53,305 nt of DNA, from IMG/VR virus record IMGVR_UViG_3300043256_000158, positions 1 through 53,305 of that record; one strand, given 5' to 3'. The notes beneath the pieces are model-generated. The model was not told where the DNA came from, searched no databases, and worked only from the letters and a program-made list of their open reading frames with translations. Below are positions 1 through 53,305 of this stretch, one piece after another (position 1 is the first letter of the stretch; the number at the start of each line of letters is the position of its first letter). Origin of the DNA: a virus (taxonomy: Duplodnaviria; Caudoviricetes). The position numbers and the translations under genes are program-made.

Positions 1-407
1 CGTTATCCCGGATGGATTGGCCGCATCGGCATCGCCATCGAAATTATCTTGATCCCAGCTTGCTTGGGCCACCTTGTTTTCGACCGTCGAACCGCTGTCG
101 TGTGTTCTCAATATCAAATTGATCGTACCGGCATCGCTCTGAAGCAATACTCCATTGGTTGCTGTGTTGTAGCCCATCTCCCGGACGCACCCGGTCTTAG
201 TGCCGCTCGCAAGCTCCAGCACCCCCGTCATATTTATGAATTGCGACTTACCGGGCTGGTACGGGAAGTGCTGATAGGTTTGACGAATCCGCTCGCCAGC
301 CGTGGTGTCGGTCGAGGTGAAATCGGTATAGGGCTTGTCCAGCGTCGGCGCGCTGAGCGCCATGGTCCCGCTCACGAGGCTATTCTGCCAGAACAGGGCC
401 TGCTGGT
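1..407. repeat. Left copy of imperfect terminal direct repeat (matches 52899-53305); circular/permuted genome
   Basis: Direct comparison: colinear 407 bp, about 23 mismatches by hand count, identical over 284-407. Confidence 0.95.
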
Positions 408-603
408 CGGCCATGATGAGCTTGCTGTCGAAAATCGTCTCGGGCTCGGAAACCCGCCATCGACCGAACGCATCACATGACGGGCCATCACCGGCATTGA
501 TCAGCACATGCTGGAGTTTAGCCAGCACACCGCCGACAGCACGCTCGGTCGCGGCGTAAATATCGCCTGTCCCGGGGAGTGTGGTGTTCGGATCAAGCGC
601 CAT
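1..603 (-). CDS. N-terminal part of putative virion structural protein that continues across the junction into 52152-52898
   Basis: ATG at 603 overlaps upstream TGA; MALDPNTT...DAFGRWRVSEPETIFDSK...SLVSGTM is in frame with ORF 52152..53273. Confidence 0.8.
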   Translation of the reverse strand, partial: MALDPNTTLPGTGDIYAATERAVGGVLAKLQHVLINAGDGPSCDAFGRWRVSEPETIFDSKLIMADQQALFWQNSLVSGTMALSAPTLDKPYTDFTSTDTTAGERIRQTYQHFPYQPGKSQFINMTGVLELASGTKTGCVREMGYNTATNGVLLQSDAGTINLILRTHDSGSTVENKVAQASWDQDNFDGDADAANPSGIT

Positions 604-1733
604 CAGCTCCATTCCCCACGGGTGAACGTCGTCCCGTCAGACGAGATTGCCGAAGTCGCAATATCCCCATCGTCGGCGTCGTTGCGCAATGTCTTGGTCG
701 TCGATGTCTGGGTGCCCTTGTTGCGAGCAAGAGCCATGAGCCAGCCGAGTTTGTCTACGATAGTCGCCGTAGCGGCAGGAACGCTCGAAGGTTCAGCATC
801 AGTGGTTGTTCTTAGAGCCGTGTCCACCTCGGCGTTGATGTTGGCGAGCGAAAGAGTATCAGGGATTTTGGTACCATCAAGGCTGTTGGAATCGTCGTAG
901 ATGGCCCGGATCATTTCCGACAAGCTAACCCCACTTGCCGGTGCGGCCGCGGCCTTGAGTGTCACGACACCCGGTGCACCAACCAGAATGTTGATCAGTT
1001 GCTTGATGTACTGCATCACTGTATCGCCAGTGGTCACCTCATCGGCCGCTGCGCCGTCATTCAACGCGCCGAGGACGTTCGCAAGAGCAAAGCCAGTCGC
1101 CGTGACCCACTCCGCATCACCACGGTCCCTAATGGCTTGCAAACTATCGGTGGATGGAACGAAGGTGGACCAGTCCTCGGTCGCGCTCACGAGGTGCGCC
1201 ATGATCGAACCGTTGACCGGATCGTCACCATCAGCCTGGGCAACCAGATGGTCGAGCTTTTGAACCACAAGCGCATCATTGGCCTCGGACTCGACCTCAC
1301 TCTTCATCCCCGTGCTCATACCACCGAGGTCTGTTAGGCCAGCACCGGCCGCACCGATGACGGCGGTATCTGACTTGATCGCCGCCACTTGCGTATCGGG
1401 AGCCGCACCGGACGCAAAGAACCACGTATAGGTGTCCTCCTCGACCACCTGAAATTCGGCCCACGCCGACAAGGCCCCGGCCACGTCAACACTGGCCTGC
1501 AACCGCCCCACAGTATCGGTATCGGTCGCGTCCAAGGTGATGGCATACCATCCCGCCTCGTCATGCGTACCGCCACCCGAATTCTTTGCCGCCATATTGC
1601 CACCGTTCTTGGACAGGCGGATATCGGTGTTGGCGATAGTCAGACCGGTCTCGGCCGTCTTGCCGTCCGTATCGTCTATGAACGGGCCTATGAGGACACT
1701 TTGAGAGGCCGTGGATTGCTTTAGATACAGCAT
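603..1733 (-). CDS. Putative virion structural/accessory protein
   Basis: 376 aa, Ala/Asp/Thr-rich, stop/start-coupled within late operon. Confidence 0.7.
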   Translation of the reverse strand: MLYLKQSTASQSVLIGPFIDDTDGKTAETGLTIANTDIRLSKNGGNMAAKNSGGGTHDEAGWYAITLDATDTDTVGRLQASVDVAGALSAWAEFQVVEEDTYTWFFASGAAPDTQVAAIKSDTAVIGAAGAGLTDLGGMSTGMKSEVESEANDALVVQKLDHLVAQADGDDPVNGSIMAHLVSATEDWSTFVPSTDSLQAIRDRGDAEWVTATGFALANVLGALNDGAAADEVTTGDTVMQYIKQLINILVGAPGVVTLKAAAAPASGVSLSEMIRAIYDDSNSLDGTKIPDTLSLANINAEVDTALRTTTDAEPSSVPAATATIVDKLGWLMALARNKGTQTSTTKTLRNDADDGDIATSAISSDGTTFTRGEWS

Positions 1734-2582
1734 CTAGGCGGCCCTCATGGAACGATAGTGCTTGTCGAAGATAGGGAGTGTCACACCCCCCGCCGCTACC
1801 GCGAACACCACCCCCGCCTCATCGAACATGCGGAACGGGCCGAAGGGGTCGCGATGTAAGGCTAACACTTGAGAAAACGGCAATAGCTTTGGATGAACAG
1901 ATATATAATATATTTGTCCATTGACTTCCTTCTCAACAGTACCGCGATTATTTCGCGCACCAAATGTTAGGTCAAAGCCAAAATCTGCAAAATTACTGCC
2001 ATCGCCCGATTGAGCATAAGTAAGCGCTCTTGCCGCACCAGTTTTGTGCAAGTCGTAATACATCGTAACGGCGCTGGCCCCAAGAGACTTCTTGCCCAGT
2101 ATTGTTATTATATGCGGTTCTCCATCCGTCAAGTCCGACTCCGCTGTCGTTAGTCTAACACTTAATTGGCTGCCTCCTTCGTCACGCATGAATACCCTGA
2201 TTTTTCCGTCAACGTTTTCATTTAAGGCTACACCCCAAGCAGTAACTGACCCAGTATTAAATACCCCTAAAATGTTTTGTGTCGCTGTTGAGGTGGTTTG
2301 AAAATAACAAGTAAGCGACCATTCTTTTATAAGATTGGCGGTATTTGCTCGTAATGGGTGGGCAAAGTAATCCCCGGAACCATCAAAGTTCATGGCCTGA
2401 CCAAGCCTGCTTCCCACAAGCGAGGGTGTTCCACTCTTTGCTAATAGCGCTCTTTGCCCAAAATCATAAAAACTCCACCAAGGAAGGAAATAGAAGGTAG
2501 GCCAAAACCACCCCCACTCCGGTGCGACCAGGGCGGGCTGTAGCGCCCACATCGGCGGCTTGATAAGGGATGGGTAGCCCAT
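1734..2582 (-). CDS. LamG/concanavalin A-like lectin domain virion protein
   Basis: AMNFDGSGDY, WSLTCYFQTT, LTFGARNN, NGQIYYISV resemble LamG-like jelly-roll motifs. Confidence 0.7.
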   Translation of the reverse strand: MGYPSLIKPPMWALQPALVAPEWGWFWPTFYFLPWWSFYDFGQRALLAKSGTPSLVGSRLGQAMNFDGSGDYFAHPLRANTANLIKEWSLTCYFQTTSTATQNILGVFNTGSVTAWGVALNENVDGKIRVFMRDEGGSQLSVRLTTAESDLTDGEPHIITILGKKSLGASAVTMYYDLHKTGAARALTYAQSGDGSNFADFGFDLTFGARNNRGTVEKEVNGQIYYISVHPKLLPFSQVLALHRDPFGPFRMFDEAGVVFAVAAGGVTLPIFDKHYRSMRAA

Positions 2583-3199
2583 CAGGCGCTCACGCCGTCC
2601 TTGTCGTAGGTAAGTCGCACCGTGGGACTGTCGGTTGGGGTGCCTGTCACACGCGCCATTACCAAAACGACGGGATATCCCATGACGGTCGACGCTTGGG
2701 CAAGGTTCACATCTTCTGCGGGATCGGCAAGATCAATCAAGAACTGGTTAATGACCGCAAGGGAATAAAGATCGTATGTCTCGCTGGTCTCTGGAGCATC
2801 GCTAAGAGCATGGTCCAAGACAATGGAGTCGTCAGAAGCGGCAGAACTCGTAATCAACCGCACCTCGGCAATCTCGCCGCCTGTCGTCATGACGAAGTAG
2901 CGGCCTGTTAGATCATCATCAGCCGTTTGAGCATCCGGGAAACCCGCCGCTGTATCCAGCGAGATATTCGAGGCATCCGTGACAACATCGGGGGTATTGC
3001 CCGAGGATATCTGGTGGCCACCTAATACCTGTATTTCCACCTCATCCGTGCCAGCACCATCCCAGTCGATGTTAATCACAGAAGACAAAAGCTCGCGGGG
3101 ATTCAGCGTAATGAAGATGGCTGCACCGCTGGTCGTGAACGCCTCGAAATTCCCATCTGCTGCAAGATCTTCAGATATTACTTTCCCTGCCCAGGCCAT
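2582..3199 (-). CDS. Putative virion protein
   Basis: 205 aa acidic, beta-rich, translationally coupled. Confidence 0.6.
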   Translation of the reverse strand: MAWAGKVISEDLAADGNFEAFTTSGAAIFITLNPRELLSSVINIDWDGAGTDEVEIQVLGGHQISSGNTPDVVTDASNISLDTAAGFPDAQTADDDLTGRYFVMTTGGEIAEVRLITSSAASDDSIVLDHALSDAPETSETYDLYSLAVINQFLIDLADPAEDVNLAQASTVMGYPVVLVMARVTGTPTDSPTVRLTYDKDGVSA

Positions 3200-3621
3200 C
3201 AGTTAGCCCTCGCTGCCGTTACAAGCCGGGGCCAGACCGGAGAAGGAAAATCAGGATCCGCGTCCTGCAATTCCTGCGCCCGCGTGATGCTCTCGACCCG
3301 CGCCACTTTCAATGCGGTGATGGTGGCACTGCCGCCGCCGAAAATGCTGGTGAACCGGACTGCCTCGCGGCCGAAGGGATTGACCTCGCCCATGTGCAGG
3401 ATGTTCCAAACCTCTTGCTGATCTGCCGTCGAAAGAGCAGCCCAACCAGCCTGATCCACAGCATTGTAAACCTCGCTGGCCGTCAGGCTGGCACGGTCAC
3501 GCGTGCGCGTGTCGGGAGACGGATAGATGCTGTTCAAGTCGTCGGCCGCCTCCTGGTCCGACATAGCGTCGTAGCCACGTCCCAGCGGATCGGTGGCGAG
3601 TTCGGTTTTGAGGTCAGCCAT
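3199..3621 (-). CDS. Hypothetical phage protein
   Basis: 140 aa coupled ORF. Confidence 0.65.
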   Translation of the reverse strand: MADLKTELATDPLGRGYDAMSDQEAADDLNSIYPSPDTRTRDRASLTASEVYNAVDQAGWAALSTADQQEVWNILHMGEVNPFGREAVRFTSIFGGGSATITALKVARVESITRAQELQDADPDFPSPVWPRLVTAARAN

Positions 3622-4135
3622 TGGGCATAGCCGCTTTCATGCGCGCCACCATCTGATTTGCCACATGCTTGGCCTCCACAGCCGCCTTCTGGGCCTTCTC
3701 AGTCCGTTTCTCGCGTGCGCCAATGGTTTCCTCACGCTTGACGACATCGGCCTCCAGCGCCTTCAGGGCCTCGTCACGGACCGCCAGACTGTTCTTGGCT
3801 TTCCGCCACTCCATCTCGATCTCCGCCTCACGATCGTTTAGCTTGGCGCGCTCTTCCTTCCTAGTCAGAGCCCATGCCTTCAAACCGGCGACCAGTTTCT
3901 CTTCGCGCTCGGCATAGTCATGCTCCGCGCGCCTGGCCCAAAGCTCGGCCTCCTCATGTTTCTTCTCGATATCCTTGGCCTTACCGTAGACAGCAGACGC
4001 TTTCACGAAGGCCGCAATCTTGGTGTCAAGCTGCTTGATGTAGCCCTCGAAGACCTTGCGGTTATCGAGGAACCGCAGGAACGCCAGGAAGTCCTTCTGA
4101 CCGTCGAAGTGTGGGATTCGGATATCCATGTTCAT
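3614..4135 (-). CDS. Coiled-coil hypothetical protein
   Basis: 173 aa, E/K/A/R-rich heptads, AGGAGG SD. Confidence 0.65.
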   Translation of the reverse strand: MNMDIRIPHFDGQKDFLAFLRFLDNRKVFEGYIKQLDTKIAAFVKASAVYGKAKDIEKKHEEAELWARRAEHDYAEREEKLVAGLKAWALTRKEERAKLNDREAEIEMEWRKAKNSLAVRDEALKALEADVVKREETIGAREKRTEKAQKAAVEAKHVANQMVARMKAAMPNG

Positions 4136-4141
4136 TCCCTC

Positions 4142-4399
4142 CTAGGGAACCACGCTGAGGGTGACGAAAAGCTCTCCACTTGACCAGGACCGCTCCTTGC
4201 CTGGAATAGTCGCAGGCGGTATGCCACTAGCACCTGCTGTAACGGCATCAGGCAAAACGGTCACTTTCAAAAGGACACTTTCCACCTTGTAAATGACCGA
4301 ATTTGCCTCAATGTGATCATTCTCTCGAAGAGGGTAATCGGCGGTGTTCAGAGTAAATAACGTTTCTCCGGTTCCATCCAAAACACAAACTGACCGCAT
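4142..4399 (-). CDS. Hypothetical protein (AT-richer)
   Basis: 85 aa ORF filling gap, purine-rich SD. Confidence 0.55.
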   Translation of the reverse strand: MRSVCVLDGTGETLFTLNTADYPLRENDHIEANSVIYKVESVLLKVTVLPDAVTAGASGIPPATIPGKERSWSSGELFVTLSVVP

Positions 4400-4410
4400 G
4401 ATTTATCCCC

Positions 4411-5325
4411 TTACGTCAGCGCTGATTCCTGTTGTTCGCCATCGCTGAAGTGATTGCCCGCCGCATAATCGGTCGCATTGAAGCCGAGTGTGGCGTTGTT
4501 CTGGAAAGACGCCTTGGCGATATCAAAGTAATTGTCGATGACGACATTACCACCGCCTCCGGCATCCCTGATATCGAAGATTGTGGTAGCACTCTGCCCC
4601 ACGCCCTCCTTCAGGAATACGTTGCCCCGAAAGGTGCTGTTCATCCAACCCTTGGTCGCGCCATCAGGACCGATGTGGTTGACGTTGGTCATGAACTGAT
4701 TGTTTTCGACCAGCCAGTGCTGCGGAAGGTGGTGGTCGGTGTTGTCCACGCTGATCGCATAGGCGCCCGATGTCGTCATCTGGTCGAAACGGCAATTCCT
4801 GATCGTGGCGTAGGTGCTGCCACCATCGACAACGATGCCGAGTTTACCGGTCGTAAAGATGCAATTCTCGACCGTCATGAAGTCGGGCCGGTCTGTGGTT
4901 CCATCTAACGACTTGTTCATATTGATCCCCCCGGCTCCCGTGGGACAATCGAACTCGATGTCCGTGAACGTCCAGCCGCGGGATTTCAGGTCGATGATCG
5001 GGCTGGTGTGCGTAGTCGGGCCCATCCAGGTAGCAAGGCCATTGGGGCCGATCTTGAAGCCGCGCACCGTCACAAAAGCCGCATCGGCATTGGCCGGCGT
5101 GGTATAGTTGCCGGTGAAATCACCCCCGGACAACATGATCGTGTCGTAGTGTGTCACCGTGGCGAACGCCTTGGTGAGCGTCTTGAACGGGCGCCTGTTG
5201 TTGAGGCCCCTGTTCTGATCGCTGCCGTTGGTCGAATCGACAAAGTATGTCTTGCCGAACTGTCGGCCCATCAGGGGAACACCCATGCTGGACAGGCCGC
5301 TGGGGAAATTGGTTAAGTTGCCCAT
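4411..5325 (-). CDS. Pectin-lyase-like beta-helix protein, possible capsid fibre
   Basis: TYFVDSTNGSD..G..PFKTLTKA cap and repeated xxENCxF/xxRNCxF coils; directly after MCP. Confidence 0.7.
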   Translation of the reverse strand: MGNLTNFPSGLSSMGVPLMGRQFGKTYFVDSTNGSDQNRGLNNRRPFKTLTKAFATVTHYDTIMLSGGDFTGNYTTPANADAAFVTVRGFKIGPNGLATWMGPTTHTSPIIDLKSRGWTFTDIEFDCPTGAGGINMNKSLDGTTDRPDFMTVENCIFTTGKLGIVVDGGSTYATIRNCRFDQMTTSGAYAISVDNTDHHLPQHWLVENNQFMTNVNHIGPDGATKGWMNSTFRGNVFLKEGVGQSATTIFDIRDAGGGGNVVIDNYFDIAKASFQNNATLGFNATDYAAGNHFSDGEQQESALT

Positions 5326-5390
5326 TAGAAGTCTCCATAGTTGCGCGCCGCAGCCGGAGCAGCCAGGGTTGGAGCCCCACGGCGCTGGAT

Positions 5391-5422
5391 AAAGAAAACG
5401 GACGGCCCCGAAAGACCGCCCG
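5391..5422 (-). terminator. Intrinsic terminator after major capsid gene
   Basis: GC-rich hairpin (CGGGCGGTC...GGCCGTCCG) followed by TTTTCTTT on minus strand. Confidence 0.75.
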
Positions 5423-5444
5423 CTAGTTCAGAGAAGAATTACGC

Positions 5445-6353
5445 TTAGGCGCCTGGCGAGCCGAAAATCCCCCGCCAGTCCGTCCACTTGAACGAATAAC
5501 GCTCGTAGCACTTGGCCTTTTGGTTGCTTGTGTCGAAGTCGTTGTCGCGAGTGAAGCTCATGCTCTCACGCTGAAAGTGCTGCAACCCATTCGGAGCATT
5601 GGTTCTGACGAACCACGAATCGGGGTCCGTCAAATAATGATTAACCTTCGGTGGGCCGCTGAAGACCCCCGTAGCCTTTATCACGTTGATCGCATTGTTG
5701 GCGGTATCGTTCTGCAATACCGAGCTCACAATGCGGTTAGCCTCAAACCAGAGCTGACGTGGAATAATGAATTCCCTCGGCAGAAGACTGATCTTCAAGC
5801 CACGGGCGTTAGTCGCGCCCATGATCTGAATAATCAGATCCTCGATTGAGGCTTCGGACATATCCGCTGCCACGGCCAGTTCGTTCGACTGATCGCCCGA
5901 AAGTGTTGGGTGATCGGTGGCCAGCATCTCCTTGCCGTCGCCGCCGGCAAACACGGAGTTGAAGCCGCGATTATAGACGTTCGCGCCGACATTCTCCTTG
6001 GTCTGCCTCATAGAAAACGCGAGACTCGCTCCTCGACGCTTACCGACCATCTCATAGAGGTTGTCTTGAATTTCCTCATGAGAGACGATAAATCCCAGCG
6101 CATAGGCTACGTGCGTATAGCGCGACACAACGCCCTGAGTGTCGGAATCGTAAGAGACCGAGGCACCTTCCGCCTTAACCGGAGCCAAACCGAACGACGT
6201 GGTCTCCACGTCCTCTTCGTAAGACTGCGAAGAGGACAGAGTTTTGAAAAGGTCTGTGTACTCGGTCGTGTGCTCGTCGTACACGATACCCCAATGCTTG
6301 TGAATCCCAGGCCATAAGGCTTTCGGATGCGTGCCAGTGGTAATGACTGCCAT
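5445..6353 (-). CDS. Major capsid protein (HK97-fold, Mu gpT-like family)
   Basis: 302 aa; MAVITTGTHPKALWPG, GGDGKEMLATDHP, NHYLTDPDSWF, ERYSFKWTDWRGIFGSPGA; follows scaffold and decoration genes. Confidence 0.9.
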   Translation of the reverse strand: MAVITTGTHPKALWPGIHKHWGIVYDEHTTEYTDLFKTLSSSQSYEEDVETTSFGLAPVKAEGASVSYDSDTQGVVSRYTHVAYALGFIVSHEEIQDNLYEMVGKRRGASLAFSMRQTKENVGANVYNRGFNSVFAGGDGKEMLATDHPTLSGDQSNELAVAADMSEASIEDLIIQIMGATNARGLKISLLPREFIIPRQLWFEANRIVSSVLQNDTANNAINVIKATGVFSGPPKVNHYLTDPDSWFVRTNAPNGLQHFQRESMSFTRDNDFDTSNQKAKCYERYSFKWTDWRGIFGSPGA

Positions 6354-6367
6354 CGTTCAGCCCTCCT

Positions 6368-7009
6368 CTATGTGCCCAAGATGCCGTCGTTAGTCTCGGC
6401 ACCTTCGGGTTGCATTGCATGAGTGGAGATAACGACTTCACACTTGGCGTGAACCAGCGTGGCGTCGTTGTCTTCGCGATTGACGAAGCGCGTCAGGATC
6501 AGCTGTTTCTGCGGGTCCTGGCCTTCATCCGAACCGTTCAGCTCCGTAGCAGACAGACCCGTTGTGGTGCTGCCCGTGCCCAATAGGATGTTGAAGCTCG
6601 CTCCGACCGCTGTCGCCGTGAGAATGGTGGCTGAGTCGGCCTGGATTTCATACACGATATCCGGGTCGTCACAGACGATCGCTACGCGCTCGGTATCATC
6701 GAGCCGATACTGGTTCTCCAGAGCCGTAGGATCGGCCGCAAAACCAATAATAACACCAGAGATTCTAATGCCATCTCCGGCCGCCGCGATATTAATCTCG
6801 GGCAAAGTCCCAATGCCAAATTTCCCGGCACCAGGGACTTCAACAACTGCGGTGTTTGACGTACCGGTAACAAGCACGCAATCACCGATGAACATATTCC
6901 CGCCGGAATAAGTGGAGGGAATGAAATAGGGGTTTGCCGCCCCATTGTATGACGCCCCGTTGCGGTGCTTGATCGGTCGCAACCCAGAGGGCGTGTCAAC
7001 ATTTGCCAT
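6368..7009 (-). CDS. Capsid decoration/cement-like protein
   Basis: MANVDTPSGLRP start, DDPDIVYEIQAD motif, immediately upstream of MCP. Confidence 0.7.
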   Translation of the reverse strand: MANVDTPSGLRPIKHRNGASYNGAANPYFIPSTYSGGNMFIGDCVLVTGTSNTAVVEVPGAGKFGIGTLPEINIAAAGDGIRISGVIIGFAADPTALENQYRLDDTERVAIVCDDPDIVYEIQADSATILTATAVGASFNILLGTGSTTTGLSATELNGSDEGQDPQKQLILTRFVNREDNDATLVHAKCEVVISTHAMQPEGAETNDGILGT

Positions 7010-7026
7010 GGAAACCTCCTGGCATG

Positions 7027-7048
7027 AAAATAGCCGCTCGAAAGCGGC
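7027..7048 (-). terminator. Intrinsic terminator-like hairpin in head module
   Basis: GCCGCT-TTCG-AGCGGC then TATTTT. Confidence 0.6.
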
Positions 7049-7073
7049 CGGTTAATGAAAGCGGCAACCCGGA

Positions 7074-7655
7074 TCAGCGTTCGGCCGAGGTGTTCGGCCG
7101 GTAGTTAATGCCCGCATCAGGCGTATAGAACGCGCGCTGATCCTGAGCTGTCGTCTGTCTGGGTTCGCCGCGCCTAATAGCAGTGTCTATCTCATCTATT
7201 CGGCCCTGCTTTTGAGCTTGATCTTGCTCATAGAGCACTGTTGGGAGAGCCATGGCATAACCAGTCTGTGCGCCACCATAGCGAGACACACCAACATTCA
7301 CTGTGTCAGCCCCCTCGCGATCCTGAACAATCTCGCCGTCGCCTCCAACAAACTGATAACCAGCATCCAAAAACAACTGAATCCGGCCCGGGTCATCTGT
7401 AACCCGGCGACCAGTCATGCCAGATGGCACTTTGAAGCTAGTTCGCGGTTCGGCAGAGCCAATCGGCTTGCGCTCTTTGCGGCCGAAGCCGTGTCTCGTC
7501 TCACTCCTAGCCTCGCGCGAAGCATCGCGATCCCCCACACTCAAATCAGAGGGATGCGGCTCCTGCGTCTTCGAAGCCCATGCCTCAACTTGCTCAGAGG
7601 TGACTTGCTCCTGAGGCTCAGGATTTTTCCTCGGTCGGCCTGGTTTCCCAGCCAT
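7074..7655 (-). CDS. Head-module hypothetical protein
   Basis: 193 aa between scaffold and decoration gene; AGGAG SD. Confidence 0.7.
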   Translation of the reverse strand: MAGKPGRPRKNPEPQEQVTSEQVEAWASKTQEPHPSDLSVGDRDASREARSETRHGFGRKERKPIGSAEPRTSFKVPSGMTGRRVTDDPGRIQLFLDAGYQFVGGDGEIVQDREGADTVNVGVSRYGGAQTGYAMALPTVLYEQDQAQKQGRIDEIDTAIRRGEPRQTTAQDQRAFYTPDAGINYRPNTSAER

Positions 7656-7741
7656 GGTTCGTCTCCTTTACAATCTTCACAGCCTTACGAATCTTTGAAC
7701 GAGAGACTGACCCCTCTTTCTTCGCGGTTCTAACAATTCGT

Positions 7742-8623
7742 TTATTCGCTGATGTAAATTTCGGCATACTCTTCTCGGCCTTCCTTGGTGTCCTCGTAGA
7801 GCCCCTGTTCAACAAACCGCTTGAACGCGCCCTGTTGAACCTCTTTTGGCACCTTTGACCATGCCGTCTTGCCGTTGCCGCCACCCCCGGGCCGGGCACC
7901 CTCGACAGCCGGAGCTTGCCGGCGCCGCTGGTTGCCGAAACGGTCGGGGAATTCCTTCTTCACCTCCGCCGTAATGCGCTTGAAGTAGGCTTCGCCGGTC
8001 AGTCCGGTACGCGCCACCTGCTTGACGATCGAGTCGGCAAAGGCCGCCATTTTGGGATCGAACCCATCATCGTTCTGGTCATACCAGGAATTATCGGGCA
8101 GCCAGGTATCATAAGCCGGATCGTTGACAGGCGCCGGTTTGGTCTCCTGCTTGGCCTCGGCCTTGACTTCCTGCTCCAAGTCTTTCATCTCGCCCTTGGC
8201 ACGGCGGTAGGCATCGGGATCGCCTTCCTCCACCGCCTTGTCGGCTTTGCTCTCCAGTTCCTTGAGGGCCTTCTGATAGGCGCGCTGGTCGGCCTTGGTC
8301 AGATGGGTTCCCAAGTCCTTGATGGTCTGCCCCAGGGTGCCGATCTGCCGGTTCTGCTTGGCTATCTCGGCGCTCTGCTTGGCTATCTCGGCCTTGAGTA
8401 TCTTGTCGCCACGGTCCTTCAGATATTCGTTGCGCTCGGTGAACGTCTTGGCGTCGAGCCAGGTCCCACCGCCGCTGTCATCCCACTCCTCCTCGGGCCG
8501 CCAGCCCATCTTGCGGGCTTCGGTCTCGTGCGAGTCGGCCTGCGCGTTGTCGGCCTGCTGTTGCTGGTCCTGGTTCTGGTCTTGGTCTTGCGTCTGATCT
8601 TGGGCTTCGCTCGTATCGCTCAT
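7742..8623 (-). CDS. Capsid scaffolding protein
   Basis: EARKMGWRPEEEW motif, long coiled coil, acidic Q/D N-terminus, position. Confidence 0.8.
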   Translation of the reverse strand: MSDTSEAQDQTQDQDQNQDQQQQADNAQADSHETEARKMGWRPEEEWDDSGGGTWLDAKTFTERNEYLKDRGDKILKAEIAKQSAEIAKQNRQIGTLGQTIKDLGTHLTKADQRAYQKALKELESKADKAVEEGDPDAYRRAKGEMKDLEQEVKAEAKQETKPAPVNDPAYDTWLPDNSWYDQNDDGFDPKMAAFADSIVKQVARTGLTGEAYFKRITAEVKKEFPDRFGNQRRRQAPAVEGARPGGGGNGKTAWSKVPKEVQQGAFKRFVEQGLYEDTKEGREEYAEIYISE

Positions 8624-8637
8624 CTCATTTCCTCATG

Positions 8638-8663
8638 AAAAAGCCCCGCACATCAGGCGGGGC
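8638..8663 (-). terminator. Intrinsic terminator upstream of scaffold gene
   Basis: GCCCCGC-N7-GCGGGGC then TTTTT. Confidence 0.65.
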
Positions 8664-8665
8664 CG

Positions 8666-8694
8666 TTGCTATCTTGACTGGAATATGCTAAATT
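8666..8694 (+). promoter_or_regulatory. Sigma70-type promoter for tRNA-like RNA copy A
   Basis: TTGCTA-17 bp-TAAATT with extended TG; predicted start ~8701. Confidence 0.6.
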
Positions 8695-8700
8695 ATCAGT

Positions 8701-8849
8701 GCTGCGGCAGCGGGGAAAGCAGACCCGCTCGGTTATCGGATAAAGTTCTAGACTTTAGCCGGTCGGCATTTGGGATAGGTGAAGCCGCGACGGCGGTGAT
8801 GTACGCAACGACAATTACGCCGAGCCGGAGTAGCGCCCGGCCCGCAGCA
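8701..8849 (+). ncRNA. tRNA-like structured RNA, copy A
   Basis: 7-bp GCTGCGG/CCGCAGC stem, D-like arm, T-like arm; 27-nt exact match and covarying arm with 33339-33478. Confidence 0.75.
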
Positions 8850-8851
8850 TC

Positions 8852-9247
8852 TCATGTCAGCACCGCCAGTATCTCCTTGTCATGGACCACCCGGATCAGG
8901 TCCGTAGGATCGGCCTCGCGCGTGATGCCGGCGTACTTCGATATCATCACCCGATCGCCAAGCTCCGGCTTGCGACCTTTCCAGTCCGGCAATGTAAAGG
9001 CATTGCCCCCACAGGCCAGCAAAGTCCCCTCCGTGGCAGCCATCTGATTCCGGTCGCGGCGCTCCTGTGGGATAAAGATGCCGCCGGAGGTGACTTCCTC
9101 CTTCGGGTCGAGGCGCACCACGCACTTGAACTCGACTGGCTCGATGCCGGTGTCGTTGATGTCCTCAGGCGCCCAATCCACGGGCATTCTAGTAGCCGGA
9201 ATGTCCGTCTTCACTGTCTTGAACTTCAGACTGACTCTCTTGCCCAT
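8852..9247 (-). CDS. GroES-like co-chaperonin
   Basis: IEPVEFKCVV, TSGGIFIP, GTLLACG, GDRVMISKYAG, EILAVL match the Cpn10 pattern. Confidence 0.85.
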   Translation of the reverse strand: MGKRVSLKFKTVKTDIPATRMPVDWAPEDINDTGIEPVEFKCVVRLDPKEEVTSGGIFIPQERRDRNQMAATEGTLLACGGNAFTLPDWKGRKPELGDRVMISKYAGITREADPTDLIRVVHDKEILAVLT

Positions 9248-9473
9248 CTCTTCCCTCTCTCATGTCGTAGAATGTCTCAATGCTCTCCAGGTCAAGGTCG
9301 GCCAAATCCTCCAGGTTCTGCAACTGAACCCGGGCCTCATCTGTCCAGTTCTCGCCGTTAGCCCACTGTTCGCGGATATGGGCCGCAAAGTCGCGCAGGT
9401 AGTGGTCAACCGCCTCGGTTACCGGATGACCCCGCCACGCTTGGAAGTCGTCTTTCGTCAATCTTGGGCGCAC
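9189..9473 (-). CDS. Hypothetical head-module protein
   Basis: FQAWRGHPVT motif, helical, between portal and GroES-like gene. Confidence 0.6.
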   Translation of the reverse strand: MRPRLTKDDFQAWRGHPVTEAVDHYLRDFAAHIREQWANGENWTDEARVQLQNLEDLADLDLESIETFYDMREGRDGQESQSEVQDSEDGHSGY

Positions 9474-9802
9474 AGTCTCACCTCGTCCACGGCATCAATC
9501 GCCGCTATGGCCTCAACCCAATAAGTAGCCCATGCCGGCTGGATTGGATAAACAATTGCCACTGCATTGTTACCGGCAAGACAGGGATGATTTGGATGTC
9601 CAGTCGTGATCTGATCGGCGTTCACTCTCTTTGATTCACAAATTGCCTTCGCAACTTTAGTGATACGCTCCTCTTTTGGTGTTCGCGGTTCATGTGCCAC
9701 ACGAACAAGCCTGAAGAGTTCCTTCAATGCTACCGTGACTGCCTCATGTGCTGCTTTTGGCGACGGTAAGTTTTTTTCCTTCAATATCGGATTTGCGCTC
9801 AT
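9458..9802 (-). CDS. Hypothetical protein (AT-richer insertion)
   Basis: ORF filling gap after portal; start uncertain. Confidence 0.45.
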   Translation of the reverse strand: MSANPILKEKNLPSPKAAHEAVTVALKELFRLVRVAHEPRTPKEERITKVAKAICESKRVNADQITTGHPNHPCLAGNNAVAIVYPIQPAWATYWVEAIAAIDAVDEVRLCAQD

Positions 9803-11993
9803 TTGCCTCTCTCGCATCCATGGCCTTGCCAACTTCCAATCGGCACCGCAATTGCTCGCAAGCCTCGTCGCTCATGATCTTCATCGCCTCAAGTTCGATC
9901 TTATCAGAAGCCGCTTCAGCACTGGCCAAGTTAAGAATGGTTTTGGACTGAGATTCCGCAGCCTGGGCCAGCAATTTGCGCACTTCCGCCTTAACCTTCC
10001 CGGCTTCAGCCTCAGCTTTCATGCCACCAATCTGAAGTTCCTGGGCCTTGATCTCCAGCTCTTTCTTCTTGATCTCGATCTCGTCCGCGGCCTGGGCGAT
10101 GCCCGGATCGGGCGGCGGCTCATCGACCAGCAGTTCGTCGATATCCGCCACACCCACGGCACCGAAGATGCGCCGTCGCACACCCGAGGGGTCCACATAG
10201 GGGTCATCACGGTAGCCCTCCAGGAATTGCGCCTGCACCAAACGCTGGCCTTCCGTGACCATGTTGGGATCGGCCACGGGCAGGATATCCAGATCATCGA
10301 AGTTGTAGTCGTCCGGCGCGATCGCCTCGGGCTCATCCAGCAACGTGAAATACGTATCGGGCTCCAGATACAGCCTGTTGAGCCGGGCCAGCTTCTTGAA
10401 TTCGGACCTGAGCGAGCGGAACAGGCGCTTGTAAATGGCGGAGAACACCTTCATGCCCTGCTCGATGCGGGCTCTTGTGCGTCCCTCGCCTTCACCCGGC
10501 GGGCCTTCGTCACCAGTCATCACGTCCTTGACCGAGGTAATGTCCCGCGCCGCCTCAATCAGCAGCCCCAAAAGCTGGAACAGGACTGGCGACGGCCCTG
10601 GCCAGTCCATCTTAACGATATTGTCCCTGATCGCACCCCCGACGGAAATAACCCGCTTGAATTCACCAGGCCGGAAACGCGAATCCCCGCCCTTGATACG
10701 CATCGCCGCGCCGATGAAGCCCCCGCCCATGTTCTGCAAAGTGCCCGCGTCCAGCATGCGGTTGATCGAGCCGTTGATGGCCTCGCTCATGGGCCTCAAG
10801 AGCGAGCCGAAGCCGATATCGTAGAAAGAGCCGTCGAAAGCCGGGATGAAGCCGAACTTGGTGAAATACTTCGCGCCCTTGATGCGGGTGACCTTGTTCC
10901 CATCCCAGGTTACGGATTCGTCATCGAAGCGCGCCACAACTCGGACCGTCTTGCCGGTCTCCTTGTGAACCATGACGATGTAGGGCTCAGGATAGCCGTC
11001 CTCGTCCAAATCCTCCAGGCGGTGCTGCTCAAGGAATTCGTGGGGGCTGTCCTCATCGTTCGGCTCGGAACCCGCCGGCTGGCCCATGTCGAACTCGATG
11101 AATCTTCCATCCCGCATGCGCTCCTCGACCTCATGGGGATAGAGGCGGGTCACATGCGTAGCGCGCGGGCAGGTATCAAGCGACTTGGTGTCGTAATGGA
11201 CCACCAAATCATCGGGCAGCACGAGCTCGGAGACGTTCCGCCCAAGCGAGGGACTGAAATATGTCTTCCGGAATACACAGCCCAAGATCGGCAAGACATG
11301 CAGGAGCCGGTCGGTTTCCTCCTCCCACTCGACCATCTCATCGAGCAACTGATAGGACATATGGCGCCCGACCCGATCGGCGCGCTGCTTCTTGGCGCCG
11401 GGTGAAACTTTCCATTGCTGCTCGGGAGACTGTTGCTGGGCCTGGGGGTCTTGCTGCTCACCCATACCATTGGCAGGGGGCTGACCTATACTTTCGGGTA
11501 GGGCCCTGCCATCTTGCGAGGCAGCCTGGCCACCATTTGCACCCGGCAAACCAGGCTGCCCCTGTGACTGCTCCAGCGGCACCCCATCGTCATTGCCCCG
11601 CACCCGGCCCTTGACCACATCCGGGCCATTGATGATCGCCGGATAAGCCCTGGCGGCAAACTGGATGGCCGCGATGGTGAGCAACGGATATTTAATGTTG
11701 GCCGCTTTGGGCCAGGGAAAGTTCTTCTCCTCAACCACCTGCTTGGCCAACTTCATGGCCTCGTCGGTGGCCTCCTGCCAGTCCGAGCGGCTCTCCAAGT
11801 CAACCTGGAACTCGCGCAGCACCTTCTGCCCCAAGCGGCCCCGTTCCTCGTCGCCCATCTCCTCGGCGATGTTGTCCGAATCGATCAGCTCGTACAGACG
11901 CTTGCGGGAGGCGGCGGGCGTACGCTTGGGAGCGGATTCGCGCCAGTGGTAAGGCTTGGGGTCGCTCAGGACGGCTTTGGCAGTATTAGGCAT
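9744..11993 (-). CDS. Portal protein (P22-like podovirus type)
   Basis: 749 aa; KNFPWPKAANIKYP, DAGTLQN, ILPVADPN, C-terminal coiled coil; follows terminase. Confidence 0.9.
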   Translation of the reverse strand: MPNTAKAVLSDPKPYHWRESAPKRTPAASRKRLYELIDSDNIAEEMGDEERGRLGQKVLREFQVDLESRSDWQEATDEAMKLAKQVVEEKNFPWPKAANIKYPLLTIAAIQFAARAYPAIINGPDVVKGRVRGNDDGVPLEQSQGQPGLPGANGGQAASQDGRALPESIGQPPANGMGEQQDPQAQQQSPEQQWKVSPGAKKQRADRVGRHMSYQLLDEMVEWEEETDRLLHVLPILGCVFRKTYFSPSLGRNVSELVLPDDLVVHYDTKSLDTCPRATHVTRLYPHEVEERMRDGRFIEFDMGQPAGSEPNDEDSPHEFLEQHRLEDLDEDGYPEPYIVMVHKETGKTVRVVARFDDESVTWDGNKVTRIKGAKYFTKFGFIPAFDGSFYDIGFGSLLRPMSEAINGSINRMLDAGTLQNMGGGFIGAAMRIKGGDSRFRPGEFKRVISVGGAIRDNIVKMDWPGPSPVLFQLLGLLIEAARDITSVKDVMTGDEGPPGEGEGRTRARIEQGMKVFSAIYKRLFRSLRSEFKKLARLNRLYLEPDTYFTLLDEPEAIAPDDYNFDDLDILPVADPNMVTEGQRLVQAQFLEGYRDDPYVDPSGVRRRIFGAVGVADIDELLVDEPPPDPGIAQAADEIEIKKKELEIKAQELQIGGMKAEAEAGKVKAEVRKLLAQAAESQSKTILNLASAEAASDKIELEAMKIMSDEACEQLRCRLEVGKAMDAREANERKSDIEGKKLTVAKSST

Positions 11994-12465
11994 CTAAAGT
12001 CCGTCCCTCTAATAATATAAGTTCTTGTGAAAAGTCCTTAACAAACGCTCGGGTCATCCTTTCGGCTTTCCGTTGTGCATCAACTCTCGTTAGTAATGCT
12101 TTCTCTTTGCTTCCGTCACTGGGATCAACACAGTAAGATTCAATACATGCATCCACCCAATACATTTCAATTTCATAGTAACGATGCCAAAATATGACGC
12201 GCAATAAAATTTTATCACCGACTTCTGCCTCTGATACCTGGCCAACACAGCGCCTATTTGTCTTAGACATCCCTGCACCACGTCCCCGAGTCCATTGCCA
12301 ATGTGCTTTCAGCCCATCATCATCCTGATGCAGAGCATCTACACCATAGCCGCGTTGCTTAGAGTCGCGATCATCGAAAAGAAAGCCATCTTGCATTGAG
12401 ATCATTCCTTGCGAACACAATCGTAGGCTCGGCATGCATCTTGCTGGTTCATGTTCAATACCCAC
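11986..12465 (-). CDS. Hypothetical protein (AT-rich insertion between terminase and portal)
   Basis: 159 aa ORF overlapping neighbours. Confidence 0.45.
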   Translation of the reverse strand: MGIEHEPARCMPSLRLCSQGMISMQDGFLFDDRDSKQRGYGVDALHQDDDGLKAHWQWTRGRGAGMSKTNRRCVGQVSEAEVGDKILLRVIFWHRYYEIEMYWVDACIESYCVDPSDGSKEKALLTRVDAQRKAERMTRAFVKDFSQELILLEGRTLDA

Positions 12466-12631
12466 TCACGCTGTCAGCCTGCGCAACATCCTCAAATTCC
12501 TCCGGCGCAATCTCCCGCGCCTCGCTGTCCGACAGATGAAACCATCTGCGTAGCACACGCAGTGGCGTGCCATTCTCGTAGGCCTGGCGGGCCTCAAGAA
12601 TAGCTTGCGGAGTCCGATCAGAAACATCCAT
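12455..12631 (-). CDS. Small hypothetical, possibly HTH-like
   Basis: MDVSDRTPQAILEARQAY...; start uncertain. Confidence 0.45.
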   Translation of the reverse strand: MDVSDRTPQAILEARQAYENGTPLRVLRRWFHLSDSEAREIAPEEFEDVAQADSVSGY

Positions 12632-12800
12632 CACCCTTGCCAAGCCTTTCAATTGTATAGACGCAACGCCGGCGTTCAGCACCAAGAACCCGCTCTTTTT
12701 CAGCCTCCGTCCAAAGAGTTACCGAATTTTCACCAACAACCGATGGAATACGCACCCAAAGTTCATCATCAACCACCTTCATCTCCAGAATCTTCGGCAT
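12618..12800 (-). CDS. Small hypothetical protein
   Basis: 60 aa, GAGGAGAG SD. Confidence 0.5.
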   Translation of the reverse strand: MPKILEMKVVDDELWVRIPSVVGENSVTLWTEAEKERVLGAERRRCVYTIERLGKGDGCF

Positions 12801-12933
12801 TATCTCTCTCCTCTCGCTTCACCTGATCTGCATATATTTGCCGCAGACGTTGCTTCACCTGGTCCTCAAATTCAACCCGCGCCCATAAATAGCCGTCTTC
12901 CTGAACCATCAGTTCCCGAATCTTGTATTGCAT
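12769..12933 (-). CDS. Small hypothetical protein
   Basis: MQYKIRELMVQEDGYLWARV; AAGGA SD. Confidence 0.5.
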   Translation of the reverse strand: MQYKIRELMVQEDGYLWARVEFEDQVKQRLRQIYADQVKREERDNAEDSGDEGG

Positions 12934-12961
12934 GGGCCGATATCCTTTCGTCTCTCTCGTC

Positions 12962-14251
12962 TCAGTACCCGCTGATGACGTTGCGGTCGTGCTCGGCTCG
13001 GTCGTCATGCCAATCATGCTGCTCTCCGTAGTCAACGACATCCGGCAGCCCCATGGCCAGATATCGGAAGGCATCGGCCCCGTGGCTGTGCTCGTCATGG
13101 CGCGGCCGGGGCTTGAAGGTGCTCATCTTCTCGTCCCACTCGGCCCGGTACTGCCGCAAGTGTTCAAGTCCGAGCTCACATTTCCCGACATCGAAATAGC
13201 ACCGCGGCAACAGGTTCCGCGCCGCGTTGATCCCATCCTCGATGGGACTGCGCGGCAGGACCCGCAAGTCCCGCGCGCCCAGGCTGTGCAATGTCGAGAG
13301 ACGGCTGCGGCCAGTGCCCCACTCATCGGCATCGGCATCGTGGGGCAGAATGGTGTCCATGTAGGTGTAGGGCTTCTCACGTAGCACCTTAACGTAGTGC
13401 TCGGCACCTACGCCCGTGGCCTCGTAGAAGTCGATGACTCGCACCTCGCGCCCGATGAGCTGGACGAACCAGATGCTCGTCGCATCACCTATACCCAGAT
13501 CCCAGGCCGTGACCACCGGATGCGCTGGGTCCCAGGGCACATTCCCGATCCGCCCTTCCCGCTCGGCCGCGGCCATCTGCTTGCCGTAGTACGCCCCGGC
13601 CAGCGCAGCCAGGAACGAGCATTCGTACTCCTGCTCGTATTCGTCCTCGCTCATCTCCCGGCGCGCGGCGTTCAGCACCGACTCGGACAGAATACCGGTC
13701 TCGCTTGCACGGTAGATCGCCGTGTACCAGTTGGGATTCTTACAGCCCTGGTCGTAACGGTCCCAGAAAGCATTGCGGCCCTTGGGGGTGCCAATGAAAA
13801 TAGCCCAGCCGTCACGGTCTGAAAGACACGGTATCAGTATCTCGGTCCACACCCGGGGGCGCATCTGGGCGTATTCGTCGAGCACCACGCCGTCCAGATA
13901 CACCCCGCGCAGAGCATCCGGATTGTCAGCCCCGTACAGCCGCACCCGCCTGCCACCAGGTAGATCGACGCGCAACTCCGCCTCGTTGACCTTACGGCCC
14001 GGGATCGGCTCCGTGTAGTGCTTCAGGTAGTCCCAGGCGACATCCTTGGCCTGCTTGTAGAGCGGCGCCATGTAGGCGAAGCGCGGGCGTTCCTTGGTGC
14101 ACCCGATAGCGCGACGGATCAATTCGTTGATGCACAGGACCGTCTTGCCGAGACGGCGGTGCGAAACCAGAACCGAGCGATGTTTGAGATTGGCGTGTAT
14201 CTGGGCCTGAACCGTCCGCGGCCGGTACGGGATCGTGATTAATTGTCCCAT
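12962..14251 (-). CDS. terL: Terminase large subunit
   Basis: HRRLGKT Walker A, VVLDEYAQM Walker B, GTPKG, WDLG and SHGADAFRY nuclease motifs. Confidence 0.95.
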   Translation of the reverse strand: MGQLITIPYRPRTVQAQIHANLKHRSVLVSHRRLGKTVLCINELIRRAIGCTKERPRFAYMAPLYKQAKDVAWDYLKHYTEPIPGRKVNEAELRVDLPGGRRVRLYGADNPDALRGVYLDGVVLDEYAQMRPRVWTEILIPCLSDRDGWAIFIGTPKGRNAFWDRYDQGCKNPNWYTAIYRASETGILSESVLNAARREMSEDEYEQEYECSFLAALAGAYYGKQMAAAEREGRIGNVPWDPAHPVVTAWDLGIGDATSIWFVQLIGREVRVIDFYEATGVGAEHYVKVLREKPYTYMDTILPHDADADEWGTGRSRLSTLHSLGARDLRVLPRSPIEDGINAARNLLPRCYFDVGKCELGLEHLRQYRAEWDEKMSTFKPRPRHDEHSHGADAFRYLAMGLPDVVDYGEQHDWHDDRAEHDRNVISGY

Positions 14252-14493
14252 CGCACCGTGATCTCACCCTGGATATTGGCCTCGATCGTCTGGGCGGGCT
14301 TACCATAGCCGCGGTCCAGCGCGGAGTTAATGGCCTTCACCCGCACATTCTCATCTTTGCTCTTGGTGAGGCTTATCAGGGCCTTGACGAGTTCCGGACC
14401 ATGTTTCCTGAATGCAGCCTTGATATCGGCCGTAACTTTGTTAGGCACCCCCTTCTTGCGACCACCTGTTCGAGGATCACCCTTTCCAGCCAC
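14239..14493 (-). CDS. terS: Terminase small subunit
   Basis: GGRKKGVPNKVT, LDRGYGKPAQ; directly upstream of terL; GTG start assumed. Confidence 0.8.
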   Translation of the reverse strand: MAGKGDPRTGGRKKGVPNKVTADIKAAFRKHGPELVKALISLTKSKDENVRVKAINSALDRGYGKPAQTIEANIQGEITVRWDN

Positions 14494-14517
14494 GTCCAAA
14501 TACCTCTACTTTGCCTC

Positions 14518-14546
14518 TTGACACTTAGGACCGTTGGCCCTATATT
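14518..14546 (+). promoter_or_regulatory. Sigma70 promoter with palindromic operator in spacer
   Basis: TTGACA-17 bp-TATATT; imperfect palindrome TAGGACCGTTGGCCCTA. Confidence 0.8.
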
Positions 14547-14577
14547 AATGATAGACACACTCATAGGAGTTAGAGAA

Positions 14578-14784
14578 ATGACCTACCGCGCTTACCTCAA
14601 TGATCCGCAAGTCCCACACATCCCCAAAATTCCCGTTTTCCCACGATCTCGGAAAACTGTCGTGTTCAAAACTATTCAGACTGCCTCACGCCGCCTCGAA
14701 CAGACCACGCGCTCCCACAAACACGATACGCGCGGTCTCATCTATGATACAGACGGCAATCTCGTTCACACCATCGCACTGTAA
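14578..14784 (+). CDS. Hypothetical protein (antisense moron gene 1)
   Basis: AGGAG SD downstream of promoter. Confidence 0.6.
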   Translation: MTYRAYLNDPQVPHIPKIPVFPRSRKTVVFKTIQTASRRLEQTTRSHKHDTRGLIYDTDGNLVHTIAL

Positions 14785-14790
14785 CAAACC

Positions 14791-15078
14791 ATGACCATCT
14801 GCAAAAATTGCAAGTCCTGGTTCTGGTATGGCACTGGGCATCATTATAAAACGCCATACCGGATATGTAACCACCCAAGCAAGGGCGGCAAAGGGCGAGC
14901 CCCGCTAAAACACGAAACGAATACCTGCCAAAAGTTTAAACAACGTGAAACGCCGCCTGACTCAGAGTTGTTCACGGCGTTGAAAGCCCTCACAAACGAT
15001 ATCGACGCTGGATACGACCATAGAGATATTGACACTACCCAAGCCCGCACAGCCATCGCCAAGGCACGCGGAGCGTGA
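14791..15078 (+). CDS. Cys-containing hypothetical protein (moron gene 2)
   Basis: CKNC...C...C; C-terminal QARTAIAKARG module. Confidence 0.6.
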   Translation: MTICKNCKSWFWYGTGHHYKTPYRICNHPSKGGKGRAPLKHETNTCQKFKQRETPPDSELFTALKALTNDIDAGYDHRDIDTTQARTAIAKARGA

Positions 15079-15272
15079 CCCCCACCGAATTCCGCCACAT
15101 CCGCCACGCCCTGGGCCTCAGTGCCGAGGGCTTGGCGCGTCTGCTCCAAGTGAGTTCGGGCCGTACCGTACGTCGCTGGGAGGCTGGCAACCGGAACATT
15201 CCCGGCCCTGTACGGGCGCTTATGCTACTGTTGAACAGTGGCATTATCACACCCACCAATCTGATAAATTAA
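15075..15272 (+). CDS. XRE-type HTH regulator (moron gene 3)
   Basis: RHALGLSAEGLARLLQVSSGRTVRRWEAG. Confidence 0.85.
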   Translation: MTPTEFRHIRHALGLSAEGLARLLQVSSGRTVRRWEAGNRNIPGPVRALMLLLNSGIITPTNLIN

Positions 15273-15424
15273 CGCTTGCGCCTCGATGGCCGCACCTTAC
15301 CCACCGCCGCCACGGCTCGGGATGAGGCTTTGGCCGGTAGGCTGCGGCCAGGACGTACCTTACCTACGGCGGCACGGGCTTTTGCATTGGCCCAGCTCGG
15401 CAGTGTGGGACGGTAACGAGGCAT
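15269..15424 (-). CDS. 51-aa highly basic peptide
   Basis: Hand translation MPRYRPTLPSWANAKARAAVGKVRPGRSLPAKASSRAVAAVGKVRPSRRKR; TGATG coupling. Confidence 0.6.
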   Translation of the reverse strand: MPRYRPTLPSWANAKARAAVGKVRPGRSLPAKASSRAVAAVGKVRPSRRKR

Positions 15425-15576
15425 CATGCGTGCCCCTTGTGGCTCGGCTTCACATCCGCCGGCCGCGTCATCTTCTTGTGCCGAAACGGCGTATTGGCGA
15501 TCTTGGGCTTGACAGCCTTCTTCATGCCGTAGGCCCCAGCCATTTCCTTATGGCCCCTTGCGTAACCGTGCTTCAT
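15424..15576 (-). CDS. 50-aa basic peptide
   Basis: GGAG SD; MKHGYARGHKEMAGAYGMKKAVKPK... Confidence 0.6.
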   Translation of the reverse strand: MKHGYARGHKEMAGAYGMKKAVKPKIANTPFRHKKMTRPADVKPSHKGHA

Positions 15577-15592
15577 GGCAGTTCTCCAATAG

Positions 15593-15625
15593 AAAAACCG
15601 AACTGGGTTTTGCATACCAGTCCGG
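15593..15625 (-). terminator. Intrinsic terminator downstream of nusG-like gene
   Basis: CCGGACTGG...CCAGTTCGG then TTTTT. Confidence 0.7.
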
Positions 15626-15675
15626 CTCCGCCTAGGCCATTGAGCCTGCATTCCATATTCACTCCTTTCGGGAAA

Positions 15676-16200
15676 TTAAGGCAAACTCCGTAGTATGGGT
15701 GAAAGCGCTTCCGGGTGGAGACTGACTTGCACCTCGCCTTTGAACAGGCCAAGCCATACCTTCACTTCGTACCCGCTGTCAAGCTCTATGACGGCCTTCA
15801 AGCCCTCCAATATGCCCTCGGTTATCCTTACTCTTTGCCCTCGTCGATACCGCTTGCGCTGCTCGGTAGTTTCCTTCGGGGGCTTTTTGAGCATGCCCTT
15901 GTCGTCAGCCCGCAAACGCAATTCCTCGATGACGGGAACAGGAATTTCCAAGGGCTCGCCATTGCAATAAACGACGGTCGAAACCCCAATGGTGTTGTTG
16001 ATGTCGTAGACCGTCTGGCCATTCCTCACCGCGGCGAAAACGTAACGGCAGAAATAGGGCCTCATAACCAGTTTCGTACGCCGGGCGTGCTTCACCACAG
16101 CTGGATAATGCAGATACAGCGTCTTGAAGCCCTGGAATTGCAACAGGCGGTTTACCAAGCCCTCTTTTTGTACCTGCGTATAAACTGCATACCAAATCAC
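15676..16200 (-). CDS. NusG/RfaH-like transcription antiterminator
   Basis: WYAVYTQVQKE NGN start, PYFCRYVF, INNTIGV, KOW motif GQRVRITEG. Confidence 0.9.
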   Translation of the reverse strand: MIWYAVYTQVQKEGLVNRLLQFQGFKTLYLHYPAVVKHARRTKLVMRPYFCRYVFAAVRNGQTVYDINNTIGVSTVVYCNGEPLEIPVPVIEELRLRADDKGMLKKPPKETTEQRKRYRRGQRVRITEGILEGLKAVIELDSGYEVKVWLGLFKGEVQVSLHPEALSPILRSLP

Positions 16201-16248
16201 AATGCTGATCCCGCATCCTTAAGACAGCAGATTATGGTATCATACATG

Positions 16249-16680
16249 TCAACCATTCCTGCTGATGCTCGATTTCGCTTTCAGAACCTGTAGCTTGTCA
16301 AAACGCTTCCTTGACCTTTCCCGACAGACAATTAACTGCTTCTTGAGTTTCTTGATATCGCTGTCAGCCCAGCGGAGCCTTTGGGATTGATAGCTGCCCC
16401 CGCAATAATCAGTAACAAGATCAGTTGGGCTTGGCAGACTACGATCTAGATACTGAGCACAACCATCACCGCCGATAACGTCGATTTTTTCTGGCGCAAC
16501 AAGGCAACGGCCCGTGACTTTTTCCCAATCAAGACACGCATCGGCACCGTGTAGTTTGCGACAAGCCTTCTGCCAACAGCGCAACGTTGGTTTATCGTTA
16601 AATTCCGTTGCCTCCCAATCCGTAGGCTCGTTGGGACGAAAATACACGCACCACGCGCAGACACCATTTTCACGATGCAT
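16249..16680 (-). CDS. Cys-rich hypothetical protein
   Basis: 143 aa, AGGAG SD. Confidence 0.6.
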   Translation of the reverse strand: MHRENGVCAWCVYFRPNEPTDWEATEFNDKPTLRCWQKACRKLHGADACLDWEKVTGRCLVAPEKIDVIGGDGCAQYLDRSLPSPTDLVTDYCGGSYQSQRLRWADSDIKKLKKQLIVCRERSRKRFDKLQVLKAKSSISRNG

Positions 16681-16699
16681 TAATTGTCTCCTAGCATAG

Positions 16700-17088
16700 A
16701 TTTTGTCAGTCAGCTTCTTCCAAGCTTAACCTCATTGCCTTTTCCTCCACAACACAACCCGTCCTGGTGGTCTACCATAGGACACTGGTTAATCTGTGAT
16801 GGCGCTCTCTTGCGGCTCTACCTTGCAGGTGCAACTTACGGCTGCCAGTCGCTAATACCACGTAGGAGTAACCTGTTTCTCACCATGCCCTATGCAAAGC
16901 ATGGATCAGACCGGGTTGTGTCTCGTCAGTCCGAGAGCCAAGTCCATTTTGCAGATCGGGAATGGACAACCGTGAGCACGACATCAAACTTGACAGCCTC
17001 ACAAATATATGTGAGCATGCAGTTGCCCTTTGCGCGGCAACCGCTCTGCCAAGACCGGCACGGACTCGCGCTAGAGACGTGCCGGTTT
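16700..17088. other. Structured non-coding region, candidate replication origin / primer-RNA locus
   Basis: ~400 bp with no convincing ORF, several stems, internal TTGACA promoter, next to initiator-like gene. Confidence 0.45.
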
Positions 17089-17094
17089 TCATTT
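17022..17094 (+). ncRNA. Candidate small antisense RNA
   Basis: TTGACA(16990)-17 bp-GAGCAT; hairpins GTTGCC/GGCAAC and ACCGGCACG/CGTGCCGGT then TTTCATTT. Confidence 0.45.
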
Positions 17095-17385
17095 CACCAC
17101 CTCAAGCTTCGGCCCTGCCAGATATGCCTTGGCGGCGCCTTCGTCCAGGTAATTTTCCCATATCCACTGATTCAAAAATGTGGTCGCCATGAGGCGGTAG
17201 AGAAAATCCGTGTCGGTATCGTCCATGGCCGACTGATAGCCTAGCCAGCCCGCGATAATCTCCCGTGGGTCTGCGCCGGCCTTGACGGCCTTGTCCCACT
17301 TTTCCTCTGCCTTGGGCCTGCTGCCAGGATTCAACCGGCCCCGACAGCCCTTGGCCAGTTGCCAGAATTCGTTGAAATTGGTCAT
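17089..17385 (-). CDS. Small protein resembling C-terminal domain of phage replication initiators
   Basis: FNEFW...KAEEKW...ATTFLNQWIW pattern. Confidence 0.6.
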   Translation of the reverse strand: MTNFNEFWQLAKGCRGRLNPGSRPKAEEKWDKAVKAGADPREIIAGWLGYQSAMDDTDTDFLYRLMATTFLNQWIWENYLDEGAAKAYLAGPKLEVVK

Positions 17386-17708
17386 TTGTCCCACTCGAAT
17401 TTGGGCGCGGCGGCGAGCATGGCGCGGTATCTCACTATGCAATCCCATGCGCGGGCTTTTGGATCGCCCAGGCAAGTTATCTTGTCCATGGCAAGAAAAA
17501 CCGCGTGAGGCAGATGCTCCGTTGTCTTGTCCGGCCATATCCGCCAGCCCTCTTCAGCGGCGGCTTCGAGGAAGGCCGGGATTACTTCATCAGTACGGGC
17601 AAGGGATTTGTGTTGAAAGCCAGCTTTTGCCCATTTGTCCGCCTTATCCCAGAGTGCCCATGCTTCTGGGTCAATCGCCCGCGCCACCTTTTCCCTTATG
17701 TCCATCAC
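17382..17708 (-). CDS. Hypothetical phage protein
   Basis: REKVARAI...YRAMLAAAP modules. Confidence 0.65.
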   Translation of the reverse strand: MMDIREKVARAIDPEAWALWDKADKWAKAGFQHKSLARTDEVIPAFLEAAAEEGWRIWPDKTTEHLPHAVFLAMDKITCLGDPKARAWDCIVRYRAMLAAAPKFEWDK

Positions 17709-17784
17709 GCCGCCTCATCCTTCTTGGGGGGCTCGGCCAGGGCCAAGCTGGACAGGAGGATGAGCGCGTGGGCGACGAGGGCTT

Positions 17785-18681
17785 TCATGGAATCGCCATC
17801 ATGATTTTCGCTGCGACTTCCGGGACAATGGCATTCCCGAAGGCGTGCAGTTTAGCCACTCGCTGGGGTATCCCATGAGCCAGCAAACAAATTCCGGGTT
17901 TAACGCGCCTCCCGTTTGAGTGCTCAGCGCCGTCCCACCCTGAGCGTAGAGATTCTTGCGATGCCCCGTATCGTCCGCACAGGGTGTCGTCCAAAGCGCC
18001 ACCTCGTCTGGTAGGTCGTTGCTCCAGTTCGGGTCCAGATACCTCTTGGCTTGCGCCCCTCGCGGCGTTCCGTCTCGAGCCTGCGGCGTGCTCCACAGAG
18101 CCGCTTTCACGGCTGTTGATAGACCGTCCCCACTGGTCTTGCTTGCTCCTTTCCTGTTGTGTAGCCCACGCACACTGACTGTAGGCCACAACCCAGACCC
18201 GATCCCGCCTGTGCGGCGCATCGACGGCACAAGCTGGAAGTATAATCGGCGGGCATACTTCGTACCCTTGGCTTTCCAGGTCAGCACACACTCGGTCGAT
18301 TGAAAGCCGGGGTGTTCCAGTAGGGTTCTCGTAAACGACGCGGCGCGCTCCGATTTCGGCAATAAGCCGAGCCATTTCCGGCCAGAGATAACGGTCATCC
18401 GATTCGCCGCGCATGGCTCCGGCAATGGAAGTAGGCTGACAGGGCGGGCCTCCGGTGAGCAGGGCATAGTCATCGGGCAGTCCGGCAAGCCTAGCGGCGA
18501 AAGCGAAGCCTCCGATTCCGGCGAACAGGTGGACCTGGCCGAATCCCTTAAGGTCATCGCCCGAGACCTCCCGGATATCCCGTTCGTCCACCTCGCCGGC
18601 GGGGATGTGGCTGGCTTCGATGAGGTTTCGCAGCCATTGGGCGCAGTACGGCTCGATCTCGTTGTAATAGGCCCATGTCAC
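17785..18681 (-). CDS. DNA (cytosine-5) methyltransferase, alpha polypeptide, permuted motif order
   Basis: YYNEIEP precedes FAGIGG; GPPCQP, ENP, APHRRDRVW, FGNAIVP; GTGA overlap with gcrA. Confidence 0.9.
   Translation of the reverse strand: MTWAYYNEIEPYCAQWLRNLIEASHIPAGEVDERDIREVSGDDLKGFGQVHLFAGIGGFAFAARLAGLPDDYALLTGGPPCQPTSIAGAMRGESDDRYLWPEMARLIAEIGARRVVYENPTGTPRLSIDRVCADLESQGYEVCPPIILPACAVDAPHRRDRVWVVAYSQCAWATQQERSKQDQWGRSINSRESGSVEHAAGSRRNAARGASQEVSGPELEQRPTRRGGALDDTLCGRYGASQESLRSGWDGAEHSNGRRVKPGICLLAHGIPQRVAKLHAFGNAIVPEVAAKIMMAIP
17799..18557 (-). CDS. Overlapping alternative-frame methyltransferase beta polypeptide (TRD-like repeats + motif IX); start uncertain
   Basis: 252-codon open frame; LWPTV/LWSTP/LWTTP repeats and LNPEFVCWLMGYPSEW, which the alpha frame lacks. 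Confidence 0.75.
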   Translation of the reverse strand: MTLRDSARSTCSPESEASLSPLGLPDCPMTMPCSPEARPVSLLPLPEPCAANRMTVISGRKWLGLLPKSERAASFTRTLLEHPGFQSTECVLTWKAKGTKYARRLYFQLVPSMRRTGGIGSGLWPTVSVRGLHNRKGASKTSGDGLSTAVKAALWSTPQARDGTPRGAQAKRYLDPNWSNDLPDEVALWTTPCADDTGHRKNLYAQGGTALSTQTGGALNPEFVCWLMGYPSEWLNCTPSGMPLSRKSQRKS

Positions 18682-19115
18682 GCCGCCTTCCTCCGCCACG
18701 GCTTGACCCAGCACCTGGCATGATGCGCCTCGCAGTAGCTCGACCCGCGCTTGGCCTTATTGCCGCAGCGCGGCGCGTCGGCGTAGAACTTGAAGTCGAC
18801 CCCCTTCTCGCCCTCGATCCAGGCGCAGAGCGCCCGGCGCGTCGGAGGCACGCTTGCCTCGCTCTCTGGCGCCGGCAGAGGCACGGCTGCGGCGCTTGCC
18901 CCGGTCGCCTGGGCGGCAATCTCCTTGCGCGGCGCCACTGCTGGGCCCCCGGTGCGGATCGGCGAGCCCCGGCCAGGCAGGCCGAGCCGGTGCGCCTTGC
19001 CCACCACGGAACCCTTGGTCACGCCCAGCTTGTCGCCGATCAGCCGGGCCGACATGCCGTCCAGCCAGAGCTCGCGCAGTTGCGCCTCGCGCGCCTCGGT
19101 CCAGGACAAGATCAT
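18678..19115 (-). CDS. gcrA: GcrA-family cell-cycle regulator
   Basis: WTEAREAQLRELW..GMSA..IG..LG.TKGSVVGKAHRLGL and C-terminal CAW...CG...SYCEAH. Confidence 0.9.
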   Translation of the reverse strand: MILSWTEAREAQLRELWLDGMSARLIGDKLGVTKGSVVGKAHRLGLPGRGSPIRTGGPAVAPRKEIAAQATGASAAAVPLPAPESEASVPPTRRALCAWIEGEKGVDFKFYADAPRCGNKAKRGSSYCEAHHARCWVKPWRRKAA

Positions 19116-19357
19116 GTCCTCAATCCCGCCAATCGCTCCGCTTCTCTCCGAATTCCATGGCTGATGCTGGTATGATCGCGCTTGAAATAAGCGGCAATGG
19201 ATTGCTGCTTGGCATCGGGAATTCGATGATAAAGCCGGTAAAATGCTCTGTACCGTGCCGCTACAATTTCCGCTTGCTGCCTGCGTCCCATGATTGCCGC
19301 GAACGGAATCCCCGTTTCCGCCGCCACCTCGTCTATGATGCGCGCGAAGTCTTTCAT
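19112..19357 (-). CDS. Stand-alone DnaA C-terminal-like HTH protein
   Basis: IIDEVA...IMGRR....IVAAR...IAAYFKRDHTSISHG. Confidence 0.85.
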   Translation of the reverse strand: MKDFARIIDEVAAETGIPFAAIMGRRQQAEIVAARYRAFYRLYHRIPDAKQQSIAAYFKRDHTSISHGIRREAERLAGLRT

Positions 19358-19761
19358 GCCGCCCGTGTCCCGCCCATTGTCTCACTGTCCAGAAAATCGA
19401 GTCGTTGCGTGCTGGCCCTGAGAGGCATCAGGACACGTAGGAAGCCTTCCACCTCTTCAATCCGCTTGGCGGTGTAGACGAGCGCCCCTGCCAGCGTCAG
19501 GCGTGGGTGGAGGGCCTTCTGTGGCTTTGACAGCGTGCCGCCAGGTGCTTTCAGCTCGATACAGATGGTGCGGCCGCGGTAGACGACGAGAATATCTGGC
19601 CAGCCGGGCTTGTAGCCCATGGCCTTGAGATGTGCACCGCGTACCTTGCCGCCGCCGCCGGCCGGAATCGTCGTCCACACGGCATCATCGGGCAGGGCCA
19701 GGTCGAGGAATTGTGCGACTGCAATATGCAGGGACTCTTCGGGGTGGTTGCGACGGGTCAT
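19354..19761 (-). CDS. VRR-NUC nuclease
   Basis: PEESLH...LKAMGYKPGWPD...IELK...LSKPQ. Confidence 0.85.
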   Translation of the reverse strand: MTRRNHPEESLHIAVAQFLDLALPDDAVWTTIPAGGGGKVRGAHLKAMGYKPGWPDILVVYRGRTICIELKAPGGTLSKPQKALHPRLTLAGALVYTAKRIEEVEGFLRVLMPLRASTQRLDFLDSETMGGTRAA

Positions 19762-19786
19762 ATCACCACCTCAAACCCGGACCACG

Positions 19787-20011
19787 TCAAACGCACTTAA
19801 TTAACGTAAAGCGTAAAGCCCCAATCCGAATTGATCGGCGATGTCCATTGCGCTCACTAAACAAACTATTCCGGTTCCACTTCACATTGACCTGCCATCG
19901 TCTCGGGAGCGGGACATATAGGAAACTTGCATTTAGACCGTCAGCCGGGTAGATATCTTTCCACGTCTTCACGCCCTCACCTCCACGCGCCCATCCATGC
20001 GCTTCTGCCAC
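19787..20011 (-). CDS. Hypothetical protein
   Basis: ORF filling gap; start uncertain. Confidence 0.4.
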   Translation of the reverse strand: MAEAHGWARGGEGVKTWKDIYPADGLNASFLYVPLPRRWQVNVKWNRNSLFSERNGHRRSIRIGALRFTLIKCV

Positions 20012-20060
20012 CGCCTGTCGAAGCCGCGGCTTTGCATCTTTGCCCCACGCCTGCGGTGGG

Positions 20061-20246
20061 TCATGTTAATACAACGCTATCCCGTTCAATCATGCGGACC
20101 GCAGGGTGGTAATAACCGCCCGTAAGTTTATGCGGGCCACAATGAACAGAGCCGATCCCGTAACTTTCGCTTTCGTGCCCACAGAACGGACAGACCATGA
20201 CCCGTGGTGTTCGTTTGTTCACATCTGGGTCAATAACCTCAATCAC
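20061..20246 (-). CDS. Small Zn-ribbon-like protein
   Basis: CPFCG...CGPH; GTGA coupling. Confidence 0.55.
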   Translation of the reverse strand: MIEVIDPDVNKRTPRVMVCPFCGHESESYGIGSVHCGPHKLTGGYYHPAVRMIERDSVVLT

Positions 20247-20596
20247 GTCCTCACCTCCACTGTCCCATCCATATACTTCCGTAGTCGTTTCTCGAAGCCA
20301 CGTGAGGCCAGCTTAGAAAAACGTCGCTTCTTGACCCCGAGGTGATATTTTCGCTGCCGATCGGCCTTCCTCACCATGCGGATGTCCACCGCCGAAATTT
20401 TCTTGTGGCACCGCACCCGCACGGCACGTAAATTCTCCGGTGTATCGGCGCCGCCAAGGGCAAGCGCGGTGATGTGGTCAAATTGGTAGCCTTCACGCCG
20501 CGTGAGCTTGACGTTACAGCCGCAGGCGCAGTGCAATTTCTGCCGGCGGAGAATGCCGAGGTAGGTACAGCGGGGAAATTTGCGGCGGCGGGTCAT
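20243..20596 (-). CDS. HNH endonuclease
   Basis: CACGC...FDHITALALGGADTPENL...CH. Confidence 0.85.
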   Translation of the reverse strand: MTRRRKFPRCTYLGILRRQKLHCACGCNVKLTRREGYQFDHITALALGGADTPENLRAVRVRCHKKISAVDIRMVRKADRQRKYHLGVKKRRFSKLASRGFEKRLRKYMDGTVEVRT

Positions 20597-20748
20597 GGCG
20601 ATTGTTCCACCTGCTCCAGCCGTTCTTTCGCCGCTGCGACGATCTCCAAAACATGCGCCGGGCGCTGGTCAAGCAGCCAAACCTTACGCTTGCGCGAGTA
20701 ATGGCACCGGATCGGGCCAAGAATTCGCTTGGCGCGGTCGAGGGTCAT
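20593..20748 (-). CDS. 51-aa hypothetical protein
   Basis: ATGA-coupled on both sides (hand translation MTLDRAKRILGP...). Confidence 0.5.
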   Translation of the reverse strand: MTLDRAKRILGPIRCHYSRKRKVWLLDQRPAHVLEIVAAAKERLEQVEQSP

Positions 20749-20933
20749 CGCAGCTTTACCGGAAGTGGTTTCACACGGGTTTCCCGAAAATTGCCCGTCA
20801 CGTCCAAGATGAAGTCCCTCGTGGCCGGACCACTTCGCTTGTATGCCCGCTCGAAAAGCTTCATTGCTTTTTCCATAGGCACCTCGGGGTCGGCCAGCGC
20901 ATCGAAGGCTTGCGCGTGCGTGACGTGGGTCAT
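20745..20933 (-). CDS. Hypothetical protein
   Basis: ATGA coupling; MTHVTHAQAF... Confidence 0.55.
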   Translation of the reverse strand: MTHVTHAQAFDALADPEVPMEKAMKLFERAYKRSGPATRDFILDVTGNFRETRVKPLPVKLR

Positions 20934-21277
20934 GCCATACCGATCTCTGTAAGGCGGATGATGACCTGCGTTTGCCGCCACTTCTTGCTTATTTTCGGGC
21001 CTTGCTTTACTCGCTCCCAAGCATGACGCGGTGCAATTTCGGCAGCACAGAGTTTCGCCAATTTCAAACTCGGAAAGCAGCCGATGATAAAACCTGTTGA
21101 AAGATGGTTTAGTACGAAGTTGTCAACAGACCACCTGACATAAGAACGGTGCTTGAAATTGTCGATCCCAAACGGCCCGTTGGTGTAGCCCTTCACATTG
21201 ACTTTATGCCGGACACCATCTATATGGCAGTCCACTTGGAAGCAGCTCTTTGCCCATTTTTCTGCCAGTTTGGTCAT
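20930..21277 (-). CDS. Hypothetical protein
   Basis: ATGA coupling, 115 aa. Confidence 0.55.
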   Translation of the reverse strand: MTKLAEKWAKSCFQVDCHIDGVRHKVNVKGYTNGPFGIDNFKHRSYVRWSVDNFVLNHLSTGFIIGCFPSLKLAKLCAAEIAPRHAWERVKQGPKISKKWRQTQVIIRLTEIGMA

Positions 21278-21490
21278 ACCAACTTCCACATCAAAACCGT
21301 GTACCCGAGTATGTCCTGCGGGCAGTCCCCGAACGCCCAGCCCTGCGCCAGCTTCACCAGCCAGCCAGAGGGGCCGTGGAGGGAGGCGTAGATGGTCATC
21401 ACAGCATCGTCGCCTGTTTTGGAGGCTTGGGCGGCTCGACGAAGAAGTCCGGCTGATCGTAAGCCTTGCGGATGCGGGCGCGGGCGGCGG

Positions 21491-21736
21491 TCATGCTGCC
21501 TCGGCTAATGCCTTGGCGCGGGTAATCGGAACAGCAAACTCGCCAAATTCCGGGTCGTTGACGATGAAGCACTCGACCTCGAAAATCGCAGGATCATGGG
21601 TCGGGGTCGCGGCCCATTGGGCCTTTTTCTGGCCACCTTGCAGGTTGCCGCCGGGTCTGATTTGTAGGGTTTGCCGCTCTGCCTCGTAGGTGCGTCCATG
21701 CGCCCAAAATCCCGGGTAGTTGACTTGGATTTTCAT
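21491..21736 (-). CDS. Hypothetical protein
   Basis: 81 aa ending ...LAEAA. Confidence 0.5.
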   Translation of the reverse strand: MKIQVNYPGFWAHGRTYEAERQTLQIRPGGNLQGGQKKAQWAATPTHDPAIFEVECFIVNDPEFGEFAVPITRAKALAEAA

Positions 21737-21788
21737 GGCCGGTTTTTTCTATGTTGAATGCACAAAAGTCACAGTTCCGCCCCCCCCG

Positions 21789-21855
21789 AAAAAGCCGCCG
21801 ACCCCTGGATGACGGGATGGCCAAAACCAGGGGCCGGCGCAAGTTCAGGGAGGTC
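21789..21855 (-). ncRNA. suhB/MmgR(alpha-r8)-like small RNA / terminator
   Basis: CCTCCCTGAACTTG anti-SD motif, long GC hairpin (GCCGGCCCCTGG/CCAGGGGTCGGC), then TTTTT. Confidence 0.6.
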
Positions 21856-21922
21856 CCGCCGCTGTGGCTGCGACGGGTCGTACAGCCCGGCGTCGGATTC
21901 CGGGCCGGCGCGCAAGGCGCGC

Positions 21923-22144
21923 TCACCGGCTGGGGGCCGGTGTTCTGTCATGAGATTTTGCCTCGTTGCGGGATGGGGTGGCACAGTGCCCGCAGGTCAC
22001 GGCCCCCGGCGCGTTGCCCTTGCCGCAGGCCGGGCAGAGCCAGCCGGTGAGCGGTTTGCCGAACAATTTTTCCAGGTTCGCAATACCGGGCTGGTTTTGA
22101 GCCCGCGTGATCGTTGCCTTTATGTCTTTCGGTTTGGTGCCCAT
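21923..22144 (-). CDS. Small Zn-finger protein
   Basis: GWLCPACGKGNAP...TCGHC. Confidence 0.6.
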   Translation of the reverse strand: MGTKPKDIKATITRAQNQPGIANLEKLFGKPLTGWLCPACGKGNAPGAVTCGHCATPSRNEAKSHDRTPAPSR

Positions 22145-22429
22145 CTAGTTCCCCGTCTTCCACTCGTCCTGCCGGTATTGCTCTTCACCCCCCGCCAGCA
22201 GACCGGAGCCAATTTCCGGCGCTGGGCATGGGTAACCCCCTTCATCGCCGTAGGTGCGCGGCTCCTTGACGTGCCGCCGCCGTGCGGTGCGGGCGCGCTC
22301 GAAAAGCTGCCAGATTGCCGCACCGCCCAGCCAGGTCCCTACCGTGAGCACGCCCCAGAAGATGACGTTCGCGATGACACCCGCGAAGTCCTGAAGCGTC
22401 GAGGTGATCGTGCCGAGAATGGCGGTCAT
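22145..22429 (-). CDS. Membrane protein downstream of cro
   Basis: One hydrophobic segment; ATGA coupling. Confidence 0.55.
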   Translation of the reverse strand: MTAILGTITSTLQDFAGVIANVIFWGVLTVGTWLGGAAIWQLFERARTARRRHVKEPRTYGDEGGYPCPAPEIGSGLLAGGEEQYRQDEWKTGN

Positions 22430-22647
22430 GCTACCCCCGTTTCGTCACCGCGAAAGTCTTGAGGAAGTTGGATACCTTTTTTGTTGGCCATCGCGGTAAT
22501 GTGAGGTCGCCAGCGCCAAGGAACACCGTTGACCTTCCATTTGTACACGGCTTCACGATCAACAACTTTGCCGCTCCGCTCGCTCAATTGAGCGGCTACA
22601 ACGGTTCCGTCCCCCAGACCCTCGATAAGACGCGCGTGTTCCTTCAT
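22426..22647 (-). CDS. Cro-like HTH regulator
   Basis: LIEGLG....VAAQL...REAVYKWKVNGVPWRWR; first gene behind divergent promoter. Confidence 0.75.
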   Translation of the reverse strand: MKEHARLIEGLGDGTVVAAQLSERSGKVVDREAVYKWKVNGVPWRWRPHITAMANKKGIQLPQDFRGDETGVA

Positions 22648-22656
22648 GGCGGGAGC

Positions 22657-22764
22657 ATTGTCAGAGAATAATTCTGAATTGTCAACCAGAATATTTTCCC
22701 TATATATATATCCGAGAAATTATCCGAATTAACGCTTGACATGTCCGATTTTAACTCGGATACT
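22657..22764. promoter_or_regulatory. Back-to-back PR/PL-like promoters with three operator-like sites
   Basis: Minus TTGACA(22685-80)-17-GACAAT; plus TTGACA(22736-41)-17-GATACT; TCMGA-N7-TCBGA at 22661, 22711, 22744. Confidence 0.8.
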
Positions 22765-22790
22765 CCCCTCCGTTAACCACGGAGGCACGC

Positions 22791-22901
22791 ATGTCCTGGA
22801 TGCCCGGCCTACCAGAGCGGATAGCGGACAAGATCGTTCCGGAGCCCAATAGCGGGTGCTGGCTTTGGCCGGCTCCGCTGGTCCGCACCGGGACCCCGTG
22901 A
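22791..22901 (+). pseudogene. Truncated HNH-endonuclease N-terminal remnant (36 aa)
   Basis: GGAGG SD; ...DKIVPEPNSGCWLWP then early stop. Confidence 0.6.
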
Positions 22902-22902
22902 C

Positions 22903-23175
22903 ATGGACACTCCCGACACCAGCCTGTCCGACGCGGCGATGCCGATTATCAACCCCTGGGTGATCGTTCACCAGCCGGGCGGTAAGGGCAGCAGCATCGA
23001 AACGATTTTGGCCGGACAGCCCGATAGCACCTACCGGAGTTTCGGTTTGGTGATCGCCGATATTATCCGGCACGTAGCCAATGCCTATGCCGTGGATGAA
23101 GCCGATGTTCTGGAATGGGTTCATCGCGAAATGGACAATCCCACGACGGATATCAAAAGGCTGCTGCAATCATGA
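22903..23175 (+). CDS. Hypothetical early protein
   Basis: 90 aa, coupled to next gene. Confidence 0.6.
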   Translation: MDTPDTSLSDAAMPIINPWVIVHQPGGKGSSIETILAGQPDSTYRSFGLVIADIIRHVANAYAVDEADVLEWVHREMDNPTTDIKRLLQS

Positions 23176-23546
23176 CCGCAACCGACACTCTCACCGCACA
23201 GCCGACGCCGGGGCCATGGCGGGTTGAACTTATGAAGCGCGCTTCTGGCTGGTTAATTCATGGGCCACAAGGTGAGTCGATTACAGACGGACCCATTTGG
23301 ACAAAGCATTTTGCAGCAGAATCAAAGGCCAACGCATATTTTATCGCCGCCGCCCCCGCCACCGCCGCCGAACGCGACCGGCTCAGGGAAGTGAATGCGG
23401 AGTTGGTGAGGACGTTGGAAGCCCTGCTGCACGAAACCGAGTTGGCGGGCAATGCTAATGCTGACGATTACGGCTGGCCGACTGTAGTGCCCCAAGCCCG
23501 TGCCGCCCTCGCCACCGCGCGCGGAGAGAAGGTGGGCGAGCCATGA
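23172..23546 (+). CDS. Phage early protein of TPGPW...ANA.FIAAAP type
   Basis: PTPGPW, ANAYFIAAAP, ARAALATARGE motifs. Confidence 0.7.
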   Translation: MTATDTLTAQPTPGPWRVELMKRASGWLIHGPQGESITDGPIWTKHFAAESKANAYFIAAAPATAAERDRLREVNAELVRTLEALLHETELAGNANADDYGWPTVVPQARAALATARGEKVGEP

Positions 23547-23800
23547 CCTTAGGCGCGCGGCTACGAATTGCTCGTGAGAATGAGGGCTTGAGCCAGGGCC
23601 AAGTGGCGAAACTCTGTCGGCTCGACCCAAGCACAATCTCATTCTTTGAGTGTGGGAAACGAACTCCAGTAGCGCGCAACATCCTCAAGCTGGCCGAGGC
23701 GCTGAACGTCTCAACAGACGAATTGCTTGGTCGGCGCGATATCGCGATTCGGGTTGTACCGTGTCCAAACTGCGGTGGCACTGGAAGGGTACTAACATGA
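23543..23800 (+). CDS. XRE HTH protein with C-terminal CxxCxGxG
   Basis: LGARLRIARENEGLSQGQVA...ISFFECG...LNVSTDELLG. Confidence 0.85.
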   Translation: MTLGARLRIARENEGLSQGQVAKLCRLDPSTISFFECGKRTPVARNILKLAEALNVSTDELLGRRDIAIRVVPCPNCGGTGRVLT

Positions 23801-23855
23801 GCAAACTTGCCCACTTCTATTGGCAGCTCCTGCCCAAGCCCCCCGAGCCCACGCC

Positions 23856-24125
23856 ATGACCGACCGCCCCGTCATAACCCAAATCCGCCAGCTCGCCGAC
23901 ACCCTGCGCGTCAGGGCCAGCCTGGAAAGCGCGAAGGCCGAGGAATACTGCACCCGTGAGTATCTGGATGAGTTTGCGCGCGACCTTGAGAAGCTGTGTG
24001 GCGATACTCTTACTCTTGCCCTGACGGCCCTGGATATTTTGGAGCGTGAGCGTGAAGAGGAATACGAGGCCAAGCGGTACGGCAACAGGCAGCGCAGGAG
24101 CGCGGAAGCGGAGAGTTTGAGGTGA
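23856..24125 (+). CDS. Hypothetical early protein
   Basis: 89 aa helical ORF. Confidence 0.55.
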   Translation: MTDRPVITQIRQLADTLRVRASLESAKAEEYCTREYLDEFARDLEKLCGDTLTLALTALDILEREREEEYEAKRYGNRQRRSAEAESLR

Positions 24126-24283
24126 TAGTTGTGAAATGGAAGATCAATACCGGATATCCCGGTGCTAGCCATGAGGGTGAATGGGAAGTCGAGGACGATA
24201 TCACCGACGATGAGTTGCACCAAATGATGGAAGAAACAGTGAACGACTACATCGATGCTTGGTGGAAGAAGTCGTCCCGATGA
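24122..24283 (+). CDS. Small acidic hypothetical protein
   Basis: GTGA/ATGA coupling; KWKINTGYPGASHEGEWEVEDD. Confidence 0.5.
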   Translation: MIVVKWKINTGYPGASHEGEWEVEDDITDDELHQMMEETVNDYIDAWWKKSSR

Positions 24284-24945
24284 ACACCCTCATAGCCGAA
24301 CTAGAGGCCGCGACGGAGGGGAGTCGGGAGTTGGACGGGCGCATCCACGAAGCAATTGGGTGGGTGCGTCTGGACACTTACGATGAATGCTCACAATTCA
24401 CACCAGGAGCACGGTGGGTTGGCGGAGCAGAATACTATGAATCCATGATTCGATATTATTTCCCGCCCGACCTTCGCCAGCAATGGGAAGAAATGTACCG
24501 AGATGAAACAGGAGAAGACCCACCTAAATGGAATGAGGAAAAAGCCAAAGATTGGTGGATGTCAGACCCTCATGATGAGCAATACCCATCAGATTACACC
24601 AACTCCCTCGACGCCGCGCTGACCTTGATGCCGGACACAGCTATAAATTTCCACTTATTCAGTTTTATAGGCCACGGTGTTGCCGAGTTCGGCAAGACGG
24701 CATGGGGGTTCGGGTTTGCCGACACTGCACAATTGATGGGTGCGCGCGCTGCCAAAGAAGACATTGAGCGCATGAAACACGCAGTGGGATGGGGCGAGTT
24801 TGTGGGGCCGCCGGTAATAAAAATGGAAAAAGCCATAGCAGGCCACTTCATAGAGTTTAATTGTCAGTGTGCCGCCACCCCCGCCCTCGCCCTTTGCATA
24901 GCCGCCCTCCGCGCCTGTCGTCAGGCAATGGAGAAGGTGACATGA
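24280..24945 (+). CDS. Phage early hypothetical protein
   Basis: LEAATEGSRELD...YTNSLDAALTL...ATPALALCIAALRA. Confidence 0.7.
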   Translation: MNTLIAELEAATEGSRELDGRIHEAIGWVRLDTYDECSQFTPGARWVGGAEYYESMIRYYFPPDLRQQWEEMYRDETGEDPPKWNEEKAKDWWMSDPHDEQYPSDYTNSLDAALTLMPDTAINFHLFSFIGHGVAEFGKTAWGFGFADTAQLMGARAAKEDIERMKHAVGWGEFVGPPVIKMEKAIAGHFIEFNCQCAATPALALCIAALRACRQAMEKVT

Positions 24946-25145
24946 CCCGCGCCGCCGCCACCGCCCGTTACTGGCTTGCCGCGAGTCTCGCGATGGAGGC
25001 CCATCGCAGCCGGCGCCGGAACTGCCTGGCCCTGCAAACGCTCGACGACATATGCAACTTCCCGCCCAGCGAGCGCCTTGCCTGTGCCGCCGGAGGAACA
25101 CTGGTCACGTTGGGGGAAGAAACGGGAGAACGCCGTGAAAATTGA
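24942..25145 (+). CDS. Hypothetical protein
   Basis: ATGA coupling. Confidence 0.45.
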   Translation: MTRAAATARYWLAASLAMEAHRSRRRNCLALQTLDDICNFPPSERLACAAGGTLVTLGEETGERREN

Positions 25146-25365
25146 CGCCAGGAGTTCAGAAGGGAACGCCTTTGCAATCATGGGATACGTGCAGCAGGTA
25201 TTCCGGGATACAGATCAAATGGACAAATGGCCGGAAGCCGAGAGACGCATGAAGTCCGGCAATTATGACAATCTGTGTGACGTGGCCGAAGAGGTAACGG
25301 ACGGCTCCATAACGATTGTCAACCGACATGGCGAGGTGCGGGAGAAGATGGAGGGAAGGGAATGA
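25135..25365 (+). CDS. Hypothetical protein
   Basis: EGNAFAIMG...MKSGNYDNL motif; GGGAG SD. Confidence 0.65.
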   Translation: MKIDARSSEGNAFAIMGYVQQVFRDTDQMDKWPEAERRMKSGNYDNLCDVAEEVTDGSITIVNRHGEVREKMEGRE

Positions 25366-25871
25366 CACACGAGCCGAAATTACGTCAGCAACTCGCGCAT
25401 CATCAATACCTCCGCGAACAACTGGCTGTTCAGTTTCCCGACGCCGACGAAGAAACCCTGTGTGATACCCTGGAGGGCATGACGAATTTGACCGACATGC
25501 TGGCAGAGTTGATTCGCTCGTCGCTCGATGACCAGGCCATGGTGATGACACTCAAGCAACGCATGGCCGATATGGGCGAACGCCGTACACGCTTTGAAAC
25601 CCGGAGCCAGAAAAAGCGCGATCTGGCCTGCTCGGTTATGGAGCGCGCCGACATCCAGAAAATAGCCGAGGCCGACTTGACCGTGAGCCTGCGAGCCAGC
25701 CCGCCCGGTTTGATGGTAACGGACGAGAAGGCTATTCCGGCAGACTACTGGATAGCACAGGAACCGAAACTGGACCGTAGCGGACTTCGCAAAATGTTGC
25801 AGAACGGAACAGATGTCCCCGGCGTGACCCTTGGAAACACACCCCTGACCATAAGCGTCAGGACGAAATGA
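25362..25871 (+). CDS. Gp157-family protein
   Basis: DEETLCDTLEG, VTDEKAIPADYW, PKLDR, VPGVTL. Confidence 0.85.
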   Translation: MTHEPKLRQQLAHHQYLREQLAVQFPDADEETLCDTLEGMTNLTDMLAELIRSSLDDQAMVMTLKQRMADMGERRTRFETRSQKKRDLACSVMERADIQKIAEADLTVSLRASPPGLMVTDEKAIPADYWIAQEPKLDRSGLRKMLQNGTDVPGVTLGNTPLTISVRTK

Positions 25872-25878
25872 GGAGAAG

Positions 25879-26565
25879 ATGATGAGCCTTAATTTATCGA
25901 CTGGCGGAGAGTTCTCGCCCTTTCTCAAATACAACGCCAAGGCCGGTCGTTGGTTTGTCCGTGGCGATAATGGAACCGACGTTGAGATTTCCACCCCCCG
26001 GTTTGCCATTGATCTTGAGAACATCAGGACTGGGTGGATACTTTTCCCGCCGGCTTCACCCCCGTTATTCGTGTGGGACATAAACGGCACGAGAGCGCCG
26101 AAACCGGAAGGCGCTTACAAAGACGGCTTCAAGGTTTTTATCATGGGGACCGAAATCCAACCGGCGCTCGCGAATCAAAATCTTGGTGTCCGTGAATGGA
26201 CTTCCAATGCCTATGCGGCCAAGGCCGGTCTGATGACCCTCCATCAACAATATGAAGAGGGCAAGGGGCAGAATCCGAACAAGGTGCCTGTCGTCCGTTG
26301 CATCAATGTCAAGATCATCAAGGGCGATTACGGAGACAGCTTCGAGCCGGTCTTTACCATAGAAACCTGGGTTGAGCGGGGCCGAGTGCCACAGCTTACC
26401 GCAGCGGTAACCGCCGACTTACAACAGCCGGTACAGCCTGGCAACAACCAGCCTGCCGGTCCCGGTGAGAAAGCAGCGGCCGTGGCCGTAAGGGCCGAGG
26501 CGGGCATGACGCCACAGCCGATGGAAACTAGTGAAGATGATCTGAACGATCCAGTGCCCTTTTGA
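25879..26565 (+). CDS. Putative ssDNA-binding/annealing protein
   Basis: FLKYNAKAGRW start, acidic tail EDDLNDPVPF, follows Gp157. Confidence 0.6.
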   Translation: MMSLNLSTGGEFSPFLKYNAKAGRWFVRGDNGTDVEISTPRFAIDLENIRTGWILFPPASPPLFVWDINGTRAPKPEGAYKDGFKVFIMGTEIQPALANQNLGVREWTSNAYAAKAGLMTLHQQYEEGKGQNPNKVPVVRCINVKIIKGDYGDSFEPVFTIETWVERGRVPQLTAAVTADLQQPVQPGNNQPAGPGEKAAAVAVRAEAGMTPQPMETSEDDLNDPVPF

Positions 26566-26577
26566 GCTAGGTGGTGA

Positions 26578-26763
26578 GTGATGAAAAAAATTATTAATTG
26601 TGGCCCAGGTAAGGATGGGATCACGCCGTCATTGGCTTGTCGCTTTCCCCCCAACCAGAGAGAAGCAATCCAAATATATGCCGCCACGGTCGATATTAGT
26701 GAGGCTGAGGCTGTCCGTCAGCTTATACAGCTGGCATTGGATGAGTTACGTTCTGAGCCATGA
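26578..26763 (+). CDS. Ribbon-helix-helix DNA-binding protein
   Basis: LACRFP...AIQIYA...SEAEAVRQLIQLAL. Confidence 0.65.
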   Translation: MMKKIINCGPGKDGITPSLACRFPPNQREAIQIYAATVDISEAEAVRQLIQLALDELRSEP

Positions 26764-27251
26764 CCATCCCTTCTGTCCACTGTGAGGCCCGCCTGAAGGG
26801 CATTGCCAAGCGCCATGACAAAGGTGGCGACTGGGCACAGATCACGCTTCAGGTCCAGCCGGAGGACCTCCCAAACGAGCTTTGGCAGGCACCGTTAGGC
26901 ACGATCTTCATGGTGGCCTTCGCGCGCGTGGGCGACAACGGACGGCCTGTTGAGCAGGAGACCAAGAAAGCCACGCTAAAGCGCCCTGGCCAGCCATTTT
27001 CCAAAATGCCTCGGTCGCAACAGGCGGGCATTTTATGTAAGGATATTATTTTTCAGAAATGGGTCAGAAAAGAAGGTCAACCATTTAGATATTCCGAAAG
27101 TCCTGATGGCGCTCGCTCATTTGTGCTGAATGAATGCCATATCCGTTCCCGACGTGAACTCAACGCATCGGATAGTGCCGCAGAGAAATGGGACAACTTG
27201 GTAAGGCAGTTCATGAACGTAACGGGCCGGGCACCGGAGGCGAGAGGGTAA
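26760..27251 (+). CDS. Hypothetical phage protein
   Basis: QQAGILC...FQKW...CHIRSRREL. Confidence 0.7.
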   Translation: MTIPSVHCEARLKGIAKRHDKGGDWAQITLQVQPEDLPNELWQAPLGTIFMVAFARVGDNGRPVEQETKKATLKRPGQPFSKMPRSQQAGILCKDIIFQKWVRKEGQPFRYSESPDGARSFVLNECHIRSRRELNASDSAAEKWDNLVRQFMNVTGRAPEARG

Positions 27252-27253
27252 GC

Positions 27254-27619
27254 ATGAAGATAGGTGACAAACTCTGGTCGTTCGACGGCAACAGACGGCA
27301 CTATGCGGGCAAGGGTTTAAGCGCGCGCATCATCTATCGTGAGCACTTCTATCCTGTCGAGATCATTGGTGAGACGAGTCGTTCGTGGGTTATCGGGTGC
27401 GAGGGGTCAAAAAATGAAATTTTTAAGGTGCCAAAATCAGACCCGTCCCGCGAAAAACACGGGGAATTTTCTATGCGCCCCATGCTCTTTACAGAGCAAG
27501 CGGTTAACGACGAATGCTGGTGTCAAGAAAACCGGCACAAGATCGTTCGTAAGATTGAGCAAGAGAATGACACCACAATTCTCCGCCGTGTAGCTGAGAT
27601 AATTGGCTTTGAAGCATGA
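27254..27619 (+). CDS. Hypothetical phage protein
   Basis: KIGDKLW, IIGETSRSWV. Confidence 0.65.
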   Translation: MKIGDKLWSFDGNRRHYAGKGLSARIIYREHFYPVEIIGETSRSWVIGCEGSKNEIFKVPKSDPSREKHGEFSMRPMLFTEQAVNDECWCQENRHKIVRKIEQENDTTILRRVAEIIGFEA

Positions 27620-27900
27620 CCCTTCCGGCGACGGCGCTGCGGGCAGATACCATCCCAGGGTGTCTTGGGATGAAGCCCTATCGTGAAATGGGCTTGGCGC
27701 GGCGCCGTCACCCGAACGGTGCATGTCCGGGTCATGCCCGACTAGGGGAATGCGCCCCGACAGCGAGCCTATACGGCAGAGCTGATGACAGAGTAGGACG
27801 CACGAGCCGGTCTAATGACCTACTGTCACGTATCGAGCAGGGGTGGGAAGCCCCGCACAGAATCCCCGGTGCATCCGGGGGCGGGCCGCCGCGGCACAGC
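27620..27900 (+). ncRNA. Candidate structured RNA
   Basis: At least five strong stems including a three-way junction; overlapping ORF unconvincing; strand assumed. Confidence 0.4.
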
Positions 27901-27906
27901 GTTGGC

Positions 27907-27930
27907 GCATAAACGAGGGTATGAGCTATG
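27907..27930 (+). repeat. GCATAAACGAG-N4-6-TGAGCYATG gene-start motif (also 29393-29418, 29697-29720)
   Basis: Three copies, each ending in the ATG of a small gene. Confidence 0.75.
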
Positions 27931-28200
27931 GGTCAGGATCAAATAGACCACGATCAAATAGACCGGGATCAAGCGGAGCAACATGCAAGGCGCATCGCAG
28001 ACGCGGTGGCCATTAATCGAAATCTCGCACGGCTCCAAGCAGCCGAGCATATCGTTGCGGAGCAGGCAAAGGACGAGGCGCTGTGGTGCGTCTGCGACCG
28101 AATTTCGGAAGCGCACCTTCAACAAGAACTTCGGCGCTTGCATGAAGCAATTGAGGGCAAGACCGGCAATCAGTGTGCCCGCGAAGCCCTGGCGCAATAA
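27928..28200 (+). CDS. Hypothetical early protein
   Basis: QAKDEALW...EAHLQQELRRLH. Confidence 0.65.
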   Translation: MGQDQIDHDQIDRDQAEQHARRIADAVAINRNLARLQAAEHIVAEQAKDEALWCVCDRISEAHLQQELRRLHEAIEGKTGNQCAREALAQ

Positions 28201-28256
28201 CCAGCTTATGTGCGCCAAGCCCGGCCAGCAGCCCGCAGCTTTAGGAGAGTGAGAGG

Positions 28257-28439
28257 ATGGACAATTTGAAGCCCTGCCCTTTCTGTGGCGATGAGCCAAT
28301 TGCAGACATATGGCACGGGGGAGGCCCCGAGAAAACAATGGTTTCTTGCATATCAGATGCGTGTCATGTCGCGCCTTGCGTGACAGGAGAGACCTTATCC
28401 GAGGCCGTTGAGCGTTGGAACACGCGAGCAACCCCATGA
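28257..28439 (+). CDS. Lar-family restriction alleviation-like protein
   Basis: LKPCPFCG...C...C...AVERWNTR. Confidence 0.75.
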
Positions 28440-28924
28440 CCCCCCCTCGCCAAGGCTCCGGTGGACAGGCCGCCCCCGACCCCGGCGCGATTGATTTGGA
28501 ACTGTACAGGCAACGGCTACGAGCGCGTTATCCTGACGAGGACAACCCTATCGAGGACAATGACGATGATGTTGGTGACCTCATCGCCGCCGTCGAGGCC
28601 CTGCGCGCCCAACTTGGCGAGCAGGATGGTCCTTGTTATTATTGCGGCCAACCAACGAATAGTTGGGCGGGAAATCCAAGCAAATGGCCACTAATGTTCT
28701 GCCATAAAGAAGAGCCAGGAGTTTCAAAACATCACCACGTTGGCTGCATGACGAAGAAGCTGGCTAGCGCCGAAGCCGCCGAGGCCAGGGTGGCGGAGAT
28801 GGAGGGGGCACTGGGAAGACTTTTGGAATTTGCGGATAGAACCGGCCAAGGTTGTGCAAAGCAAGTTGAAGACGCCCGCGCCACCCTGGCCTCACGCCCA
28901 CCCAGGAGGAGACTTAAGCAATGA
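28436..28924 (+). CDS. Hypothetical protein (Zn-finger + coiled coil)
   Basis: CYYCG...HHVGC. Confidence 0.6.
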
Positions 28925-29367
28925 GCAACTATCTTGAGCATTTGGATCGCGAATGGGCCGCCATGGGATGGCCTACGAGCGGCGACGATGACCCGCAAGT
29001 CTGGATATACAACCACCTCAAGAAGCTTCTTGAAGCCTTCGACGGTGAGGGACATTCGGGCACGAGCGCGCCCTACACGGTAAGCCTGTTCGAGAAGCTG
29101 GCGCTGTTCAAGCCCCTTGGCCCCCTGACTGGTGAGGATAACGAGTGGATGGAAGTCATCGGAGGCACATTTCAGAACCGCCGATGCTCCCACGTCTTCA
29201 AGGAGAATGGCGAAGCCTATGACATTGAGGGCAAGATGTTTGAGGAGCCTGACGGCTCGCGCTTCACCAGCCGGGATAGTCGCGTGCCGGTAATTTTCCC
29301 CTACACACCGACAACGGAAATCGTGAAAGTGGTCGCCCCCGCCCAGGAGGAGGCAGCCAAGCCGTGA
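28921..29367 (+). CDS. Phage hypothetical protein
   Basis: EGHSGTSA...PLTGEDNEW...QNRRCSHVF...FPYTP. Confidence 0.75.
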   Translation: MSNYLEHLDREWAAMGWPTSGDDDPQVWIYNHLKKLLEAFDGEGHSGTSAPYTVSLFEKLALFKPLGPLTGEDNEWMEVIGGTFQNRRCSHVFKENGEAYDIEGKMFEEPDGSRFTSRDSRVPVIFPYTPTTEIVKVVAPAQEEAAKP

Positions 29368-29415
29368 GCGCGCCGTGCCGCCCCAGAGGCGTGCATAAAC
29401 GAGCAGAGTTGAGCC

Positions 29416-29697
29416 ATGAAAGACCTTGTGCAGATTATCAAAGATAATCCGGGCTGTGTAGCAATCATCGATAACGACAGTTGGACGCTACATCGCAAAC
29501 ATCCATACGGGCCAGATTCACCTGACGAGGACACTGTGCCATACGAGGAAGTGGCAGCATGGCACGAAGCTAATCAGCTTGCGAGCGATGGTGAGATAGC
29601 CCCACTCGGGGAGGGCGACGGCTTGGGACCTTGCTACGGAGGCGACGTGCTTGAAGCGCTGGCCCAAATCGTCGGCATGACAGTGGAACCTGTGTAG
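29416..29697 (+). CDS. Acidic hypothetical protein
   Basis: Starts within repeated motif. Confidence 0.65.
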   Translation: MKDLVQIIKDNPGCVAIIDNDSWTLHRKHPYGPDSPDEDTVPYEEVAAWHEANQLASDGEIAPLGEGDGLGPCYGGDVLEALAQIVGMTVEPV

Positions 29698-29717
29698 CAT
29701 AAACGAGGGATTGAGCC

Positions 29718-30014
29718 ATGAGCCTTGAATGTAGCGAGTGCGAACGAGACCTGCGAGGCGGGCACGCCGAGGACTGCTCACACCATCCTAAAAAGGCGCC
29801 TATGACTGATCGGGAGCGTGAGAACTTTGATAACTCCTATAGCCGGATGTGGACAGAGATTTTCCGAGCGCGCGAGGCCAGAGACAAGGCGGTGAAGTTC
29901 GAGGACGCATCCCGCGATTTGATGATTGCCATACGGCACGATCTTGGGAACGACACTATGGTTTCGGCCCGGACACACGAAGCTCTAAAGCGCGCCGAAG
30001 CCGAGTCCGATTAG
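29718..30014 (+). CDS. Hypothetical protein
   Basis: CSECERDLRGGHAEDC; starts within repeated motif. Confidence 0.65.
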   Translation: MSLECSECERDLRGGHAEDCSHHPKKAPMTDRERENFDNSYSRMWTEIFRAREARDKAVKFEDASRDLMIAIRHDLGNDTMVSARTHEALKRAEAESD

Positions 30015-30043
30015 GAGCCCTACCGCCCCCGCGCCTCGGCTAT

Positions 30044-30754
30044 CTATGTGCGCCAAGCGCGGTCGCCGCCAAGACGCACGGCGCGTTCCAGCGCAGCCAC
30101 ATAACGGCTCACGCCATGGCGTGAGAGCGGGGTGGGTGGCCACCACTTTACAGGTTTGAGAAGAGTCGCCTTTACGGGGTGGACGAGGCTAAATGACAGC
30201 GGATGGCGCGGCGCCCAATCGCCCCTCATGACGAAGCGCTTGATCGGGCAGCCTATTGCATTCGCCGCCTCCCGGTTCACGGACTTGGGCGCGCCGAACG
30301 TCACCAGCCCAGCGAGTTTGTAGCCGCGTTCGGCCAAGACCCTGTCGCCATACCACCAACTTGCGAATTGGGTTACCACGGCACCGCCCAAGGAATGGCC
30401 GGTTACGAAGACCGGCAGATCGTCCGCCACGTCCTCGACGAGTTCCCGCGCGGAATGGCGCACCATGTTGAGATGGCGCTCGTACCCGGAATGGACCCGT
30501 CCCTTGCCCGCCCAACGGACCAGCGCGCCCACGTTTGAAAAGATATCCCGCACATGGAAATTCGTTGCCTCGGTCCCACGAAAAACCAGCCCGGCCCACT
30601 TCCTATTGGAAACCAACATCCCCTCGGTATCGTTGCGGTCGAATTTCGCTATCAACTGGAAGCCGGTGGCGCGGAGACGTGTCTCGATATCCGGCCAGGA
30701 CCCGTAGACGAGCTCCGAGAGCCGGGCCAGTTCGAGTGCGGGCGTCGGGGTCAT
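30044..30754 (-). CDS. Class 3 lipase (alpha/beta hydrolase) ending the lysis cassette
   Basis: VFRGTE, VHSGY, VTGHSLGGA, TFGAP. Confidence 0.9.
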   Translation of the reverse strand: MTPTPALELARLSELVYGSWPDIETRLRATGFQLIAKFDRNDTEGMLVSNRKWAGLVFRGTEATNFHVRDIFSNVGALVRWAGKGRVHSGYERHLNMVRHSARELVEDVADDLPVFVTGHSLGGAVVTQFASWWYGDRVLAERGYKLAGLVTFGAPKSVNREAANAIGCPIKRFVMRGDWAPRHPLSFSLVHPVKATLLKPVKWWPPTPLSRHGVSRYVAALERAVRLGGDRAWRT

Positions 30755-30942
30755 TGCCCCTCCAGGAACCGCTGGAGCCCCTGTAGGGTGATCGGGTCCT
30801 CCCCGTTGCCCCCACAGAGCAGATCGACGCCGCGCCTGTCAGTCGGGCTCTCCAGCCGATTGTAGGCCCCAACAGTCATCCCGCAGGCCGATTGGATCAG
30901 CACTTGGGCCGTGGTGTCGTTGGCGGCCTTGACCTTCTTTAT
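30751..30942 (-). pseudogene. 3' fragment of IS-disrupted lipoprotein
   Basis: IKKVKAANDTT...RFLEGQ joins in frame with 33218-33309 when IS and one TSD are removed. Confidence 0.8.
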
Positions 30943-31009
30943 GGCGTTATTATACTTGACGTACCCACTTCCGATCCCATATATAATGGGTACGCGAAAG
31001 GGGTTGGTC

Positions 31010-31303
31010 ATGCACTCAATGTTATTCATCGCCACTATTCCCGCCGAAAAGCACGACTGGGCCGAATTCTTAGAGCATGCAGACCGAGAGTTAGCCCAAG
31101 CCCAAAATATCGGGCGGCTTGCCGAAAATGTGTGGCTCTTGAACATGCGGAAATCTGTTGAGCCGTTTGGCCGACTTGTCTATTTGGCCGAACGCGCGGG
31201 AATTTCCTATGGTCTCTTGCCATTTGAACACGAGCCCGAATGGCTTCCGGCCGACTTCGATCCCAATACCATTCTGGCCCATAGGCGGGGCGATAGAGGT
31301 TAG
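31010..31303 (+). CDS. IS passenger hypothetical protein
   Basis: 97 aa upstream of transposase inside TIRs. Confidence 0.6.
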   Translation: MHSMLFIATIPAEKHDWAEFLEHADRELAQAQNIGRLAENVWLLNMRKSVEPFGRLVYLAERAGISYGLLPFEHEPEWLPADFDPNTILAHRRGDRG

Positions 31304-31305
31304 TC

Positions 31306-32247
31306 ATGTCCATACTTTCATCAGTCCATTTCCATAACGAAGGAGCGGCCTACGAGTTTGTCGAGGCCCGCGTTTGGCCCAACGGGCGTGTATGCCCTCA
31401 CTGCGGCGTTGTTGACGAAAGCGGCAAGCTCAAGGGCAAGAGCACCCGCATAGGCACCTACAAGTGCTACGCCTGCCGGAAGCCATTTACCGTCAAGGTC
31501 GGGACCATCTTCGAGGCGAGCCACGTCAAGCTGCATATCTGGCTTCAGGCGATGTTTCTTCTTTGCTCCAGCAAGAAGGGCATCAGCTCGAACCAATTGC
31601 ACCGGACCTTGGGCGTTACTCTCAAGACCGCTTGGTTCATGGGTCATCGCATCAGAGAAGCAATGCGTGATGGTGATCTCTCGCCGTTTGGCAGTGACGG
31701 CGGCGCTGTCGAGGTCGATGAGACCTTCATCGGCCATGACAAAACCATCAAGCCAAAGGGCCAGAAGAAAGGCCGGGGCTACCACCACAAGCACAAGGTT
31801 CTGTCGTTGGTCGAGCGCGGGGGCAAGGTTCGCAGCATGGTTATCAATGATCTCAAAGCTGATACCGTCGCGCCCCTGGTTCGCGAGAATATGTCTCACG
31901 AGGCGCGCCTGATGACCGACGAAGCCCCTTACTACACCAAGGTCGGGCGCGAATTCGCGGGGCATGGCGTTGTTCACCATGCCCGTGGTGAGTATGGACG
32001 CGGCCCAATCCACACCAACACCATCGAAGGCTATTTCAGCATCTTCAAGCGTGGCATGAAGGGCATCTATCAGCATTGCAGCAAGGATCATCTGCACCGA
32101 TATCTTGCAGAGTATGATTTCAGGTATAGCAACCGCTCGGCCCTTGGCGTCGAGGATGAAGATCGCACTGAGCGCGCCCTTCGTGGTATCGTGGGCCGGC
32201 GCCTGACCTATCGAACGACTAACCGGCAAGTAAGCCAGCATGGCTAA
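31306..32247 (+). CDS. IS1595-family DDE transposase
   Basis: CPHCG/CYAC Zn ribbon, VEVDETFIG, LMTDE, HTNTIEGYFS, YLAEYDFRY. Confidence 0.95.
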   Translation: MSILSSVHFHNEGAAYEFVEARVWPNGRVCPHCGVVDESGKLKGKSTRIGTYKCYACRKPFTVKVGTIFEASHVKLHIWLQAMFLLCSSKKGISSNQLHRTLGVTLKTAWFMGHRIREAMRDGDLSPFGSDGGAVEVDETFIGHDKTIKPKGQKKGRGYHHKHKVLSLVERGGKVRSMVINDLKADTVAPLVRENMSHEARLMTDEAPYYTKVGREFAGHGVVHHARGEYGRGPIHTNTIEGYFSIFKRGMKGIYQHCSKDHLHRYLAEYDFRYSNRSALGVEDEDRTERALRGIVGRRLTYRTTNRQVSQHG

Positions 32248-32446
32248 ACCGAAACGCAAACCAGACGACAAAACGCAGTCCGAACGCTTCAAGGAAAAAG
32301 CCCGCGAGATCGAAGCGGACGAAACCGGCGAAGTGTTTGAGGAAGCGTTCAAGAAGATTGTTCCGTCAAAACTTCCGGCTTCGGCAAAATCACCATCATC
32401 GGTTCCAAAGCCTCATAAAAAGGACCGATGCGCGGATCGTTCATAA
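32240..32446 (+). CDS. Small IS-associated protein
   Basis: QSERFKEKAREIEADE, coupled to transposase. Confidence 0.65.
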   Translation: MAKPKRKPDDKTQSERFKEKAREIEADETGEVFEEAFKKIVPSKLPASAKSPSSVPKPHKKDRCADRS

Positions 32447-33110
32447 GTTTCTTCTTGATGATGAATGTGCATACGTCTGCGATTTGCAGCGCCTTTGACT
32501 CTGGCTTCCCCGCGAAGTGGACACCTTCACGTATCCGTTCGAATGGAAAGTAAGTCAGCAATGGTGCGGTTTCCCTGACCCATTTCGGATCACGATAAAG
32601 TTGGTGAGCCTTTCTGGTTAGCGCGCGGATAGCGTCGTTGTCCTCACCAATCAAAAGCGTGATTTCATTACTCGCTGCTTTGCGCATAAACTCTTCTATC
32701 GACTCGCAAAACCGCGCGTAGGTATCTGAATAAAGCTGTAATTCGATTTGTCTCGCAGTGAACTTTCCCGGGTCAAAGAAACGCCAAGCATGTTTCCGAT
32801 CTTGATACCCGAACGGTACGGGTATTCCGAATTTTTCGGGGATAGCGGCTAAATCAGCGAGGATTTCAAGTCTCTTTTCTAGCGACCATTTATCGCGCTT
32901 GAAATATCGTCCGCCGCTCCATAATTCCATTGCGTGAAAGATAAAGTCGTCCCAATCCCCTTTCGGGATATGTTTTTGAACGAGTGCGTCGATATACTCC
33001 TCAACGGGAATCAACTGCTCGTCGGCATGAACGATAACACCACCAATCACAATGAACGGCTCTTGCTGGGCGTTAAACAATCCAGCATCGTCAAAATAGG
33101 TAAGGCGCAT
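32349..33110 (-). CDS. DUF3800-like protein (IS passenger)
   Basis: YFDDAG...FIVIGG, FHA, SKALQIAD pattern; AT-richer. Confidence 0.75.
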   Translation of the reverse strand: MRLTYFDDAGLFNAQQEPFIVIGGVIVHADEQLIPVEEYIDALVQKHIPKGDWDDFIFHAMELWSGGRYFKRDKWSLEKRLEILADLAAIPEKFGIPVPFGYQDRKHAWRFFDPGKFTARQIELQLYSDTYARFCESIEEFMRKAASNEITLLIGEDNDAIRALTRKAHQLYRDPKWVRETAPLLTYFPFERIREGVHFAGKPESKALQIADVCTFIIKKKLMNDPRIGPFYEALEPMMVILPKPEVLTEQSS

Positions 33111-33217
33111 CAACCGTTGTCCTCTTAAGGGCACGCCCGCGATGCTTTTTACATTCCGACTTGCGGGGGGCTTCATCTTACACCCCCGTCCCTGGGTACG
33201 GGAAGTATAATATCGCC

Positions 33218-33309
33218 TTCTTTATGCCCAGGTCGATCACGGCGGCCTGTTGGACGGTACAGGCCCCGAGCAGCAGAAACAGGAGGACGCCGGGGAAAAA
33301 GTTGAGCAT
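33218..33309 (-). pseudogene. 5' fragment of IS-disrupted lipoprotein
   Basis: GAAGGAG SD, MLNFFPGVLLFLLLGA-C lipobox. Confidence 0.8.
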
Positions 33310-33338
33310 ATCGTTCTCCTTCGTGTTAGGATCCGGGT

Positions 33339-33478
33339 GCTGCGGCGGCGTGGAAAGCAGACACGCGTGGCCTGAAGTTGGGACTATTCGAGATGGGATT
33401 GCCGCCCACAGGGTTGCCAGTGGTGGAAACCGAGAGGCCACAGCCCAACGAAGCCGGAGTAGCGCCCGGCCCGCAGCA
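33339..33478 (+). ncRNA. tRNA-like structured RNA, copy B
   Basis: Same scaffold as 8701-8849; extended -10 TGtTAGGAT at the same distance upstream. Confidence 0.75.
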
Positions 33479-33515
33479 CGCCAGGATATGACCCGGATAC
33501 CCCTAGTGGTCGCAA

Positions 33516-33625
33516 TGCCGGGTATGGCCGTGGGAGTCGTGACGCGAAAGACCCGCCAAGGGCTGCGGTGACAGCACAAAGGTCAAGAGACAGTTGCAAA
33601 TGTCGCAGCCGGTGGGATCCCGGCA
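33516..33625. ncRNA. Second candidate structured RNA in same cassette
   Basis: Closing stem TGCCGGG/CCCGGCA, internal GGCTGCG/CGCAGCC. Confidence 0.4.
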
Positions 33626-33633
33626 GTTCTCCT

Positions 33634-34038
33634 TCACTCGTAAGTCCAAAGCCGCCTCCGCAAATCGTCGAGATGCAAATAGCGCCCCCTATAAGGGCCG
33701 TGTTGTAATGGGCCGAACCCCAGCATGTCTGCGGCCAAAGCTGCGCTTATCAGTGTCACAACCGCCGGGCTGGCGACCTTGATGTCCGCCGCGCGGCCTG
33801 TCGTGTGAGGGCCACTGCTCCCGGTCTTTTTCTTGCTCACCAGCACGTTGTATTCCGGGCAGCGATACCCCGAATTCACCACCATGGGCCGCCCGAACAG
33901 GTTCCTTGTCCGCTGTAGCTTGTCCATAAATTGCGGGTCCATCTTGGCAAGCCCGCCGCAGGAGCACAGGCCCTTGGCAAAACCCTTGCAGGCGAATTCT
34001 CGCTCGGAGAAGTTGGCATAGTCGGACCAGTCGATCAT
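33634..34038 (-). CDS. Peptidase M15A-type endolysin
   Basis: NFSEREFAC, NSGYRCPEYN, HTTGRAAD, LHLD. Confidence 0.88.
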   Translation of the reverse strand: MIDWSDYANFSEREFACKGFAKGLCSCGGLAKMDPQFMDKLQRTRNLFGRPMVVNSGYRCPEYNVLVSKKKTGSSGPHTTGRAADIKVASPAVVTLISAALAADMLGFGPLQHGPYRGRYLHLDDLRRRLWTYE

Positions 34039-34346
34039 TTCCGCCGCGCCTTTTCCGCCAACAGTTCGTCGATCTTTTGCTGCACCTCCAAAAGCTGCTT
34101 TTCCCAAGCCGCTTGGCTTACCCTGTCCCCAGCGTTCTTCGTTTGCTCGACCAGGAACTTCAGCTTGATGAATTCCGTCCTCCAGCGATCAAGGGTGTTC
34201 TCGGCAGCCATTGCGAAAGTGTGCCGGGGCGCCCACGGCACATAGTCTTTAAGCACGGCCACCGCACCCCCGAAGGCGACAATTGTCGTGGCCATCAAGG
34301 CGATACGCAGCCAGCCGTTGCGTTTAGAACGTGTTTTCTCAGCCAT
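34035..34346 (-). CDS. Holin-like membrane protein
   Basis: Single N-terminal TM, coupled to endolysin. Confidence 0.5.
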   Translation of the reverse strand: MAEKTRSKRNGWLRIALMATTIVAFGGAVAVLKDYVPWAPRHTFAMAAENTLDRWRTEFIKLKFLVEQTKNAGDRVSQAAWEKQLLEVQQKIDELLAEKARRK

Positions 34347-34675
34347 CAATCCCTCTTGTGCAAAACGTAGTGCGCGCCAAAACTTTCCTTGTCGTCAGCA
34401 GGCGCAATCGTCCAGCCCAGCAATGCAAGGTGATTGCGTAAACGGGAAATGGTCACCGTGATCACATTCTCCGGTACAGCCGGCGGATTTGACGTGCCCC
34501 CATAAACCCACTCCACGAGGTCATTGACCGATTTCGGGCCGGTAAGCAGGGCACTCATGATGCTTGCTGATATCGGCCCGAGTGAGCGGGTGCCGCGATC
34601 GGTGATGACGTTGCTCTCGACAAGCCGCAGGCCAGAAATCTCCAGCGGGTGCCCGCAGACCGGGCAGTCCGTCAC
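34346..34675 (-). CDS. Zn-knuckle + OmpR/PhoB-type winged-helix protein
   Basis: CPVCG; LVEWVYG...NVITVTISRLRNHL...Y. Confidence 0.7.
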   Translation of the reverse strand: MTDCPVCGHPLEISGLRLVESNVITDRGTRSLGPISASIMSALLTGPKSVNDLVEWVYGGTSNPPAVPENVITVTISRLRNHLALLGWTIAPADDKESFGAHYVLHKRD

Positions 34676-35027
34676 GCCCCCGTTCCCTGGGGCCGTGCCG
34701 GTTTAACCTGGCGCCAGCCTTCGCCGGCGGCGACCAGGCAGCTAATGCCCTGGGGCGTGGTTATGATGATGGTCCAGGTCCGGCCATCGTCCGTAGTCAG
34801 CACCTCGACCAACGCGCCCTGATTCGTTATCCCGGCAGCGACAGGAACCTCCTGATACCGTCCCGCTAAGTTTTCCAATGCCGTGCCGCGCAAAGCACAG
34901 GCGCGTTGCACCGGAGGCGGCGATGCCCTTACGACTGGCTGAATGACCGGCTCGGTGGCGGCGCAGGCGGCGAGACCGAGCATGAAAAAGGCCGCCAACG
35001 GGCGGCTCAGGGGAAAGGGGTGCGCAT
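34672..35027 (-). CDS. Lipoprotein-like protein; SD-led ATG at 35027 is out of frame with the body
   Basis: LGLAA-C lipobox; GRTWTIIITTPQGISCLVAAGEGW. Confidence 0.65.
34985..35006 (-). terminator. Hairpin/terminator after tail fibre gene
   Basis: GCCGCC-CGTT-GGCGGC then CTTTTT. Confidence 0.6.
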
Positions 35028-35037
35028 GGGGGTCTCC

Positions 35038-36630
35038 TTACAGTTCAGCGCTCGCTGTCCAGTGAAAGGCTTTCAATTCGTCAGCCGCACCGCTTGTGGC
35101 AAAAGCAGCATGGCACCCGCTATCGCCAATATCCTCCAGCGTAATATCGAAATCCGCTCCACTCGTAAGGTCACGGTATTTGCCACTTGCTCCCGTGCTG
35201 CTATAGCCGGTCATGGTAGGTGCGGCACGCTTTACAGTTCTGAAAGAAATACTCAAACTGCCATTCGCCACGGGATCGGTAAACCGAATGGCCCCAGCCT
35301 CAGTTGAGGTGCCGACAGCAACTCCCTGGTTATAAGACTGCTCCCAGAACCGCTGGCAAAGGATCAGTTCCTCTCCATGCAAGCGCCGCTGGAATGCAGT
35401 GGCGTTCGGACCGAACTCAAGCTGAATATCGGTGATGTAGATGAAATCCCCGATCGTGGTGGTTACGTCATCAATCCAGATGAACACGGCTATGTTGGTC
35501 GCGCTTGCCGTGTCGATCGAAATGTTCTCGATCTTGAAGGTCTGGAACGATGCCGTGAGAGCGGCTAGGCTGGCGGGTGTATTCTCATAGGTCCAGTTGG
35601 TCACTAGCGTTGGATTGGTTCCCGCCGCTTCCCAGGCGCTTACCGGGTCCGAAGTCACGGCGTCGGCAGTGGAATCCCACGCGATCACCGCCGCGCGCAG
35701 ATTGGCAATGGATGTGCCGGTGCGCCGTGCCTTGAAGGAGAGGCTGCACACGCCACCGATCAAGGCCTCTGCGTCCTTGGCCTCGATAATTTGTAGAATG
35801 CCGAACTTCTTGTTGGCCGTCTCCACATCCAGCTTGATCGCCGCATAGGAGCCGGTCGGGACGGTCGTTGTCTCCTGGCTTACATCGGCTGCATCGTTGC
35901 CGTCCGAGAGAAGCACCCAATGATCGAGCAGAACGGTATCATCGTTGTTGGCCGGCGTCGTCGCGCTGGTAAAGCTGGTCCCGCGCTGGGTAATCCGGAA
36001 ATCGCCGTTGATGAGAACATTGGTAACCGTCGTGGTCTTGGTGGCAACCGGGGTCAAAAGCTGGAAATTCGTGCCATCGTATTTCCACATATGCCAAGCG
36101 CCGGACTCCAAATCTCCGTCTGCCAAGTCGAGGTCGTGATTCTTCTTGATGGTCTTGGCGCCTAAGGCACTGGCACCCGATTGCCCACCCGTAATATTGA
36201 GAGTCGCCGATCCGGTATTGGTGAAATTAACTTTTGCGGTAAAGGTATCCCCATCGGCATAGGCCGATATGGTACGGTTTACCGTGAGCGCATAGGCGTT
36301 AGCCGAGCCGGTGGTGTCCAGAGTGGAACGGAACGTATCATCGGCCCAATTATCCACCCCGCCCCTGACCGGATCGGCAGACCAAATCTGTACGTCGGCC
36401 GAGTCCGAAAGCGTGACCTTGTAGTCCTGATCCTTCAGGAAGATGGCACCAAAGCGGCCAGCGGAATCCGCTACTACGGGGTTGGCGTTTGCCGAAGTCA
36501 GTGCATCGTCGCTGTAAGTGTCCAAATTGGACGACGTGCCGCTTTCGAAGAATTCCAGCTTTGCGCCAGCCTCAACGCCGCCGGAACTGTCCTGCACCTC
36601 GACGCGAGGCAGGTGAAAAAGATTGGCCAT
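35038..36630 (-). CDS. Tail fibre/spike with N-terminal virion-binding domain
   Basis: GAKLEFFESGTS..NANPVVADSAGRF start; NVLINGDFRITQRG and EELILCQRFW domain. Confidence 0.85.
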   Translation of the reverse strand: MANLFHLPRVEVQDSSGGVEAGAKLEFFESGTSSNLDTYSDDALTSANANPVVADSAGRFGAIFLKDQDYKVTLSDSADVQIWSADPVRGGVDNWADDTFRSTLDTTGSANAYALTVNRTISAYADGDTFTAKVNFTNTGSATLNITGGQSGASALGAKTIKKNHDLDLADGDLESGAWHMWKYDGTNFQLLTPVATKTTTVTNVLINGDFRITQRGTSFTSATTPANNDDTVLLDHWVLLSDGNDAADVSQETTTVPTGSYAAIKLDVETANKKFGILQIIEAKDAEALIGGVCSLSFKARRTGTSIANLRAAVIAWDSTADAVTSDPVSAWEAAGTNPTLVTNWTYENTPASLAALTASFQTFKIENISIDTASATNIAVFIWIDDVTTTIGDFIYITDIQLEFGPNATAFQRRLHGEELILCQRFWEQSYNQGVAVGTSTEAGAIRFTDPVANGSLSISFRTVKRAAPTMTGYSSTGASGKYRDLTSGADFDITLEDIGDSGCHAAFATSGAADELKAFHWTASAEL

Positions 36631-36639
36631 GGATTTTCC

Positions 36640-39600
36640 TTATTGACTGTCAGCCGTCACGCTACCGGGAGAACGTGCCCGCAGATTCGGATGAACTTTG
36701 CTGCGCTTTTTGTACTCGCGTAAATCCTCAGTCAGACCTTTAATCTGCTCACGGTGCTGTTTCACAATATCCTTACGCTCGCCCGTATCAAGCCTGCGGT
36801 TGCGAAGTCCCCGCCTCATGGCGCGGTGCTGTTCCTTAATCTCGAAGACCTTGCGGCGAATGTTGCGGCCCCGGCTGGCCTCCGGATCGACCGGGTAGAT
36901 ATTAATGCCCACTCCTCGTCCCGCAGCCTGCTCGAGCGAGAGCGGCGGATCGCCGTAGTAATTTGGGGTGCCGGTCAAGCTGCGCTGCATGTGACCGGCT
37001 ACACCCTGGTCGGTCAGAAATGACGGGCCACCCATGCGCCAGGCATACATCATCAGCTTGTAAAGCTGCTCGCGCGGCGGGTCCGTGTCCTTAACGATCT
37101 CGCGGCCCGTCCAGGGGTCAACTCCTGTCAACATTGCGGCGCCGATTTGTGGCACCGGCCCGCCAAGCACGCCGAGCTCCGAGAAGAAGTCATTCACAGA
37201 GCCTTCGTAGTCCCCGGTCGCGAGCTCCATGGTGTTCCGTGCCACGCGCTCATGCAGTCCCCACGGAAGAAAATAGCCGTAGTTCGTGAATGCCCAGCGA
37301 CCGGACTCGTCCCGGTAGGGGAAGATGTAGACGTGACCCTGGTCCTGCATCCACCGCGGCAGGGCCTTGCGCAGCTTGTCCACGTCTTCCGGGGTCACAT
37401 CGTTGAGGCTCGCCACCAGCATGTCGCCCAGGACGTAGGGCAGGATGAAATACTTGGCCATCTTGCCCGGATGCCTGATGGCCCCTTTCATGACCGCTGG
37501 GAAAGCCTTGAAATAGAAGGTGATGAAGGGTGCCCCTATGGGCCGCGTGCGAAGCGAGCGCACGAGGTTGGGGACAAGCGAATAGTCGAACAAGGTCTCC
37601 TGGGCGGCTGCTACCGCGTCCCGCTCCGTCATGCCTTCGCGCTCCATGGCGTCGATGATCTTGACCACCTTCCCCCAAGTCTCGGAGAACTGGTAGAGAT
37701 CGCCCGGTTTGTTGGCGAGACGCGCAAGGGGTTCGCCCATCTTGGCCAGCTTGCCGGTGACGCCGCCCTTCTCGCCGCGCACCCGTAGGAGATCGGGCCG
37801 GATGCGGTACAATTCCTCCGCCGTGAAGGTCGAGGCCGGGACACCGTGCTTGACCGCGATGCGGTAGTATTTGCCGTTCTTCCTGATCTGGTGGAAGGCA
37901 CGGGTGTACAAGATCGGCAGGCGCTGGAAGGGCACGCCCGAAATGTCCAGCAGCACGCCATTGGAGACCATGTTGCGCACTTGGGTCGGCGGGTTGAAAG
38001 GCACCTTCATCATCTTCCAGAAGGCATTGAACTTGGCCAGTTTGTCGAAGGTCTTGTCGTAAGCGCCTTTCTCACCCACCCACATGCCCGAGGCACCCAC
38101 GATATCATCGTGGATCTCCTTGCGCACCACCAGGCCCCGCAGATCGCCATAGCGCGGGTTGTCGGGCATCTGGCGGAAGTCCTTGGGCACGCCCTTGACG
38201 GCGCCAAGCGCGCTGTCGGCGATGGCATCCATGCCGTCCGCGATTTCCTTGGCGCGGGCGCGCTGCTCTACATTAGGCATGGTCCCTGCGCGGCGCCGGA
38301 GCAACCCGGCCTCGGATTTCAGCCAGTAGGGCGTGACCTTGCGAGGGCGTTTCATGCCCGGCGCGGTCCATTCAACAATGCTCTCGGGCAGCACCCACTC
38401 GGGATTCTGGGAGAGATCACGCAGGAAGTCGATCATCGCCAGGTCGCGCGCCGGCAAGGACATGGCCTTGGTGACCAGGAAGCCCACGTCCTTGACTTCG
38501 CCGAGGTAGAGATCACGGTATTCCTCAGGCAGATCGGTGCGCTTCTTGAGATAGCCCTGGTCGCTCACCTTGAGGCCGGCACCGAAGCCCGAACGCTCCA
38601 TCAAGTGCTTGAGGTAGACCCGCGGCAGATAGGCGTCCGCATGACGGTCGTAGGCTTCCTGGGACAGCAGGCCACGGCGCACAAGCTCCCGGCCCACCTT
38701 CTTGATGCTGGACTTGGCCGCCACGGTGGCTCCGCGCACACTGGGCGGCAGGCTCTTGGGATCGGCACCTTCGGTCGTCAGATAGTCGAGAGCCGCACGC
38801 TGGGCCTCCACGGGGGCTTTACGGAGGACATCGTTGAGGCGCCCGGCCATGCGGTTGGTGCGATAGATGGTCCCCTGCGTCTCGCCACGCTTGCCCAGGT
38901 ACTCCGCGCGCTCCGGTAGGCGCCCCATGGTCGGGTCCTTGAAGGGGTAGCCCTTCAGATAGCGTGCGAAGGGGCTGTACTGGCCCTCGGCCAGCCAGTC
39001 GATGATCTGATCTGCGTTGCGCTGCCATTGCTTTTGCAGGGCCGGGAGTGGGCCGGGAAAGGTAAATAGCTCCGTTTGCCCCCGCCCGGCCACGTCGAAC
39101 AGCCCCTCGTCGGCGGGCTTCTGCACCGCTGTGCCCCTAATGCGCTTGTCGGCCTGGACCTCGACGAATTCCTTGCCGCTCGTGCGCTCGGCACCGGGGA
39201 GGACGATCTGGGGGCCTTGGGGAGTGGCCTCTGTGGTGGGCTGGCGCCTTTCCTCTGCGGCAAATTCCTTGGCCAGTGCCCTAGCATCCGGGAAATTATC
39301 GAAGCGGTTTTGGCTGGCCCAGGCGCCGGAACGCATACTGCCGACAGAAAATGACCCGTTCGGGTTGACGCGGATTTGAAAATCCCCGTGTTCCTCGACA
39401 AGTCTGCCAATGCGAGGAACCCCGGGCGCCGGTTCGACCGGCGGCGTTAGATCTGGGAGTTTGCCTTCTCCCGCAGCCGCAGCGCCCGCTCTTGCAGGTT
39501 CCTGGACGAGTTGTTCGGGGGCCGCACCACGCACCGCCTGCTCATAACTGATCGTATTCGCAAGTGCCTCGGTGTCAAGCTGCTCGATACTTTCCTGCGG

Positions 39601-40944
39601 GATACCGAGACGGTCGGCGTAGTCCTCCAATTCGGCACGGTCGATCTCAGCCTCGGCCTTGCCGCGCACCTCCACGACATCGCCCACGTCCCGCTCGGAG
39701 TACACCGTCTGCCCGCGCAGGTCCCGGTCGAGGGCTTGGTACAGGTCGTCGATGGTCGAGTCCGGCTTGAGGTAGCCCGCTTCCGCGGCAGCCTCGCGGG
39801 CATAGTCCGGTGACAGACCATCGCCGCGCACGAGCCGGTTGCGGAACGGCTTGTCACGGTGCCAACGGTGCGCGTCCATGGCCTTGAGCTCGCCGGTCTG
39901 ATCCTGCACGCCGCCCATCTTGGAAACGAATTCGGCCAGCGTCAGAGGCTTGCGGCGGATGCGCTGCTTCGGGATCGGCTTGCCGCCGAAGCCTTCGGCC
40001 TCGCGCACCGTGACTGGCTCATCGAGTACTGCCGTGCTAGGCTGTGCCCGTGGGGCCGCTTCCTGAGAAACCCCTTCTGGACGCAGTTCTGGACTTGGCG
40101 CGGGACCCGGTGGTGTGGCTCGCACTGGTTCCGATACTGGTGCCGGTTCTGTGGGCGGCTGCACGCGCTCTGTCAGCTCTAGGATATCTTCTGGCGTGGC
40201 TGTGCGCGGTGCTATGGTGGGTTCTTGCCGTGGGACCCTTGCCGCGCGGCGGCGCAAATCCCGCAGACTCACCTGACCACGCCCGCCCATCAGCCCCAGG
40301 GTCCCGAGCGTTACCGCCCCCGCCGTAACGTCTGAAACGTCCCCGCCCTCGACCGCCGCCTGGGTGCCGCCGATGGTGGCTAGCGCGCCGACTCTTTCAG
40401 GGCGCTTGAGGGGTCCTGCGGCCTCGAAGACCTTGCCCATGAGCGCGCCCTTGGCTGCCGCCAGGGGCACTTCCTCCGGCTTGTCGGCGGCCCGCAGGGC
40501 TTCAACGGCGGCAAAGCCCTTCGAAGCAGTGCCGAACAACCGCGTGCCCGAGACGAGTTCCGCAATCATCTCCGGGGCCGCACCAAGGCCCTGATAGATT
40601 TTGGCGAGTACGTTGTCGTCCATGTACGGAAGGGCGTCCCCGTACATTTTCTGGGCGAGGCCACGCAATTGCTCTACCTCGTCGCGAAAGAGGCGCTTCC
40701 CTTCCCTATCCGTCGCGCCGAGCCGACCGATGACTTCAAGAGCGTTGGCACCCAAATCGTAGAGACCGCCGCCCGATTGCAGATAGCCGCCGTAGAGGTT
40801 CCGCACCGGGGCCTTGATAGCCTGTTCGTAAAAGGTCTCTGCCGCCGAAGGTTCCTCCGCCAGCCCCTTGGTGCGCGCCTTGAGACTTTCCAGTGTGGTA
40901 GGGACCAGATCGGCACGCGCGCGCAATTCTTTGAGCGTAGTCAC
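36640..40944 (-). CDS. Large internal virion (ejection) protein
   Basis: 1434 aa, last of ejection cluster before tail fibre. Confidence 0.75.
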   Translation of the reverse strand: MTTLKELRARADLVPTTLESLKARTKGLAEEPSAAETFYEQAIKAPVRNLYGGYLQSGGGLYDLGANALEVIGRLGATDREGKRLFRDEVEQLRGLAQKMYGDALPYMDDNVLAKIYQGLGAAPEMIAELVSGTRLFGTASKGFAAVEALRAADKPEEVPLAAAKGALMGKVFEAAGPLKRPERVGALATIGGTQAAVEGGDVSDVTAGAVTLGTLGLMGGRGQVSLRDLRRRAARVPRQEPTIAPRTATPEDILELTERVQPPTEPAPVSEPVRATPPGPAPSPELRPEGVSQEAAPRAQPSTAVLDEPVTVREAEGFGGKPIPKQRIRRKPLTLAEFVSKMGGVQDQTGELKAMDAHRWHRDKPFRNRLVRGDGLSPDYAREAAAEAGYLKPDSTIDDLYQALDRDLRGQTVYSERDVGDVVEVRGKAEAEIDRAELEDYADRLGIPQESIEQLDTEALANTISYEQAVRGAAPEQLVQEPARAGAAAAGEGKLPDLTPPVEPAPGVPRIGRLVEEHGDFQIRVNPNGSFSVGSMRSGAWASQNRFDNFPDARALAKEFAAEERRQPTTEATPQGPQIVLPGAERTSGKEFVEVQADKRIRGTAVQKPADEGLFDVAGRGQTELFTFPGPLPALQKQWQRNADQIIDWLAEGQYSPFARYLKGYPFKDPTMGRLPERAEYLGKRGETQGTIYRTNRMAGRLNDVLRKAPVEAQRAALDYLTTEGADPKSLPPSVRGATVAAKSSIKKVGRELVRRGLLSQEAYDRHADAYLPRVYLKHLMERSGFGAGLKVSDQGYLKKRTDLPEEYRDLYLGEVKDVGFLVTKAMSLPARDLAMIDFLRDLSQNPEWVLPESIVEWTAPGMKRPRKVTPYWLKSEAGLLRRRAGTMPNVEQRARAKEIADGMDAIADSALGAVKGVPKDFRQMPDNPRYGDLRGLVVRKEIHDDIVGASGMWVGEKGAYDKTFDKLAKFNAFWKMMKVPFNPPTQVRNMVSNGVLLDISGVPFQRLPILYTRAFHQIRKNGKYYRIAVKHGVPASTFTAEELYRIRPDLLRVRGEKGGVTGKLAKMGEPLARLANKPGDLYQFSETWGKVVKIIDAMEREGMTERDAVAAAQETLFDYSLVPNLVRSLRTRPIGAPFITFYFKAFPAVMKGAIRHPGKMAKYFILPYVLGDMLVASLNDVTPEDVDKLRKALPRWMQDQGHVYIFPYRDESGRWAFTNYGYFLPWGLHERVARNTMELATGDYEGSVNDFFSELGVLGGPVPQIGAAMLTGVDPWTGREIVKDTDPPREQLYKLMMYAWRMGGPSFLTDQGVAGHMQRSLTGTPNYYGDPPLSLEQAAGRGVGINIYPVDPEASRGRNIRRKVFEIKEQHRAMRRGLRNRRLDTGERKDIVKQHREQIKGLTEDLREYKKRSKVHPNLRARSPGSVTADSQ

Positions 40945-40945
40945 G

Positions 40946-42043
40946 CTAATATCCCAACGCCTTCAGTCGCGCATTGAGCCGGTCCTTTTCGTCCTGCGTC
41001 AATTCCTTATTGCCGTAGATCATGGCCATCACTCCATCAATGCCCATGCTCTCGATGGATCCTTCGCCTATTGGAAGTTTCACGCCTTCCAAAGACGGCT
41101 TACGGCCCGGAACGGGCAGCGTTTCTCCCGGCCCAAGACCGCCCTGAAGCGGCGTGACGGAGGCCAGCGGCGGCGTGGCTGCTTTGGCCGGGCTTATGGC
41201 GCCTAGACCAGCGCCCCCCTCAACCGGCCCTGCTTCCGGTTGGCCAAAATTCTCACCATGCACGTAGGTCGTAATCTCATCGGCGATCTTGCGTGCCTGG
41301 GGCTCATCCATGGTGAAGTCGCGGCGGTTAGACGTGTAGATTTTCGTCCAGGTCTCTTGCGGAGTATCGTTGACCGAGGACTTGGCCCACCGCATGGCCG
41401 CAGCCATGGTCACATCCTTACCCTCGGCTTTGAGGGCTTCCCGGTAGGCCTTGGCAATCTTGACCAGAGACGGAGTCTCTCCACCCTTGCGTGTCGCCAG
41501 AGCGATACGAATTTTCTGCGCCTCGGCCTCCTCCGAGAGAACATCCGTCTGATCCAGTGCCTCTTTGAGCTTTCCCGCCTTGGCAAGCGTCGAGTGGACC
41601 CACTCCATGTCGAGGGTCTGCGGCACGTTGTCCATCGGCATCCCGGCCTGCTGGGCTTGCTGTACGGCCATGGCATAAGCCTGCTGCTGTTCCAGCGGGC
41701 TTCTCGCGTTCACCACGGGCATGAGCAAGTTGGCGATCATCTCGCCTTGCCGTTTGGCTTCATCGCGTTTCGCCTTCGGGATTTTCAACAACTCGCCCAG
41801 CATACTGGGATCGAGCCCAAGAGCTTCCTGGGCTCCCGGCCCAAGGCCCGCTTCGGCGCCGACTCCCGGCATGATCTCGCTCAACTGACCTTGCCGCTGT
41901 ACCTCGCCTTGCGCCGACTGCATCTGGAATTCACGCAGCTTGTTCAGAGTGCGCGCACCCTTCAACTGTTCGGCCCGTTGCAACGCTCCTTGGATGTCCG
42001 GCCCCTGGACCTGTAGTGCGGGGAAACTGCTGAATTGCGGCAT
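40946..42043 (-). CDS. Internal virion/ejection protein
   Basis: Q/A-rich helical, position. Confidence 0.7.
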   Translation of the reverse strand: MPQFSSFPALQVQGPDIQGALQRAEQLKGARTLNKLREFQMQSAQGEVQRQGQLSEIMPGVGAEAGLGPGAQEALGLDPSMLGELLKIPKAKRDEAKRQGEMIANLLMPVVNARSPLEQQQAYAMAVQQAQQAGMPMDNVPQTLDMEWVHSTLAKAGKLKEALDQTDVLSEEAEAQKIRIALATRKGGETPSLVKIAKAYREALKAEGKDVTMAAAMRWAKSSVNDTPQETWTKIYTSNRRDFTMDEPQARKIADEITTYVHGENFGQPEAGPVEGGAGLGAISPAKAATPPLASVTPLQGGLGPGETLPVPGRKPSLEGVKLPIGEGSIESMGIDGVMAMIYGNKELTQDEKDRLNARLKALGY

Positions 42044-42543
42044 CAGAAAACCCTCCCCCAATCGATACCCGCGAGTGCGCCGGCCGCATCATTGATCCCT
42101 GTCTGCCAAGCATTGGCGGCCCCCACAGTGCCGCTTGCCTGCGCCTCAGCGCCGGTCAGGATGCTTTGCCCCAGTGCGTTACTGGACTGCCCAACCTGTC
42201 CCGCCGCCACCGAGCCGATCTGACCACTTTGGAAGGCAGACGTTTGCCCAATCCCAGCAAGAGACGCCAGCCTGTTCGCATAGTTTCCAAATTCCGACGT
42301 TGCCAACCCCTGCCCGTAACGCTCCAGTTCACGCATCATCCCGCCGGACATGAGCATGCCCTTGGAAGCCGCCGAACGGTCAAGCGCGCGTATGCCCTCG
42401 TCGTAGCGAAACTCATAGCCGGGCGACTTGAAGAAGCTCGAATAATCAGGTGCGGTGCCGTCCTGCATGCCAGTGGATATCTGCCCCTCGATCTGGGCAA
42501 TCTCCGCGTCGATGCCCTCGATGGTGTCAGGAAATTCAGGCAT
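42043..42543 (-). CDS. DNA-transfer (pilot) protein, C-terminal half
   Basis: SPGYEFRYDEG..ALDRSAASKG.LMSG..LERYGQGLA; GGAGG SD. Confidence 0.7.
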   Translation of the reverse strand: MPEFPDTIEGIDAEIAQIEGQISTGMQDGTAPDYSSFFKSPGYEFRYDEGIRALDRSAASKGMLMSGGMMRELERYGQGLATSEFGNYANRLASLAGIGQTSAFQSGQIGSVAAGQVGQSSNALGQSILTGAEAQASGTVGAANAWQTGINDAAGALAGIDWGRVF

Positions 42544-43145
42544 CACACACCTCCAATGCCGCCGGGCTCACTGGTCGTCTCACGATCTGCTCGGGACGAA
42601 TCGTCTCTATCTCGGTCTCTATCAAAGGCTCCCGATTCTCGGTTCGATTCCCTGATCTGCTCTGTAGTCAGCGCAGGAGACGGCGCGTTCAGCCGGGCTT
42701 GCGTCAAAGCCAAGTTCCGTTCCCGCGCCTCGTCGCCGCTGCCATTGCCTATGCTGGACAGGGCAGTACCCACGCCTGCCGCCCCAACCGCCGCTTGCTG
42801 AACAGGCGAGGCCGTGCCGTTAACTCCACTCATGAGCCGTGCCTTCTCCGCGCGAAGTTCATTCAAGCGGCCCTGCAACTGCACGACGCTTTGGCCGCCG
42901 GGAATGAAGAGATCATTGAGGGTGCGCAGCGCCGCCCCACCGGAGGCACGGTAAGGTGCCAGATCGGCGCGGCCGACATTGAAAACCTCCTTCGAGAAGC
43001 CGATAGCCTCACGCCCCAACTCTGCGGCAACTCGCGCTGCTTCGACCTGCGTGCCCGCGGCGGACTCGGCGGCAGAGGCAGCCTGGGAAGCACCAAAAAG
43101 AGAGAGAGCCCCGCCGATAATGGGGCCGATCACGGAAGCTACCAT
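42543..43145 (-). CDS. DNA-transfer (pilot) protein, N-terminal half
   Basis: IGGALSLFGASQAASAA...LAPYRASGGAAL. Confidence 0.7.
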   Translation of the reverse strand: MVASVIGPIIGGALSLFGASQAASAAESAAGTQVEAARVAAELGREAIGFSKEVFNVGRADLAPYRASGGAALRTLNDLFIPGGQSVVQLQGRLNELRAEKARLMSGVNGTASPVQQAAVGAAGVGTALSSIGNGSGDEARERNLALTQARLNAPSPALTTEQIRESNRESGAFDRDRDRDDSSRADRETTSEPGGIGGV

Positions 43146-43600
43146 TATGTCAACCTCTTGCAGAAAATACGTTCCTTGGCACCGTAGCCCTTGCGCTCGT
43201 AAAGATTCGCCATGACTTCAGGCCTCAACGACTCCATCGCGCCCATCTCCATGGTCAGACACCCCTTGCGTTTGGCCCAATCTTCCATGCCCCGCCGAAG
43301 CAATGTCCCCAATTCGCCGCCGCGGTGTGCAGGCTCGACCCACCAGAACAACTCCTGTGCGCTCAGGTGCTCGGAATTGAACCAGCAAGGGTAGGCCAGC
43401 GCGGCGGCCATCGCGACCGCCCCCATGGGACCATCGCCGACCAGGACCACCGCCTGATCGCTGGCCATGAAGTCAGTGACCACCTTGACGAAACAGCGTG
43501 GGTTATAGTGGAACCATCTGTCGAGTCCGGACACTGCGAAAAATGCCGGCCCCATGGTTTCAATACGCGACAAATCCTCCAGCGTAGCGGGACGTATCAC
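43145..43600 (-). CDS. GNAT acetyltransferase-like protein
   Basis: MIRPATLEDL, WWVEPAHRG, LYERKGY; precedes pilot protein. Confidence 0.85.
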   Translation of the reverse strand: MIRPATLEDLSRIETMGPAFFAVSGLDRWFHYNPRCFVKVVTDFMASDQAVVLVGDGPMGAVAMAAALAYPCWFNSEHLSAQELFWWVEPAHRGGELGTLLRRGMEDWAKRKGCLTMEMGAMESLRPEVMANLYERKGYGAKERIFCKRLT

Positions 43601-44757
43601 CGCTTGTCACTTGGCACTCGGCTGGTCGCCTGCGGCGGTAGCAGCCGCATGATCGCCCATGCGAGACTTCGGACATCGTTGATGTTGACGCTCGCAACGC
43701 CGGCCACTCCGCTGTCCGGTGGGATACCGCCTAACCACGCACCCACATCAACCCGACCCGAAGGAATAATATGGTAAAATTCGGTCGTAACGGCTGCCGG
43801 CAACGCAGGAGTGAACGTCAAAGTGTCCGAAGCTGCATCAAAGGCGGTGATGAGCCGGAACAGTCTCTCGTTTGATCCATCCCCGCCCGAACCAAAGACG
43901 ATGGTACCTGAGACAAAAGAACCATCACCAGTGGTAAAGGCAGCGTCCACCATCGTAGTAGTAGTACCGCTATCAGCCGTGCCATTTCTCAGACCCGACG
44001 CTGCCCACCGTCCTAATTGATTTGCAGCGATAGTATCATTATCAATTGCTTCTATATTGATATCGGGAATACCAGCGGTAGTTGCTTGAACCGCTGTGTC
44101 GAGCCACGCAAGTACATTTGTGTCTATTTTATTGGCCACCGTAAAAGTGAGACTATCGGTCTTAGCCTTAATGGCATCGAGAAGTAGGTCGAGCCGCCCG
44201 CCGTTGATCCAATCGGTAAGAGCACCCATTCGTGCAGCAGTTACCTCGTTGGTTGCAGCTAGTTTAGTATCAAGATCGAGGCCCCCTGCGTCACTGATCG
44301 GCAATCCACCGGCGCCGTCAGCAACAACAGCAGGTAATGCCGTCCCGGCCAACCCACGAGTTGCGCTAAATGCGTCGTCAATCATCAGCGCGTTAAGACC
44401 TGCCACACGGAATCCGATCTCTGGTCCGGCAAAGGGAAGAGTGCTATCCGTTTCGCCCGTGATCCAACCAAATCCCTCGGTATCGTTGTTGGCATCGCCA
44501 CCCGACGCTGGTATCTCAATCGAATACATGCCTTGGTTGGCCCCCTCTTCCAACCAGTCGTGATCGTCACCTGTAGTCGGCGTGATAGCGGTCGTCGTCA
44601 TTACGCCCGCCGTGGTACAGAAATTCCACGCAACAGCCATGCCTGATTCGTTGTAAGCAATCGCATCTTCGATGGTGACAAAATCCGTCTTGTCAACAAG
44701 GGGCATTTTCGATACCGGAACCTGGACTGCCGTGTCTACATCCATCCAGATGGTCAT
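43597..44757 (-). CDS. Putative virion structural protein
   Basis: 386 aa D/T/A/G-rich, coupled. Confidence 0.65.
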   Translation of the reverse strand: MTIWMDVDTAVQVPVSKMPLVDKTDFVTIEDAIAYNESGMAVAWNFCTTAGVMTTTAITPTTGDDHDWLEEGANQGMYSIEIPASGGDANNDTEGFGWITGETDSTLPFAGPEIGFRVAGLNALMIDDAFSATRGLAGTALPAVVADGAGGLPISDAGGLDLDTKLAATNEVTAARMGALTDWINGGRLDLLLDAIKAKTDSLTFTVANKIDTNVLAWLDTAVQATTAGIPDINIEAIDNDTIAANQLGRWAASGLRNGTADSGTTTTMVDAAFTTGDGSFVSGTIVFGSGGDGSNERLFRLITAFDAASDTLTFTPALPAAVTTEFYHIIPSGRVDVGAWLGGIPPDSGVAGVASVNINDVRSLAWAIMRLLPPQATSRVPSDKR

Positions 44758-44761
44758 CTAC

Positions 44762-46453
44762 CTATGCCTGCGCTGCATAATAGTAATAAGGATTACCCTC
44801 ACCCACAGACCCTGCAATCGCGCCCATGTTTGGCGGGCTGGCATAAGAGTCACCGTTCACGTCGGTCGAGACCCCAAGCCCGGTCGCGCCCGCCCCGACT
44901 GCCGCCGAGGCAACTTTCAGGCGATAGTCATCGTTTGCCGCGTCAACGAATTTGGGGTCGGCATCCACGGTGTTCTGGCCCAGGCTCTCAGCAGTCGTGT
45001 AGGTGCCGTCGTTGATCTCGGTTCTCGAATAGTTCGTGCCGTCGATTGTAACGACGCTCGTTCCCGACGAATTCCGCCATAGGTTGTTTTGATCTACGGC
45101 ACCCGTGACCACAGCAGAATGCTGATAAGCCTGGTTGGCGATGGTCAGCACGCAGATGGTGTTGCGAACATCGACATTATCCGCGTCCGCGTTTAGCAGA
45201 CGAACACCCTCATCGCTCACATCCAGGTAGATCGTGCAGTGGTAGATTTTCACCGAGGTGTAGGAGCCGCCTGGCTCAATCCGTATGCCCTCCTTGAGAG
45301 AGCCGGTATAGTTCCGGGAGGCGTTGCCGTTCTTCGCGATGAGATTTGCAAATATTTCCCAGGTCGAACCCACGTCCCCTTGTACCCACACCCCCACACT
45401 GCCGTTGCCGGTTACCTTGTTGCGAAAGAATTTCAGTCCACCCACGGTGCCGTTCTTATGGGTCTGCACCCCACGAATGTGATTGTCTACGATATCGTTG
45501 TCCTGAACGAGCGAGCCCGCGAACGTGCAGGTCTTCAGGTCAACCCCATCCTCATGATTGTCGTGGAGATTGCAATTTTGGCAAGTATATTTGGCGCTCA
45601 CGCTGGACTGGACTTGGAACCCGTCCTCAGCATTGTCATCACACTCAATCAACTCGCAAAGATTGTCGTCGCCGGTAGACGCGAAGTTTACCCCATGCCC
45701 AATGTTATTCGCGTTCGCATCGCCGCTCGTAAACAATTTGCCGTTGCTGAACGACCTACCGTTTTTAACCGTGCAATTCGAGCATGAGTTAGTGAACTTA
45801 ATGCCGTCAAAGTTGGCAAAGGAACTGGAAAGGCCGTCGAAAATGCAGTTATCGGAAGTGCCGCTGAACTGTGCATTGATGGAATTCGCGTACTTCGGGG
45901 CCAGGGTCTCACAGGTGACGTAGTTTTTGCTCGAAACATTGATGCACTGGCTTCGCCGGGAAACTTCGACGAGGGCGTAAAGCGAGTCGGGATCAGAGGT
46001 GGCGTAGATGTACAGCTTGTTATCGGAATCATCCCAATAGAAATCCCCTGAACCGATGGCACCGAAAGACGCTACACTGCCGTAGTCGCTGGCGTTCTGG
46101 CCGGTTCCCTGGTTCATCTTTGAACCATCTAGGTAGACGTTCCTGGCCTCCCACGACACTGCCGCTTCCCACACGTTGCCGGAAGTGTTCGTCCATCCCG
46201 TGACCACATCAGCACCGTTGATGATCGGCAGAGCACTCGAGCCATAAGCCGTGAACGTGATCGGACTGCCGCTAGACCCGGACGAAGGCGGAGTCAAGGT
46301 CTCACGCCATTCCTCGCCACGCTTGAAGGCGATGCTATCGCCAGCCGAAAAGCTCGCGGCATTGACCTTGCTTATGGTTTGCCAAGCAGTTCCTTCACTG
46401 GTCCCAGCCGCAGCATCGCTGCCACCAGTCGCATCAACAAAATAGTCAGTCAT
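44762..46453 (-). CDS. Right-handed beta-helix protein (putative depolymerase/tailspike)
   Basis: YFVDATGGSD..GTS...AWQTISKVN...FKRG cap, NxxxDN coils, DPKFVD...DYRL. Confidence 0.85.
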   Translation of the reverse strand: MTDYFVDATGGSDAAAGTSEGTAWQTISKVNAASFSAGDSIAFKRGEEWRETLTPPSSGSSGSPITFTAYGSSALPIINGADVVTGWTNTSGNVWEAAVSWEARNVYLDGSKMNQGTGQNASDYGSVASFGAIGSGDFYWDDSDNKLYIYATSDPDSLYALVEVSRRSQCINVSSKNYVTCETLAPKYANSINAQFSGTSDNCIFDGLSSSFANFDGIKFTNSCSNCTVKNGRSFSNGKLFTSGDANANNIGHGVNFASTGDDNLCELIECDDNAEDGFQVQSSVSAKYTCQNCNLHDNHEDGVDLKTCTFAGSLVQDNDIVDNHIRGVQTHKNGTVGGLKFFRNKVTGNGSVGVWVQGDVGSTWEIFANLIAKNGNASRNYTGSLKEGIRIEPGGSYTSVKIYHCTIYLDVSDEGVRLLNADADNVDVRNTICVLTIANQAYQHSAVVTGAVDQNNLWRNSSGTSVVTIDGTNYSRTEINDGTYTTAESLGQNTVDADPKFVDAANDDYRLKVASAAVGAGATGLGVSTDVNGDSYASPPNMGAIAGSVGEGNPYYYYAAQA

Positions 46454-46691
46454 GGGGTCTGGTGCTCATTATCAATGAGTCGAGACGACGAGTAATTCCA
46501 ACGGCTATAGTGCGAGCCTCAGACTCAGAAATTACGATCCCAGTCACACGGGCATCAGAAAAATAATCAACAAGCTCATCCACGACCGCCCAAAACACCT
46601 GCTCCTCCATAAAACGAGCACTAGCCATAACTGATATCTTACAGCTGCCAGCAATTTTATTACCAAAAATTAGTCCATGAGAATCATTCAT
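46446..46691 (-). CDS. AT-rich hypothetical protein
   Basis: Overlaps neighbours on both sides. Confidence 0.45.
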   Translation of the reverse strand: MNDSHGLIFGNKIAGSCKISVMASARFMEEQVFWAVVDELVDYFSDARVTGIVISESEARTIAVGITRRLDSLIMSTRPHD

Positions 46692-46815
46692 TATCGGACC
46701 TGTTTCTCTCCAACGCCTGACGAAGCTGGCGCAACTGTTCAGCAATAGCAAGTAACACAAAGATCACGATCACCAGTTCGAATAATATTCCGATTAGCAA
46801 GATTGTTTCATTCAT
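46684..46815 (-). CDS. 43-aa single-TM peptide
   Basis: Hand translation MNETILLIGILFELVIVIFVLLAIAEQLRQ...; GAGG SD. Confidence 0.5.
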   Translation of the reverse strand: MNETILLIGILFELVIVIFVLLAIAEQLRQLRQALERNRSDNE

Positions 46816-46872
46816 CATTGACCTCATAAACAGAGCCCTTCAAACGGGCCTCCTTGTCTCTCTTAGAAGGTA

Positions 46873-47004
46873 TCACACACTCCCTGCTATTGCACCCATG
46901 TTCGGAGGTGATCCGTAAGGGTCGCCGTTGACATCGGTCGTAACTCCGAGCCCGGTGCTGGAGAATCCGCACGGCTCGTCAACGGCGTCTTGGTCAAAGA
47001 ACAT
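46873..47004 (-). pseudogene. 43-aa mini-paralogue of the beta-helix protein C-terminus
   Basis: TGLGVTTDVNGDPYGSPPNMGAIAGSV vs TGLGVSTDVNGDSYASPPNMGAIAGSV; AGGAG SD. Confidence 0.7.
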
Positions 47005-47022
47005 GACTGACTCCTACTGCCA

Positions 47023-49632
47023 TCAATGATCCGCAGCCTGGGCATCCAGGTGCGCGGCCACGAAAGACCGCTTCACCGGATCGGCTACCGTCAAGCGATA
47101 TATTCGCTGCCGGGCCTGGCCCATTCGCAACCAGCGCAGCCGTTGCAAGTAGGCACCGATCTTGCCCATGGAGCGGGCAGGCTTGCGTTCCGACCAGGAA
47201 TGCCCGCCATCATCGGAGTAATCGAGCCACACCTGAGGATCGCTGCCCTGTCCCGACGTCAGTCCCGTTCCTGTTTCAATATCCAACTCGAAACGGCGGT
47301 GGAATATGCGCTTGCGATCCTTGTAGACCGGCGGCCCCGTGGCCTGGCCCTGCATGGTGACGCCATATTCCTGGTAGGTATCGAGGTCCAACTCCCCGAT
47401 CTTGCCGTCCTGAAAATCTCCCACCAGATGCTTGCCGTAAGCGTTGACGTAGACACTCGCCCGCCAGCGTCCCAGCCCGAAGCTCTCGCGCTCATGCCAC
47501 AAGCCCGTCGTGATATCGTAAACCCAGGTGGTCTTTTCGGTCGGGAAGGTCAGCACGTAGAACTTGTGCCCGGCCATGGTGTAGATGAAGGCACAGGCAT
47601 CCTCAATCACCGCATAGTCCCTGAAAGCCTCTTCGACCCCATGCTGCGATATCCGTTGGGGAACATAACCATCCACACGGTAGACGATCCGGTCCTCGGC
47701 TAGCCAGAAGATCGCATTGTCATCCTCGGCTACGGAAAAGGCCGCGGCACAGCCGCGCTCAATGAACCCGCCCTCGAAACGTGTAAACGGGAAATCCGAG
47801 GCACCAGAGTTGTACCAGACCTCGATTGTCTCGGCACCAAATTGCCACAACTCACGCCGGTTGCTTATGATTGAAATTGTGTTATCCGGATCACCCTCGG
47901 CGGTGGCGATATCGGTTGCCGTGTAGAGCGTACCATCGTTCAGGTTGGATAAGAACCACTGCCCCGTCCCGGCACGGTTGAAAATGAAATACTGGTCCTG
48001 GAAGTCCACTACGTCGGCAGGGAAAAAGTCGTCGTCCGTGATCTCCACCAAGCCACCTGTCGTCGTATAAATCCAGCCGTTCGTTCCGTCCACGATGGCA
48101 AGCTGCAGCGTGGTCGCCGCGTTATGTGACATGGAGACCTTGCCGAAGCAGTCGGGCGTTTGGCCGGTCCCGTCACCGCCGGGCATCTGAAAAGCGCCCG
48201 CCATGGTGAGGTTGTTCTGATCGACCTGTACGTCACCCGAGGTCGTGATAACCACGGCCAAGCCGTTGGGACCCGAGCCCGTGCCGGGTAGTGCCCTTAT
48301 TACAATCCAGTCGCCGTTGGGACCGGTAACGAAGCCGAAATATCGCTGCACAGGCAACCAATATTCATAAATTGTATCGTTGGTCCGCCCCACCATGAAC
48401 ATCTTGCAAACCGTAAGCAGGCCGAGATCACGATACATTCCACTAAACGTAATTCCCTGTGGAAAGCTGTCCTCAGTGTTGACCGCGATTTGAAGACCAT
48501 CGTAGGAAGCAGTGCTTAAATCCCAAGCAGTGCTAAGAGTGTATTGCTTCACATTATTATTGCCCAAGATATACATCTTGGTGCCATTATCTGTAAAAGT
48601 AACATCAACCGGCGTTGCTCCCTCATCGGTCGTATTAAAGGATACATTGTCGTAGGAAGCCGTGCTCAAGTCCCATGCCGTTGAAAGACTGTATTGATAT
48701 ACCGGGTCACCAACAGTGTCGGACCCAACTATGTACATCTTCGTGCCATCGTCCTTGAAGGCTATGCCGTTGGGCGAAGTTTCTTCTGTGGAAACATCAA
48801 GAGTGACACTATCGTAAGAACCAGTGCTTAAGTCCCAGGCGGTAGAAAGTGAGTATTGAAAGACAGCATCAGCATCGCTATCGAGAATGAACAACTTCGT
48901 GCCGTCACTGCTGAAAGCCAGCCCCGTAGGACTATCACCTTGAGCACTAACGTCCAATTCAACATTATCGTAAGACGCCGTGCTTAGAGCAAATGGGGTG
49001 CCTAGCGTATATTGATAAACAGCATCGTCTGGCGTCCCACCGAACACGCCAGTAATGTACATCTTGGTGCCATCCGGCTTGAAAACAATATTAGTGGGAA
49101 CAGTAGTTTGGCCGGAAACGTCAAGAGAAATGCTGGAATAGGTGGGCTGAAAAATACAGTGGTCGTTAATCATCGTTATAACCGCATCGGCCGTGGCCGC
49201 ATTGCTGGTTATCCAATTAACAGAACCACCAAGAACCTCTGTCCCACCAACCGTGATCGAGGTGATCTGGTTCGTGCCAGCCGATTCCGTGCCGTTCGTG
49301 ATCTGGAAAGTCGCGGACGCCTCGCCGGATACCCCCGGCTCTCCGGCCCCACCCTTCTGAATGCTGCCTAAAGCAGTTGCCCTCCCCGTCGAGTCGATAC
49401 TGTAGAGCACACAGGCAGAAACAGCATAGAGCACGCCATCCATGACTTCGGCGCCGCGGATCGGGCCGTCACCAACAGGATTGGCCCATTCCTTGATACC
49501 CGGCGTGCCATAGACGACCACGGGGTCCTTGGCATCTTTGGGCGCGGCTTCAGCGTACAGATTGACGACACGTTGCGCTGAGAGCGGAAGAGCACGGGCC
49601 TGATAGCTCTGGACAGCGAACTGGACCTGCAT
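47023..49632 (-). CDS. P22 gp10-like tail/DNA stabilisation protein with large repeat insertion
   Basis: QRVVNLY, TAEGDPD, TIEVWYNSG, ERGCAA, SDDGGHSW, GKIGAY..R.RW.RMG. Confidence 0.88.
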   Translation of the reverse strand: MQVQFAVQSYQARALPLSAQRVVNLYAEAAPKDAKDPVVVYGTPGIKEWANPVGDGPIRGAEVMDGVLYAVSACVLYSIDSTGRATALGSIQKGGAGEPGVSGEASATFQITNGTESAGTNQITSITVGGTEVLGGSVNWITSNAATADAVITMINDHCIFQPTYSSISLDVSGQTTVPTNIVFKPDGTKMYITGVFGGTPDDAVYQYTLGTPFALSTASYDNVELDVSAQGDSPTGLAFSSDGTKLFILDSDADAVFQYSLSTAWDLSTGSYDSVTLDVSTEETSPNGIAFKDDGTKMYIVGSDTVGDPVYQYSLSTAWDLSTASYDNVSFNTTDEGATPVDVTFTDNGTKMYILGNNNVKQYTLSTAWDLSTASYDGLQIAVNTEDSFPQGITFSGMYRDLGLLTVCKMFMVGRTNDTIYEYWLPVQRYFGFVTGPNGDWIVIRALPGTGSGPNGLAVVITTSGDVQVDQNNLTMAGAFQMPGGDGTGQTPDCFGKVSMSHNAATTLQLAIVDGTNGWIYTTTGGLVEITDDDFFPADVVDFQDQYFIFNRAGTGQWFLSNLNDGTLYTATDIATAEGDPDNTISIISNRRELWQFGAETIEVWYNSGASDFPFTRFEGGFIERGCAAAFSVAEDDNAIFWLAEDRIVYRVDGYVPQRISQHGVEEAFRDYAVIEDACAFIYTMAGHKFYVLTFPTEKTTWVYDITTGLWHERESFGLGRWRASVYVNAYGKHLVGDFQDGKIGELDLDTYQEYGVTMQGQATGPPVYKDRKRIFHRRFELDIETGTGLTSGQGSDPQVWLDYSDDGGHSWSERKPARSMGKIGAYLQRLRWLRMGQARQRIYRLTVADPVKRSFVAAHLDAQAADH
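48350..49150 (-). repeat. Beta-propeller-like repeats (F..DGTKMY...QYxLSTAWDLSTASYD) x4
   Basis: Four clear copies in translation; bounds approximate. Confidence 0.75.
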
Positions 49633-49804
49633 TATCCTAAGACATTCCTATCAAGAGGTTGTGGCATGATGAACTTGGCTTGCAGCAACGACGGTAAGCG
49701 TTTGTTGATCCTCGATGACTCAGAAACGCTCTGGGAAGCCACACTGGACAGCGGCAAGCAATGGACAAACCAGAATTGGGCCGATCCTTCTACAGTTCGG
49801 CTCG

Positions 49805-50779
49805 TCAGTCGCCCCAACTGTGAATCAAGTTAGGCGCAAAATACACGCTCTCCGGCTCCTGATCCCATTGGGTCATCTCGTTGAGCATCGTCGTTCCGCC
49901 CTGCATAATCATCTGCGCCGAGACTTGTCCGGCCGCGCCATAGGAAGGCAGCAACCGCTTGGCCAGGTTCCACACGATGGTGTCTAGCCATTCAGTGGGC
50001 AGATCGGCATTGTTCCCGCTCGCATCGAAGTCCTGGAGGGGCAGCAAGCAGGATAGACGGATCGTGCGGTCTACCGTATTGGGAACCGGCCAGAGATAAA
50101 TCGTGCCACGGGCGTTCCTGTGCTCGGGGTGATAGTAAACGATGTTGGTTTCGCCCTCGTTCGTCTTGTTCGGAAGGCGCTGATATTCCTCATGGCTGTT
50201 CAGGATGATCGGCGTGTCCTGGTCGCTGTTTTCGTCGCGCCTGCGCACATCCACAATCCGCAGGGGCCGCGCCAAGTCGTTGGTGTAAGCATAGAGTTTG
50301 TTATCTTCCGCGGCTGCCCCCGTGAGTGCGTCGTCAACCGTGATCTGAGTAGAGGAATCCACCGATGCAATCGTAGTCCACTGCATGGTGTCATCGTCGA
50401 GCACGATCCCGCACTTGTCGGCTGCCGTCATGTCGGTGGAACTCGTGACCGAGAGTATCGTCTGCCCGCTTGCCTCGTCACCACTGAGCGTCGTGCGGAC
50501 GATCTCGTTGTCCTCAGCTGCGTTCTGGCTCGATGACGGCCCCAGCTCGTAGGAAGCCCTTGAGGGCACTACAAATAGCGTGGCTTCTCTCCGCGACCAA
50601 AGATGAGTGCCTTGGCCCTGCCAGTGCTTGACCATGCGCTCCAATTGGCGGATACCGTATTGAAGCGCCTCCGCATTAGGCGTCTCGCCTTCCTCAACCG
50701 CACCCAACAGGACAAGCGAATCAGTGACGATTTCGTTGCGGGTCTGGTTGAAGTCCGTTGATCCGGAAAGGGTAGGCAT
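49805..50779 (-). CDS. P22 gp4-like head-tail adaptor
   Basis: TRNEIVTDSL..LG...GETP, IYLWPVP, LPTEW..TIVWNLA. Confidence 0.8.
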   Translation of the reverse strand: MPTLSGSTDFNQTRNEIVTDSLVLLGAVEEGETPNAEALQYGIRQLERMVKHWQGQGTHLWSRREATLFVVPSRASYELGPSSSQNAAEDNEIVRTTLSGDEASGQTILSVTSSTDMTAADKCGIVLDDDTMQWTTIASVDSSTQITVDDALTGAAAEDNKLYAYTNDLARPLRIVDVRRRDENSDQDTPIILNSHEEYQRLPNKTNEGETNIVYYHPEHRNARGTIYLWPVPNTVDRTIRLSCLLPLQDFDASGNNADLPTEWLDTIVWNLAKRLLPSYGAAGQVSAQMIMQGGTTMLNEMTQWDQEPESVYFAPNLIHSWGD

Positions 50780-50782
50780 TAT

Positions 50783-50953
50783 TTACGTATCCTCCTCTTG
50801 AGGATGCATTTCTTGACAAGCGCACGGCCTACACAGCACCGACTGAGAAAATATTGTTTCATATAGTTCATCACACTCCCAACACCGATGTAATTCCTTG
50901 TCCAGGCGTGGAAGCCCCCCTGGGTTCGGCTCAACAATTTCACTATTTGTCAT
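50783..50953 (-). CDS. 56-aa Zn-finger peptide
   Basis: Hand translation ...CWEC...CRPCACQEMHPQ; ATGA coupling. Confidence 0.5.
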   Translation of the reverse strand: MTNSEIVEPNPGGLPRLDKELHRCWECDELYETIFSQSVLCRPCACQEMHPQEEDT

Positions 50954-51198
50954 AGGTCACCCGCCACTACTTCATTGTCGGTCAGAAACTTATCCGGCGG
51001 CTCTGGGTTCGCGTCCGGCACGTCCTGGCGGTCCTGCACCGAACGGATCAGGTCTTGCGGGTGACGTTCTTCCCAGGACTGAATACGAACCGTCTGGCCC
51101 GTCCATTCCTTCCTGGCTTGCGTGCTCTTGATCTTGAATCCTGTGCGCCGGCAATAAATATTGTACGCGCCAGGAAGCCAGTAATCAGCCTTGCCCAT
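50950..51198 (-). CDS. Small late protein
   Basis: CRRTGFK...KEWTG...WEERHPQD. Confidence 0.7.
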   Translation of the reverse strand: MGKADYWLPGAYNIYCRRTGFKIKSTQARKEWTGQTVRIQSWEERHPQDLIRSVQDRQDVPDANPEPPDKFLTDNEVVAGDL

Positions 51199-51200
51199 GA

Positions 51201-51587
51201 CTATGACTTCCGCAACCAGAAAACTATCGAGCCCGCTTCGCCGGTGCCCATACCAGAGGTGTCAATATCAATATCACCAGTCTTGCCCGTACCCGCATTG
51301 TTAGGCAAGCCCCCCTCAGCAAAGAAGTTGTAATTGACCCATTCGTCGCCCGGGATCGATAGGGCGTCCACATTGGTATTCGCGTCCCATTCGAGCATCA
51401 GACTAAAGCCGTTCAGATGCGCCTGAATTTTCATGATCTTGAGATCGGTAAAGGAACCACTGTAATCCGAGGCATCGATCAGAAGTGTGTCGGTCACATC
51501 CGAACCATTGTCGCCGATCAGTATGGTTTTGACGACAAGGTTACGCTCGCCGTCCACAATGGTCTGCTTCGTGATGAAGATGGTCAT
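51201..51587 (-). CDS. Putative virion protein
   Basis: GGLPNNAGTGKTGDI motif. Confidence 0.7.
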   Translation of the reverse strand: MTIFITKQTIVDGERNLVVKTILIGDNGSDVTDTLLIDASDYSGSFTDLKIMKIQAHLNGFSLMLEWDANTNVDALSIPGDEWVNYNFFAEGGLPNNAGTGKTGDIDIDTSGMGTGEAGSIVFWLRKS

Positions 51588-51934
51588 TATGGTAACTCCG
51601 CGTAGGTCAGGGTGCCGGCAACAGCCGTGCCGCCCGATAGTTCAAGGTTCAACAGAGTGTTGACCGCCGTCTTGAACCAGCCAATTTCCGAGAACGGCAG
51701 CGTGAAACCTGAATTGGTCGTGAGGTTCATCACGCCGGTCAGTGCCGTCCCGCCCGCACCGTCCTCAAAGCGAATATTCACTGCCCCCGCCGCGATCAGC
51801 ACGCATCCGAGCACAAGTATCTTGTTGCTTGCAACTGCGACAATGATCGTATTATCACCCGCAGAGTTCACATCAACAGGGACATACTTGGGCGTCAACA
51901 CGGCAGGCAGGAGATAATCGGGGAGACGGGGCAT
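51587..51934 (-). CDS. Putative virion protein
   Basis: Beta-rich 115 aa, coupled. Confidence 0.65.
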   Translation of the reverse strand: MPRLPDYLLPAVLTPKYVPVDVNSAGDNTIIVAVASNKILVLGCVLIAAGAVNIRFEDGAGGTALTGVMNLTTNSGFTLPFSEIGWFKTAVNTLLNLELSGGTAVAGTLTYAELP

Positions 51935-52152
51935 CAACCTACTCCGAGCAGGGGGAGATATTTACCGGCTCCGGCACCGCGAACCGGAATGCCACTATAG
52001 AGCCCCCAGAGATGTGCCCTATCGGTAGCCCCAATCGTACCGTCTGCAAATGGTAAGATGTGATCGAATGGATCGCACCAATTGAATGCGGACAGTAAAT
52101 TGGCATCGCTCGCGTCTAGTTCGTTCTGGACAAAATGCGGTATTAAAACCAT
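51934..52152 (-). CDS. Small late protein
   Basis: DGTIGATDRAHLWGLYSG...LLGVG; coupled. Confidence 0.6.
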   Translation of the reverse strand: MVLIPHFVQNELDASDANLLSAFNWCDPFDHILPFADGTIGATDRAHLWGLYSGIPVRGAGAGKYLPLLGVG

Positions 52153-53305
52153 TACATCTGCATCTGCATCGTTATCGAGGCTTCCAAAGTGGCGGCATCG
52201 ACGCCGGAAACCGGGCGGATACAGAGCGCAATCACGTCCTGAGTTCCATCGATCTGGGAACCGAGGGATAGCGTGTTCGTGATGTCGAATAAGTGGTCGA
52301 GCGCAGCGCCGCCGCCACTGCCACTGGTGGCATACCCGCCGGCTATGATAAGCCCGGTCGAGCCAATCGTTACCTTGTTGGCCGTGATACCAACTGCCCG
52401 CTGGAAACCGCTGTTGTCCTCGTCCGAGAAACTAAGTGCAGTGCTGGCCACCGTGGGATTATGGATCAGCAGCCATTCCAGCTTCTCGCTTGCTGTCTCA
52501 ATCAGGAACCCAACATCTTTGACCCTCGTCCGGCCGCCGATGTGAGTCGCCTTTCGTCTGAGGGCCAGAACGCAATGGATCGAGTTCTCCGCATCGGTAG
52601 TGTAGGCCGCACCCTCGGTCGAATGATAGCTGATCAACCCGGTGTCGTTGGTCCCACCCTCGGACATGACGGCGGCACAAATGCAGCGCATCGAGCACAC
52701 GCCCGACGACGTGGTTGTTACGATCCTATACCTGACCGGCAGATTGGGCGTCGAGGTCCACGGGATCGCGATGGTGTTAGCGGCCAGAAATTCATGAGCG
52801 TATTGGATCACCCCGGCGATTTCGAAGCCGACCCGTACCCGTCCGGCCGAAAGCCACTGAAAATCGACTACCAGGATGACATCCTTCGTCCAGTCCATCG
52901 TTATTCCGGATGGATTGGCCGCATCGGCATCGCCATCGAAATTATCTTGATCCCAGCTTGCTTGGGCCACCTTGTTTTCGACCGTCGAACCGCTGTCGTG
53001 TGTTCTCAATATCAAATTAATCGTACCGGCATCGCTCTGAAGCAATACTCCATTGGTTGCTGTGTTGTAGCCCATCTCCCGGACGCAGCCGGTCTTGGTG
53101 CCCGAGACCAGTTCGAGAACGCCAGTCATGTTTACGAACTGCGATTTGCCAGGCTGGTACGGAAAGTGCTGATAGGTTTGGCGAATCCGCTCGCCAGCCG
53201 TGGTGTCGGTCGAGGTGAAATCGGTATAGGGCTTGTCCAGCGTCGGCGCGCTGAGCGCCATGGTCCCGCTCACGAGGCTATTCTGCCAGAACAGGGCCTG
53301 CTGGT
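52152..53305 (-). CDS. C-terminal part of junction-spanning virion structural protein
   Basis: YQPGKSQ, DFQWLSAGRVRVGF, PNLPVRY, CAAVMSEGG. Confidence 0.8.
   Translation of the reverse strand, partial: QQALFWQNSLVSGTMALSAPTLDKPYTDFTSTDTTAGERIRQTYQHFPYQPGKSQFVNMTGVLELVSGTKTGCVREMGYNTATNGVLLQSDAGTINLILRTHDSGSTVENKVAQASWDQDNFDGDADAANPSGITMDWTKDVILVVDFQWLSAGRVRVGFEIAGVIQYAHEFLAANTIAIPWTSTPNLPVRYRIVTTTSSGVCSMRCICAAVMSEGGTNDTGLISYHSTEGAAYTTDAENSIHCVLALRRKATHIGGRTRVKDVGFLIETASEKLEWLLIHNPTVASTALSFSDEDNSGFQRAVGITANKVTIGSTGLIIAGGYATSGSGGGAALDHLFDITNTLSLGSQIDGTQDVIALCIRPVSGVDAATLEASITMQMQM
52899..53305. repeat. Right copy of imperfect terminal direct repeat
   Basis: Matches 1-407. Confidence 0.95.

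What the first reader, a model, noticed from the sequence alone, without database searches (positions are those of the whole stretch)
8666..8849. Two copies of a promoter-driven tRNA-shaped RNA scaffold carrying different ~90-nt cargo
Seen: 8701-8849 and 33339-33478 share a 7-bp acceptor-like stem GCTGCGG/CCGCAGC plus A, then a 2-nt linker. Both have a D-like arm with identical loop GAAAGCAGA and a compensatory change (GCGGG/CCCGC vs GCGTG/CACGC). Both end in an identical 27-mer forming a T-like arm GCCGG-AGTAGCGC-CCGGC that abuts the acceptor stem. In place of the anticodon arm each has an unrelated multi-hairpin insert (94 and 85 nt). Each has an extended -10 (TGcTAAATT, TGtTAGGAT) exactly 4 nt before GTGCTGCGG and is antisense to the late operon. 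Neither has TTCG or an encoded CCA, so they are not tRNAs. Inference: a constant scaffold displaying variable cargo, acting as a decoy, antitoxin, sponge or guide and possibly matured by RNase P/Z. I cannot assign it to a named family.
Basis: partly seen in the sequence, partly recalled or inferred. Interest (0 to 1): 0.85.

Follow-up and report, generated by a model that had tools for sequence, protein, structure and literature searches.

The report
tRNA-shaped phage RNA, swappable arm
The two look-alike elements belong to a large, apparently undescribed family of small structured phage RNAs that keep a near-constant tRNA-shaped core but carry a different insert in almost every phage; what they do is still unknown.

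Summary
It is also the tip of a large family.

**Family size.** A covariance model built here finds the same core in more than 160 distinct places. These are uncultured virus contigs, prophages of several bacterial phyla, and 5 of 5 cultured phages examined (hosts Pseudomonas, Ochrobactrum, Synechococcus).

**Structure.** Three helices are supported by covariation:
- a closing stem of at least 7 bp;
- a 5-bp hairpin with loop GAAAGCAGA;
- a 5-bp hairpin with a loop centred on UAGCG.

The junction linkers (2, about 1, variable, 0 nt) match tRNA topology.

**Transcription.** A -10 box sits 5-7 nt upstream of the closing stem in 23 of 68 members. G·U pairs outnumber A·C pairs 24 to 2.

**The insert ("cargo").** It falls into 145 unrelated groups among 160 distinct elements. 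It is exchanged between otherwise identical scaffolds. Compensatory changes preserve its helices, and it is sometimes tRNA-derived.

**What it is not.** There is no match to Rfam 15, tRNA, tmRNA or YrlA. No protein gene is consistently adjacent or co-occurring (DUF3800, reverse transcriptase and Ro were tested).

**Best reading (about 0.45).** A stable, independently transcribed scaffold RNA that displays an exchangeable functional arm. Function is untested and no expression data could be found.

**Verdict.** A real, new RNA family. Interest is high.

The parts
8666..8694 (+). Copy 1 promoter-like region: TTGCTA (8666-8671), 17-nt spacer, extended -10 TGcTAAATT (8686-8694)
   Evidence: Read. 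The strict consensus scan did not call it. Across the family, TANNNT boxes end 5-7 nt before the 7-bp stem in 23 of 68 members, against about 0.5 per offset elsewhere.
8699..8850 (+). Copy 1 RNA, 152 nt. Layout: P1 5' strand 8699/8701-8707; linker CA 8708-8709; P2 GCGGG 8710-8714, loop GAAAGCAGA 8715-8723, CCCGC 8724-8728; variable arm 8729-8822; A 8823; P3 GCCGG 8824-8828, loop AGTAGCGC 8829-8836, CCGGC 8837-8841; P1 3' strand 8842-8848/8850
   Evidence: Model R1 scores it 92.8 bits, E 2e-13. Sequence. Helices supported by covariation.
8729..8822 (+). Copy 1 variable arm (cargo), 94 nt, predicted to form several hairpins
   Evidence: No match elsewhere in the window beyond chance; the best is 11 nt at E 0.86.
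33324..33332 (+). Copy 2 extended -10 box, TGtTAGGAT
   Evidence: Read. Family-wide -10 position.
33337..33479 (+). Copy 2 RNA, 143 nt. Layout: P1 5' strand 33337/33339-33345; linker CG 33346-33347; P2 GCGTG 33348-33352, loop 33353-33361, CACGC 33362-33366; variable arm 33367-33451; A 33452; P3 33453-33470; P1 3' strand 33471-33477/33479
   Evidence: Model R1 scores it 100.1 bits, E 1.2e-14. Sequence.
33367..33451 (+). Copy 2 variable arm (cargo), 85 nt, unrelated to that of copy 1
   Evidence: the best other match in the window is 12 nt at E 0.19.
8642..8664 (-). Intrinsic terminator of the - strand operon, just outside copy 1. It is not part of the RNA, but it shows that the element lies in a - strand intergenic gap.

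Best explanation
Both elements are genes for a discrete, independently transcribed small RNA of about 100-330 nt. It belongs to a large family carried by tailed phages and prophages.

The RNA folds into a four-way junction with tRNA topology:
- a closing stem of at least 7 bp that pairs the 5' and 3' ends;
- a 2-nt linker;
- a 5-bp hairpin with the near-invariant loop GAAAGCAGA;
- a variable arm where a tRNA has its anticodon arm;
- a conserved A;
- a 5-bp hairpin with the loop N-G/U-UAGCG-N, stacked directly on the closing stem.

I infer three things.
1. The constant core is a compact, nuclease-resistant platform. The two conserved loops probably meet as an elbow-like tertiary contact or form a docking site for a conserved host factor.
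2. Transcription starts at the closing stem. The 3' end is made by processing or trimming back to that stem, not by an intrinsic terminator.
3. The variable arm is the phage-specific working part (a regulator, decoy or aptamer). It is exchanged between phages by recombination within the conserved halves.

Shown here: the family, the helices, the strand, the promoter position, the diversity of the arm, its exchange, and selection on its structure.

Inferred only: the tertiary fold, the processing, the stability, trans action, and any target.
For: **Family**
- Model R1 hits the window twice, at 100.1 and 92.8 bits.
- It hits 5 of 5 cultured phages examined: Ochrobactrum POI1126, Pseudomonas Orimi01, PotUPM1 and Persinger, and Synechococcus Ssp-JY40.
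- It gives 27 matches in 100 genome loci and 17 in 30 further loci.

**Helices**
- In 94 distinct sequences, 93.2% of cells are paired, against 71.9% in shuffles (0 of 500 shuffles reach it) and 31-42% with slid partners.
- The inner 7 pairs of the closing stem are 98-100% paired and use all four Watson-Crick types.
- All 5 pairs of the second hairpin covary.
- The first hairpin covaries in the 3'-anchored set: U-A 32, G-C 5, C-G 3 of 40. GCGCU/AGCGC variants also occur.

**Stem length.** In 40 members the closing stem is 7 bp in 16, 8 in 10, 9 in 8, 10 or more in 5, and 6 in 1.

**Strand and transcription**
- G·U to A·C is 24:2.
- TANNNT boxes end 5-7 nt upstream of the stem in 23 of 68 members.

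**Discrete unit.** One member lies between two tRNA genes in a 17-tRNA array on the same strand.

**Variable arm**
- 145 unrelated groups among 160 distinct elements, 138 of them singletons.
- Identical 30-nt 5' halves, 93-100% identical 3' halves and an 84-91% identical upstream flank occur with unrelated arms.
- Within the largest arm family (6 members), arm helices keep pairing through changes on both sides, next to conserved unpaired stretches.

**No dedicated protein partner**
- The best neighbour cluster covers 3 of 35 elements, then 9 of 164.
- Among virus records carrying the RNA, DUF3800 is in 0 of 39, reverse transcriptase in 2 of 40, and TROVE in 1 of 40.
Against: - No expression data: no RNA run holds the window. 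Transcript ends and stability are therefore unproven.
- Only 25 of 68 members have a -10 box 3-9 nt upstream. The rest may be read from further upstream.
- No target was found for any arm. Complementarity of the window's arms to the window is at chance level. Two conserved arm segments of phage PotUPM1 have no antisense site in that phage at up to 3 mismatches in 18. Two prophage arms have no host match better than E 0.3. All these tests have low power for short seed pairing.
- The near-invariance of the two loops across host phyla is not explained by a purely structural scaffold. It fits a conserved binding partner at least as well (see the first rival).
- The loops are unlike tRNA D and T loops, so use of tRNA enzymes is a guess.
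- The closing stem reaches 17-20 bp in two members, which does not fit a strict acceptor-stem mimic.
Confidence: 0.45

Rival explanations
1. The core is what matters. The two conserved loops and the junction form the binding site for a conserved host factor, for example a tRNA-processing or translation component. The RNA then acts as a sponge, decoy or adaptor for that factor. The variable arm is a tolerated or only loosely used expansion, as in the peripheral parts of tmRNA or RNase P RNA.
For: - Loop GAAAGCAGA is present in 94 of 96 members, linker CG in 95 of 96, UAGCG is near invariant, and an A precedes the second hairpin in about 90%. This holds across phages of Pseudomonas, Ochrobactrum and Synechococcus and prophages in MAGs labelled Phycisphaerae, Chthoniobacteraceae and Desulfovibrionaceae.
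- No phage protein co-occurs, so a partner would have to come from the host.
- Arms share no sequence.
- There is tRNA-array and tRNA-adjacent context.
Against: - Arm helices are kept by compensatory change, and arm single strands are conserved within an arm family.
- An arm is always present; the shortest elements are 98-103 nt, leaving about 40 nt of arm.
- Arms are exchanged as units, which suggests selection on what they carry.
- No candidate factor is identified.
Confidence: 0.22
2. It is a cis-acting 5' leader of longer transcripts: a processive antitermination element or a transcript stabiliser that acts on the RNA polymerase or the mRNA that carries it.
For: - The -10 box places the start at the closing stem.
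- Only 8 of 66 members have a terminator-like site within 120 nt downstream.
- In some temperate Pseudomonas phages it lies beside the repressor gene, with same-strand genes downstream. The two largest neighbour clusters include an annotated cI repressor (8 of 164, upstream) and an annotated SSB (9 of 164).
- One variant (L026) keeps the 5' half and the closing stem around a small ORF.
Against: - In the window both copies point against every neighbouring gene with a family hit. For copy 2, the ORFs with family hits or of large size from 33.6 kb to the end of the record are on the other strand.
- One member is a spacer-flanked unit inside a tRNA array.
- Pairing of the 5' and 3' ends defines a closed domain.
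- Orientation relative to neighbours is mixed.
Confidence: 0.1
3. It is a new class of small ribozyme, for example one that cuts itself to make its own end, with the variable arm as a peripheral helix.
For: - About 20 near-invariant unpaired nucleotides sit around a compact junction.
- An optional variable helix, phage context and tRNA neighbourhood are, from my recall, typical of small self-cleaving ribozymes.
- The lack of terminators leaves 3'-end formation unexplained.
Against: - No match to any ribozyme family in Rfam 15, even at E up to 10. The only twister hit is on the opposite strand at E 4.2, 11.4 bits against a 37.6-bit gathering score.
- The conserved nucleotides sit in hairpin loops rather than in junction strands.
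- Nothing here tests catalysis.
Confidence: 0.08
4. It acts as DNA: a recombination site or a single-strand origin.
For: - In records that also have a tyrosine integrase, it lies within 3.5 kb of the integrase in 8 of 22, against 14.5% expected (P 0.009).
- In phage Persinger it starts about 10 nt after the integrase gene.
Against: - Wobble pairs are strand-specific (24 G·U to 2 A·C), and a -10 box is positioned upstream.
- The closing-stem sequence differs from member to member, unlike a recombinase core site.
- 18 of 40 RNA-bearing records, the window included, have no integrase match.
Confidence: 0.03

Closest known systems
Phage T4 stable RNAs, species 1 and 2 (rnaC, rnaD)
   Same: - Small stable phage RNAs of about 120-140 nt whose function is unknown (recalled); the record calls them small, stable RNAs next to the tRNA genes.
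- rnaC folds with paired ends and a long internal arm.
- rnaC carries GAGTAGCGT twice, which matches the second-loop motif of this family.
   Different: - Model R1 finds nothing in the T4 region at E up to 1.
- rnaC has a canonical T arm.
- The shared 9-mer sits in other structural contexts.
- rnaC and rnaD are conserved as whole sequences among T4-like phages: 680 of 801 matching records cover at least 80% of the query. They do not have a hypervariable arm.
tmRNA
   Same: The topology is the same: paired ends, a T-arm position abutting the acceptor-like stem, and a large insert where the anticodon arm would be (topology recalled).
   Different: - ARAGORN finds no tmRNA in the window or in 44 family loci.
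- There is no canonical T loop.
- The stem sequence is variable, so there is no fixed identity pair.
- It is present in up to two copies per phage, with unrelated inserts.
Bacterial and phage Y RNAs (YrlA)
   Same: They are modular: a constant protein-binding part plus an effector part that mimics tRNA. They are found in phages and some are processed by tRNA enzymes (PMC4201824, passages read). Six of 96 arms here hold a true T arm, and one arm is a near-complete tRNA body.
   Different: - The YrlA motif GNCGAAN0-1G is absent from the 5' parts of both copies.
- There is no Rfam match.
- A TROVE (Ro) gene occurs in only 1 of 40 RNA-bearing virus records and not in the window.
- In these cases the tRNA-like part is the cargo, not the constant part.
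Phage immunity RNAs c4 (P1/P7) and CI (P4)
   Same: From recall: small structured phage RNAs matured by RNase P, whose variable loops set immunity specificity. Here the RNA is often in the lysogeny region, near a repressor in 8 of 164 elements and near an integrase in 8 of 22 records, and it carries a lineage-specific arm.
   Different: - No Rfam match.
- No self-target found.
- The arm here is 40-250 nt and structured, not a pair of short loops.
- The window phage has no integrase match.
Engineered tRNA scaffold for expressing recombinant RNA
   Same: From recall: a tRNA body with the anticodon arm replaced by an arbitrary RNA accumulates stably in bacteria. This family has the same layout and an exchangeable arm.
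   Different: The family is natural. Its core loops are not tRNA loops, and stability and processing are untested.
DUF3800-associated RNA motifs
   Same: Copy 2 lies 163 nt from a DUF3800 gene on the other strand. Such motifs are reported near DUF3800 genes in either orientation (PMC5737381, passages read).
   Different: DUF3800 is found in 0 of 39 other RNA-bearing virus records and next to 1 of 164 elements, the window's own. There is no Rfam match.

Membership tests
tRNA | Recognised by tRNA gene finders or the tRNA covariance model | tested here: not met
   ARAGORN finds 0 genes in the window. Rfam gives no tRNA match at the elements, even at E up to 10.
tRNA | Cloverleaf junction: 7-bp acceptor stem, 2-nt linker, T arm abutting the acceptor 3' strand | tested here: met
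   Read. The closing stem is never shorter than 6 bp and is 7 bp in 16 of 40 members. The linker is CG in 95 of 96.
tRNA | Canonical D and T loops and an anticodon arm | tested here: not met
   The loops are GAAAGCAGA and N-G/U-UAGCG-N. The anticodon-arm position holds 40-250 nt of unrelated sequence.
tmRNA | tRNA-like domain plus tag reading frame, found by ARAGORN | tested here: not met
   None in the window or in 44 family loci.
YrlA / Y RNA | Rfam model match; 5' motif GNCGAAN0-1G; Ro (TROVE) gene nearby | tested here: not met
   No Rfam match. The motif (from PMC4201824) is absent. TROVE is in 1 of 40 records and 0 in the window.
Retron or DGR non-coding RNA | Reverse transcriptase gene in the same element | tested here: not met
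   RVT_1 is in 2 of 40 RNA-bearing virus records and not in the window.
Known self-cleaving ribozymes, riboswitches and phage sRNAs in Rfam 15 | Covariance-model match | tested here: not met
   At gathering score: 0 matches in the window, and only tRNAs in 16 family loci. At E up to 10 nothing relevant appears, including for a short-arm member.
DUF3800-associated RNA motifs | Consistent proximity to DUF3800 genes | tested here: not met
   0 of 39 records; 1 of 164 elements.
T4 species 1 / species 2 RNA | Detectable homology to rnaC or rnaD | tested here: not met
   No R1 match in the T4 tRNA region at E up to 1. Only a shared 9-mer.
c4 / CI immunity RNA | Loops complementary to sites in the phage's own early transcripts | tested here: inconclusive
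   No match above chance, but pairings of 7-9 nt cannot be told from chance with these tests.
Substrate of RNase P, RNase Z or the CCA-adding enzyme | Cleavage or extension by these enzymes | not testable with these tools
   Context only: one member inside a tRNA array. No CCA is encoded after the stem.

The most novel reading that the evidence does not exclude
Phages carry a natural RNA display chassis. A tRNA-shaped core provides folding, stability and perhaps host-enzyme maturation. Into it they swap, by recombination in the 30-nt conserved halves, a very large repertoire of RNA modules. These modules would be decoys, aptamers or regulators aimed at host defence or host RNA machinery, and some are built from tRNA bodies. 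This would be an RNA-level counterpart of protein accessory-gene cassettes and a natural precedent for the engineered tRNA scaffold.
Probability: 0.25. Interest if true: 0.9.

Novelty: new variant of a known kind. Interest (0 to 1): 0.78.

Why it matters
If the reading holds, this is a common structured RNA class of tailed phages and prophages that has so far gone unannotated.

Its organisation is unusual. The tRNA-topology core is almost invariant, while the arm is exchangeable and differs in nearly every phage.

It would matter in three ways:
- It adds an RNA layer to phage accessory functions, with many members lying in lysogeny modules.
- It offers a natural, evolution-tested scaffold for expressing RNAs in bacteria.
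- The arms themselves are a large untapped library of phage-selected RNA modules.

The question is directly testable, because cultured phage-host pairs carry the RNA.

Tried and rejected
**Known families and partners**
- Rfam at gathering score and at E up to 10, on both copies, 16 family loci and a short-arm member: nothing relevant.
- ARAGORN: nothing at the elements.
- A conserved neighbour gene: none. The best cluster covers 3 of 35, then 9 of 164 elements.
- DUF3800 link: rejected.
- Retron/DGR and Ro links: rejected.
- T4 rnaC/rnaD homology: not detected.

**Distribution**
- Host housekeeping gene: unlikely. The flanks in bacterial genomes look like phage: 8 of 10 flanking proteins have PHROG hits, including tail fibre, terminase, endolysin, primosomal protein and DnaB. 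Only 2 of 121 genomes of one host's family match, but few candidates were scored per genome, so sensitivity was low.
- E. coli: no blastn match in 5,426 genomes.
- Phage database search with the 1.6-kb flank: no match.

**Targets of the arm**
- Arm complementarity to the phage's own genome or to host genomes: nothing above chance.
- Two RNA-duplex scans of the window timed out without output.

**Other tests**
- A GC-phase test of neighbour orientation was unreliable. It miscalled the strand next to copy 1, so I did not use it beyond noting that orientations look mixed.
- Sequencing runs: no RNA holder is listed. The single DNA holder may be the source sample.

**Literature**
- Four searches found no description of this RNA. 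One search covered the motif letters themselves: the two longest motifs had 0 occurrences among the 20 of 67 papers listed, and the shorter ones hit only unrelated papers.
- Supplementary files, such as the motif drawings of PMC5737381, could not be seen.
Full report
**1. The observation**

- The 27-mer AGCCGGAGTAGCGCCCGGCCCGCAGCA occurs exactly twice in the window, at 8823-8849 and 33452-33478. None of 100 shuffles gave a match.
- The 5' 30-mer occurs exactly twice, at 8699-8728 and 33337-33366.
- Each copy reads: a stem GCTGCGG/CCGCAGC, extendable to 9 bp; a 2-nt linker; a hairpin with loop GAAAGCAGA whose stem differs by one compensatory pair; an unrelated insert of 94 or 85 nt; an A; the hairpin GCCGG-AGTAGCGC-CCGGC; and the 3' strand of the stem.
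- An extended -10 box ends 4 nt before GTGCTGCGG in both copies.

The window is a complete 53,305-bp virus record. The neighbouring genes with family hits are on the - strand, so both copies are antisense to them:
- Cpn10-like 8852-9247
- portal 9744-11993
- large terminase 12962-14251
- M15 endolysin 33634-34107
- DUF3800 32349-33176
- tail fibre 35038-36630

The folding energy of the two copies alone is unremarkable: z = -2.74 and -1.10.

**2. It is a large family**

Exact-pattern scans were the starting point.
- The 3' 25-mer found 13 virus-contig stretches.
- A 5' pattern found 23.

I built covariance model R1 from 40 members. Its results:
- The window's copies score 100.1 and 92.8 bits.
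- 27 matches in the first 100 genome loci and 17 in 30 further loci.
- 96 matches in 100 of the 112 virus loci. The other 12 were not searched.
- One match in each of 5 cultured phages reached by blastn: Ochrobactrum POI1126, Pseudomonas Orimi01, PotUPM1 and Persinger, and Synechococcus Ssp-JY40.

Distribution beyond phage records:
- In bacterial genomes the flanks are phage-like. Eight of 10 flanking proteins have PHROG hits, including tail fibre, terminase, endolysin, primosomal protein and DnaB.
- Only 2 of 121 genomes of one host's family match. Few candidates were scored per genome, so this is a weak negative.
- No blastn match in 5,426 E. coli genomes.

Copy number: among 10 whole records, 9 have one match and 1 has a second, weak one. 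Several partial loci and the window have two copies.

**3. Structure**

On the 3'-anchored alignment (40 sequences), 90% of cells pair; 0 of 500 shuffles reach this.

On the alignment anchored on the first hairpin (94 distinct sequences):
- 93.2% of cells pair, against 71.9% in shuffles and 31-42% with slid partners.
- The inner seven pairs of the closing stem are 98-100% paired and use all Watson-Crick types.
- All five pairs of the second hairpin covary.

The first hairpin covaries in the other set (U-A 32, G-C 5, C-G 3 of 40) and in the GCGCU/AGCGC variants. The alignment was fitted to the model, which leans towards the structure. The MAFFT alignment was not fitted.

The closing stem is 7 bp in 16 of 40 members, 8 in 10, 9 in 8, 10 or more in 5, and 6 in 1. 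Seven base pairs therefore acts as a floor.

Conserved unpaired positions:
- linker CG in 95 of 96;
- loop GAAAGCAGA in 94 of 96, the other two carrying a hairpin inserted inside it;
- second loop N-G/U-UAGCG-N;
- an A before the second hairpin in about 90%;
- often an A after the first hairpin.

The linker lengths (2, about 1, variable, 0 nt) are those of a tRNA cloverleaf, but neither loop resembles a D or T loop. That the two loops meet like a tRNA elbow is my inference from the stacking geometry. It is not a result.

**4. Strand and transcription**
- In the three helices, G·U pairs outnumber A·C pairs 24 to 2, and 4 to 1 in the smaller set.
- TANNNT boxes end 5, 6 or 7 nt before the 7-bp stem in 4, 14 and 5 of 68 members. 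About half of these have TG one base upstream. Other offsets show about 0.5 each.
- 43 of 68 members lack such a box.
- Only 8 of 66 have a terminator-like site within 120 nt downstream. The 3' end is therefore most likely made by processing or trimming; this is inferred.
- One member sits between tRNA-Ser and tRNA-Arg in a 17-tRNA array on the same strand, with about 10-nt spacers. Two others are followed by a tRNA gene.

**5. The variable arm**
- Total length runs from 98 to 327 nt. The median is 147.5 in the set.
- Among 160 distinct elements the arms form 145 unrelated groups: sizes 6, 4, 3, 3, 2, 2 and 2, plus 138 singletons.
- Elements from related Pseudomonas phages share the 30-nt 5' half exactly. 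Their 3' halves are 93-100% identical and their upstream 50-60 nt are 84-91% identical. Yet they carry unrelated arms and different downstream flanks. I read this as exchange of the arm as a unit.
- In the six-member arm family, arm helices keep pairing through changes on both sides, next to conserved unpaired stretches. The arm is therefore under selection.
- Six of 96 arms contain a true T arm.
- One arm scores 41.2 bits on Rfam's tRNA model. It lacks the outer acceptor pairs and four anticodon-loop positions.
- One variant keeps only the 5' half and the closing stem, around a small ORF.

**6. Context**

No neighbour gene is shared by more than 3 of 35, or 9 of 164, elements. The two largest clusters include an annotated SSB (phage Persinger) and an annotated cI repressor (phage PotUPM1).

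Among virus records carrying the RNA:
- DUF3800 is in 0 of 39. L157 was not held and so was not searched.
- Reverse transcriptase is in 2 of 40.
- TROVE is in 1 of 40.
- A tyrosine integrase is in 22 of 40, and in 16 of 23 records that are at least 90% complete. The window has none.

Where an integrase is present, the RNA lies within 3.5 kb of it in 8 of 22 records, against 14.5% expected (P 0.009). One of the eight rests on a weak integrase match.

The family is thus common in temperate phages and modestly enriched in the lysogeny region. In the window it sits in the late region.

**7. What it is not**
- Rfam 15 gives nothing at gathering score or at E up to 10.
- ARAGORN finds no tRNA or tmRNA at the elements.
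- The YrlA motif reported in PMC4201824 (passages read) is absent.
- T4's species 1 and 2 RNAs, fetched from the T4 record, are not matched by R1. rnaC does carry GAGTAGCGT twice and folds with paired ends.
- Four literature searches found no description. I read passages only of PMC4201824, PMC5737381, PMC11662646 and the preprint 10.64898/2026.09.22.753630. Supplements were closed, so a drawing of this motif in a supplement cannot be excluded.

**8. How it most likely works**

I commit, at about 0.45, to a stable scaffold RNA whose constant core folds into a tRNA-like L shape and whose arm is the exchangeable working part.
- Shown: the family, the helices, the strand, the promoter position, and the diversity, exchange and structural selection of the arm.
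- Inferred: the tertiary fold, 3' trimming to the stem, stability, action in trans, and any target.

Weighing against it:
- There are no expression data.
- No target was found (low power).
- The loops are more invariant than a purely structural role requires. This keeps the core-centred host-factor reading alive at about 0.22.

The other rivals are a cis-acting leader (0.10), a new ribozyme (0.08) and a DNA-level site (0.03). The evidence for and against each is given in the rival explanations.

**9. Verdict**

The element is a real structured RNA family that I could not place in any curated family or find in print. It is closest in kind to tRNA-shaped stable RNAs such as T4 species 1 RNA, tmRNA and YrlA. 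What is new is the near-invariant non-tRNA core combined with a cassette-like hypervariable arm.

Noticed in passing
window 32349-33176 (-): A DUF3800 gene (Pfam 39.6 bits) lies 163 nt from copy 2 on the other strand. DUF3800 genes are known to attract unrelated RNA motifs, but none of 39 other RNA-bearing virus records has one.
   Followed up: yes
window 8852-9247 (-): A Cpn10/GroES-like gene (Pfam 32.8 bits) sits between the portal gene and an acidic coiled-coil protein (7742-8623) that looks like a scaffolding protein. A co-chaperonin inside a head module is unusual.
   Followed up: partly
window 33178-33310 (-): A short ORF with a lipoprotein-type signal (MLNFFPGVLLFLLLGAC...) and a GGAGA ribosome site starts just past copy 2, downstream of the endolysin. 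It is possibly a spanin component.
   Followed up: no
L026:223-451 (-): A half-element: the 5' stem strand and first hairpin, then a small ORF of about 60 codons, then the 3' stem strand with no second hairpin (R1 37.6 bits).
   Followed up: partly
L005:10188-10393 (+) and two rows of alignment A3: A hairpin is inserted inside the GAAAGCAGA loop, after GAAAGC(A). The loop therefore tolerates a split at that point.
   Followed up: partly
L023:1717-1857 (-): The variable arm is a near-complete tRNA body (Rfam tRNA 41.2 bits) with a shortened anticodon loop, nested inside the scaffold.
   Followed up: yes
L148 (whole locus, 4636 bp): A phage-like array of 17 tRNA genes with the element embedded between tRNA-Ser and tRNA-Arg on the same strand.
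   Followed up: partly
L151:2909-3047 (-), phage T4 rnaC: T4 species 1 RNA contains GAGTAGCGT twice, the same core as the family's second loop. Chance or a shared recognition motif is not resolved.
   Followed up: partly
L155 and L214, upstream flanks: A segment of about 54 nt just upstream of the element in phage Orimi01 recurs at two places upstream of the element in L214 (98% and 84% identity). It is possibly a repeated operator or promoter block.
   Followed up: no
G158:C1:44724-45407: One RNA-bearing virus record also encodes a TROVE (Ro60-like) protein. It is the only one of 40.
   Followed up: no
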